Assembly: GCA_977017575.1 (NCBI GenBank)
Contig: CDRNVI010000203.1
Coordinates: 1-64,000, forward strand
Direction of reading: 5' to 3'
From: Paramoeba atlantica
Taxonomy: Eukaryota > Protista > Discosea
Length of the DNA stretch: 64,000 nucleotides
The notes beneath the pieces were generated by a model. The model was not told the origin of the DNA and made no database searches. It worked only from the letters and a program-made list of their open reading frames with translations. Positions 1 to 64,000 of this stretch are shown in pieces; the first letter of the stretch is position 1, and each line of letters begins with the position of its first letter. The position numbers were made by a program, and so were the translations under genes.

Positions 1-215
1 TAATCACTACCCCTCACCAAAAGGTCGCAATAATATATGTTTTTAGCGTTTAAGATCTGGAGACCATTTTCAAAATAGAAAATGTCAATCGCTTTTTTCT
101 TACGCAAGTACGTCAAAAAAATCGTTTTTCTCCATGAGCTAAAACGAGTTAGTTCGATCGGGCTTTTTTTGATGCTTTTTTTGGATCGCAGCTTCAACAA
201 AAAAAAATTTCCGCT

Positions 216-1324
216 GCTGTTTTCCAACAAAGAAAATTATAAAAAAATAATTTTGTTGTTGTCAAATACGATCTTTTAAAATATAAAATTTTTTTTATCG
301 TTATAAATTTTATTCCGACATAAATTTGTTGGAAAAGTAACAGTAAAAAGTTGTTAATGAAAAAAAAATAAATTCATTAACAACAACGTTGATGAAAAAT
401 AACAATCAACGCTGTTAAATTTCCAACAAAATAATGTCAGAAAAAAATTTCTGCCGAAATAATTTAGCTGATTAAATTTTTATCACGACAAAAATATTTT
501 TTTGTTGATCAATTAAATCGTTATTAACAAAAAAGTTATAACGCTGTTAATTTTCCAACATAAAAATTTTTTATCTCTCAAAAAATATTTTTTGATGTTC
601 AAAGTTATCGTTTGATAACAAAAAAGTTATAACGCTGTAACTTTTCCAACAAAAAAAATTTTTTTTCGTGTTAAAAATTATTTTTGATCAATAAAAATTA
701 TTTTCGATGTTCAAATTCATCGTTTGATAACAAAAAAGTTATAACGCTGTTAATTTTCCATCAAAAATTATTTTTTTTGCTTCAAAAATTTTTTTTAACA
801 TAAAAATTTATAATGATGATTACAAAATAAGTGTTGCAACTCAAAAAAGTTGTTTAACACTGTTAATTTTCCATCAACATCATAATTTTTATTTAAAAAT
901 TTTAATCAAAATCAATTTTATAAACATTTTTTGTAAAAAAATTAAAATTTTTACTGGAAAATTACGGTGAGATGCATAAAAATTAGATTTAAACATAAAT
1001 TTATGCAAACTACCGTTTAATTTCCAACAAAATTTAAATTTTTTTCATTCAAAAATAGATTTTTTTAATTTTTCGCCGACAAAATTGAAAAAAAATTGAA
1101 TTTTCATTCAAAAAGTTGTAAAATTGAGTCTCAGGATGAAAAAGTGGAAAAAGACCACATTTTATCAATTCGACGCTAAATTAGCAAAAAATTTCAATTT
1201 CTACACCTAAATGACTGTAGAAATTGGTGTTTTCCTACAATTTTGTGGAAACTCCTGACAAACACTGCTAAATTTCCAACAAAAAGTCAATTTGCAGGTG
1301 CTGCCCGTGGATTTTCCAACAAAA
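216..1324 (+). repeat. Degenerate internal sub-repeats, motif (AAC)GCTGTTAA(T)TTTCCA(A/T)CAAAA
   Basis: Copies near 216, 408, 540, 631, 743, 856, 1011, 1261 and 1305, with one inverted copy at ~327-343. Three copies are preceded by TCGTT..TAACAAAAAAGTTATAACG (~517, 608, 719). Present in every unit. Confidence 0.8.
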
Positions 1325-1930
1325 TACTAGCAAAACTACTCAAAATGCTATTTTTCCGGCAGAAAACCGTCAAAATCTGCTTTTTCTGGGCAGGAATGAC
1401 AAAAACGGCCCAAAAAAGGCCCTGTCATTTTGCCCAAAAACGCAGTATTTTTTCCTGTTCTGGCCTGCAAATTAGCGGATGTCCAAGTGCCCCAAAAAAA
1501 GTGACTTGGACTCCGAGCCGACTCGAAAAGTCGTATTTTCCGGCAGAAACGAAAAAATATGCCACATTTTGTCCGACGATTATTTACAACTTTTTCTCGC
1601 ATCCCATCATAGCGATTTTGCGGATCTGCAAGTTGGGAGGGAACCAACTGCATTTTTTGGCCGTTTTGAACCCGTTTTGTAAAAAATCGCATATATAAAC
1701 TCCATAATTTCCCCTCAGAAATCTGCCACTTTTGGACGCCAAAAAGTGTTTTGCAGAATCTCGAGGGCAAAATAGGAGTTTTTTGACCCGATTTTGTGAA
1801 CAAAACTGGCATCAAAAACTATTCCAAATGCTCCAATCCGAATTTCAGCTATTGAACACTAAAAATGCTGAAAATCGCTATTTCGCACTGGAATTCCGCC
1901 AAAACTCCTTTTCAATGCGTATTTTGGGCG
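1240..1930 (+). other. Relatively GC-rich island with long imperfect hairpins (no credible ORF)
   Basis: GGGCAGGAATGACA (1388-1401) pairs fully with TGTCATTTTGCCC-containing 1423-1435 using G.T pairs. A nested rod spans 1674-1806 (GTTTTGT/ACAAAAC, AAAATCG/CGATTTT, AAACTCC/GGAGTTT, CCCTC/GAGGG, TCTGC/GCAGA, CACTTTTGG/CCAAAAAGTG). Confidence 0.6.
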
Positions 1931-2244
1931 AGAAAATCGTGAATTTTATAATTTTTAAACTTTTTTTTGTATAATTTATCATTTTTAGCGCGGATTTGTA
2001 TAATTTCTCGCATAATTTATTAGTTTTATAGCGTTGTAGTTAAAATTTTCATAATTTTATCATCAAAGTCATCATTTTTCTATAATTTCAAACAAAATTA
2101 TTAAAAAAAATGTTGTCTCAGACGAAAAAATTGCATGAAAGTTGTTAAACAACACTAAAACTAAAAAAATATCCCGCAGAAATTAAAAAACCGTGATAAA
2201 AATTTATAAATTCAAAAGAAAAATTTAAAAATCTTAAAAATTTA

Positions 2245-2288
2245 TGATGAAATCATCTTCTTTGTACCAAAATCAGATGTAAACATCA
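2245..2288 (-). other. Truncated copy (apical part only) of the hairpin scaffold
   Basis: ATCATCTTCTTTGTACCAAAATCAGATGT (2252-2280) is identical to the B1 scaffold and is closed by TGATG/CATCA. It looks unchanged in every unit. Confidence 0.75.
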
Positions 2289-2631
2289 AAAAATTTTTTT
2301 AAAATCACTAGTTGAAACCATCGTCTATGGTTTCTTTTGTTAATGATCAATGTTTTCATTTCATTCATAACATTTTCACGTTAACTTCGTTCAACTAACT
2401 TGAATTTTATTAAAATTATGATTCATAAAATAATTTTTTCATTGCTAAAAATAAAACCGCAATGGAAATTATTATGAAACAAGTTTTAATAATTCAAACT
2501 TAAGTTTGAACTCGAGTTATAAAATTTTAATAACATTAATATATACTTTTAAATAACTTCTATAATTAATTCAAAAGAGAATTTATAATTAAGAACTTAT
2601 AAAACTATATTTAATGATTTAAAACTTAATA

Positions 2632-2747
2632 ACTTGTTGTAATGTTTTCAATATAATAATATATTTACGATATATTATCTTCTTTGTTCCAAAATCAGAT
2701 GTTGATTATCGTACATTCTTATTACATGAAAACATAACAACATAAAG
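2632..2747 (-). ncRNA. Candidate hairpin RNA A1 (conserved scaffold, variable basal stem)
   Basis: TGTTGTAATGTTTTCA pairs with TGAAAACATAACAACA. The scaffold is the reverse complement of that in A2/A3, and a G.T pair appears on the - strand. Also in units 3, 5, 9, 12 and 13. Confidence 0.55.
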
Positions 2748-2800
2748 AATACAATAGGCACTCCTTACATTTAAATGCCCTTAATATAATTTATCGATAT

Positions 2801-2840
2801 ATTTAATTACACAAATAATTTAAAATATAATTTATAAAAT
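2801..2840. promoter_or_regulatory. Conserved AT-rich motif AT(T/A)TAATTAC(A/AC)AAATAAT(T/A)TAAAATAT; possible promoter element
   Basis: Retained within otherwise diverged spacers at 2801 (A), 7417 and 7790 (B) and 16690 (C). It lies 66-79 nt upstream of a + strand hairpin each time. Promoter function is inference only. Confidence 0.35.
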
Positions 2841-2879
2841 ATTAATAAAGTTCATGTAAAATGTAAGAAGTTACCCTAG

Positions 2880-3023
2880 TTTTCCTGGTATTGTGAGTAT
2901 GTTTTCATGTAATAAACATGTACGATAATCAACATCTGATTTTGACTCAAAGCAGAGTAATCATCGTTAAATATCGTTACAAAGTTATTACAAATAAAAC
3001 ATAAATCACTAATAACAGGAAAA
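2880..3023 (+). ncRNA. Candidate hairpin RNA A2
   Basis: TTTTCCTGGTATTGTGAGTATGTTTT pairs with AAAACATAAATCACTAATAACAGGAAAA. Inner helices are TGTAATAA/TTATTACA, TGTACGATA/TATCGTTACA, TGATT/AATCA and ACTC/GAGT. Confidence 0.62.
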
Positions 3024-3235
3024 TATTAAATACAAAAATATTTAATAAACTTCGATGCAAAAAAGCATCTTGACAATCTCTGTGTTTTTGTTAAAAAAAA
3101 TAGCGTAAAACTACAAAACCATATATATAAAATGAAAAGTGTATAAAAAAGAAAAGCATACACTTTGATACATTCAATCGAAAAATATCTCAATCATGTA
3201 TCATTAATTTTAGTATATATGGTAGGAGTTTTACC

Positions 3236-3375
3236 TTTACAGTGCTATTAGTCATGTTTTCATGTAATAAGAATGTACGATAATCAACATCTGATTTGCA
3301 CTCAAAGTAGAGTAATCATCGTTAAATATCAGTACAAAGTCATTACAAGAAAACTAAAGATTAAAGCACTGTAAA
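3236..3375 (+). ncRNA. Candidate hairpin RNA A3
   Basis: TTTACAGTGCTATTAGTCATGTTTTC pairs with GAAAACTAAAGATTAAAGCACTGTAAA, with a G.T pair on the + strand; same scaffold. Confidence 0.62.
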
Positions 3376-3376
3376 A

Positions 3377-3521
3377 TTGCACTAAGATTTCCTTCAGAAA
3401 TTCAAGTGCAAATATCCGCCCAACTTATAAAATATAAGTGGCGTCTATATATATTTTTTTATCGAAAAAAACGATAAATAAATAAAGATCATGATAAGAT
3501 TTCTACGAAATTCAATCATGA
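3377..3521 (+). other. Cluster of short hairpins, including two of the AA-GATTTC-loop-GAAATT-CA family
   Basis: TTGCACT/AGTGCAA (3377-3411), CGCC..ACTTATA/TATAAGT GGCG (3417-3443), TTTATCG/CGATAAA (~3452-3484) and TCATGAT/ATCATGA (3489-3521). Confidence 0.6.
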
Positions 3522-3693
3522 AGCATACACTATAGTGTATGCAAATTATTACAAAAATAATAATTTTAAAATTTTTTCTTCGAAATTCAAAGAAGAATTT
3601 ATTCGAAAAAAATATAAATTTTAATGTTTTCGTGTTTAACTACAACTTAAATTTATATATATTTCGTTAAATTAAGAGAATAATTAAACGAAA

Positions 3694-4062
3694 CTGTTAC
3701 TCGGCAAAAATAAGGGAATTTTTGAGTAACAGACCGTTCAAATTGAAAACAAAAAAACAATTTGCACGGCAATTCTTGGGGTTTTTACGCCTCACGGCTT
3801 CGTGATTGGACTAAAGAGCAGGAGCGAGAGCAAGAAAGTTTGCAGGGGTAGTTGAGTTAGCTATTCCCGGTGGAAGCTAACCTCGATTCTTTAGTCTTTA
3901 GTTGTGGTAATTTGGGATAGTGAAGTAAAATTTTTAAAGTTCACTATCGACAATTACTATTCTCTTTCATCTTTTGGCGTGCATTGCTAATTGATCCCAA
4001 TAGACAATCACATTCAGAAATGATCGTTGCTATCCCTATATGTATGTAAAATATCATACATA
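3694..4062 (+). ncRNA. Unassigned multi-branched structured RNA candidate
   Basis: CTGTTACTC/GAGTAACAG (3694-3732). TGCACGGCAA/TTGGCGTGCA (3763-3983) encloses TCACG/CGTGA, GACTAAAGA/TCTTTAGT, GTTAGCT/AGCTAAC and GGTAATT..GATAGTGAA/TTCACTATC..AATTAC. Two fully compensatory pair changes separate the types. Confidence 0.55.
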
Positions 4063-7000
4063 AGAATCAATAAGATCTATTTCGTCTCCTCTTTCATCCT
4101 TTTAACATAGCAAGACTAATCTATATTATATAATTATTATTCAACTTTTTTAATTATATTTTATCTGCTTGAACACCATAGTTCGATAAAAAATAAATAA
4201 AAAGATGAATAAATAACTAAAAAATAAAGATAGACAAGAACAAGAATAGTTTAGTTTAATTCCGTGTTAAATCCTCAATCCTTAAGTCGGATTTGTCACT
4301 CCATATACGATCAAACTTTATTTACTTAAATTTTTACAAAGATAGTAAAATTAAAAGTATAAAGATGATCTAGCTCACCAGTTTTATTTAAATTAAAATC
4401 TTACACAATGATTTTATATTTATAAACTACTCGCTTCCATCGACCCTCGACTTTGTTGAAGTTTGAGTGTTTGAGTTTACGATATTAAAGAGAAAAAAAA
4501 TATTATTGCGCTCTATTGGTGGGGCTTTCGTTAAATTATTAAAAGCTCAACGTCATTGTTCGCGTTTTACGTTACACTCCACAAGCTAAACAAGTGCGTT
4601 CTGCCTTAATAATCACTACCCCTCACCAAAAGGTCGCAATAATATATGTTTTTAGCGTTTAAGATCTGGAGACCATTTTCAAAATAGAAAATGTCAATCG
4701 CTTTTTTCTTACGCAAGTACGTCAAAAAAATCGTTTTTCTCCATGAGCTAAAACGAGTTAGTTCGATCGGGTGTTTTTTGATGCTTTTTTTGGATCGCAG
4801 CTTCAACAAAAAAAAATTTCCACTGCTGTTTTCCAACAAAGAAAATTATAAAAAAATAATTTTGTTGTTGTCAAATACGATCTTTTAAAATATAAAATTT
4901 TTTTTATCGTTATAAATTTTATTCCAACATAAATTTGTTGGAAAAGTAACAGTAAAAAGTTGTTAATGAAAAAAAATAAATTCATTAACAACAACGTTGA
5001 TGAAAAATAACAATCAACGCTGTTAAATTTCCAACAAAATAATGTCAGAAAAAAATTTCTGCCGAAATAATTTAGCTGATTAAATTTTTATCACGACAAA
5101 AATATTTTTTTGTTGATCAATTAAATCGTTATTAACAAAAAAGTTATAACGCTGTTAATTTTCCAACATAAAAATTTTTTATCTCTCAAAAAATATTTTT
5201 TGATGTTCAAAGTTATCGTTTGATAACAAAAAAGTTATAACGCTGTAACTTTTCCAACAAAAAAATTTTTTTTCGTGTTAAAAATTATTTTTGATCAATA
5301 AAAATTATTTTCGATGTTCAAATTCATCGTTTGATAACAAAAAAGTTATAACGCTGTTAATTTTCCATCAAAAATTATTTTTTTTGCTTCAAAAATTTTT
5401 TTTAACATAAAAATTTATGATGATGATTACAAAACCAGTGTTGCAACTCAAAAAAGTTGTTTAACACTGTGAATTTTCCATCAACATCATAATTTTTATT
5501 TAAAAATTTTAATCAAAATCAATTTTATAAACATTTTTTGTAAAAAAATTAAAATTTTTACTGGAAAATTACGGTGAGATGCATAAAAATTAGATTTAAA
5601 CATAAATTTATGCAAACTACCGTTTAATTTCCAACAAAATTTAAATTTTTTTCATTCAAAAATAGATTTTTTTAATTTTTCGCTGACAAAATTGAAAAAA
5701 AATTGAATTTTCATTCAAAAAGTTGTAAAATTGAGTCTCAGGATGAAAAAGTGGAAAAAGACCACATTTTATCAATTCGACGCTAAATTAGCAAAAAATT
5801 TCAATTTCTACACCTAAATGACTGTAGAAATTGGTGTTTTCCTACAATTTTGTGGAAATCCCTGACAAACACTGCTAAATTTCCAACAAAAAGTCAATTT
5901 GCAGGTGCTGCCCGTGGATTTTCCAACAAAATACTAGCAAAACTACTCAAAATGCTATTTTTCCGGCAGAAAACCGTCAAAATCTGCTTTTTCTGGGCAG
6001 GAATGACAAAAACGGCCCAAAAAAGGCCCTGTCATTTTGCCCAAAAACGCAGTATTTTTTCCTGTTCTGGCCTGCAAATTAGCGGATGTCCAAGTGCCCC
6101 AAAAAAAGTGACTTGCACTCCGAGCCGACTCGAAAAGTCGTATTTTCCGGCAGAAACGAAAAAATATGCCACATTTTGTCCGACGATTATTTACAACTTT
6201 TTCTCGCATCCCATCATAGCGATTTTGCGGATCTGCAGGTTGGGAGGGAGCCAACTGCATTTTTTGGCCGTTTTGAACCCGTTTTGTAAAAAATCGCATA
6301 TATAAACTCCTTAATTTCCCCTCAGAAATCTGCCACTTTTGGAGACCAAAAAGTGTTTTGCAGAATCTAAAGTGGAAAATAGGAGTTTTTTGACCCGATT
6401 TTGTGAACAAAACTGGCATCAAAAACTATTCCAAATGCTCCAATCCGAATTTCAGCTATTGAACACTAAAAATGCTGAAAATCGCTATTTCGCACTGGAA
6501 TTCCGCCAAAACTCCTTTTCAATGCGTATTTTGGGCGAGAAAACCGTCGATTTTATAATTTTTAAACTTTTTTTTGTATAATTTATCATTTTTAGCGCGG
6601 ATTTCTATAATTTCTCGCATAATTTATTAGTTTTATAGCGTTGTAGTTAAAATTTTCATAATTTTATCATCAAAGTCATCATTTTTCTATAATTTCAAAC
6701 AAAATTATTAAAAAAAATGTTGTCTCAGACGAAAAAATTGCATGAAAGTTGTTAAACAACACTAAAACTAAAAAAATATCCCGCAGAAATTAAAAAACCG
6801 TGATAAAAATTTATAAATTCAAAAGAAAAATTTAAAAATCTTAAAAATTTATGATGAAATCATCTTCTTTGTACCAAAATCAGATGTAAACATCAAAAAA
6901 TTTTTTTAAAATCACTAGTTGAAACCATCGTCTATGGTTTCTTTTGTTAATGATCAATGTTTTCATTTCATTCATAACATTTTCACGTTAACTTCGTTCA

Positions 7001-7237
7001 ACTAACTTGAATTTTATTAAAATTATGATTCATAAAATAATTTTTTCATTGCTAAAAATAGAATCGCAATGGAAATTATTATGAAACAAGTTTTAATAAT
7101 TCAAACTTAAGTTTGAACTCGAGTTATAAAATTTTATAAATTTAAATTATAATTTCAATCATTTCTATAATTAATTCAATAGAGAATTTATAATTATGAA
7201 ACTATGAAACTATATTTAATGATTTAAAATTTAATAA

Positions 7238-7369
7238 TCCCTGTATGTGTTCTTTATGTTTTCAATGTCTGATGATATGTTCGATATATCATCTTCTTTG
7301 TACCAAAATCAGATGTTGATTATCGTACATTCTTATTACATGAAAACAAAAAAGAACATACAACAGGGA
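7238..7369 (-). ncRNA. Candidate hairpin RNA B1
   Basis: TCCCTGTATGTGTTCTTTATGTTTTCA pairs with TGAAAACAAAAAAGAACATACAACAGGGA around the scaffold; also in unit 11 (+41173). Confidence 0.6.
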
Positions 7370-7492
7370 AATACTAAGATACTTTAATAACTATTATGTA
7401 TATAAATTGATCGAATATATAATTACAAAAATAATTTAAAATATTCAATAATATTAAATATATATAGTTATTAAAGTGATCTTGTATCCTAG

Positions 7493-7635
7493 TTCATGTC
7501 GATTCTTTTAGGTTTTCATGTAATAAGAATGTACGATAATCAACATCTGATTTTGACTCAAAGTAGAGTAATCATCGTTAAATATCAGTACAAAACTTAT
7601 TACAAAGAAAACAACTAATAAAGCATCGACATGAA
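7493..7635 (+). ncRNA. Candidate hairpin RNA B2
   Basis: TTCATGTCGAT/ATCGACATGAA forms a perfect 11-bp base, then CTTTT-AG/CTAATAAAG and GTTTTC/GAAAAC; same scaffold. Confidence 0.62.
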
Positions 7636-7855
7636 ATTCTGCTAAGATTTCTACGAAATTCAAGCAGAAAATTACACTAAGATTTCCTATAGAAATTCAA
7701 GTGTAAACAAACATTAGTATTGCAAAAACAATCTATGTTTGTATTAAAAAAAACACATCTAGAACAATATAATATAAATCAATAAAAATATTTAATTACA
7801 AAAATAATATAAAATATAATTTATAAATTTATTATTAAAATGATCTAGATGAACA

Positions 7856-7998
7856 TATTCCTGGGTATTCTAATGTGGTTTTCATGTAATAAACATGTAC
7901 GATAATCAACATCTGATTTTGACTCAAAGTAGAGTAATCATCGTTAAATATCGTATAAAGTTTATTAATAATAAAACCACAAAGGAATCCAAGGAATA
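7856..7998 (+). ncRNA. Candidate hairpin RNA B3
   Basis: TATTCCTGGGTATTCTAATGTGGTTTT pairs with AAAACCACAAAGGAATCCAAGGAATA; same scaffold. Confidence 0.6.
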
Positions 7999-9264
7999 AT
8001 TATGCTAAGATTTATACTAAATTCAAGCATAAGATTGCACTAAGATTTCCTTCAGAAATTCAAGTGCAAATATCCGCTCAACTTATAAAATATAAGTGGC
8101 GTCTATATATTTAATCATTACAAAAATAATGAATTAAATAGATCATGATAAGATTTTTTACAAAAATTCAATCATGAAGCATACACTATAGTGTATGCAA
8201 ATTATTACAAAAATAATAATTTTAAAATTTTTTCTTCGAAATTCAAAGAAGAATTTATTCGAAAAAAATATAAATTTTAATGTTTACGTGTTTAACTACA
8301 ACTTAAATTTATATATATTTCGTTAAATTAAGAGAATAATTAAACGAAACTGTTACTCGGCAAAAATAAGGGAATTTTTGAGTAACAGACCGTTCAAATT
8401 GAAAACAAAAAAACAATTTGCACGGCAATTCTTGGGGTTTTTACGCCTCACGGCTTCGTGATTGGACTAAAGAGCAGGAGCGAGAGCAAGAAAGTTTGCA
8501 GGGGTAGTTGAGTTAGCTATTCCCGGTGGTAGCTAACCTCGATTCCTTAGTCTTTAGTTGTGATAATTTGGGATAGCGAAGTAAAATTTTTAAAGTTCGC
8601 TATCGACAATTATTGTTCTCTTTCATCTTTTGGCGTGCATTGCTAATTGATCCCAATAGACAATCACATTCAGAAATGATCGTTGCTATCCCTATATGTA
8701 TGTAAAATATCATACATAAGAATCAATAAGATCTATTTCGTCTCCTCTTTTTTCTTTTAAAATAGCAGGACTAATCTATATTATATAGTTATTATTCAAC
8801 TTTTTTAATTATATTTTATCTGCTTGAACACCATAGTTCGATAAAAAATAAATAAAAAGATGAATAAATAACTAAAAAATAAAGATAGACAAGAACAAGA
8901 ATAGTTTAGTTTAATTCCGTGTTAAATCCTCAATCCTTAAGTCGGATTTGTCACTCCATATACGATCAAACTTTATTTACTTAAATTTTTACAAAGATAG
9001 TAAAATTAAAAGTATAAAGATGATCTAGCTCACCAGTTTTATTTAAATTAAAATCTTACACAATGATTTTATATTTATAAACTACTCGCTTCCATCGACC
9101 CTCGACTTTGTTGAAGTTTGAGTGTTTGAGTTTACGATATTAAAGAGAAAAAAAATATTATTGCGCTCTATTGGTGGGGCTTTCGTTAAATTATTAAAAG
9201 CTCAACGTCATTGTTCGCGTTTTACGTTACACTCCACAAGCTAAACAAGTGCGTTCTGCCTTAA

Positions 9265-12200
9265 TAATCACTACCCCTCACCAAAAGGTCGCAATAATAT
9301 ATGTTTTTAGCGTTTAAGATCTGGAGACCATTTTCAAAATAGAAAATGTCAATCGCTTTTTTCTTACGCAAGTACGTCAAAAAAATCGTTTTTCTCCATG
9401 AGCTAAAACGAGTTAGTTCGATCGGGCTTTTTTTGATGCTTTTTTTGGATCGCAGCTTCAACAAAAAAAAATTTCCGCTGCTGTTTTCCAACAAAGAAAA
9501 TTATAAAAAAATAATTTTGTTGTTGTCAAATACGATCTTTTAAAATATAAAATTTTTTTTATCGTTATAAATTTTATTCCGACATAAATTTGTTGGAAAA
9601 GTAACAGTAAAAAGTTGTTAATGAAAAAAAAATAAATTCATTAACAACAACGTTGATGAAAAATAACAATCAACGCTGTTAAATTTCCAACAAAATAATG
9701 TCAGAAAAAAATTTCTGCCGAAATAATTTAGCTGATTAAATTTTTATCACGACAAAAATATTTTTTTGTTGATCAATTAAATCGTTATTAACAAAAAAGT
9801 TATAACGCTGTTAATTTTCCAACATAAAAATTTTTTATCTCTCAAAAAATATTTTTTGATGTTCAAAGTTATCGTTTGATAACAAAAAAGTTATAACGCT
9901 GTAACTTTTCCAACAAAAAAAATTTTTTTTCGTGTTAAAAATTATTTTTGATCAATAAAAATTATTTTCGATGTTCAAATTCATCGTTTGATAACAAAAA
10001 AGTTATAACGCTGTTAATTTTCCATCAAAAATTATTTTTTTTGCTTCAAAAATTTTTTTTAACATAAAAATTTATAATGATGATTACAAAATAAGTGTTG
10101 CAACTCAAAAAAGTTGTTTAACACTGTTAATTTTCCATCAACATCATAATTTTTATTTAAAAATTTTAATCAAAATCAATTTTATAAACATTTTTTGTAA
10201 AAAAATTAAAATTTTTACTGGAAAATTACGGTGAGATGCATAAAAATTAGATTTAAACATAAATTTATGCAAACTACCGTTTAATTTCCAACAAAATTTA
10301 AATTTTTTTCATTCAAAAATAGATTTTTTTAATTTTTCGCCGACAAAATTGAAAAAAAATTGAATTTTCATTCAAAAAGTTGTAAAATTGAGTCTCAGGA
10401 TGAAAAAGTGGAAAAAGACCACATTTTATCAATTCGACGCTAAATTAGCAAAAAATTTCAATTTCTACACCTAAATGACTGTAGAAATTGGTGTTTTCCT
10501 ACAATTTTGTGGAAACTCCTGACAAACACTGCTAAATTTCCAACAAAAAGTCAATTTGCAGGTGCTGCCCGTGGATTTTCCAACAAAATACTAGCAAAAC
10601 TACTCAAAATGCTATTTTTCCGGCAGAAAACCGTCAAAATCTGCTTTTTCTGGGCAGGAATGACAAAAACGGCCCAAAAAAGGCCCTGTCATTTTGCCCA
10701 AAAACGCAGTATTTTTTCCTGTTCTGGCCTGCAAATTAGCGGATGTCCAAGTGCCCCAAAAAAAGTGACTTGGACTCCGAGCCGACTCGAAAAGTCGTAT
10801 TTTCCGGCAGAAACGAAAAAATATGCCACATTTTGTCCGACGATTATTTACAACTTTTTCTCGCATCCCATCATAGCGATTTTGCGGATCTGCAAGTTGG
10901 GAGGGAACCAACTGCATTTTTTGGCCGTTTTGAACCCGTTTTGTAAAAAATCGCATATATAAACTCCATAATTTCCCCTCAGAAATCTGCCACTTTTGGA
11001 CGCCAAAAAGTGTTTTGCAGAATCTCGAGGGCAAAATAGGAGTTTTTTGACCCGATTTTGTGAACAAAACTGGCATCAAAAACTATTCCAAATGCTCCAA
11101 TCCGAATTTCAGCTATTGAACACTAAAAATGCTGAAAATCGCTATTTCGCACTGGAATTCCGCCAAAACTCCTTTTCAATGCGTATTTTGGGCGAGAAAA
11201 TCGTGAATTTTATAATTTTTAAACTTTTTTTTGTATAATTTATCATTTTTAGCGCGGATTTGTATAATTTCTCGCATAATTTATTAGTTTTATAGCGTTG
11301 TAGTTAAAATTTTCATAATTTTATCATCAAAGTCATCATTTTTCTATAATTTCAAACAAAATTATTAAAAAAAATGTTGTCTCAGACGAAAAAATTGCAT
11401 GAAAGTTGTTAAACAACACTAAAACTAAAAAAATATCCCGCAGAAATTAAAAAACCGTGATAAAAATTTATAAATTCAAAAGAAAAATTTAAAAATCTTA
11501 AAAATTTATGATGAAATCATCTTCTTTGTACCAAAATCAGATGTAAACATCAAAAAATTTTTTTAAAATCACTAGTTGAAACCATCGTCTATGGTTTCTT
11601 TTGTTAATGATCAATGTTTTCATTTCATTCATAACATTTTCACGTTAACTTCGTTCAACTAACTTGAATTTTATTAAAATTATGATTCATAAAATAATTT
11701 TTTCATTGCTAAAAATAAAACCGCAATGGAAATTATTATGAAACAAGTTTTAATAATTCAAACTTAAGTTTGAACTCGAGTTATAAAATTTTAATAACAT
11801 TAATATATACTTTTAAATAACTTCTATAATTAATTCAAAAGAGAATTTATAATTAAGAACTTATAAAACTATATTTAATGATTTAAAACTTAATAACTTG
11901 TTGTAATGTTTTCAATATAATAATATATTTACGATATATTATCTTCTTTGTTCCAAAATCAGATGTTGATTATCGTACATTCTTATTACATGAAAACATA
12001 ACAACATAAAGAATACAATAGGCACTCCTTACATTTAAATGCCCTTAATATAATTTATCGATATATTTAATTACACAAATAATTTAAAATATAATTTATA
12101 AAATATTAATAAAGTTCATGTAAAATGTAAGAAGTTACCCTAGTTTTCCTGGTATTGTGAGTATGTTTTCATGTAATAAACATGTACGATAATCAACATC

Positions 12201-13873
12201 TGATTTTGACTCAAAGCAGAGTAATCATCGTTAAATATCGTTACAAAGTTATTACAAATAAAACATAAATCACTAATAACAGGAAAATATTAAATACAAA
12301 AATATTTAATAAACTTCGATGCAAAAAAGCATCTTGACAATCTCTGTGTTTTTGTTAAAAAAAATAGCGTAAAACTACAAAACCATATATATAAAATGAA
12401 AAGTGTATAAAAAAGAAAAGCATACACTTTGATACATTCAATCGAAAAATATCTCAATCATGTATCATTAATTTTAGTATATATGGTAGGAGTTTTACCT
12501 TTACAGTGCTATTAGTCATGTTTTCATGTAATAAGAATGTACGATAATCAACATCTGATTTGCACTCAAAGTAGAGTAATCATCGTTAAATATCAGTACA
12601 AAGTCATTACAAGAAAACTAAAGATTAAAGCACTGTAAAATTGCACTAAGATTTCCTTCAGAAATTCAAGTGCAAATATCCGCCCAACTTATAAAATATA
12701 AGTGGCGTCTATATATATTTTTTTATCGAAAAAAACGATAAATAAATAAAGATCATGATAAGATTTCTACGAAATTCAATCATGAAGCATACACTATAGT
12801 GTATGCAAATTATTACAAAAATAATAATTTTAAAATTTTTTCTTCGAAATTCAAAGAAGAATTTATTCGAAAAAAATATAAATTTTAATGTTTTCGTGTT
12901 TAACTACAACTTAAATTTATATATATTTCGTTAAATTAAGAGAATAATTAAACGAAACTGTTACTCGGCAAAAATAAGGGAATTTTTGAGTAACAGACCG
13001 TTCAAATTGAAAACAAAAAAACAATTTGCACGGCAATTCTTGGGGTTTTTACGCCTCACGGCTTCGTGATTGGACTAAAGAGCAGGAGCGAGAGCAAGAA
13101 AGTTTGCAGGGGTAGTTGAGTTAGCTATTCCCGGTGGAAGCTAACCTCGATTCTTTAGTCTTTAGTTGTGGTAATTTGGGATAGTGAAGTAAAATTTTTA
13201 AAGTTCACTATCGACAATTACTATTCTCTTTCATCTTTTGGCGTGCATTGCTAATTGATCCCAATAGACAATCACATTCAGAAATGATCGTTGCTATCCC
13301 TATATGTATGTAAAATATCATACATAAGAATCAATAAGATCTATTTCGTCTCCTCTTTCATCCTTTTAACATAGCAAGACTAATCTATATTATATAATTA
13401 TTATTCAACTTTTTTAATTATATTTTATCTGCTTGAACACCATAGTTCGATAAAAAATAAATAAAAAGATGAATAAATAACTAAAAAATAAAGATAGACA
13501 AGAACAAGAATAGTTTAGTTTAATTCCGTGTTAAATCCTCAATCCTTAAGTCGGATTTGTCACTCCATATACGATCAAACTTTATTTACTTAAATTTTTA
13601 CAAAGATAGTAAAATTAAAAGTATAAAGATGATCTAGCTCACCAGTTTTATTTAAATTAAAATCTTACACAATGATTTTATATTTATAAACTACTCGCTT
13701 CCATCGACCCTCGACTTTGTTGAAGTTTAAGTTTTTGAGTTTACGATATTAAAGAGAAAAAAAATATTATTGCGCTCTATTGGTGGGGCTTTCGTTAAAT
13801 TATTAAAAGCTCAACGTCATTGTTCGCGTTTTACGTTACACTCCACAAGCTAAACAAGTGCGTTCTGCCTTAA
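9265..13873. repeat. Unit 3, type A
   Basis: A cassette zone at ~11896-12785; period 4609. Confidence 0.95.
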
Positions 13874-16506
13874 TAATCACTACCCCTCACCAAAAGGTCG
13901 CAATAATATATGTTTTTAGCGTTTAAGATCTGGAGACCATTTTCAAAATAGAAAATGTCAATCGCTTTTTTCTTACGCAAGTACGTCAAAAAAATCGTTT
14001 TTCTCCATGAGCTAAAACGAGTTAGTTCGATCGGGCTTTTTTTGATGCTTTTTTTGGATCGCAGCTTCAACAAAAAAAAATTTCTGCTGCTGTTTTCCAA
14101 CAAAGAAAATTATAAAAAAATAATTTTGTTGTTGTCAAATACGATCTTTTAAAATATAAAATTTTTTTTATCGTTATAAATTTTATTCCAACATAAATTT
14201 GTTGGAAAAGTAACAGTAAAAAGTTGTTAATGAAAAAAAATAAATTCATTAACAACAACGTTGATGAAAAATATCAATCAACGCTGTTAAATTTCCAACA
14301 AAATAATGTCAGAAAAAAATTTCTGCCGAAATAATTTAGCTGATTAAATTTTTATCACGACAAAAATATTTTTTTGTGGATCAATTAAATCGTTATTAAC
14401 AAAAAAGTTATAACGCTGTTAATTTTCCAACCTAAAAATTTTTTATCTCTCAAAAAATATTTTTTGATGTTCAAAGTTATCGTTTGATAACAAAAAAGTT
14501 ATAACGCTGTAACTTTTCCAACAAAAAAAATTTTTTTTCGTGTTAAAAATTATTTTTGATCAATAAAAATTATTTTCGATGTTCAAATTCATCGTTTGAT
14601 AACAAAAAAGTTATAACGCTGTTAATTTTCCATCAAAAATTATTTTTTTTTGCTTCAAAAATTTTTTTTAACATAAAAATTTATAATGATGATTACAAAA
14701 TAAGTGTTGCAACTCAAAAAAGTTGTTTAACACTGTTAATTTTCCATCAACATCATAATTTTTATTTAAAAATTTTAATCAAGATCAATTTTATAAACAT
14801 TTTTTGTAAAAAAATTAAAATTTTTACTGGAAAATTACGGTGAGATGCATAAAAATTAGATTTAAACATAAATTTATGCAAACTACCGTTTAATTTCCAA
14901 CAAAATTTAAATTTTTTTCATTCAAAAATAGATTTTTTTAATTTTTCGCCGACAAAATTGAAAAAAAATTGAATTTTCATTCAAAAAGTTGTAAAATTGA
15001 GTCTCAGGATGAAAAAGTGGAAAAAGACCACATTTTATCAATTCGACGCTAAATTAGCAAAAAATTTCAATTTCTACACCTAAATGACTGTAGAAATTGG
15101 TGTTTTCCTACAATTTTGTGGAAATCCCTGACAAACACTGCTAAATTTCCAACAAAAAGTCAATTTGCAGGTGCTGCCCGTGGATTTTCCAACAAAATAC
15201 TAGCAAAACTACTCAAAATGCTATTTTTCCGGCAGAAAACCGTCAAAATCTGCTTTTTCTGGGCAGGAATGACAAAAACGGCCCAAAAAAGGCCCTGTCA
15301 TTTTGCCCAAAAACGCAGTATTTTTTCCTGTTCTGGCCTGCAAATTAGCGGATGTCCAAAGCCCCCAAAAAAAGTGACTTGGACTCCGAGCCGACTCGAA
15401 AAGTCGTATTTTCCGGCAGAAACGAAAAAATATGCCACATTTTGTCCGACGATTATTTACAACTTTTTCTCGCATCCCATCATGGCGATTTTGCGGATCT
15501 GCAGGTTGGGAGGGAGCCAACTGCATTTTTTGGCCGTTTTGAACCCGTTTTGTAAAAAATCGCATATATAAACTCCATAATTTCCCCTCAGAAATCTGCC
15601 ACTTTTGGAGGCCAAAAAGTGTTTTGCAGAATCTCGAGGGCAAAATAGGAGTTTTTTGACCCGATTTTGTGAACAAAACTGGCATCAAAAACTATTCCAA
15701 ATGCTCCAATCCGAATTTCAGCTATTGAACACTAAAAATGCTGAAAATCGCTATTTCGCACTGGAATTCCGCCAAAACTCCTTTTCAATGCGTATTTTGG
15801 GCGAGAAAACCGTCGATTTTATAATTTTTAAACTTTTTTTTGTATAATTTATCATTTTTAGCGCGGATTTCTATAATTTCTCGCATAATTTATTAGTTTT
15901 ATAGCGTTGTAGTTAAAATTTTCATAATTTTATCATCAAAGTCATCATTTTTCTATAATTTCAAACAAAATTATTAAAAAAAATGTTGTCTCAGACGAAA
16001 AAATTGCATGAAAGTTGTTAAACAACACTAAAACTAAAAAAATATCCCGCAGAAATTAAAAAACCGTGATAAAAATTTATAAATTCAAAAGAAAAATTTA
16101 AAAATCTTAAAAATTTATGATGAAATCATCTTCTTTGTACCAAAATCAGATGTAAACATCAAAAAATTTTTTTAAAATCACTAGCTGAAACCATCGTCTA
16201 TGGTTTCTTTTGTTAATGATCAATGTTTTCATTTCATTCATAACATTTTCACGTTAACTTCGTTCAACTAACTTGAATTTTATTAAAATTATGATTCATA
16301 AAATAATTTTTTCATTGCTAAAAATAGAATCGCAATGGAAATTATTATGAAACAAGTTTTAATAATTCAAACTTAAGTTTGAACTCGAGTTATAAAATTT
16401 TAATAACATTAATATATACTTTTAAATAACTTCTATAATTAATTCAAAAGAGAATTTATAATTATGAACTTATAAAACTATATTTAATGATTTAAAAATT
16501 TAATAA

Positions 16507-16617
16507 CTTGTTCTAATGTTTTCAATGTAATACGATATTTACGATATATGATCTTCTTTGTTCCAAAATCAGATGTTGATTATCGTACATTCTTATTACA
16601 TGAAAACAAAGAACAGC
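16507..16617 (-). ncRNA. Candidate hairpin RNA C1
   Basis: TGTTCTAATGTTTTCA pairs with TGAAAACAAAGAACA (A1 has TGTTGT/ACAACA at the same place, i.e. covariation). Also in units 6, 7, 8, 10 and 14. Confidence 0.55.
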
Positions 16618-17027
16618 TACGGATAAGAACTGAAATGCCTTCCATATACCGAGATACTTTAAATTGATTATAGATAAATTTTCTAAAATATTTAATTACA
16701 AAAATAATTTAAAATATTATTTACAAAACTTATAAATATAATCAATAAAAGTATACGTTATAAAGGAGCGCATAGTTCCTATCACTTTTAAATACGCTAT
16801 TTTCCTTGATAAAAAAAATCACTGGAAAATTAGCAGTCTTTAAAGAACTTCGATACAAAAAAGTATCTTGACAATCTCTGTTGTTTTTGTTACAAAAAAA
16901 TAGTAAATAACTTCAAACATATATACAAAATTAAACGTGTATAAAAAAAGAAAAACATACACTTTGATACATTCAATCAAAAAAGATCTCAATCATGTAT
17001 CATTAACTTTAGCATATATGTAAGAAG

Positions 17028-17174
17028 TTCCTTGGTGATTAATTCTTTTACGGTTTTCATGTAATAAACATGTACGATAATCAACATCTGATTTTAACTC
17101 AAAGCAGAGTAATCATCGTTAAATATCGTACAAAAGTTATTACAAAGAAAACTGCTAAGAATTATCATCAGGAA
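17028..17174 (+). ncRNA. Candidate hairpin RNA C2
   Basis: TTCCTTGGTGATTAATTCTTTTACGGTTTTC pairs with GAAAACTGCTAAGAATTATCATCAGGAA, with two G.T pairs on the + strand; same scaffold. Confidence 0.62.
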
Positions 17175-18411
17175 ATTGCACTAAGATTTCCTTCAGAAAT
17201 TCAAGTACAAATATCCGCTTAACTTATAAAAAGATATAAGTAGCTTCTATATATATTTTTTTATCGAAAAAACGATAAATAAATAAAGATCATGATAAGA
17301 TTTCTACGAAATTCAATCATGAAGCATACACTATAGTGTATGCAAATTATTACAAAAATAATAATTTTAAAATTTTTTTCTTCGTAATTCAAAGAAGAAT
17401 TTACTTGAAAAAAAATATAAATTTTAATGTTTTCGTGTTTAACTACAACTTAAATTTATATATATTTCGTTAAATTAAGAGAATAATTAAACGAAACTGT
17501 TACTCGGCAAAAATAAGGGAATTTTTGAGTAACAGACCGTTCAAATTGAAAACAAAAAAACAATTTGCACGGCAATTCTTGGGGTTTTTACGCCTCACGG
17601 CTTCGTGATCGGACTAAAGAGCAGTAGCGAGAGCAAGAAAGTTTGCAGGGGTAGTTGAGTTAGCTATTCCCGGTGGTAGCTAACCTCGATTCCTTAGTCT
17701 TTAGTTGTGGTAATTTGGGATAGCGAAGTAAAATTTTTAAAGTTCGCTATCGACAATTACTATTCTCTTTCATCTTTTGGCGTGCATTGCTAATTGATCC
17801 CAATAGACAATCACATTCAGAAACGATCGTAGCTTTACCTATATGTATGTAAAATATCATACATAAGAATCAATAAGATCTGTTTCGTCTCCTCTTTTTT
17901 CTTTTAAAATAGCAGGACTAATCTATATTATATAATTATTATTCAACTTTTTTAATTATATTTTATCTGCTTGAACACCATAGTTCGATAAAAAATAAAT
18001 AAAAAGATGAATAAATAACTAAAAAATAAAGATAGACAAGAACAAGAATAGTTTAGTTTAATTCCGTGTTAAATCCTCAATCCTTAAGTCGGATTTGTCA
18101 CTCCATATACGATCAAACTTTATTTACTTAAATTTTTACAAAGATAGTAAAATTAAAAGTATAAAGATGATCTAGCTCACCAGTTTTATTTAAATTAAAA
18201 TCTTACACAATGATTTTATATTTATAAACTACTCGCTTCCATCGACCCTCGACTTTGTTGAAGTTTAAGTTTTTGAGTTTACGATATTAAAGAGAAAAAA
18301 AATATTATTGCGCTCTATTGGTGGGGCTTTCGTTAGATTATTAAAAGCTCAACGTCATTGTTCGCGTTTTACGTTACACTCCACAAGCTAAACAAGTGCG
18401 TTCTGCCTTAA

Positions 18412-21400
18412 TAATCACTACCCCTCACCAAAAGGTCGCAATAATATATGTTTTTAGCGTTTAAGATCTGGAGACCATTTTCAAAATAGAAAATGTCAAT
18501 CGCTTTTTTCTTACGCAAGTACGTCAAAAAAATCGTTTTTCTCCATGAGCTAAAACGAGTTAGTTCGATCGGGCTTTTTTTGATGCTTTTTTTGGATCGC
18601 AGCTTCAACAAAAAAAAATTTCCGCTGCTGTTTTCCAACAAAGAAAATTATAAAAAAATAATTTTGTTGTTGTCAAATACGATCTTTTAAAATATAAAAT
18701 TTTTTTTATCGTTATAAATTTTATTCCGACATAAATTTGTTGGAAAAGTAACAGTAAAAAGTTGTTAATGAAAAAAAAATAAATTCATTAACAACAACGT
18801 TGATGAAAAATAACAATCAACGCTGTTAAATTTCCAACAAAATAATGTCAGAAAAAAATTTCTGCCGAAATAATTTAGCTGATTAAATTTTTATCACGAC
18901 AAAAATATTTTTTTGTTGATCAATTAAATCGTTATTAACAAAAAAGTTATAACGCTGTTAATTTTCCAACATAAAAATTTTTTATCTCTCAAAAAATATT
19001 TTTTGATGTTCAAAGTTATCGTTTGATAACAAAAAAGTTATAACGCTGTAACTTTTCCAACAAAAAAAATTTTTTTTCGTGTTAAAAATTATTTTTGATC
19101 AATAAAAATTATTTTCGATGTTCAAATTCATCGTTTGATAACAAAAAAGTTATAACGCTGTTAATTTTCCATCAAAAATTATTTTTTTTGCTTCAAAAAT
19201 TTTTTTTAACATAAAAATTTATAATGATGATTACAAAATAAGTGTTGCAACTCAAAAAAGTTGTTTAACACTGTTAATTTTCCATCAACATCATAATTTT
19301 TATTTAAAAATTTTAATCAAAATCAATTTTATAAACATTTTTTGTAAAAAAATTAAAATTTTTACTGGAAAATTACGGTGAGATGCATAAAAATTAGATT
19401 TAAACATAAATTTATGCAAACTACCGTTTAATTTCCAACAAAATTTAAATTTTTTTCATTCAAAAATAGATTTTTTTAATTTTTCGCCGACAAAATTGAA
19501 AAAAAATTGAATTTTCATTCAAAAAGTTGTAAAATTGAGTCTCAGGATGAAAAAGTGGAAAAAGACCACATTTTATCAATTCGACGCTAAATTAGCAAAA
19601 AATTTCAATTTCTACACCTAAATGACTGTAGAAATTGGTGTTTTCCTACAATTTTGTGGAAACTCCTGACAAACACTGCTAAATTTCCAACAAAAAGTCA
19701 ATTTGCAGGTGCTGCCCGTGGATTTTCCAACAAAATACTAGCAAAACTACTCAAAATGCTATTTTTCCGGCAGAAAACCGTCAAAATCTGCTTTTTCTGG
19801 GCAGGAATGACAAAAACGGCCCAAAAAAGGCCCTGTCATTTTGCCCAAAAACGCAGTATTTTTTCCTGTTCTGGCCTGCAAATTAGCGGATGTCCAAGTG
19901 CCCCAAAAAAAGTGACTTGGACTCCGAGCCGACTCGAAAAGTCGTATTTTCCGGCAGAAACGAAAAAATATGCCACATTTTGTCCGACGATTATTTACAA
20001 CTTTTTCTCGCATCCCATCATAGCGATTTTGCGGATCTGCAAGTTGGGAGGGAACCAACTGCATTTTTTGGCCGTTTTGAACCCGTTTTGTAAAAAATCG
20101 CATATATAAACTCCATAATTTCCCCTCAGAAATCTGCCACTTTTGGACGCCAAAAAGTGTTTTGCAGAATCTCGAGGGCAAAATAGGAGTTTTTTGACCC
20201 GATTTTGTGAACAAAACTGGCATCAAAAACTATTCCAAATGCTCCAATCCGAATTTCAGCTATTGAACACTAAAAATGCTGAAAATCGCTATTTCGCACT
20301 GGAATTCCGCCAAAACTCCTTTTCAATGCGTATTTTGGGCGAGAAAATCGTGAATTTTATAATTTTTAAACTTTTTTTTGTATAATTTATCATTTTTAGC
20401 GCGGATTTGTATAATTTCTCGCATAATTTATTAGTTTTATAGCGTTGTAGTTAAAATTTTCATAATTTTATCATCAAAGTCATCATTTTTCTATAATTTC
20501 AAACAAAATTATTAAAAAAAATGTTGTCTCAGACGAAAAAATTGCATGAAAGTTGTTAAACAACACTAAAACTAAAAAAATATCCCGCAGAAATTAAAAA
20601 ACCGTGATAAAAATTTATAAATTCAAAAGAAAAATTTAAAAATCTTAAAAATTTATGATGAAATCATCTTCTTTGTACCAAAATCAGATGTAAACATCAA
20701 AAAATTTTTTTAAAATCACTAGTTGAAACCATCGTCTATGGTTTCTTTTGTTAATGATCAATGTTTTCATTTCATTCATAACATTTTCACGTTAACTTCG
20801 TTCAACTAACTTGAATTTTATTAAAATTATGATTCATAAAATAATTTTTTCATTGCTAAAAATAAAACCGCAATGGAAATTATTATGAAACAAGTTTTAA
20901 TAATTCAAACTTAAGTTTGAACTCGAGTTATAAAATTTTAATAACATTAATATATACTTTTAAATAACTTCTATAATTAATTCAAAAGAGAATTTATAAT
21001 TAAGAACTTATAAAACTATATTTAATGATTTAAAACTTAATAACTTGTTGTAATGTTTTCAATATAATAATATATTTACGATATATTATCTTCTTTGTTC
21101 CAAAATCAGATGTTGATTATCGTACATTCTTATTACATGAAAACATAACAACATAAAGAATACAATAGGCACTCCTTACATTTAAATGCCCTTAATATAA
21201 TTTATCGATATATTTAATTACACAAATAATTTAAAATATAATTTATAAAATATTAATAAAGTTCATGTAAAATGTAAGAAGTTACCCTAGTTTTCCTGGT
21301 ATTGTGAGTATGTTTTCATGTAATAAACATGTACGATAATCAACATCTGATTTTGACTCAAAGCAGAGTAATCATCGTTAAATATCGTTACAAAGTTATT

Positions 21401-23020
21401 ACAAATAAAACATAAATCACTAATAACAGGAAAATATTAAATACAAAAATATTTAATAAACTTCGATGCAAAAAAGCATCTTGACAATCTCTGTGTTTTT
21501 GTTAAAAAAAATAGCGTAAAACTACAAAACCATATATATAAAATGAAAAGTGTATAAAAAAGAAAAGCATACACTTTGATACATTCAATCGAAAAATATC
21601 TCAATCATGTATCATTAATTTTAGTATATATGGTAGGAGTTTTACCTTTACAGTGCTATTAGTCATGTTTTCATGTAATAAGAATGTACGATAATCAACA
21701 TCTGATTTGCACTCAAAGTAGAGTAATCATCGTTAAATATCAGTACAAAGTCATTACAAGAAAACTAAAGATTAAAGCACTGTAAAATTGCACTAAGATT
21801 TCCTTCAGAAATTCAAGTGCAAATATCCGCCCAACTTATAAAATATAAGTGGCGTCTATATATATTTTTTTATCGAAAAAAACGATAAATAAATAAAGAT
21901 CATGATAAGATTTCTACGAAATTCAATCATGAAGCATACACTATAGTGTATGCAAATTATTACAAAAATAATAATTTTAAAATTTTTTCTTCGAAATTCA
22001 AAGAAGAATTTATTCGAAAAAAATATAAATTTTAATGTTTTCGTGTTTAACTACAACTTAAATTTATATATATTTCGTTAAATTAAGAGAATAATTAAAC
22101 GAAACTGTTACTCGGCAAAAATAAGGGAATTTTTGAGTAACAGACCGTTCAAATTGAAAACAAAAAAACAATTTGCACGGCAATTCTTGGGGTTTTTACG
22201 CCTCACGGCTTCGTGATTGGACTAAAGAGCAGGAGCGAGAGCAAGAAAGTTTGCAGGGGTAGTTGAGTTAGCTATTCCCGGTGGAAGCTAACCTCGATTC
22301 TTTAGTCTTTAGTTGTGGTAATTTGGGATAGTGAAGTAAAATTTTTAAAGTTCACTATCGACAATTACTATTCTCTTTCATCTTTTGGCGTGCATTGCTA
22401 ATTGATCCCAATAGACAATCACATTCAGAAATGATCGTTGCTATCCCTATATGTATGTAAAATATCATACATAAGAATCAATAAGATCTATTTCGTCTCC
22501 TCTTTCATCCTTTTAACATAGCAAGACTAATCTATATTATATAATTATTATTCAACTTTTTTAATTATATTTTATCTGCTTGAACACCATAGTTCGATAA
22601 AAAATAAATAAAAAGATGAATAAATAACTAAAAAATAAAGATAGACAAGAACAAGAATAGTTTAGTTTAATTCCGTGTTAAATCCTCAATCCTTAAGTCG
22701 GATTTGTCACTCCATATACGATCAAACTTTATTTACTTAAATTTTTACAAAGATAGTAAAATTAAAAGTATAAAGATGATCTAGCTCACCAGTTTTATTT
22801 AAATTAAAATCTTACACAATGATTTTATATTTATAAACTACTCGCTTCCATCGACCCTCGACTTTGTTGAAGTTTAAGTTTTTGAGTTTACGATATTAAA
22901 GAGAAAAAAAATATTATTGCGCTCTATTGGTGGGGCTTTCGTTAAATTATTAAAAGCTCAACGTCATTGTTCGCGTTTTACGTTACACTCCACAAGCTAA
23001 ACAAGTGCGTTCTGCCTTAA
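18412..23020. repeat. Unit 5, type A
   Basis: A cassette zone at ~21043-21932. Confidence 0.95.
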
Positions 23021-26000
23021 TAATCACTACCCCTCACCAAAAGGTCGCAATAATATATGTTTTTAGCGTTTAAGATCTGGAGACCATTTTCAAAATAGAA
23101 AATGTCAATCGCTTTTTTCTTACGCAAGTACGTCAAAAAAATCGTTTTTCTCCATGAGCTAAAACGAGTTAGTTCGATCGGGCTTTTTTTGATGCTTTTT
23201 TTGGATCGCAGCTTCAACAAAAAAAAATTTCTGCTGCTGTTTTCCAACAAAGAAAATTATAAAAAAATAATTTTGTTGTTGTCAAATACGATCTTTTAAA
23301 ATATAAAATTTTTTTTATCGTTATAAATTTTATTCCAACATAAATTTGTTGGAAAAGTAACAGTAAAAAGTTGTTAATGAAAAAAAATAAATTCATTAAC
23401 AACAACGTTGATGAAAAATATCAATCAACGCTGTTAAATTTCCAACAAAATAATGTCAGAAAAAAATTTCTGCCGAAATAATTTAGCTGATTAAATTTTT
23501 ATCACGACAAAAATATTTTTTTGTGGATCAATTAAATCGTTATTAACAAAAAAGTTATAACGCTGTTAATTTTCCAACCTAAAAATTTTTTATCTCTCAA
23601 AAAATATTTTTTGATGTTCAAAGTTATCGTTTGATAACAAAAAAGTTATAACGCTGTAACTTTTCCAACAAAAAAAATTTTTTTTCGTGTTAAAAATTAT
23701 TTTTGATCAATAAAAATTATTTTCGATGTTCAAATTCATCGTTTGATAACAAAAAAGTTATAACGCTGTTAATTTTCCATCAAAAATTATTTTTTTTTGC
23801 TTCAAAAATTTTTTTTAACATAAAAATTTATAATGATGATTACAAAATAAGTGTTGCAACTCAAAAAAGTTGTTTAACACTGTTAATTTTCCATCAACAT
23901 CATAATTTTTATTTAAAAATTTTAATCAAGATCAATTTTATAAACATTTTTTGTAAAAAAATTAAAATTTTTACTGGAAAATTACGGTGAGATGCATAAA
24001 AATTAGATTTAAACATAAATTTATGCAAACTACCGTTTAATTTCCAACAAAATTTAAATTTTTTTCATTCAAAAATAGATTTTTTTAATTTTTCGCCGAC
24101 AAAATTGAAAAAAAATTGAATTTTCATTCAAAAAGTTGTAAAATTGAGTCTCAGGATGAAAAAGTGGAAAAAGACCACATTTTATCAATTCGACGCTAAA
24201 TTAGCAAAAAATTTCAATTTCTACACCTAAATGACTGTAGAAATTGGTGTTTTCCTACAATTTTGTGGAAATCCCTGACAAACACTGCTAAATTTCCAAC
24301 AAAAAGTCAATTTGCAGGTGCTGCCCGTGGATTTTCCAACAAAATACTAGCAAAACTACTCAAAATGCTATTTTTCCGGCAGAAAACCGTCAAAATCTGC
24401 TTTTTCTGGGCAGGAATGACAAAAACGGCCCAAAAAAGGCCCTGTCATTTTGCCCAAAAACGCAGTATTTTTTCCTGTTCTGGCCTGCAAATTAGCGGAT
24501 GTCCAAAGCCCCCAAAAAAAGTGACTTGGACTCCGAGCCGACTCGAAAAGTCGTATTTTCCGGCAGAAACGAAAAAATATGCCACATTTTGTCCGACGAT
24601 TATTTACAACTTTTTCTCGCATCCCATCATGGCGATTTTGCGGATCTGCAGGTTGGGAGGGAGCCAACTGCATTTTTTGGCCGTTTTGAACCCGTTTTGT
24701 AAAAAATCGCATATATAAACTCCATAATTTCCCCTCAGAAATCTGCCACTTTTGGAGGCCAAAAAGTGTTTTGCAGAATCTCGAGGGCAAAATAGGAGTT
24801 TTTTGACCCGATTTTGTGAACAAAACTGGCATCAAAAACTATTCCAAATGCTCCAATCCGAATTTCAGCTATTGAACACTAAAAATGCTGAAAATCGCTA
24901 TTTCGCACTGGAATTCCGCCAAAACTCCTTTTCAATGCGTATTTTGGGCGAGAAAACCGTCGATTTTATAATTTTTAAACTTTTTTTTGTATAATTTATC
25001 ATTTTTAGCGCGGATTTCTATAATTTCTCGCATAATTTATTAGTTTTATAGCGTTGTAGTTAAAATTTTCATAATTTTATCATCAAAGTCATCATTTTTC
25101 TATAATTTCAAACAAAATTATTAAAAAAAATGTTGTCTCAGACGAAAAAATTGCATGAAAGTTGTTAAACAACACTAAAACTAAAAAAATATCCCGCAGA
25201 AATTAAAAAACCGTGATAAAAATTTATAAATTCAAAAGAAAAATTTAAAGATCTTAAAAATTTATGATGAAATCATCTTCTTTGTACCAAAATCAGATGT
25301 AAACATCAAAAAATTTTTTTAAAATCACTAGCTGAAACCATCGTCTATGGTTTCTTTTGTTAATGATCAATGTTTTCATTTCATTCATAACATTTTCACG
25401 TTAACTTCGTTCAACTAACTTGAATTTTATTAAAATTATGATTCATAAAATAATTTTTTCATTGCTAAAAATAGAATCGCAATGGAAATTATTATGAAAC
25501 AAGTTTTAATAATTCAAACTTAAGTTTGAACTCGAGTTATAAAATTTTAATAACATTAATATATACTTTTAAATAACTTCTATAATTAATTCAAAAGAGA
25601 ATTTATAATTATGAACTTATAAAACTATATTTAATGATTTAAAAATTTAATAACTTGTTCTAATGTTTTCAATGTAATACGATATTTACGATATATGATC
25701 TTCTTTGTTCCAAAATCAGATGTTGATTATCGTACATTCTTATTACATGAAAACAAAGAACAGCTACGGATAAGAACTGAAATGCCTTCCATATACCGAG
25801 ATACTTTAAATTGATTATAGATAAATTTTCTAAAATATTTAATTACAAAAATAATTTAAAATATTATTTACAAAACTTATAAATATAATCAATAAAAGTA
25901 TACGTTATAAAGGAGCGCATAGTTCCTATCACTTTTAAATACGCTATTTTCCTTGATAAAAAAAATCACTGGAAAATTAGCAGTCTTTAAAGAACTTCGA

Positions 26001-27558
26001 TACAAAAAAGTATCTTGACAATCTCTGTTGTTTTTGTTACAAAAAAATAGTAAATAACTTCAAACATATATACAAAATTAAACGTGTATAAAAAAAGAAA
26101 AACATACACTTTGATACATTCAATCAAAAAAGATCTCAATCATGTATCATTAACTTTAGCATATATGTAAGAAGTTCCTTGGTGATTAATTCTTTTACGG
26201 TTTTCATGTAATAAACATGTACGATAATCAACATCTGATTTTAACTCAAAGCAGAGTAATCATCGTTAAATATCGTACAAAAGTTATTACAAAGAAAACT
26301 GCTAAGAATTATCATCAGGAAATTGCACTAAGATTTCCTTCAGAAATTCAAGTACAAATATCCGCTTAACTTATAAAAAGATATAAGTAGCTTCTATATA
26401 TATTTTTTTATCGAAAAAACGATAAATAAATAAAGATCATGATAAGATTTCTACGAAATTCAATCATGAAGCATACACTATAGTGTATGCAAATTATTAC
26501 AAAAATAATAATTTTAAAATTTTTTTCTTCGTAATTCAAAGAAGAATTTACTTGAAAAAAAATATAAATTTTAATGTTTTCGTGTTTAACTACAACTTAA
26601 ATTTATATATATTTCGTTAAATTAAGAGAATAATTAAACGAAACTGTTACTCGGCAAAAATAAGGGAATTTTTGAGTAACAGACCGTTCAAATTGAAAAC
26701 AAAAAAACAATTTGCACGGCAATTCTTGGGGTTTTTACGCCTCACGGCTTCGTGATCGGACTAAAGAGCAGTAGCGAGAGCAAGAAAGTTTGCAGGGGTA
26801 GTTGAGTTAGCTATTCCCGGTGGTAGCTAACCTCGATTCCTTAGTCTTTAGTTGTGGTAATTTGGGATAGCGAAGTAAAATTTTTAAAGTTCGCTATCGA
26901 CAATTACTATTCTCTTTCATCTTTTGGCGTGCATTGCTAATTGATCCCAATAGACAATCACATTCAGAAACGATCGTAGCTTTACCTATATGTATGTAAA
27001 ATATCATACATAAGAATCAATAAGATCTGTTTCGTCTCCTCTTTTTTCTTTTAAAATAGCAGGACTAATCTATATTATATAATTATTATTCAACTTTTTT
27101 AATTATATTTTATCTGCTTGAACACCATAGTTCGATAAAAAATAAATAAAAAGATGAATAAATAACTAAAAAATAAAGATAGACAAGAACAAGAATAGTT
27201 TAGTTTAATTCCGTGTTAAATCCTCAATCCTTAAGTCGGATTTGTCACTCCATATACGATCAAACTTTATTTACTTAAATTTTTACAAAGATAGTAAAAT
27301 TAAAAGTATAAAGATGATCTAGCTCACCAGTTTTATTTAAATTAAAATCTTACACAATGATTTTATATTTATAAACTACTCGCTTCCATCGACCCTCGAC
27401 TTTGTTGAAGTTTAAGTTTTTGAGTTTACGATATTAAAGAGAAAAAAAATATTATTGCGCTCTATTGGTGGGGCTTTCGTTAGATTATTAAAAGCTCAAC
27501 GTCATTGTTCGCGTTTTACGTTACACTCCACAAGCTAAACAAGTGCGTTCTGCCTTAA
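23021..27558. repeat. Unit 6, type C
   Basis: C cassette zone; extra SNP G25250 shared only with unit 7. Confidence 0.95.
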
Positions 27559-30500
27559 TAATCACTACCCCTCACCAAAAGGTCGCAATAATATATGTTT
27601 TTAGCGTTTAAGATCTGGAGACCATTTTCAAAATAGAAAATGTCAATCGCTTTTTTCTTACGCAAGTACGTCAAAAAAATCGTTTTTCTCCATGAGCTAA
27701 AACGAGTTAGTTCGATCGGGCTTTTTTTGATGCTTTTTTTGGATCGCAGCTTCAACAAAAAAAAATTTCTGCTGCTGTTTTCCAACAAAGAAAATTATAA
27801 AAAAATAATTTTGTTGTTGTCAAATACGATCTTTTAAAATATAAAATTTTTTTTATCGTTATAAATTTTATTCCAACATAAATTTGTTGGAAAAGTAACA
27901 GTAAAAAGTTGTTAATGAAAAAAAATAAATTCATTAACAACAACGTTGATGAAAAATATCAATCAACGCTGTTAAATTTCCAACAAAATAATGTCAGAAA
28001 AAAATTTCTGCCGAAATAATTTAGCTGATTAAATTTTTATCACGACAAAAATATTTTTTTGTGGATCAATTAAATCGTTATTAACAAAAAAGTTATAACG
28101 CTGTTAATTTTCCAACCTAAAAATTTTTTATCTCTCAAAAAATATTTTTTGATGTTCAAAGTTATCGTTTGATAACAAAAAAGTTATAACGCTGTAACTT
28201 TTCCAACAAAAAAAATTTTTTTTCGTGTTAAAAATTATTTTTGATCAATAAAAATTATTTTCGATGTTCAAATTCATCGTTTGATAACAAAAAAGTTATA
28301 ACGCTGTTAATTTTCCATCAAAAATTATTTTTTTTTGCTTCAAAAATTTTTTTTAACATAAAAATTTATAATGATGATTACAAAATAAGTGTTGCAACTC
28401 AAAAAAGTTGTTTAACACTGTTAATTTTCCATCAACATCATAATTTTTATTTAAAAATTTTAATCAAGATCAATTTTATAAACATTTTTTGTAAAAAAAT
28501 TAAAATTTTTACTGGAAAATTACGGTGAGATGCATAAAAATTAGATTTAAACATAAATTTATGCAAACTACCGTTTAATTTCCAACAAAATTTAAATTTT
28601 TTTCATTCAAAAATAGATTTTTTTAATTTTTCGCCGACAAAATTGAAAAAAAATTGAATTTTCATTCAAAAAGTTGTAAAATTGAGTCTCAGGATGAAAA
28701 AGTGGAAAAAGACCACATTTTATCAATTCGACGCTAAATTAGCAAAAAATTTCAATTTCTACACCTAAATGACTGTAGAAATTGGTGTTTTCCTACAATT
28801 TTGTGGAAATCCCTGACAAACACTGCTAAATTTCCAACAAAAAGTCAATTTGCAGGTGCTGCCCGTGGATTTTCCAACAAAATACTAGCAAAACTACTCA
28901 AAATGCTATTTTTCCGGCAGAAAACCGTCAAAATCTGCTTTTTCTGGGCAGGAATGACAAAAACGGCCCAAAAAAGGCCCTGTCATTTTGCCCAAAAACG
29001 CAGTATTTTTTCCTGTTCTGGCCTGCAAATTAGCGGATGTCCAAAGCCCCCAAAAAAAGTGACTTGGACTCCGAGCCGACTCGAAAAGTCGTATTTTCCG
29101 GCAGAAACGAAAAAATATGCCACATTTTGTCCGACGATTATTTACAACTTTTTCTCGCATCCCATCATGGCGATTTTGCGGATCTGCAGGTTGGGAGGGA
29201 GCCAACTGCATTTTTTGGCCGTTTTGAACCCGTTTTGTAAAAAATCGCATATATAAACTCCATAATTTCCCCTCAGAAATCTGCCACTTTTGGAGGCCAA
29301 AAAGTGTTTTGCAGAATCTCGAGGGCAAAATAGGAGTTTTTTGACCCGATTTTGTGAACAAAACTGGCATCAAAAACTATTCCAAATGCTCCAATCCGAA
29401 TTTCAGCTATTGAACACTAAAAATGCTGAAAATCGCTATTTCGCACTGGAATTCCGCCAAAACTCCTTTTCAATGCGTATTTTGGGCGAGAAAACCGTCG
29501 ATTTTATAATTTTTAAACTTTTTTTTGTATAATTTATCATTTTTAGCGCGGATTTCTATAATTTCTCGCATAATTTATTAGTTTTATAGCGTTGTAGTTA
29601 AAATTTTCATAATTTTATCATCAAAGTCATCATTTTTCTATAATTTCAAACAAAATTATTAAAAAAAATGTTGTCTCAGACGAAAAAATTGCATGAAAGT
29701 TGTTAAACAACACTAAAACTAAAAAAATATCCCGCAGAAATTAAAAAACCGTGATAAAAATTTATAAATTCAAAAGAAAAATTTAAAGATCTTAAAAATT
29801 TATGATGAAATCATCTTCTTTGTACCAAAATCAGATGTAAACATCAAAAAATTTTTTTAAAATCACTAGCTGAAACCATCGTCTATGGTTTCTTTTGTTA
29901 ATGATCAATGTTTTCATTTCATTCATAACATTTTCACGTTAACTTCGTTCAACTAACTTGAATTTTATTAAAATTATGATTCATAAAATAATTTTTTCAT
30001 TGCTAAAAATAGAATCGCAATGGAAATTATTATGAAACAAGTTTTAATAATTCAAACTTAAGTTTGAACTCGAGTTATAAAATTTTAATAACATTAATAT
30101 ATACTTTTAAATAACTTCTATAATTAATTCAAAAGAGAATTTATAATTATGAACTTATAAAACTATATTTAATGATTTAAAAATTTAATAACTTGTTCTA
30201 ATGTTTTCAATGTAATACGATATTTACGATATATGATCTTCTTTGTTCCAAAATCAGATGTTGATTATCGTACATTCTTATTACATGAAAACAAAGAACA
30301 GCTACGGATAAGAACTGAAATGCCTTCCATATACCGAGATACTTTAAATTGATTATAGATAAATTTTCTAAAATATTTAATTACAAAAATAATTTAAAAT
30401 ATTATTTACAAAACTTATAAATATAATCAATAAAAGTATACGTTATAAAGGAGCGCATAGTTCCTATCACTTTTAAATACGCTATTTTCCTTGATAAAAA

Positions 30501-32096
30501 AAATCACTGGAAAATTAGCAGTCTTTAAAGAACTTCGATACAAAAAAGTATCTTGACAATCTCTGTTGTTTTTGTTACAAAAAAATAGTAAATAACTTCA
30601 AACATATATACAAAATTAAACGTGTATAAAAAAAGAAAAACATACACTTTGATACATTCAATCAAAAAAGATCTCAATCATGTATCATTAACTTTAGCAT
30701 ATATGTAAGAAGTTCCTTGGTGATTAATTCTTTTACGGTTTTCATGTAATAAACATGTACGATAATCAACATCTGATTTTAACTCAAAGCAGAGTAATCA
30801 TCGTTAAATATCGTACAAAAGTTATTACAAAGAAAACTGCTAAGAATTATCATCAGGAAATTGCACTAAGATTTCCTTCAGAAATTCAAGTACAAATATC
30901 CGCTTAACTTATAAAAAGATATAAGTAGCTTCTATATATATTTTTTTATCGAAAAAACGATAAATAAATAAAGATCATGATAAGATTTCTACGAAATTCA
31001 ATCATGAAGCATACACTATAGTGTATGCAAATTATTACAAAAATAATAATTTTAAAATTTTTTTCTTCGTAATTCAAAGAAGAATTTACTTGAAAAAAAA
31101 TATAAATTTTAATGTTTTCGTGTTTAACTACAACTTAAATTTATATATATTTCGTTAAATTAAGAGAATAATTAAACGAAACTGTTACTCGGCAAAAATA
31201 AGGGAATTTTTGAGTAACAGACCGTTCAAATTGAAAACAAAAAAACAATTTGCACGGCAATTCTTGGGGTTTTTACGCCTCACGGCTTCGTGATCGGACT
31301 AAAGAGCAGTAGCGAGAGCAAGAAAGTTTGCAGGGGTAGTTGAGTTAGCTATTCCCGGTGGTAGCTAACCTCGATTCCTTAGTCTTTAGTTGTGGTAATT
31401 TGGGATAGCGAAGTAAAATTTTTAAAGTTCGCTATCGACAATTACTATTCTCTTTCATCTTTTGGCGTGCATTGCTAATTGATCCCAATAGACAATCACA
31501 TTCAGAAACGATCGTAGCTTTACCTATATGTATGTAAAATATCATACATAAGAATCAATAAGATCTGTTTCGTCTCCTCTTTTTTCTTTTAAAATAGCAG
31601 GACTAATCTATATTATATAATTATTATTCAACTTTTTTAATTATATTTTATCTGCTTGAACACCATAGTTCGATAAAAAATAAATAAAAAGATGAATAAA
31701 TAACTAAAAAATAAAGATAGACAAGAACAAGAATAGTTTAGTTTAATTCCGTGTTAAATCCTCAATCCTTAAGTCGGATTTGTCACTCCATATACGATCA
31801 AACTTTATTTACTTAAATTTTTACAAAGATAGTAAAATTAAAAGTATAAAGATGATCTAGCTCACCAGTTTTATTTAAATTAAAATCTTACACAATGATT
31901 TTATATTTATAAACTACTCGCTTCCATCGACCCTCGACTTTGTTGAAGTTTAAGTTTTTGAGTTTACGATATTAAAGAGAAAAAAAATATTATTGCGCTC
32001 TATTGGTGGGGCTTTCGTTAGATTATTAAAAGCTCAACGTCATTGTTCGCGTTTTACGTTACACTCCACAAGCTAAACAAGTGCGTTCTGCCTTAA
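27559..32096. repeat. Unit 7, type C
   Basis: C cassette zone; SNP G29788 equivalent to G25250. Confidence 0.95.
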
Positions 32097-35000
32097 TAAT
32101 CACTACCCCTCACCAAAAGGTCGCAATAATATATGTTTTTAGCGTTTAAGATCTGGAGACCATTTTCAAAATAGAAAATGTCAATCGCTTTTTTCTTACG
32201 CAAGTACGTCAAAAAAATCGTTTTTCTCCATGAGCTAAAACGAGTTAGTTCGATCGGGCTTTTTTTGATGCTTTTTTTGGATCGCAGCTTCAACAAAAAA
32301 AAATTTCTGCTGCTGTTTTCCAACAAAGAAAATTATAAAAAAATAATTTTGTTGTTGTCAAATACGATCTTTTAAAATATAAAATTTTTTTTATCGTTAT
32401 AAATTTTATTCCAACATAAATTTGTTGGAAAAGTAACAGTAAAAAGTTGTTAATGAAAAAAAATAAATTCATTAACAACAACGTTGATGAAAAATATCAA
32501 TCAACGCTGTTAAATTTCCAACAAAATAATGTCAGAAAAAAATTTCTGCCGAAATAATTTAGCTGATTAAATTTTTATCACGACAAAAATATTTTTTTGT
32601 GGATCAATTAAATCGTTATTAACAAAAAAGTTATAACGCTGTTAATTTTCCAACCTAAAAATTTTTTATCTCTCAAAAAATATTTTTTGATGTTCAAAGT
32701 TATCGTTTGATAACAAAAAAGTTATAACGCTGTAACTTTTCCAACAAAAAAAATTTTTTTTCGTGTTAAAAATTATTTTTGATCAATAAAAATTATTTTC
32801 GATGTTCAAATTCATCGTTTGATAACAAAAAAGTTATAACGCTGTTAATTTTCCATCAAAAATTATTTTTTTTTGCTTCAAAAATTTTTTTTAACATAAA
32901 AATTTATAATGATGATTACAAAATAAGTGTTGCAACTCAAAAAAGTTGTTTAACACTGTTAATTTTCCATCAACATCATAATTTTTATTTAAAAATTTTA
33001 ATCAAGATCAATTTTATAAACATTTTTTGTAAAAAAATTAAAATTTTTACTGGAAAATTACGGTGAGATGCATAAAAATTAGATTTAAACATAAATTTAT
33101 GCAAACTACCGTTTAATTTCCAACAAAATTTAAATTTTTTTCATTCAAAAATAGATTTTTTTAATTTTTCGCCGACAAAATTGAAAAAAAATTGAATTTT
33201 CATTCAAAAAGTTGTAAAATTGAGTCTCAGGATGAAAAAGTGGAAAAAGACCACATTTTATCAATTCGACGCTAAATTAGCAAAAAATTTCAATTTCTAC
33301 ACCTAAATGACTGTAGAAATTGGTGTTTTCCTACAATTTTGTGGAAATCCCTGACAAACACTGCTAAATTTCCAACAAAAAGTCAATTTGCAGGTGCTGC
33401 CCGTGGATTTTCCAACAAAATACTAGCAAAACTACTCAAAATGCTATTTTTCCGGCAGAAAACCGTCAAAATCTGCTTTTTCTGGGCAGGAATGACAAAA
33501 ACGGCCCAAAAAAGGCCCTGTCATTTTGCCCAAAAACGCAGTATTTTTTCCTGTTCTGGCCTGCAAATTAGCGGATGTCCAAAGCCCCCAAAAAAAGTGA
33601 CTTGGACTCCGAGCCGACTCGAAAAGTCGTATTTTCCGGCAGAAACGAAAAAATATGCCACATTTTGTCCGACGATTATTTACAACTTTTTCTCGCATCC
33701 CATCATGGCGATTTTGCGGATCTGCAGGTTGGGAGGGAGCCAACTGCATTTTTTGGCCGTTTTGAACCCGTTTTGTAAAAAATCGCATATATAAACTCCA
33801 TAATTTCCCCTCAGAAATCTGCCACTTTTGGAGGCCAAAAAGTGTTTTGCAGAATCTCGAGGGCAAAATAGGAGTTTTTTGACCCGATTTTGTGAACAAA
33901 ACTGGCATCAAAAACTATTCCAAATGCTCCAATCCGAATTTCAGCTATTGAACACTAAAAATGCTGAAAATCGCTATTTCGCACTGGAATTCCGCCAAAA
34001 CTCCTTTTCAATGCGTATTTTGGGCGAGAAAACCGTCGATTTTATAATTTTTAAACTTTTTTTTGTATAATTTATCATTTTTAGCGCGGATTTCTATAAT
34101 TTCTCGCATAATTTATTAGTTTTATAGCGTTGTAGTTAAAATTTTCATAATTTTATCATCAAAGTCATCATTTTTCTATAATTTCAAACAAAATTATTAA
34201 AAAAAATGTTGTCTCAGACGAAAAAATTGCATGAAAGTTGTTAAACAACACTAAAACTAAAAAAATATCCCGCAGAAATTAAAAAACCGTGATAAAAATT
34301 TATAAATTCAAAAGAAAAATTTAAAAATCTTAAAAATTTATGATGAAATCATCTTCTTTGTACCAAAATCAGATGTAAACATCAAAAAATTTTTTTAAAA
34401 TCACTAGCTGAAACCATCGTCTATGGTTTCTTTTGTTAATGATCAATGTTTTCATTTCATTCATAACATTTTCACGTTAACTTCGTTCAACTAACTTGAA
34501 TTTTATTAAAATTATGATTCATAAAATAATTTTTTCATTGCTAAAAATAGAATCGCAATGGAAATTATTATGAAACAAGTTTTAATAATTCAAACTTAAG
34601 TTTGAACTCGAGTTATAAAATTTTAATAACATTAATATATACTTTTAAATAACTTCTATAATTAATTCAAAAGAGAATTTATAATTATGAACTTATAAAA
34701 CTATATTTAATGATTTAAAAATTTAATAACTTGTTCTAATGTTTTCAATGTAATACGATATTTACGATATATGATCTTCTTTGTTCCAAAATCAGATGTT
34801 GATTATCGTACATTCTTATTACATGAAAACAAAGAACAGCTACGGATAAGAACTGAAATGCCTTCCATATACCGAGATACTTTAAATTGATTATAGATAA
34901 ATTTTCTAAAATATTTAATTACAAAAATAATTTAAAATATTATTTACAAAACTTATAAATATAATCAATAAAAGTATACGTTATAAAGGAGCGCATAGTT

Positions 35001-36635
35001 CCTATCACTTTTAAATACGCTATTTTCCTTGATAAAAAAAATCACTGGAAAATTAGCAGTCTTTAAAGAACTTCGATACAAAAAAGTATCTTGACAATCT
35101 CTGTTGTTTTTGTTACAAAAAAATAGTAAATAACTTCAAACATATATACAAAATTAAACGTGTATAAAAAAAGAAAAACATACACTTTGATACATTCAAT
35201 CAAAAAAGATCTCAATCATGTATCATTAACTTTAGCATATATGTAAGAAGTTCCTTGGTGATTAATTCTTTTACGGTTTTCATGTAATAAACATGTACGA
35301 TAATCAACATCTGATTTTAACTCAAAGCAGAGTAATCATCGTTAAATATCGTACAAAAGTTATTACAAAGAAAACTGCTAAGAATTATCATCAGGAAATT
35401 GCACTAAGATTTCCTTCAGAAATTCAAGTACAAATATCCGCTTAACTTATAAAAAGATATAAGTAGCTTCTATATATATTTTTTTATCGAAAAAACGATA
35501 AATAAATAAAGATCATGATAAGATTTCTACGAAATTCAATCATGAAGCATACACTATAGTGTATGCAAATTATTACAAAAATAATAATTTTAAAATTTTT
35601 TTCTTCGTAATTCAAAGAAGAATTTACTTGAAAAAAAATATAAATTTTAATGTTTTCGTGTTTAACTACAACTTAAATTTATATATATTTCGTTAAATTA
35701 AGAGAATAATTAAACGAAACTGTTACTCGGCAAAAATAAGGGAATTTTTGAGTAACAGACCGTTCAAATTGAAAACAAAAAAACAATTTGCACGGCAATT
35801 CTTGGGGTTTTTACGCCTCACGGCTTCGTGATCGGACTAAAGAGCAGTAGCGAGAGCAAGAAAGTTTGCAGGGGTAGTTGAGTTAGCTATTCCCGGTGGA
35901 AGCTAACCTCGATTCTTTAGTCTTTAGTTGTGGTAATTTGGGATAGTGAAGTAAAATTTTTAAAGTTCACTATCGACAATTACTATTCTCTTTCATCTTT
36001 TGGCGTGCATTGCTAATTGATCCCAATAGACAATCACATTCAGAAATGATCGTTGCTATCCCTATATGTATGTAAAATATCATACATAAGAATCAATAAG
36101 ATCTATTTCGTCTCCTCTTTCATCCTTTTAACATAGCAAGACTAATCTATATTATATAATTATTATTCAACTTTTTTAATTATATTTTATCTGCTTGAAC
36201 ACCATAGTTCGATAAAAAATAAATAAAAAGATGAATAAATAACTAAAAAATAAAGATAGACAAGAACAAGAATAGTTTAGTTTAATTCCGTGTTAAATCC
36301 TCAATCCTTAAGTCGGATTTGTCACTCCATATACGATCAAACTTTATTTACTTAAATTTTTACAAAGATAGTAAAATTAAAAGTATAAAGATGATCTAGC
36401 TCACCAGTTTTATTTAAATTAAAATCTTACACAATGATTTTATATTTATAAACTACTCGCTTCCATCGACCCTCGACTTTGTTGAAGTTTAAGTTTTTGA
36501 GTTTACGATATTAAAGAGAAAAAAAATATTATTGCGCTCTATTGGTGGGGCTTTCGTTAAATTATTAAAAGCTCAACGTCATTGTTCGCGTTTTACGTTA
36601 CACTCCACAAGCTAAACAAGTGCGTTCTGCCTTAA
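32097..36635. repeat. Unit 8, type C switching to A alleles near 35849-35899
   Basis: C allele GCAGTAGC at 35848, then A alleles GGTGGAAGC (35900), GATAGTGAAG and TTTCATCC; this explains the 4539 period. Confidence 0.9.
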
Positions 36636-39600
36636 TAATCACTACCCCTCACCAAAAGGTCGCAATAATATATGTTTTTAGCGTTTAAGATCTGGAGACC
36701 ATTTTCAAAATAGAAAATGTCAATCGCTTTTTTCTTACGCAAGTACGTCAAAAAAATCGTTTTTCTCCATGAGCTAAAACGAGTTAGTTCGATCGGGCTT
36801 TTTTTGATGCTTTTTTTGGATCGCAGCTTCAACAAAAAAAAATTTCCGCTGCTGTTTTCCAACAAAGAAAATTATAAAAAAATAATTTTGTTGTTGTCAA
36901 ATACGATCTTTTAAAATATAAAATTTTTTTTATCGTTATAAATTTTATTCCGACATAAATTTGTTGGAAAAGTAACAGTAAAAAGTTGTTAATGAAAAAA
37001 AAATAAATTCATTAACAACAACGTTGATGAAAAATAACAATCAACGCTGTTAAATTTCCAACAAAATAATGTCAGAAAAAAATTTCTGCCGAAATAATTT
37101 AGCTGATTAAATTTTTATCACGACAAAAATATTTTTTTGTTGATCAATTAAATCGTTATTAACAAAAAAGTTATAACGCTGTTAATTTTCCAACATAAAA
37201 ATTTTTTATCTCTCAAAAAATATTTTTTGATGTTCAAAGTTATCGTTTGATAACAAAAAAGTTATAACGCTGTAACTTTTCCAACAAAAAAAATTTTTTT
37301 TCGTGTTAAAAATTATTTTTGATCAATAAAAATTATTTTCGATGTTCAAATTCATCGTTTGATAACAAAAAAGTTATAACGCTGTTAATTTTCCATCAAA
37401 AATTATTTTTTTTGCTTCAAAAATTTTTTTTAACATAAAAATTTATAATGATGATTACAAAATAAGTGTTGCAACTCAAAAAAGTTGTTTAACACTGTTA
37501 ATTTTCCATCAACATCATAATTTTTATTTAAAAATTTTAATCAAAATCAATTTTATAAACATTTTTTGTAAAAAAATTAAAATTTTTACTGGAAAATTAC
37601 GGTGAGATGCATAAAAATTAGATTTAAACATAAATTTATGCAAACTACCGTTTAATTTCCAACAAAATTTAAATTTTTTTCATTCAAAAATAGATTTTTT
37701 TAATTTTTCGCCGACAAAATTGAAAAAAAATTGAATTTTCATTCAAAAAGTTGTAAAATTGAGTCTCAGGATGAAAAAGTGGAAAAAGACCACATTTTAT
37801 CAATTCGACGCTAAATTAGCAAAAAATTTCAATTTCTACACCTAAATGACTGTAGAAATTGGTGTTTTCCTACAATTTTGTGGAAACTCCTGACAAACAC
37901 TGCTAAATTTCCAACAAAAAGTCAATTTGCAGGTGCTGCCCGTGGATTTTCCAACAAAATACTAGCAAAACTACTCAAAATGCTATTTTTCCGGCAGAAA
38001 ACCGTCAAAATCTGCTTTTTCTGGGCAGGAATGACAAAAACGGCCCAAAAAAGGCCCTGTCATTTTGCCCAAAAACGCAGTATTTTTTCCTGTTCTGGCC
38101 TGCAAATTAGCGGATGTCCAAGTGCCCCAAAAAAAGTGACTTGGACTCCGAGCCGACTCGAAAAGTCGTATTTTCCGGCAGAAACGAAAAAATATGCCAC
38201 ATTTTGTCCGACGATTATTTACAACTTTTTCTCGCATCCCATCATAGCGATTTTGCGGATCTGCAAGTTGGGAGGGAACCAACTGCATTTTTTGGCCGTT
38301 TTGAACCCGTTTTGTAAAAAATCGCATATATAAACTCCATAATTTCCCCTCAGAAATCTGCCACTTTTGGACGCCAAAAAGTGTTTTGCAGAATCTCGAG
38401 GGCAAAATAGGAGTTTTTTGACCCGATTTTGTGAACAAAACTGGCATCAAAAACTATTCCAAATGCTCCAATCCGAATTTCAGCTATTGAACACTAAAAA
38501 TGCTGAAAATCGCTATTTCGCACTGGAATTCCGCCAAAACTCCTTTTCAATGCGTATTTTGGGCGAGAAAATCGTGAATTTTATAATTTTTAAACTTTTT
38601 TTTGTATAATTTATCATTTTTAGCGCGGATTTGTATAATTTCTCGCATAATTTATTAGTTTTATAGCGTTGTAGTTAAAATTTTCATAATTTTATCATCA
38701 AAGTCATCATTTTTCTATAATTTCAAACAAAATTATTAAAAAAAATGTTGTCTCAGACGAAAAAATTGCATGAAAGTTGTTAAACAACACTAAAACTAAA
38801 AAAATATCCCGCAGAAATTAAAAAACCGTGATAAAAATTTATAAATTCAAAAGAAAAATTTAAAAATCTTAAAAATTTATGATGAAATCATCTTCTTTGT
38901 ACCAAAATCAGATGTAAACATCAAAAAATTTTTTTAAAATCACTAGTTGAAACCATCGTCTATGGTTTCTTTTGTTAATGATCAATGTTTTCATTTCATT
39001 CATAACATTTTCACGTTAACTTCGTTCAACTAACTTGAATTTTATTAAAATTATGATTCATAAAATAATTTTTTCATTGCTAAAAATAAAACCGCAATGG
39101 AAATTATTATGAAACAAGTTTTAATAATTCAAACTTAAGTTTGAACTCGAGTTATAAAATTTTAATAACATTAATATATACTTTTAAATAACTTCTATAA
39201 TTAATTCAAAAGAGAATTTATAATTAAGAACTTATAAAACTATATTTAATGATTTAAAACTTAATAACTTGTTGTAATGTTTTCAATATAATAATATATT
39301 TACGATATATTATCTTCTTTGTTCCAAAATCAGATGTTGATTATCGTACATTCTTATTACATGAAAACATAACAACATAAAGAATACAATAGGCACTCCT
39401 TACATTTAAATGCCCTTAATATAATTTATCGATATATTTAATTACACAAATAATTTAAAATATAATTTATAAAATATTAATAAAGTTCATGTAAAATGTA
39501 AGAAGTTACCCTAGTTTTCCTGGTATTGTGAGTATGTTTTCATGTAATAAACATGTACGATAATCAACATCTGATTTTGACTCAAAGCAGAGTAATCATC

Positions 39601-41244
39601 GTTAAATATCGTTACAAAGTTATTACAAATAAAACATAAATCACTAATAACAGGAAAATATTAAATACAAAAATATTTAATAAACTTCGATGCAAAAAAG
39701 CATCTTGACAATCTCTGTGTTTTTGTTAAAAAAAATAGCGTAAAACTACAAAACCATATATATAAAATGAAAAGTGTATAAAAAAGAAAAGCATACACTT
39801 TGATACATTCAATCGAAAAATATCTCAATCATGTATCATTAATTTTAGTATATATGGTAGGAGTTTTACCTTTACAGTGCTATTAGTCATGTTTTCATGT
39901 AATAAGAATGTACGATAATCAACATCTGATTTGCACTCAAAGTAGAGTAATCATCGTTAAATATCAGTACAAAGTCATTACAAGAAAACTAAAGATTAAA
40001 GCACTGTAAAATTGCACTAAGATTTCCTTCAGAAATTCAAGTGCAAATATCCGCCCAACTTATAAAATATAAGTGGCGTCTATATATATTTTTTTATCGA
40101 AAAAAACGATAAATAAATAAAGATCATGATAAGATTTCTACGAAATTCAATCATGAAGCATACACTATAGTGTATGCAAATTATTACAAAAATAATAATT
40201 TTAAAATTTTTTCTTCGAAATTCAAAGAAGAATTTATTCGAAAAAAATATAAATTTTAATGTTTTCGTGTTTAACTACAACTTAAATTTATATATATTTC
40301 GTTAAATTAAGAGAATAATTAAACGAAACTGTTACTCGGCAAAAATAAGGGAATTTTTGAGTAACAGACCGTTCAAATTGAAAACAAAAAAACAATTTGC
40401 ACGGCAATTCTTGGGGTTTTTACGCCTCACGGCTTCGTGATTGGACTAAAGAGCAGGAGCGAGAGCAAGAAAGTTTGCAGGGGTAGTTGAGTTAGCTATT
40501 CCCGGTGGAAGCTAACCTCGATTCTTTAGTCTTTAGTTGTGGTAATTTGGGATAGTGAAGTAAAATTTTTAAAGTTCACTATCGACAATTACTATTCTCT
40601 TTCATCTTTTGGCGTGCATTGCTAATTGATCCCAATAGACAATCACATTCAGAAATGATCGTTGCTATCCCTATATGTATGTAAAATATCATACATAAGA
40701 ATCAATAAGATCTATTTCGTCTCCTCTTTCATCCTTTTAACATAGCAAGACTAATCTATATTATATAATTATTATTCAACTTTTTTAATTATATTTTATC
40801 TGCTTGAACACCATAGTTCGATAAAAAATAAATAAAAAGATGAATAAATAACTAAAAAATAAAGATAGACAAGAACAAGAATAGTTTAGTTTAATTCCGT
40901 GTTAAATCCTCAATCCTTAAGTCGGATTTGTCACTCCATATACGATCAAACTTTATTTACTTAAATTTTTACAAAGATAGTAAAATTAAAAGTATAAAGA
41001 TGATCTAGCTCACCAGTTTTATTTAAATTAAAATCTTACACAATGATTTTATATTTATAAACTACTCGCTTCCATCGACCCTCGACTTTGTTGAAGTTTA
41101 AGTTTTTGAGTTTACGATATTAAAGAGAAAAAAAATATTATTGCGCTCTATTGGTGGGGCTTTCGTTAGATTATTAAAAGCTCAACGTCATTGTTCGCGT
41201 TTTACGTTACACTCCACAAGCTAAACAAGTGCGTTCTGCCTTAA
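36636..41244. repeat. Unit 9, type A
   Basis: A cassette zone at ~39267-40156. Confidence 0.95.
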
Positions 41245-44200
41245 TAATCACTACCCCTCACCAAAAGGTCGCAATAATATATGTTTTTAGCGTTTAAGAT
41301 CTGGAGACCATTTTCAAAATAGAAAATGTCAATCGCTTTTTTCTTACGCAAGTACGTCAAAAAAATCGTTTTTCTCCATGAGCTAAAACGAGTTAGTTCG
41401 ATCGGGCTTTTTTTGATGCTTTTTTTGGATCGCAGCTTCAACAAAAAAAAATTTCTGCTGCTGTTTTCCAACAAAGAAAATTATAAAAAAATAATTTTGT
41501 TGTTGTCAAATACGATCTTTTAAAATATAAAATTTTTTTTATCGTTATAAATTTTATTCCAACATAAATTTGTTGGAAAAGTAACAGTAAAAAGTTGTTA
41601 ATGAAAAAAAATAAATTCATTAACAACAACGTTGATGAAAAATATCAATCAACGCTGTTAAATTTCCAACAAAATAATGTCAGAAAAAAATTTCTGCCGA
41701 AATAATTTAGCTGATTAAATTTTTATCACGACAAAAATATTTTTTTGTGGATCAATTAAATCGTTATTAACAAAAAAGTTATAACGCTGTTAATTTTCCA
41801 ACCTAAAAATTTTTTATCTCTCAAAAAATATTTTTTGATGTTCAAAGTTATCGTTTGATAACAAAAAAGTTATAACGCTGTAACTTTTCCAACAAAAAAA
41901 ATTTTTTTTCGTGTTAAAAATTATTTTTGATCAATAAAAATTATTTTCGATGTTCAAATTCATCGTTTGATAACAAAAAAGTTATAACGCTGTTAATTTT
42001 CCATCAAAAATTATTTTTTTTTGCTTCAAAAATTTTTTTTAACATAAAAATTTATAATGATGATTACAAAATAAGTGTTGCAACTCAAAAAAGTTGTTTA
42101 ACACTGTTAATTTTCCATCAACATCATAATTTTTATTTAAAAATTTTAATCAAGATCAATTTTATAAACATTTTTTGTAAAAAAATTAAAATTTTTACTG
42201 GAAAATTACGGTGAGATGCATAAAAATTAGATTTAAACATAAATTTATGCAAACTACCGTTTAATTTCCAACAAAATTTAAATTTTTTTCATTCAAAAAT
42301 AGATTTTTTTAATTTTTCGCCGACAAAATTGAAAAAAAATTGAATTTTCATTCAAAAAGTTGTAAAATTGAGTCTCAGGATGAAAAAGTGGAAAAAGACC
42401 ACATTTTATCAATTCGACGCTAAATTAGCAAAAAATTTCAATTTCTACACCTAAATGACTGTAGAAATTGGTGTTTTCCTACAATTTTGTGGAAATCCCT
42501 GACAAACACTGCTAAATTTCCAACAAAAAGTCAATTTGCAGGTGCTGCCCGTGGATTTTCCAACAAAATACTAGCAAAACTACTCAAAATGCTATTTTTC
42601 CGGCAGAAAACCGTCAAAATCTGCTTTTTCTGGGCAGGAATGACAAAAACGGCCCAAAAAAGGCCCTGTCATTTTGCCCAAAAACGCAGTATTTTTTCCT
42701 GTTCTGGCCTGCAAATTAGCGGATGTCCAAAGCCCCCAAAAAAAGTGACTTGGACTCCGAGCCGACTCGAAAAGTCGTATTTTCCGGCAGAAACGAAAAA
42801 ATATGCCACATTTTGTCCGACGATTATTTACAACTTTTTCTCGCATCCCATCATGGCGATTTTGCGGATCTGCAGGTTGGGAGGGAGCCAACTGCATTTT
42901 TTGGCCGTTTTGAACCCGTTTTGTAAAAAATCGCATATATAAACTCCATAATTTCCCCTCAGAAATCTGCCACTTTTGGAGGCCAAAAAGTGTTTTGCAG
43001 AATCTCGAGGGCAAAATAGGAGTTTTTTGACCCGATTTTGTGAACAAAACTGGCATCAAAAACTATTCCAAATGCTCCAATCCGAATTTCAGCTATTGAA
43101 CACTAAAAATGCTGAAAATCGCTATTTCGCACTGGAATTCCGCCAAAACTCCTTTTCAATGCGTATTTTGGGCGAGAAAACCGTCGATTTTATAATTTTT
43201 AAACTTTTTTTTGTATAATTTATCATTTTTAGCGCGGATTTCTATAATTTCTCGCATAATTTATTAGTTTTATAGCGTTGTAGTTAAAATTTTCATAATT
43301 TTATCATCAAAGTCATCATTTTTCTATAATTTCAAACAAAATTATTAAAAAAAATGTTGTCTCAGACGAAAAAATTGCATGAAAGTTGTTAAACAACACT
43401 AAAACTAAAAAAATATCCCGCAGAAATTAAAAAACCGTGATAAAAATTTATAAATTCAAAAGAAAAATTTAAAAATCTTAAAAATTTATGATGAAATCAT
43501 CTTCTTTGTACCAAAATCAGATGTAAACATCAAAAAATTTTTTTAAAATCACTAGCTGAAACCATCGTCTATGGTTTCTTTTGTTAATGATCAATGTTTT
43601 CATTTCATTCATAACATTTTCACGTTAACTTCGTTCAACTAACTTGAATTTTATTAAAATTATGATTCATAAAATAATTTTTTCATTGCTAAAAATAGAA
43701 TCGCAATGGAAATTATTATGAAACAAGTTTTAATAATTCAAACTTAAGTTTGAACTCGAGTTATAAAATTTTAATAACATTAATATATACTTTTAAATAA
43801 CTTCTATAATTAATTCAAAAGAGAATTTATAATTATGAACTTATAAAACTATATTTAATGATTTAAAAATTTAATAACTTGTTCTAATGTTTTCAATGTA
43901 ATACGATATTTACGATATATGATCTTCTTTGTTCCAAAATCAGATGTTGATTATCGTACATTCTTATTACATGAAAACAAAGAACAGCTACGGATAAGAA
44001 CTGAAATGCCTTCCATATACCGAGATACTTTAAATTGATTATAGATAAATTTTCTAAAATATTTAATTACAAAAATAATTTAAAATATTATTTACAAAAC
44101 TTATAAATATAATCAATAAAAGTATACGTTATAAAGGAGCGCATAGTTCCTATCACTTTTAAATACGCTATTTTCCTTGATAAAAAAAATCACTGGAAAA

Positions 44201-45782
44201 TTAGCAGTCTTTAAAGAACTTCGATACAAAAAAGTATCTTGACAATCTCTGTTGTTTTTGTTACAAAAAAATAGTAAATAACTTCAAACATATATACAAA
44301 ATTAAACGTGTATAAAAAAAGAAAAACATACACTTTGATACATTCAATCAAAAAAGATCTCAATCATGTATCATTAACTTTAGCATATATGTAAGAAGTT
44401 CCTTGGTGATTAATTCTTTTACGGTTTTCATGTAATAAACATGTACGATAATCAACATCTGATTTTAACTCAAAGCAGAGTAATCATCGTTAAATATCGT
44501 ACAAAAGTTATTACAAAGAAAACTGCTAAGAATTATCATCAGGAAATTGCACTAAGATTTCCTTCAGAAATTCAAGTACAAATATCCGCTTAACTTATAA
44601 AAAGATATAAGTAGCTTCTATATATATTTTTTTATCGAAAAAACGATAAATAAATAAAGATCATGATAAGATTTCTACGAAATTCAATCATGAAGCATAC
44701 ACTATAGTGTATGCAAATTATTACAAAAATAATAATTTTAAAATTTTTTTCTTCGTAATTCAAAGAAGAATTTACTTGAAAAAAAATATAAATTTTAATG
44801 TTTTCGTGTTTAACTACAACTTAAATTTATATATATTTCGTTAAATTAAGAGAATAATTAAACGAAACTGTTACTCGGCAAAAATAAGGGAATTTTTGAG
44901 TAACAGACCGTTCAAATTGAAAACAAAAAAACAATTTGCACGGCAATTCTTGGGGTTTTTACGCCTCACGGCTTCGTGATCGGACTAAAGAGCAGTAGCG
45001 AGAGCAAGAAAGTTTGCAGGGGTAGTTGAGTTAGCTATTCCCGGTGGTAGCTAACCTCGATTCCTTAGTCTTTAGTTGTGGTAATTTGGGATAGCGAAGT
45101 AAAATTTTTAAAGTTCGCTATCGACAATTACTATTCTCTTTCATCTTTTGGCGTGCATTGCTAATTGATCCCAATAGACAATCACATTCAGAAACGATCG
45201 TAGCTTTACCTATATGTATGTAAAATATCATACATAAGAATCAATAAGATCTGTTTCGTCTCCTCTTTTTTCTTTTAAAATAGCAGGACTAATCTATATT
45301 ATATAATTATTATTCAACTTTTTTAATTATATTTTATCTGCTTGAACACCATAGTTCGATAAAAAATAAATAAAAAGATGAATAAATAACTAAAAAATAA
45401 AGATAGACAAGAACAAGAATAGTTTAGTTTAATTCCGTGTTAAATCCTCAATCCTTAAGTCGGATTTGTCACTCCATATACGATCAAACTTTATTTACTT
45501 AAATTTTTACAAAGATAGTAAAATTAAAAGTATAAAGATGATCTAGCTCACCAGTTTTATTTAAATTAAAATCTTACACAATGATTTTATATTTATAAAC
45601 TACTCGCTTCCATCGACCCTCGACTTTGTTGAAGTTTGAGTGTTTGAGTTTACGATATTAAAGAGAAAAAAAATATTATTGCGCTCTATTGGTGGGGCTT
45701 TCGTTAAATTATTAAAAGCTCAACGTCATTGTTCGCGTTTTACGTTACACTCCACAAGCTAAACAAGTGCGTTCTGCCTTAA
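41245..45782. repeat. Unit 10, type C
   Basis: C cassette zone; period 4538. Confidence 0.95.
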
Positions 45783-48700
45783 TAATCACTACCCCTCACC
45801 AAAAGGTCGCAATAATATATGTTTTTAGCGTTTAAGATCTGGAGACCATTTTCAAAATAGAAAATGTCAATCGCTTTTTTCTTACGCAAGTACGTCAAAA
45901 AAATCGTTTTTCTCCATGAGCTAAAACGAGTTAGTTCGATCGGGTGTTTTTTGATGCTTTTTTTGGATCGCAGCTTCAACAAAAAAAAATTTCCACTGCT
46001 GTTTTCCAACAAAGAAAATTATAAAAAAATAATTTTGTTGTTGTCAAATACGATCTTTTAAAATATAAAATTTTTTTTATCGTTATAAATTTTATTCCAA
46101 CATAAATTTGTTGGAAAAGTAACAGTAAAAAGTTGTTAATGAAAAAAAATAAATTCATTAACAACAACGTTGATGAAAAATAACAATCAACGCTGTTAAA
46201 TTTCCAACAAAATAATGTCAGAAAAAAATTTCTGCCGAAATAATTTAGCTGATTAAATTTTTATCACGACAAAAATATTTTTTTGTTGATCAATTAAATC
46301 GTTATTAACAAAAAAGTTATAACGCTGTTAATTTTCCAACATAAAAATTTTTTATCTCTCAAAAAATATTTTTTGATGTTCAAAGTTATCGTTTGATAAC
46401 AAAAAAGTTATAACGCTGTAACTTTTCCAACAAAAAAATTTTTTTTCGTGTTAAAAATTATTTTTGATCAATAAAAATTATTTTCGATGTTCAAATTCAT
46501 CGTTTGATAACAAAAAAGTTATAACGCTGTTAATTTTCCATCAAAAATTATTTTTTTTGCTTCAAAAATTTTTTTTAACATAAAAATTTATGATGATGAT
46601 TACAAAACCAGTGTTGCAACTCAAAAAAGTTGTTTAACACTGTGAATTTTCCATCAACATCATAATTTTTATTTAAAAATTTTAATCAAAATCAATTTTA
46701 TAAACATTTTTTGTAAAAAAATTAAAATTTTTACTGGAAAATTACGGTGAGATGCATAAAAATTAGATTTAAACATAAATTTATGCAAACTACCGTTTAA
46801 TTTCCAACAAAATTTAAATTTTTTTCATTCAAAAATAGATTTTTTTAATTTTTCGCTGACAAAATTGAAAAAAAATTGAATTTTCATTCAAAAAGTTGTA
46901 AAATTGAGTCTCAGGATGAAAAAGTGGAAAAAGACCACATTTTATCAATTCGACGCTAAATTAGCAAAAAATTTCAATTTCTACACCTAAATGACTGTAG
47001 AAATTGGTGTTTTCCTACAATTTTGTGGAAATCCCTGACAAACACTGCTAAATTTCCAACAAAAAGTCAATTTGCAGGTGCTGCCCGTGGATTTTCCAAC
47101 AAAATACTAGCAAAACTACTCAAAATGCTATTTTTCCGGCAGAAAACCGTCAAAATCTGCTTTTTCTGGGCAGGAATGACAAAAACGGCCCAAAAAAGGC
47201 CCTGTCATTTTGCCCAAAAACGCAGTATTTTTTCCTGTTCTGGCCTGCAAATTAGCGGATGTCCAAGTGCCCCAAAAAAAGTGACTTGCACTCCGAGCCG
47301 ACTCGAAAAGTCGTATTTTCCGGCAGAAACGAAAAAATATGCCACATTTTGTCCGACGATTATTTACAACTTTTTCTCGCATCCCATCATAGCGATTTTG
47401 CGGATCTGCAGGTTGGGAGGGAGCCAACTGCATTTTTTGGCCGTTTTGAACCCGTTTTGTAAAAAATCGCATATATAAACTCCTTAATTTCCCCTCAGAA
47501 ATCTGCCACTTTTGGAGACCAAAAAGTGTTTTGCAGAATCTAAAGTGGAAAATAGGAGTTTTTTGACCCGATTTTGTGAACAAAACTGGCATCAAAAACT
47601 ATTCCAAATGCTCCAATCCGAATTTCAGCTATTGAACACTAAAAATGCTGAAAATCGCTATTTCGCACTGGAATTCCGCCAAAACTCCTTTTCAATGCGT
47701 ATTTTGGGCGAGAAAACCGTCGATTTTATAATTTTTAAACTTTTTTTTGTATAATTTATCATTTTTAGCGCGGATTTCTATAATTTCTCGCATAATTTAT
47801 TAGTTTTATAGCGTTGTAGTTAAAATTTTCATAATTTTATCATCAAAGTCATCATTTTTCTATAATTTCAAACAAAATTATTAAAAAAAATGTTGTCTCA
47901 GACGAAAAAATTGCATGAAAGTTGTTAAACAACACTAAAACTAAAAAAATATCCCGCAGAAATTAAAAAACCGTGATAAAAATTTATAAATTCAAAAGAA
48001 AAATTTAAAAATCTTAAAAATTTATGATGAAATCATCTTCTTTGTACCAAAATCAGATGTAAACATCAAAAAATTTTTTTAAAATCACTAGTTGAAACCA
48101 TCGTCTATGGTTTCTTTTGTTAATGATCAATGTTTTCATTTCATTCATAACATTTTCACGTTAACTTCGTTCAACTAACTTGAATTTTATTAAAATTATG
48201 ATTCATAAAATAATTTTTTCATTGCTAAAAATAGAATCGCAATGGAAATTATTATGAAACAAGTTTTAATAATTCAAACTTAAGTTTGAACTCGAGTTAT
48301 AAAATTTTATAAATTTAAATTATAATTTCAATCATTTCTATAATTAATTCAATAGAGAATTTATAATTATGAAACTATGAAACTATATTTAATGATTTAA
48401 AATTTAATAATCCCTGTATGTGTTCTTTATGTTTTCAATGTCTGATGATATGTTCGATATATCATCTTCTTTGTACCAAAATCAGATGTTGATTATCGTA
48501 CATTCTTATTACATGAAAACAAAAAAGAACATACAACAGGGAAATACTAAGATACTTTAATAACTATTATGTATATAAATTGATCGAATATATAATTACA
48601 AAAATAATTTAAAATATTCAATAATATTAAATATATATAGTTATTAAAGTGATCTTGTATCCTAGTTCATGTCGATTCTTTTAGGTTTTCATGTAATAAG

Positions 48701-50437
48701 AATGTACGATAATCAACATCTGATTTTGACTCAAAGTAGAGTAATCATCGTTAAATATCAGTACAAAACTTATTACAAAGAAAACAACTAATAAAGCATC
48801 GACATGAAATTCTGCTAAGATTTCTACGAAATTCAAGCAGAAAATTACACTAAGATTTCCTATAGAAATTCAAGTGTAAACAAACATTAGTATTGCAAAA
48901 ACAATCTATGTTTGTATTAAAAAAAACACATCTAGAACAATATAATATAAATCAATAAAAATATTTAATTACAAAAATAATATAAAATATAATTTATAAA
49001 TTTATTATTAAAATGATCTAGATGAACATATTCCTGGGTATTCTAATGTGGTTTTCATGTAATAAACATGTACGATAATCAACATCTGATTTTGACTCAA
49101 AGTAGAGTAATCATCGTTAAATATCGTATAAAGTTTATTAATAATAAAACCACAAAGGAATCCAAGGAATAATTATGCTAAGATTTATACTAAATTCAAG
49201 CATAAGATTGCACTAAGATTTCCTTCAGAAATTCAAGTGCAAATATCCGCTCAACTTATAAAATATAAGTGGCGTCTATATATTTAATCATTACAAAAAT
49301 AATGAATTAAATAGATCATGATAAGATTTTTTACAAAAATTCAATCATGAAGCATACACTATAGTGTATGCAAATTATTACAAAAATAATAATTTTAAAA
49401 TTTTTTCTTCGAAATTCAAAGAAGAATTTATTCGAAAAAAATATAAATTTTAATGTTTACGTGTTTAACTACAACTTAAATTTATATATATTTCGTTAAA
49501 TTAAGAGAATAATTAAACGAAACTGTTACTCGGCAAAAATAAGGGAATTTTTGAGTAACAGACCGTTCAAATTGAAAACAAAAAAACAATTTGCACGGCA
49601 ATTCTTGGGGTTTTTACGCCTCACGGCTTCGTGATTGGACTAAAGAGCAGGAGCGAGAGCAAGAAAGTTTGCAGGGGTAGTTGAGTTAGCTATTCCCGGT
49701 GGTAGCTAACCTCGATTCCTTAGTCTTTAGTTGTGATAATTTGGGATAGCGAAGTAAAATTTTTAAAGTTCGCTATCGACAATTATTGTTCTCTTTCATC
49801 TTTTGGCGTGCATTGCTAATTGATCCCAATAGACAATCACATTCAGAAATGATCGTTGCTATCCCTATATGTATGTAAAATATCATACATAAGAATCAAT
49901 AAGATCTATTTCGTCTCCTCTTTTTTCTTTTAAAATAGCAGGACTAATCTATATTATATAGTTATTATTCAACTTTTTTAATTATATTTTATCTGCTTGA
50001 ACACCATAGTTCGATAAAAAATAAATAAAAAGATGAATAAATAACTAAAAAATAAAGATAGACAAGAACAAGAATAGTTTAGTTTAATTCCGTGTTAAAT
50101 CCTCAATCCTTAAGTCGGATTTGTCACTCCATATACGATCAAACTTTATTTACTTAAATTTTTACAAAGATAGTAAAATTAAAAGTATAAAGATGATCTA
50201 GCTCACCAGTTTTATTTAAATTAAAATCTTACACAATGATTTTATATTTATAAACTACTCGCTTCCATCGACCCTCGACTTTGTTGAAGTTTGAGTGTTT
50301 GAGTTTACGATATTAAAGAGAAAAAAAATATTATTGCGCTCTATTGGTGGGGCTTTCGTTAAATTATTAAAAGCTCAACGTCATTGTTCGCGTTTTACGT
50401 TACACTCCACAAGCTAAACAAGTGCGTTCTGCCTTAA
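45783..50437. repeat. Unit 11, type B
   Basis: B cassette zone at ~48411-49350; period 4655. Confidence 0.95.
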
Positions 50438-53400
50438 TAATCACTACCCCTCACCAAAAGGTCGCAATAATATATGTTTTTAGCGTTTAAGATCTGGAGA
50501 CCATTTTCAAAATAGAAAATGTCAATCGCTTTTTTCTTACGCAAGTACGTCAAAAAAATCGTTTTTCTCCATGAGCTAAAACGAGTTAGTTCGATCGGGT
50601 GTTTTTTGATGCTTTTTTTGGATCGCAGCTTCAACAAAAAAAAATTTCCACTGCTGTTTTCCAACAAAGAAAATTATAAAAAAATAATTTTGTTGTTGTC
50701 AAATACGATCTTTTAAAATATAAAATTTTTTTTATCGTTATAAATTTTATTCCAACATAAATTTGTTGGAAAAGTAACAGTAAAAAGTTGTTAATGAAAA
50801 AAAATAAATTCATTAACAACAACGTTGATGAAAAATAACAATCAACGCTGTTAAATTTCCAACAAAATAATGTCAGAAAAAAATTTCTGCCGAAATAATT
50901 TAGCTGATTAAATTTTTATCACGACAAAAATATTTTTTTGTTGATCAATTAAATCGTTATTAACAAAAAAGTTATAACGCTGTTAATTTTCCAACATAAA
51001 AATTTTTTATCTCTCAAAAAATATTTTTTGATGTTCAAAGTTATCGTTTGATAACAAAAAAGTTATAACGCTGTAACTTTTCCAACAAAAAAAATTTTTT
51101 TTCGTGTTAAAAATTATTTTTGATCAATAAAAATTATTTTCGATGTTCAAATTCATCGTTTGATAACAAAAAAGTTATAACGCTGTTAATTTTCCATCAA
51201 AAATTATTTTTTTTGCTTCAAAAATTTTTTTTAACATAAAAATTTATAATGATGATTACAAAATAAGTGTTGCAACTCAAAAAAGTTGTTTAACACTGTT
51301 AATTTTCCATCAACATCATAATTTTTATTTAAAAATTTTAATCAAAATCAATTTTATAAACATTTTTTGTAAAAAAATTAAAATTTTTACTGGAAAATTA
51401 CGGTGAGATGCATAAAAATTAGATTTAAACATAAATTTATGCAAACTACCGTTTAATTTCCAACAAAATTTAAATTTTTTTCATTCAAAAATAGATTTTT
51501 TTAATTTTTCGCCGACAAAATTGAAAAAAAATTGAATTTTCATTCAAAAAGTTGTAAAATTGAGTCTCAGGATGAAAAAGTGGAAAAAGACCACATTTTA
51601 TCAATTCGACGCTAAATTAGCAAAAAATTTCAATTTCTACACCTAAATGACTGTAGAAATTGGTGTTTTCCTACAATTTTGTGGAAACTCCTGACAAACA
51701 CTGCTAAATTTCCAACAAAAAGTCAATTTGCAGGTGCTGCCCGTGGATTTTCCAACAAAATACTAGCAAAACTACTCAAAATGCTATTTTTCCGGCAGAA
51801 AACCGTCAAAATCTGCTTTTTCTGGGCAGGAATGACAAAAACGGCCCAAAAAAGGCCCTGTCATTTTGCCCAAAAACGCAGTATTTTTTCCTGTTCTGGC
51901 CTGCAAATTAGCGGATGTCCAAGTGCCCCAAAAAAAGTGACTTGGACTCCGAGCCGACTCGAAAAGTCGTATTTTCCGGCAGAAACGAAAAAATATGCCA
52001 CATTTTGTCCGACGATTATTTACAACTTTTTCTCGCATCCCATCATAGCGATTTTGCGGATCTGCAAGTTGGGAGGGAACCAACTGCATTTTTTGGCCGT
52101 TTTGAACCCGTTTTGTAAAAAATCGCATATATAAACTCCATAATTTCCCCTCAGAAATCTGCCACTTTTGGACGCCAAAAAGTGTTTTGCAGAATCTCGA
52201 GGGCAAAATAGGAGTTTTTTGACCCGATTTTGTGAACAAAACTGGCATCAAAAACTATTCCAAATGCTCCAATCCGAATTTCAGCTATTGAACACTAAAA
52301 ATGCTGAAAATCGCTATTTCGCACTGGAATTCCGCCAAAACTCCTTTTCAATGCGTATTTTGGGCGAGAAAATCGTGAATTTTATAATTTTTAAACTTTT
52401 TTTTGTATAATTTATCATTTTTAGCGCGGATTTGTATAATTTCTCGCATAATTTATTAGTTTTATAGCGTTGTAGTTAAAATTTTCATAATTTTATCATC
52501 AAAGTCATCATTTTTCTATAATTTCAAACAAAATTATTAAAAAAAATGTTGTCTCAGACGAAAAAATTGCATGAAAGTTGTTAAACAACACTAAAACTAA
52601 AAAAATATCCCGCAGAAATTAAAAAACCGTGATAAAAATTTATAAATTCAAAAGAAAAATTTAAAAATCTTAAAAATTTATGATGAAATCATCTTCTTTG
52701 TACCAAAATCAGATGTAAACATCAAAAAATTTTTTTAAAATCACTAGTTGAAACCATCGTCTATGGTTTCTTTTGTTAATGATCAATGTTTTCATTTCAT
52801 TCATAACATTTTCACGTTAACTTCGTTCAACTAACTTGAATTTTATTAAAATTATGATTCATAAAATAATTTTTTCATTGCTAAAAATAAAACCGCAATG
52901 GAAATTATTATGAAACAAGTTTTAATAATTCAAACTTAAGTTTGAACTCGAGTTATAAAATTTTAATAACATTAATATATACTTTTAAATAACTTCTATA
53001 ATTAATTCAAAAGAGAATTTATAATTAAGAACTTATAAAACTATATTTAATGATTTAAAACTTAATAACTTGTTGTAATGTTTTCAATATAATAATATAT
53101 TTACGATATATTATCTTCTTTGTTCCAAAATCAGATGTTGATTATCGTACATTCTTATTACATGAAAACATAACAACATAAAGAATACAATAGGCACTCC
53201 TTACATTTAAATGCCCTTAATATAATTTATCGATATATTTAATTACACAAATAATTTAAAATATAATTTATAAAATATTAATAAAGTTCATGTAAAATGT
53301 AAGAAGTTACCCTAGTTTTCCTGGTATTGTGAGTATGTTTTCATGTAATAAACATGTACGATAATCAACATCTGATTTTGACTCAAAGCAGAGTAATCAT

Positions 53401-55045
53401 CGTTAAATATCGTTACAAAGTTATTACAAATAAAACATAAATCACTAATAACAGGAAAATATTAAATACAAAAATATTTAATAAACTTCGATGCAAAAAA
53501 GCATCTTGACAATCTCTGTGTTTTTGTTAAAAAAAATAGCGTAAAACTACAAAACCATATATATAAAATGAAAAGTGTATAAAAAAGAAAAGCATACACT
53601 TTGATACATTCAATCGAAAAATATCTCAATCATGTATCATTAATTTTAGTATATATGGTAGGAGTTTTACCTTTACAGTGCTATTAGTCATGTTTTCATG
53701 TAATAAGAATGTACGATAATCAACATCTGATTTGCACTCAAAGTAGAGTAATCATCGTTAAATATCAGTACAAAGTCATTACAAGAAAACTAAAGATTAA
53801 AGCACTGTAAAATTGCACTAAGATTTCCTTCAGAAATTCAAGTGCAAATATCCGCCCAACTTATAAAATATAAGTGGCGTCTATATATATTTTTTTATCG
53901 AAAAAAACGATAAATAAATAAAGATCATGATAAGATTTCTACGAAATTCAATCATGAAGCATACACTATAGTGTATGCAAATTATTACAAAAATAATAAT
54001 TTTAAAATTTTTTCTTCGAAATTCAAAGAAGAATTTATTCGAAAAAAATATAAATTTTAATGTTTTCGTGTTTAACTACAACTTAAATTTATATATATTT
54101 CGTTAAATTAAGAGAATAATTAAACGAAACTGTTACTCGGCAAAAATAAGGGAATTTTTGAGTAACAGACCGTTCAAATTGAAAACAAAAAAACAATTTG
54201 CACGGCAATTCTTGGGGTTTTTACGCCTCACGGCTTCGTGATTGGACTAAAGAGCAGGAGCGAGAGCAAGAAAGTTTGCAGGGGTAGTTGAGTTAGCTAT
54301 TCCCGGTGGAAGCTAACCTCGATTCTTTAGTCTTTAGTTGTGGTAATTTGGGATAGTGAAGTAAAATTTTTAAAGTTCACTATCGACAATTACTATTCTC
54401 TTTCATCTTTTGGCGTGCATTGCTAATTGATCCCAATAGACAATCACATTCAGAAATGATCGTTGCTATCCCTATATGTATGTAAAATATCATACATAAG
54501 AATCAATAAGATCTATTTCGTCTCCTCTTTCATCCTTTTAACATAGCAAGACTAATCTATATTATATAATTATTATTCAACTTTTTTAATTATATTTTAT
54601 CTGCTTGAACACCATAGTTCGATAAAAAATAAATAAAAAGATGAATAAATAACTAAAAAATAAAGATAGACAAGAACAAGAATAGTTTAGTTTAATTCCG
54701 TGTTAAATCCTCAATCCTTAAGTCGGATTTGTCACTCCATATACGATCAAACTTTATTTACTTAAATTTTTACAAAGATAGTAAAATTAAAAGTATAAAG
54801 ATGATCTAGCTCACCAGTTTTATTTAAATTAAAATCTTACACAATGATTTTATATTTATAAACTACTCGCTTCCATCGACCCTCGACTTTGTTGAAGTTT
54901 AAGTTTTTGAGTTTACGATATTAAAGAGAAAAAAAATATTATTGCGCTCTATTGGTGGGGCTTTCGTTAAATTATTAAAAGCTCAACGTCATTGTTCGCG
55001 TTTTACGTTACACTCCACAAGCTAAACAAGTGCGTTCTGCCTTAA
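50438..55045. repeat. Unit 12, B-type start then type A (crossover ~50810-51090)
   Basis: B alleles GGGTGTTT, CCACTG and the 8-A run come first; A alleles and the A cassette zone follow; period 4608. Confidence 0.9.
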
Positions 55046-58000
55046 TAATCACTACCCCTCACCAAAAGGTCGCAATAATATATGTTTTTAGCGTTTAAGA
55101 TCTGGAGACCATTTTCAAAATAGAAAATGTCAATCGCTTTTTTCTTACGCAAGTACGTCAAAAAAATCGTTTTTCTCCATGAGCTAAAACGAGTTAGTTC
55201 GATCGGGCTTTTTTTGATGCTTTTTTTGGATCGCAGCTTCAACAAAAAAAAATTTCCGCTGCTGTTTTCCAACAAAGAAAATTATAAAAAAATAATTTTG
55301 TTGTTGTCAAATACGATCTTTTAAAATATAAAATTTTTTTTATCGTTATAAATTTTATTCCGACATAAATTTGTTGGAAAAGTAACAGTAAAAAGTTGTT
55401 AATGAAAAAAAAATAAATTCATTAACAACAACGTTGATGAAAAATAACAATCAACGCTGTTAAATTTCCAACAAAATAATGTCAGAAAAAAATTTCTGCC
55501 GAAATAATTTAGCTGATTAAATTTTTATCACGACAAAAATATTTTTTTGTTGATCAATTAAATCGTTATTAACAAAAAAGTTATAACGCTGTTAATTTTC
55601 CAACATAAAAATTTTTTATCTCTCAAAAAATATTTTTTGATGTTCAAAGTTATCGTTTGATAACAAAAAAGTTATAACGCTGTAACTTTTCCAACAAAAA
55701 AAATTTTTTTTCGTGTTAAAAATTATTTTTGATCAATAAAAATTATTTTCGATGTTCAAATTCATCGTTTGATAACAAAAAAGTTATAACGCTGTTAATT
55801 TTCCATCAAAAATTATTTTTTTTGCTTCAAAAATTTTTTTTAACATAAAAATTTATAATGATGATTACAAAATAAGTGTTGCAACTCAAAAAAGTTGTTT
55901 AACACTGTTAATTTTCCATCAACATCATAATTTTTATTTAAAAATTTTAATCAAAATCAATTTTATAAACATTTTTTGTAAAAAAATTAAAATTTTTACT
56001 GGAAAATTACGGTGAGATGCATAAAAATTAGATTTAAACATAAATTTATGCAAACTACCGTTTAATTTCCAACAAAATTTAAATTTTTTTCATTCAAAAA
56101 TAGATTTTTTTAATTTTTCGCCGACAAAATTGAAAAAAAATTGAATTTTCATTCAAAAAGTTGTAAAATTGAGTCTCAGGATGAAAAAGTGGAAAAAGAC
56201 CACATTTTATCAATTCGACGCTAAATTAGCAAAAAATTTCAATTTCTACACCTAAATGACTGTAGAAATTGGTGTTTTCCTACAATTTTGTGGAAACTCC
56301 TGACAAACACTGCTAAATTTCCAACAAAAAGTCAATTTGCAGGTGCTGCCCGTGGATTTTCCAACAAAATACTAGCAAAACTACTCAAAATGCTATTTTT
56401 CCGGCAGAAAACCGTCAAAATCTGCTTTTTCTGGGCAGGAATGACAAAAACGGCCCAAAAAAGGCCCTGTCATTTTGCCCAAAAACGCAGTATTTTTTCC
56501 TGTTCTGGCCTGCAAATTAGCGGATGTCCAAGTGCCCCAAAAAAAGTGACTTGGACTCCGAGCCGACTCGAAAAGTCGTATTTTCCGGCAGAAACGAAAA
56601 AATATGCCACATTTTGTCCGACGATTATTTACAACTTTTTCTCGCATCCCATCATAGCGATTTTGCGGATCTGCAAGTTGGGAGGGAACCAACTGCATTT
56701 TTTGGCCGTTTTGAACCCGTTTTGTAAAAAATCGCATATATAAACTCCATAATTTCCCCTCAGAAATCTGCCACTTTTGGACGCCAAAAAGTGTTTTGCA
56801 GAATCTCGAGGGCAAAATAGGAGTTTTTTGACCCGATTTTGTGAACAAAACTGGCATCAAAAACTATTCCAAATGCTCCAATCCGAATTTCAGCTATTGA
56901 ACACTAAAAATGCTGAAAATCGCTATTTCGCACTGGAATTCCGCCAAAACTCCTTTTCAATGCGTATTTTGGGCGAGAAAATCGTGAATTTTATAATTTT
57001 TAAACTTTTTTTTGTATAATTTATCATTTTTAGCGCGGATTTGTATAATTTCTCGCATAATTTATTAGTTTTATAGCGTTGTAGTTAAAATTTTCATAAT
57101 TTTATCATCAAAGTCATCATTTTTCTATAATTTCAAACAAAATTATTAAAAAAAATGTTGTCTCAGACGAAAAAATTGCATGAAAGTTGTTAAACAACAC
57201 TAAAACTAAAAAAATATCCCGCAGAAATTAAAAAACCGTGATAAAAATTTATAAATTCAAAAGAAAAATTTAAAAATCTTAAAAATTTATGATGAAATCA
57301 TCTTCTTTGTACCAAAATCAGATGTAAACATCAAAAAATTTTTTTAAAATCACTAGTTGAAACCATCGTCTATGGTTTCTTTTGTTAATGATCAATGTTT
57401 TCATTTCATTCATAACATTTTCACGTTAACTTCGTTCAACTAACTTGAATTTTATTAAAATTATGATTCATAAAATAATTTTTTCATTGCTAAAAATAAA
57501 ACCGCAATGGAAATTATTATGAAACAAGTTTTAATAATTCAAACTTAAGTTTGAACTCGAGTTATAAAATTTTAATAACATTAATATATACTTTTAAATA
57601 ACTTCTATAATTAATTCAAAAGAGAATTTATAATTAAGAACTTATAAAACTATATTTAATGATTTAAAACTTAATAACTTGTTGTAATGTTTTCAATATA
57701 ATAATATATTTACGATATATTATCTTCTTTGTTCCAAAATCAGATGTTGATTATCGTACATTCTTATTACATGAAAACATAACAACATAAAGAATACAAT
57801 AGGCACTCCTTACATTTAAATGCCCTTAATATAATTTATCGATATATTTAATTACACAAATAATTTAAAATATAATTTATAAAATATTAATAAAGTTCAT
57901 GTAAAATGTAAGAAGTTACCCTAGTTTTCCTGGTATTGTGAGTATGTTTTCATGTAATAAACATGTACGATAATCAACATCTGATTTTGACTCAAAGCAG

Positions 58001-59653
58001 AGTAATCATCGTTAAATATCGTTACAAAGTTATTACAAATAAAACATAAATCACTAATAACAGGAAAATATTAAATACAAAAATATTTAATAAACTTCGA
58101 TGCAAAAAAGCATCTTGACAATCTCTGTGTTTTTGTTAAAAAAAATAGCGTAAAACTACAAAACCATATATATAAAATGAAAAGTGTATAAAAAAGAAAA
58201 GCATACACTTTGATACATTCAATCGAAAAATATCTCAATCATGTATCATTAATTTTAGTATATATGGTAGGAGTTTTACCTTTACAGTGGATAATCAACA
58301 TCTGATTTTGACTCAAAGTAGAGTAATCATCGTTAAATATCGTATAAAGTTTATTAATAATAAAACCACAAAGGAATCCAAGGAATAATTATGCTAAGAT
58401 TTATACTAAATTCAAGCATAAGATTGCACTAAGATTTCCTTCAGAAATTCAAGTGCAAATATCCGCTCAACTTATAAAATATAAGTGGCGTCTATATATT
58501 TATTTATCGAAAAAAACGATAAATAAATAAAGATCATGATAAGATTTCTACGAAATTCAATCATGAAGCATACACTATAGTGTATGCAAATTATTACAAA
58601 AATAATAATTTTAAAATTTTTTCTTCGAAATTCAAAGAAGAATTTATTCGAAAAAAATATAAATTTTAATGTTTTCGTGTTTAACTACAACTTAAATTTA
58701 TATATATTTCGTTAAATTAAGAGAATAATTAAACGAAACTGTTACTCGGCAAAAATAAGGGAATTTTTGAGTAACAGACCGTTCAAATTGAAAACAAAAA
58801 AACAATTTGCACGGCAATTCTTGGGGTTTTTACGCCTCACGGCTTCGTGATTGGACTAAAGAGCAGGAGCGAGAGCAAGAAAGTTTGCAGGGGTAGTTGA
58901 GTTAGCTATTCCCGGTGGTAGCTAACCTCGATTCCTTAGTCTTTAGTTGTGGTAATTTGGGATAGCGAAGTAAAATTTTTAAAGTTCGCTATCGACAATT
59001 ACTATTCTCTTTCATCTTTTGGCGTGCATTGCTAATTGATCCCAATAGACAATCACATTCAGAAACGATCGTAGCTTTACCTATATGTATGTAAAATATC
59101 ATACATAAGAATCAATAAGATCTGTTTCGTCTCCTCTTTTTTCTTTTAAAATAGCAGGACTAATCTATATTATATAATTATTATTCAACTTTTTTAATTA
59201 TATTTTATCTGCTTGAACACCATAGTTCGATAAAAAATAAATAAAAAGATGAATAAATAACTAAAAAATAAAGATAGACAAGAACAAGAATAGTTTAGTT
59301 TAATTCCGTGTTAAATCCTCAATCCTTAAGTCGGATTTGTCACTCCATATACGATCAAACTTTATTTACTTAAATTTTTACAAAGATAGTAAAATTAAAA
59401 GTATAAAGATGATCTAGCTCACCAGTTTTATTTAAATTAAAATCTTACACAATGATTTTATATTTATAAACTACTCGCTTCCATCGACCCTCGACTTTGT
59501 TGAAGTTTAAGTTTTTGAGTTTACGATATTAAAGAGAAAAAAAATATTATTGCGCTCTATTGGTGGGGCTTTCGTTAGATTATTAAAAGCTCAACGTCAT
59601 TGTTCGCGTTTTACGTTACACTCCACAAGCTAAACAAGTGCGTTCTGCCTTAA
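55046..59653. repeat. Unit 13, mosaic A / B-like / C with a 34-nt deletion at 58289/58290
   Basis: A sequence runs to TTTACAGTG (58289) and joins directly to GATAATC. It is followed by the B3 3' arm, a unique allele at 58497-58509, and C alleles from ~58920. Confidence 0.88.
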
Positions 59654-62600
59654 TAATCACTACCCCTCACCAAAAGGTCGCAATAATATATGTTTTTAGC
59701 GTTTAAGATCTGGAGACCATTTTCAAAATAGAAAATGTCAATCGCTTTTTTCTTACGCAAGTACGTCAAAAAAATCGTTTTTCTCCATGAGCTAAAACGA
59801 GTTAGTTCGATCGGGCTTTTTTTGATGCTTTTTTTGGATCGCAGCTTCAACAAAAAAAAATTTCTGCTGCTGTTTTCCAACAAAGAAAATTATAAAAAAA
59901 TAATTTTGTTGTTGTCAAATACGATCTTTTAAAATATAAAATTTTTTTTATCGTTATAAATTTTATTCCAACATAAATTTGTTGGAAAAGTAACAGTAAA
60001 AAGTTGTTAATGAAAAAAAATAAATTCATTAACAACAACGTTGATGAAAAATATCAATCAACGCTGTTAAATTTCCAACAAAATAATGTCAGAAAAAAAT
60101 TTCTGCCGAAATAATTTAGCTGATTAAATTTTTATCACGACAAAAATATTTTTTTGTGGATCAATTAAATCGTTATTAACAAAAAAGTTATAACGCTGTT
60201 AATTTTCCAACCTAAAAATTTTTTATCTCTCAAAAAATATTTTTTGATGTTCAAAGTTATCGTTTGATAACAAAAAAGTTATAACGCTGTAACTTTTCCA
60301 ACAAAAAAAATTTTTTTTCGTGTTAAAAATTATTTTTGATCAATAAAAATTATTTTCGATGTTCAAATTCATCGTTTGATAACAAAAAAGTTATAACGCT
60401 GTTAATTTTCCATCAAAAATTATTTTTTTTTGCTTCAAAAATTTTTTTTAACATAAAAATTTATAATGATGATTACAAAATAAGTGTTGCAACTCAAAAA
60501 AGTTGTTTAACACTGTTAATTTTCCATCAACATCATAATTTTTATTTAAAAATTTTAATCAAGATCAATTTTATAAACATTTTTTGTAAAAAAATTAAAA
60601 TTTTTACTGGAAAATTACGGTGAGATGCATAAAAATTAGATTTAAACATAAATTTATGCAAACTACCGTTTAATTTCCAACAAAATTTAAATTTTTTTCA
60701 TTCAAAAATAGATTTTTTTAATTTTTCGCCGACAAAATTGAAAAAAAATTGAATTTTCATTCAAAAAGTTGTAAAATTGAGTCTCAGGATGAAAAAGTGG
60801 AAAAAGACCACATTTTATCAATTCGACGCTAAATTAGCAAAAAATTTCAATTTCTACACCTAAATGACTGTAGAAATTGGTGTTTTCCTACAATTTTGTG
60901 GAAATCCCTGACAAACACTGCTAAATTTCCAACAAAAAGTCAATTTGCAGGTGCTGCCCGTGGATTTTCCAACAAAATACTAGCAAAACTACTCAAAATG
61001 CTATTTTTCCGGCAGAAAACCGTCAAAATCTGCTTTTTCTGGGCAGGAATGACAAAAACGGCCCAAAAAAGGCCCTGTCATTTTGCCCAAAAACGCAGTA
61101 TTTTTTCCTGTTCTGGCCTGCAAATTAGCGGATGTCCAAAGCCCCCAAAAAAAGTGACTTGGACTCCGAGCCGACTCGAAAAGTCGTATTTTCCGGCAGA
61201 AACGAAAAAATATGCCACATTTTGTCCGACGATTATTTACAACTTTTTCTCGCATCCCATCATGGCGATTTTGCGGATCTGCAGGTTGGGAGGGAGCCAA
61301 CTGCATTTTTTGGCCGTTTTGAACCCGTTTTGTAAAAAATCGCATATATAAACTCCATAATTTCCCCTCAGAAATCTGCCACTTTTGGAGGCCAAAAAGT
61401 GTTTTGCAGAATCTCGAGGGCAAAATAGGAGTTTTTTGACCCGATTTTGTGAACAAAACTGGCATCAAAAACTATTCCAAATGCTCCAATCCGAATTTCA
61501 GCTATTGAACACTAAAAATGCTGAAAATCGCTATTTCGCACTGGAATTCCGCCAAAACTCCTTTTCAATGCGTATTTTGGGCGAGAAAACCGTCGATTTT
61601 ATAATTTTTAAACTTTTTTTTGTATAATTTATCATTTTTAGCGCGGATTTCTATAATTTCTCGCATAATTTATTAGTTTTATAGCGTTGTAGTTAAAATT
61701 TTCATAATTTTATCATCAAAGTCATCATTTTTCTATAATTTCAAACAAAATTATTAAAAAAAATGTTGTCTCAGACGAAAAAATTGCATGAAAGTTGTTA
61801 AACAACACTAAAACTAAAAAAATATCCCGCAGAAATTAAAAAACCGTGATAAAAATTTATAAATTCAAAAGAAAAATTTAAAAATCTTAAAAATTTATGA
61901 TGAAATCATCTTCTTTGTACCAAAATCAGATGTAAACATCAAAAAATTTTTTTAAAATCACTAGCTGAAACCATCGTCTATGGTTTCTTTTGTTAATGAT
62001 CAATGTTTTCATTTCATTCATAACATTTTCACGTTAACTTCGTTCAACTAACTTGAATTTTATTAAAATTATGATTCATAAAATAATTTTTTCATTGCTA
62101 AAAATAGAATCGCAATGGAAATTATTATGAAACAAGTTTTAATAATTCAAACTTAAGTTTGAACTCGAGTTATAAAATTTTAATAACATTAATATATACT
62201 TTTAAATAACTTCTATAATTAATTCAAAAGAGAATTTATAATTATGAACTTATAAAACTATATTTAATGATTTAAAAATTTAATAACTTGTTCTAATGTT
62301 TTCAATGTAATACGATATTTACGATATATGATCTTCTTTGTTCCAAAATCAGATGTTGATTATCGTACATTCTTATTACATGAAAACAAAGAACAGCTAC
62401 GGATAAGAACTGAAATGCCTTCCATATACCGAGATACTTTAAATTGATTATAGATAAATTTTCTAAAATATTTAATTACAAAAATAATTTAAAATATTAT
62501 TTACAAAACTTATAAATATAATCAATAAAAGTATACGTTATAAAGGAGCGCATAGTTCCTATCACTTTTAAATACGCTATTTTCCTTGATAAAAAAAATC

Positions 62601-64000
62601 ACTGGAAAATTAGCAGTCTTTAAAGAACTTCGATACAAAAAAGTATCTTGACAATCTCTGTTGTTTTTGTTACAAAAAAATAGTAAATAACTTCAAACAT
62701 ATATACAAAATTAAACGTGTATAAAAAAAGAAAAACATACACTTTGATACATTCAATCAAAAAAGATCTCAATCATGTATCATTAACTTTAGCATATATG
62801 TAAGAAGTTCCTTGGTGATTAATTCTTTTACGGTTTTCATGTAATAAACATGTACGATAATCAACATCTGATTTTAACTCAAAGCAGAGTAATCATCGTT
62901 AAATATCGTACAAAAGTTATTACAAAGAAAACTGCTAAGAATTATCATCAGGAAATTGCACTAAGATTTCCTTCAGAAATTCAAGTACAAATATCCGCTT
63001 AACTTATAAAAAGATATAAGTAGCTTCTATATATATTTTTTTATCGAAAAAACGATAAATAAATAAAGATCATGATAAGATTTCTACGAAATTCAATCAT
63101 GAAGCATACACTATAGTGTATGCAAATTATTACAAAAATAATAATTTTAAAATTTTTTTCTTCGTAATTCAAAGAAGAATTTACTTGAAAAAAAATATAA
63201 ATTTTAATGTTTTCGTGTTTAACTACAACTTAAATTTATATATATTTCGTTAAATTAAGAGAATAATTAAACGAAACTGTTACTCGGCAAAAATAAGGGA
63301 ATTTTTGAGTAACAGACCGTTCAAATTGAAAACAAAAAAACAATTTGCACGGCAATTCTTGGGGTTTTTACGCCTCACGGCTTCGTGATCGGACTAAAGA
63401 GCAGTAGCGAGAGCAAGAAAGTTTGCAGGGGTAGTTGAGTTAGCTATTCCCGGTGGTAGCTAACCTCGATTCCTTAGTCTTTAGTTGTGGTAATTTGGGA
63501 TAGCGAAGTAAAATTTTTAAAGTTCGCTATCGACAATTACTATTCTCTTTCATCTTTTGGCGTGCATTGCTAATTGATCCCAATAGACAATCACATTCAG
63601 AAACGATCGTAGCTTTACCTATATGTATGTAAAATATCATACATAAGAATCAATAAGATCTGTTTCGTCTCCTCTTTTTTCTTTTAAAATAGCAGGACTA
63701 ATCTATATTATATAATTATTATTCAACTTTTTTAATTATATTTTATCTGCTTGAACACCATAGTTCGATAAAAAATAAATAAAAAGATGAATAAATAACT
63801 AAAAAATAAAGATAGACAAGAACAAGAATAGTTTAGTTTAATTCCGTGTTAAATCCTCAATCCTTAAGTCGGATTTGTCACTCCATATACGATCAAACTT
63901 TATTTACTTAAATTTTTACAAAGATAGTAAAATTAAAAGTATAAAGATGATCTAGCTCACCAGTTTTATTTAAATTAAAATCTTACACAATGATTTTATA
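59654..64000. repeat. Unit 14, type C, truncated by window end
   Basis: C cassette zone and C alleles throughout. Confidence 0.95.

Follow-up and report, generated by a model that had tools for sequence, protein, structure and literature searches.

A gene-free 4.6-kb tandem repeat in a Paramoeba–Perkinsela holobiont assembly keeps pairing potential beyond chance in a 1.5-kb hairpin zone

Pairing potential is kept well beyond chance in one zone, at ~2480–4060 of the first unit, of a tandem repeat found in the assembly of Paramoeba atlantica. As pairing is retained to this degree, either a constraint on the single-strand fold or hairpin-directed repair acts on the zone. We favor the former. Selection would keep the elements of the zone able to fold as a single strand, whichever molecule carries the fold, and we give this reading a probability of about 0.6. 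The stem-loops would then serve for recognition or initiation and would not be parts of one long RNA. The original prediction held that the differences between unit types are repeatedly compensatory, and this observation is confirmed as statistically sound, but for the 1.5-kb zone only. The present analysis adds permutation and slid-partner controls, an unconstrained rest of the unit and a wobble test with mixed counts. Loop polarity, transition bias, an analysis of the array junctions and a test for CSB-3 are also new here.

Organization of the array

The window is the whole stretch of DNA that was analyzed, 64,000 nucleotides of contig C203, and all positions refer to it unless a contig is named. 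It is filled from 1 to 64,000 by a gene-free tandem array of 14 head-to-tail units on the + strand. The array extends past the window, up to C203:116186. Unit anchors were located 25 times across 116 kb of C203, with further ones on C233 and C245–C248, and the array is essentially one assembly locus (C203) plus fragments. Its base composition is 27% G+C, and skews of A over T and of C over G run uniformly along the + strand. Internal sub-repeats of 91/112 nt lie at 490–877 (+ strand) of the unit. A-tract phasing near 10.2 bp was also detected and could arise as a harmonic of the 112-nt sub-repeat.

There are three deep types of unit, A (4607–4609 bp), B (4655–4656 bp) and C (4538–4539 bp), which are 170–280 substitutions apart. 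The three are 94–96% identical outside 2620–3490 and largely non-homologous inside it. We read 32 complete units from C203, C233 and C245–C248, which gave 23 distinct sequences. The units are strongly homogenized and recombining, and the variation within a type is almost entirely due to recombination between types rather than to new mutation. The array therefore provides three independent lineages only. A fourth lineage is a paralogue of window 3480–4040 on contig C162, which is 84–92% identical and sits in another tandem repeat, of 14.9 kb. This paralogue and types A, B and C are the lineages compared below, and each count rests on few events because there are only these four.

A search of the array indicated no genes. 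No tRNA gene is present, the ORFs of the array have zero relatives and zero Pfam matches, and coding potential is absent under code 1 and code 4, with no longer ORF under the mitochondrial code. In 20 kb of the array no Rfam family was matched at the gathering score. At E≤5, one unit gave only chance-level hits to bacterial sRNAs and one miRNA model, all unrelated, and the Rfam models of trypanosomatid mitochondrial rRNA and of self-cleaving ribozymes were unmatched by the repeat. We considered ACCTCGAT at 3881, which resembles a peptidyl-transferase sequence, as a piece of mitochondrial rRNA. It fails the published ACCTCGNTGT pattern and is not conserved in C162, and rRNA models find nothing, so this candidate was rejected. 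A metagenome search with two 22-mers from the invariant block gave no hit.

Compensatory changes in stem pairs

Pairs were predicted from type A alone and every pair was then classified across the lineages; covariation therefore could not shape the structure. In the block 3480–4060, compared among A, B, C and C162, eight pairs are doubly compensated, against 0.85–1.36 expected when column contents are permuted globally or locally (in 100- or 40-column blocks; P≤0.0005). Controls with slid partners gave no doubly compensated pair in this block in six of six cases. A covariance model of the hairpins at 3904–4023 found 22 copies with four distinct sequences. These hairpins comprise 41 pairs with 97.6% of the cells paired, and both sides are changed at seven pairs, compared with 1.8±1.1 after shuffling (0/500) and with none in slid controls.

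The signal is also seen over the whole unit when the count is restricted to well-aligned columns, which we define as those with ≥80% local identity: four doubles were counted against 0.4–0.5 expected (P about 0.001). The uncorrected unit-wide figure, 15–20 doubles against 2 expected, is inflated because the hypervariable cassette described below is poorly aligned. Column-wise pair counts in the cassette were discarded as unreliable, since A, B and C are not homologous there and many pairs that look "broken" or "double" do not compare orthologous positions.

Among A, B and C, clean compensations fall at 2550/2601, 3057/3066, 3420/3440, 3503/3507, 3907/3957 and 3921/3943, and three further ones lie in the hairpin at 3460–3476, where the alignment is weaker. 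The C162 copy adds 3632/3640, 3908/3956, 3980/4010, 3981/4009 and 3985/4006. Eight of nine clean compensations among the three types are transitions on both sides of the pair (P about 3e-4), while transitions and transversions stand at 46:39 among substitutions overall. At 3420/3440 a T.G intermediate is still present in type B. Such a bias, together with this intermediate, would fit a stepwise passage through wobble pairs.

The remaining ~3 kb of the unit behaves differently. Outside ~2480–4060, single changes in stems number 20, of which 18 disrupt the pair and two give wobbles; no pair is compensated, and the one pair altered on both sides is broken. Inside the zone, too, about 11 single changes fall at MFE-predicted pairs. 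The original prediction allowed that most stem substitutions might prove disruptive once counted systematically. They do so outside the zone, but in the block 3480–4060 disruptive single changes are depleted (10 against ~27–31 expected). The description of a satellite-like repeat under structural constraint is not supported for the repeat as a whole. With its long head-to-tail array and non-coding unit, the C203 array has the form of a satellite, and the constraint applies to the ~1.5-kb zone but not to the other ~3 kb of the unit.

Every base pair cited by the original prediction is present as written, and two of its examples come from outside the zone. The TTCCGACA/TGTTGGAA helix at 313–334 contains G317.T in A units only; types B and C carry TTCCAACA, which gives an A-T pair. 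The GTCCAAGT/ACTTGGAC hairpin at 1481–1511 is intact in A, and it is broken by a single change in B and by two in C, a damage that the original prediction had conceded.

Anatomy of the hairpin zone

The hairpin zone of the first unit (2480–4060) contains some 20–30 stem-loops and is the only part of the unit with compensatory differences between types. Unusual foldability as such is not confined to it, as the segment 1200–1890 outside the zone has a folding z of -8.5. Several hairpin families share one design, in which the apical part is fixed and the outer stems differ between copies yet stay complementary.

The hypervariable cassette at 2632–3376, largely non-homologous among A, B and C, forms a nested palindrome in each type (folding z -14.6, -14.2 and -14.8). 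It contains a family of long hairpins. The near-invariant arm of this family, ~43 nt long, has an inverted copy at 2664–2736 (- strand), which together with 2898–2970 makes up a 73-nt inverted repeat of 84%. Two direct copies of the long-hairpin core, at 2898–3005 and 3254–3358 (both + strand), each possess a self-complementary basal stem, and the two stems are different. Of the eight family members in the three types, five have + and three - orientation. From copy to copy the basal stems show no sequence relationship; the basal arms of one hairpin pair with each other at a mean of -12.9 kcal/mol, compared with -5.7±2.9 kcal/mol when arms are swapped between copies. A small hairpin with an A6 loop lies at 3054–3069, in which G3057-C3066 of type A is A16855-T16864 in type C.

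The second family consists of mini-hairpins of 33–35 nt with a 7-bp variable stem, a fixed asymmetric AA/CA bubble and a 6-bp apical stem. The apical stem opens with an invariant G.T, and its closing pair covaries (C-G, A-T, T-A). Both the bubble and the G.T are kept in all seven variants while the stems covary, and the family is confined to the array repeat and C162. One member lies at 3377–3411 (+ strand), with a C.A opposition in the stem of type C. A further member at 3489–3521 (+ strand) is closed by 3503/3507, where types A and C have C-G and type B has T-A. Between them is a hairpin at 3417–3443 that holds the series named in the original prediction, C3420-G3440 in A, T8078.G8098 in B and T17219-A17242 in C. 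The next hairpin, at 3452–3484, has an A7 loop, and in type B it differs on both sides of 3460/3476, 3463/3473 and 3464/3472, all by transitions, in a region where the local alignment identity is only about 70%.

From 3489 to 4023 the zone is a run of discrete stem-loops. Seven of them, at 3523–3542, 3543–3566, 3584–3599, 3612–3658, 3662–3693, 3694–3732 and 3734–3769, are almost invariant in A, B, C and C162. The one at 3523–3542 is a perfect 20-nt palindrome. About 200 nt of the 3489–4023 run are identical in all four lineages. The one compensated pair within 3523–3769, 3632/3640, is that of C162.

Two further hairpins lie at 3904–4023. The two-tier hairpin at 3904–3960 shows three compensated pairs and one wobble change: G3907-C3957 of type A is A8563-T8613 in B, 3908/3956 is compensated in C162, T3921-A3943 of type A is C8577-G8599 in B and likewise C-G in C, so that A stands against the rest at 3921/3943, and 3922/3942 changes from G-C to G.T in C162. 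The hairpin at 3967–4023 contains the C162 compensations at 3980/4010, 3981/4009 and 3985/4006. At its pair 3969/4021 both partners differ in C162, giving T.G, and type C has an A.C opposition.

Polarity of the hairpin loops

The hairpin loops of the zone are 57–63% A and 18–21% T on the + strand, whichever strand is folded. Among type A loops, 16 contain a run of A4 or longer on the + strand and two a run of T4 or longer. Loops are predicted at 3058–3065, 3464–3472, 3551–3558 and 3745–3758, among others. Oligo-A loops on the + strand are thus the one clear polarity of the zone. It fits either a + strand RNA with A-rich loops or a - strand DNA with oligo-T loops. Part of this polarity reflects the shared descent of modules in one orientation.

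Location of the repeat

The assembly is that of a holobiont, comprising a Paramoeba-type amoeba and a Perkinsela-type kinetoplastid. The array has three junctions, each into unrelated DNA, at C203:116186, C233:26195 and C129:13371. One partner, on C203, is TE-rich DNA, and contig C207 carries the same DNA at 100% identity without the array. Another is a bacterial infB-rbfA-truB stretch of 55% G+C, and the third is the interior of the amoeba mitochondrial cob on C129. Since the three partners are unrelated, the simplest reading is that the junctions are chimeric joins of a very abundant molecule, and this molecule might be Perkinsela-type kinetoplast DNA (kDNA). It is possible that the C203 junction with nuclear-type transposons is genuine, which would place the repeat in a nucleus.

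Two apparent links to organellar genes were dismissed. A mitochondrial linkage through cox1 and cob leads to contigs C95–C135, which are the amoeba's own mtDNA (15–26% G+C, TGA codons). The sole array link to these contigs, a 1.76-kb piece that interrupts cob on C129, is probably a chimera. What looked like a pre-edited cryptogene in the T-poor flank on C203 proved to be a repeat dispersed over large contigs in dozens of copies. No link of the family formed by C162 and the array to any other sequence was found.

The kDNA of Perkinsela is AT-rich and carries just six protein genes in about 120 Mb (PMC6334171, PMC4669381). The guide RNA and rRNA genes of Perkinsela are not firmly located (PMC4669381, PMC7859406), and Perkinsela kDNA is therefore the leading candidate for the source of the repeat. 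A conserved region shared by all classes and a variable region specific to each class, a trait of minicircle type, are found in A, B and C, and the block also occurs in C162. However, the assignment fails its one available sequence test because CSB-3 (GGGGTTGGTGTA) is absent, with 0 matches at ≤2 mismatches on both strands of the 64 kb. The nearest stretch is GGGGTTTTTACG at 3778. CSB-3 is kept even by the guide-RNA molecules of Trypanoplasma (PMC9679448). That the repeat would be the main component of a ~100-Mb, almost gene-free Perkinsela-type kDNA, with the covarying stem-loops as its working parts, is a speculative reading to which we assign a low probability. If it were true, the stem-loops might be hairpins for priming or packaging of single-stranded DNA, or precursors of the unfound guide or ribosomal RNA pieces.

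Carrier of the fold and rival explanations

The carrier of the fold is a separate matter. The single-stranded DNA of the repeat itself is our tentative choice, at somewhat less than even odds. Its stem-loops might form when a very abundant, probably organellar (Perkinsela-type kinetoplast) DNA unwinds, and the oligo-T loops of the - strand would resemble stem-loop origins used by organellar primases or RNA polymerases. A transcript, with oligo-A loops if it came from the + strand, stands next in probability, and the remainder goes to a DNA-level process that needs no function. The folding of single-stranded DNA, named as the alternative in the original prediction, is thus rated at least as likely as RNA. 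The original prediction itself preferred transcription from the + strand into a long structured RNA, with selection on the RNA fold. Compensations that pass through G.U-compatible transitions would agree with it, as would A-rich loops on the + strand, which many structured RNAs have, and the invariant G.T pairs at 3498/3512 and 3703/3723. Folded locally, the block is also slightly better on the + strand (-142 vs -137 kcal/mol), and several G-C pairs became G.T in C162. The block alone gives seven G.T against three A.C, but six of these seven G.T are changes of the C162 copy, mostly C to T, some of them in a decaying stretch. The G.T pairs cited in the original prediction do fall on the + strand, but the systematic counts are mixed, and beyond that block tally they do not favor the + strand: isolated mismatches in long helices across the unit, read on the + strand, are G.T in 5 cases and A.C in 19, 1×1 mismatches flanked by Watson-Crick pairs are G.T once and A.C four times, and the comparison of the A and C cassettes gives two + strand wobbles against four A.C oppositions. 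Wobble-preserving single changes among A, B and C are fewer than by chance (3–6 vs 10–13), and the mutation spectrum of the three types is strand-symmetric. The two strands of 3370–4060 fold about equally well (-183.6 vs -180.6 kcal/mol, z -7.9 vs -7.7), and over the whole unit the - strand is more stable than the + strand (-1153 vs -1021 kcal/mol). Three of the eight long hairpins are oppositely oriented, the changes outside the zone are disruptive, and zero Rfam families match, even at E≤5. Mixed wobble counts, equal folding of the strands, hairpins in both orientations and the lack of an Rfam match leave a long structured + strand RNA unsupported, and we consider it unlikely.

The main alternative to selection on the fold is a hairpin-templated process at the DNA level without any function, which seems to us slightly less probable than the + strand RNA. 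On this reading the modules are palindromes such as accumulate in bloated organelle or satellite DNA, and one arm could be copied onto the other by fold-back (hairpin-templated) synthesis or template-switch repair, so that the arms would stay complementary without selection. The unusual foldability of the whole unit, including 1200–1890, would be in line with this, as would the nested and mirrored palindromes of the cassettes, with the 43-nt arm in both orientations, the perfect palindrome at 3523–3542, the equal folding of both strands and the strong homogenization and recombination of the units. Basal stems that are unrelated between copies are also expected from copied flanks. However, arm copying should erase both the AA/CA bubble and the G.T that family 2 keeps, and templated copying does not predict transition-biased compensation with a wobble intermediate. 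Disruptive changes also persist in palindromes outside the zone, and a stretch of about 200 nt in the block is shared without change by two repeats that otherwise differ. A quite improbable proposal is that the variable arms of the cassettes are guide RNA genes of kinetoplastid U-insertion/deletion editing, or encode other small guide RNAs, with the conserved inverted repeats as cassette borders like those in Trypanosoma brucei minicircles. The layout would suit it, with a conserved backbone and a variable part and with inserts of variable sequence enclosed by conserved inverted arms, and so would the A-rich 3' arms. In related prokinetoplastids the molecules that carry guide RNAs combine a conserved with a variable part (PMC7859406), and in Perkinsela the guide RNA genes have yet to be placed with certainty (PMC4669381). 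Yet the published Perkinsela candidates and their flanks are absent from the repeat and C162, a genome search with one variable arm at ≤2 mismatches gave no further match, three cassette types are far too few for about 900 editing sites, and CSB-3 is absent. Chance or ascertainment, in which a few compensated pairs were picked from many substitutions, is the least credible account. The disruptive nature of nearly all stem changes outside the zone, the selective G.T argument and the presence of four lineages only speak for it, but it is rejected by the permutation, slid-partner and shuffle controls on pairs that were predicted from one sequence.

Comparison with known systems

The cassettes of T. 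brucei minicircles are flanked by 18-bp inverted repeats. Trypanoplasma borreli possesses long, repeat-bearing guide-RNA molecules (PMC9679448). Like such kinetoplast guide-RNA DNA, the array is AT-rich and apparently very abundant, its host would be of Perkinsela type with an unexplained kDNA content, and its classes share a backbone and differ in a variable region between inverted arms. Unlike that DNA, the array has neither CSB-3 nor the published Perkinsela guide candidates, its 4.6-kb units form a head-to-tail array of >116 kb with three classes only, and its conserved parts are hairpin apices while its variable parts are stems.

In vertebrate mitochondrial OriL and the single-strand initiation hairpins of phages, a stable stem with a T-rich loop is formed by one DNA strand. 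The stem-loops of the array resemble them in that structure is conserved over sequence, and they would act only on an unwound strand. They differ in number, with dozens of stem-loops per unit instead of one, and their organelle location and any role with a primase or polymerase are putative. Hairpin repeats of inflated organelle genomes include the palindromes of Volvox, the double-hairpin elements of fungal mitochondria and the GC clusters of yeast. These too are short hairpin-forming modules whose apices are related and whose stems differ, set in AT-rich DNA that is non-coding. The modules of the array, by contrast, occupy fixed positions in the unit rather than being dispersed, keep conserved bubbles and are compensated with a bias to transitions.

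Satellite DNAs with dyad symmetry have been proposed to form non-B DNA at centromeres. The array is similar as a long gene-free tandem array with dense dyad symmetries beside transposon-rich DNA (C203), but its unit is complex and 4.6 kb long, it is one assembly locus plus fragments, and all its junctions are suspect. Transcribed satellites with self-cleaving ribozymes occur in newts, schistosomes and cave crickets, and they share with the array a tandem repeat with a conserved fold, although no ribozyme or other Rfam family is matched in the array unit. Integron attC sites are found in bacteria, in association with an integrase and gene cassettes. As in attC, a folded single DNA strand would be recognized and stems vary around conserved unpaired bases; the array differs in having no integrase and no gene cassettes.

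Implications

The segment 3370–4060 is a defined probe region for localization, for a transcript and for single-strand mapping. If the repeat were a nuclear satellite, it would be a clear example of compensation that preserves dyad symmetries. If instead it belongs to the kDNA of Perkinsela, the zone would give the first indication at sequence level that constraint acts on some of the "excess" DNA of this organelle. The kDNA reading, if true, would explain what the excess DNA is made of and why a part of it is under selection.

Related repeats and junctions of the array

Contig C162 (C162:1-29546) carries another tandem repeat that lacks genes and has a unit length of 14,868 bp. This repeat holds a diverged copy of window 3480-4040, and it also carries window 4240-4451 at 100% identity and an 81% copy of window 4236-4368. 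No other match to the C162 repeat was found in the genome.

At the edge of the array on C203, the contig of the window, lies an element (L016:2200-2810, corresponding to C203:116200-116810) that spans roughly 600 nt, is poor in T and rich in purines, and resembles an unedited kinetoplastid cryptogene. This identity was ruled out, as dozens of copies of 83-96% identity on large contigs mark the element as a dispersed repeat.

Pieces of the array also adjoin DNA of other kinds. On C129, an amoeba mitochondrial contig, the region C129:12663-15131 contains cob and, starting 150 nt after the cob reading frame, 1.76 kb of repeat sequence that is 99% identical to window 4915-6673; this frame is 12 residues short compared with the other cob copies. 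The piece is either a chimera or a genuine insertion. On C233, the array directly abuts 55% G+C DNA near C233:26195, and a stretch coding for bacterial-type IF-2, RbfA, and TruB is found at C233:30013-33439 (L021:13-3439). The 55% G+C stretch is a contaminant or an associated bacterium, and its join with the repeat is most likely the product of a chimeric read.

Sequence features within the repeat unit

An island of higher G+C at window 1180-1818 contains two open frames, one of 172 codons and, on the other strand, one of 156 codons. As neither relatives nor a Pfam match was found for them, the two frames are probably an effect of composition.

Within the invariant block, short stretches similar to the conserved blocks of minicircles occur at window 3778-3789 (GGGGTT...), 3868-3875 (CCCGGTGG), and 3987-3994 (GGCGTGCA). 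Their identity as CSB-1, CSB-2, and CSB-3 was rejected due to the wrong order and insufficient length.

In the one unit analyzed (window 4060-8715), A-runs and T-runs of at least 4 nt are phased at ~10.0-10.2 bp, with the top spectral peak at 15-17 times the median. This phasing could point to an intrinsic bend in the DNA, like that of kinetoplast minicircles, or it could be a mere harmonic of the 112-nt sub-repeat.

In each unit, the first 1.3 kb contains 7-8 copies of the octamer TTCCAACA, all of them on the + strand (window 222, 421, 553, 644, 1022, 1274, and 1314, with the same offsets in all units). Most copies lie in the context AATTTTCCAACAAAA. The copies of TTCCAACA may represent a binding-site array.
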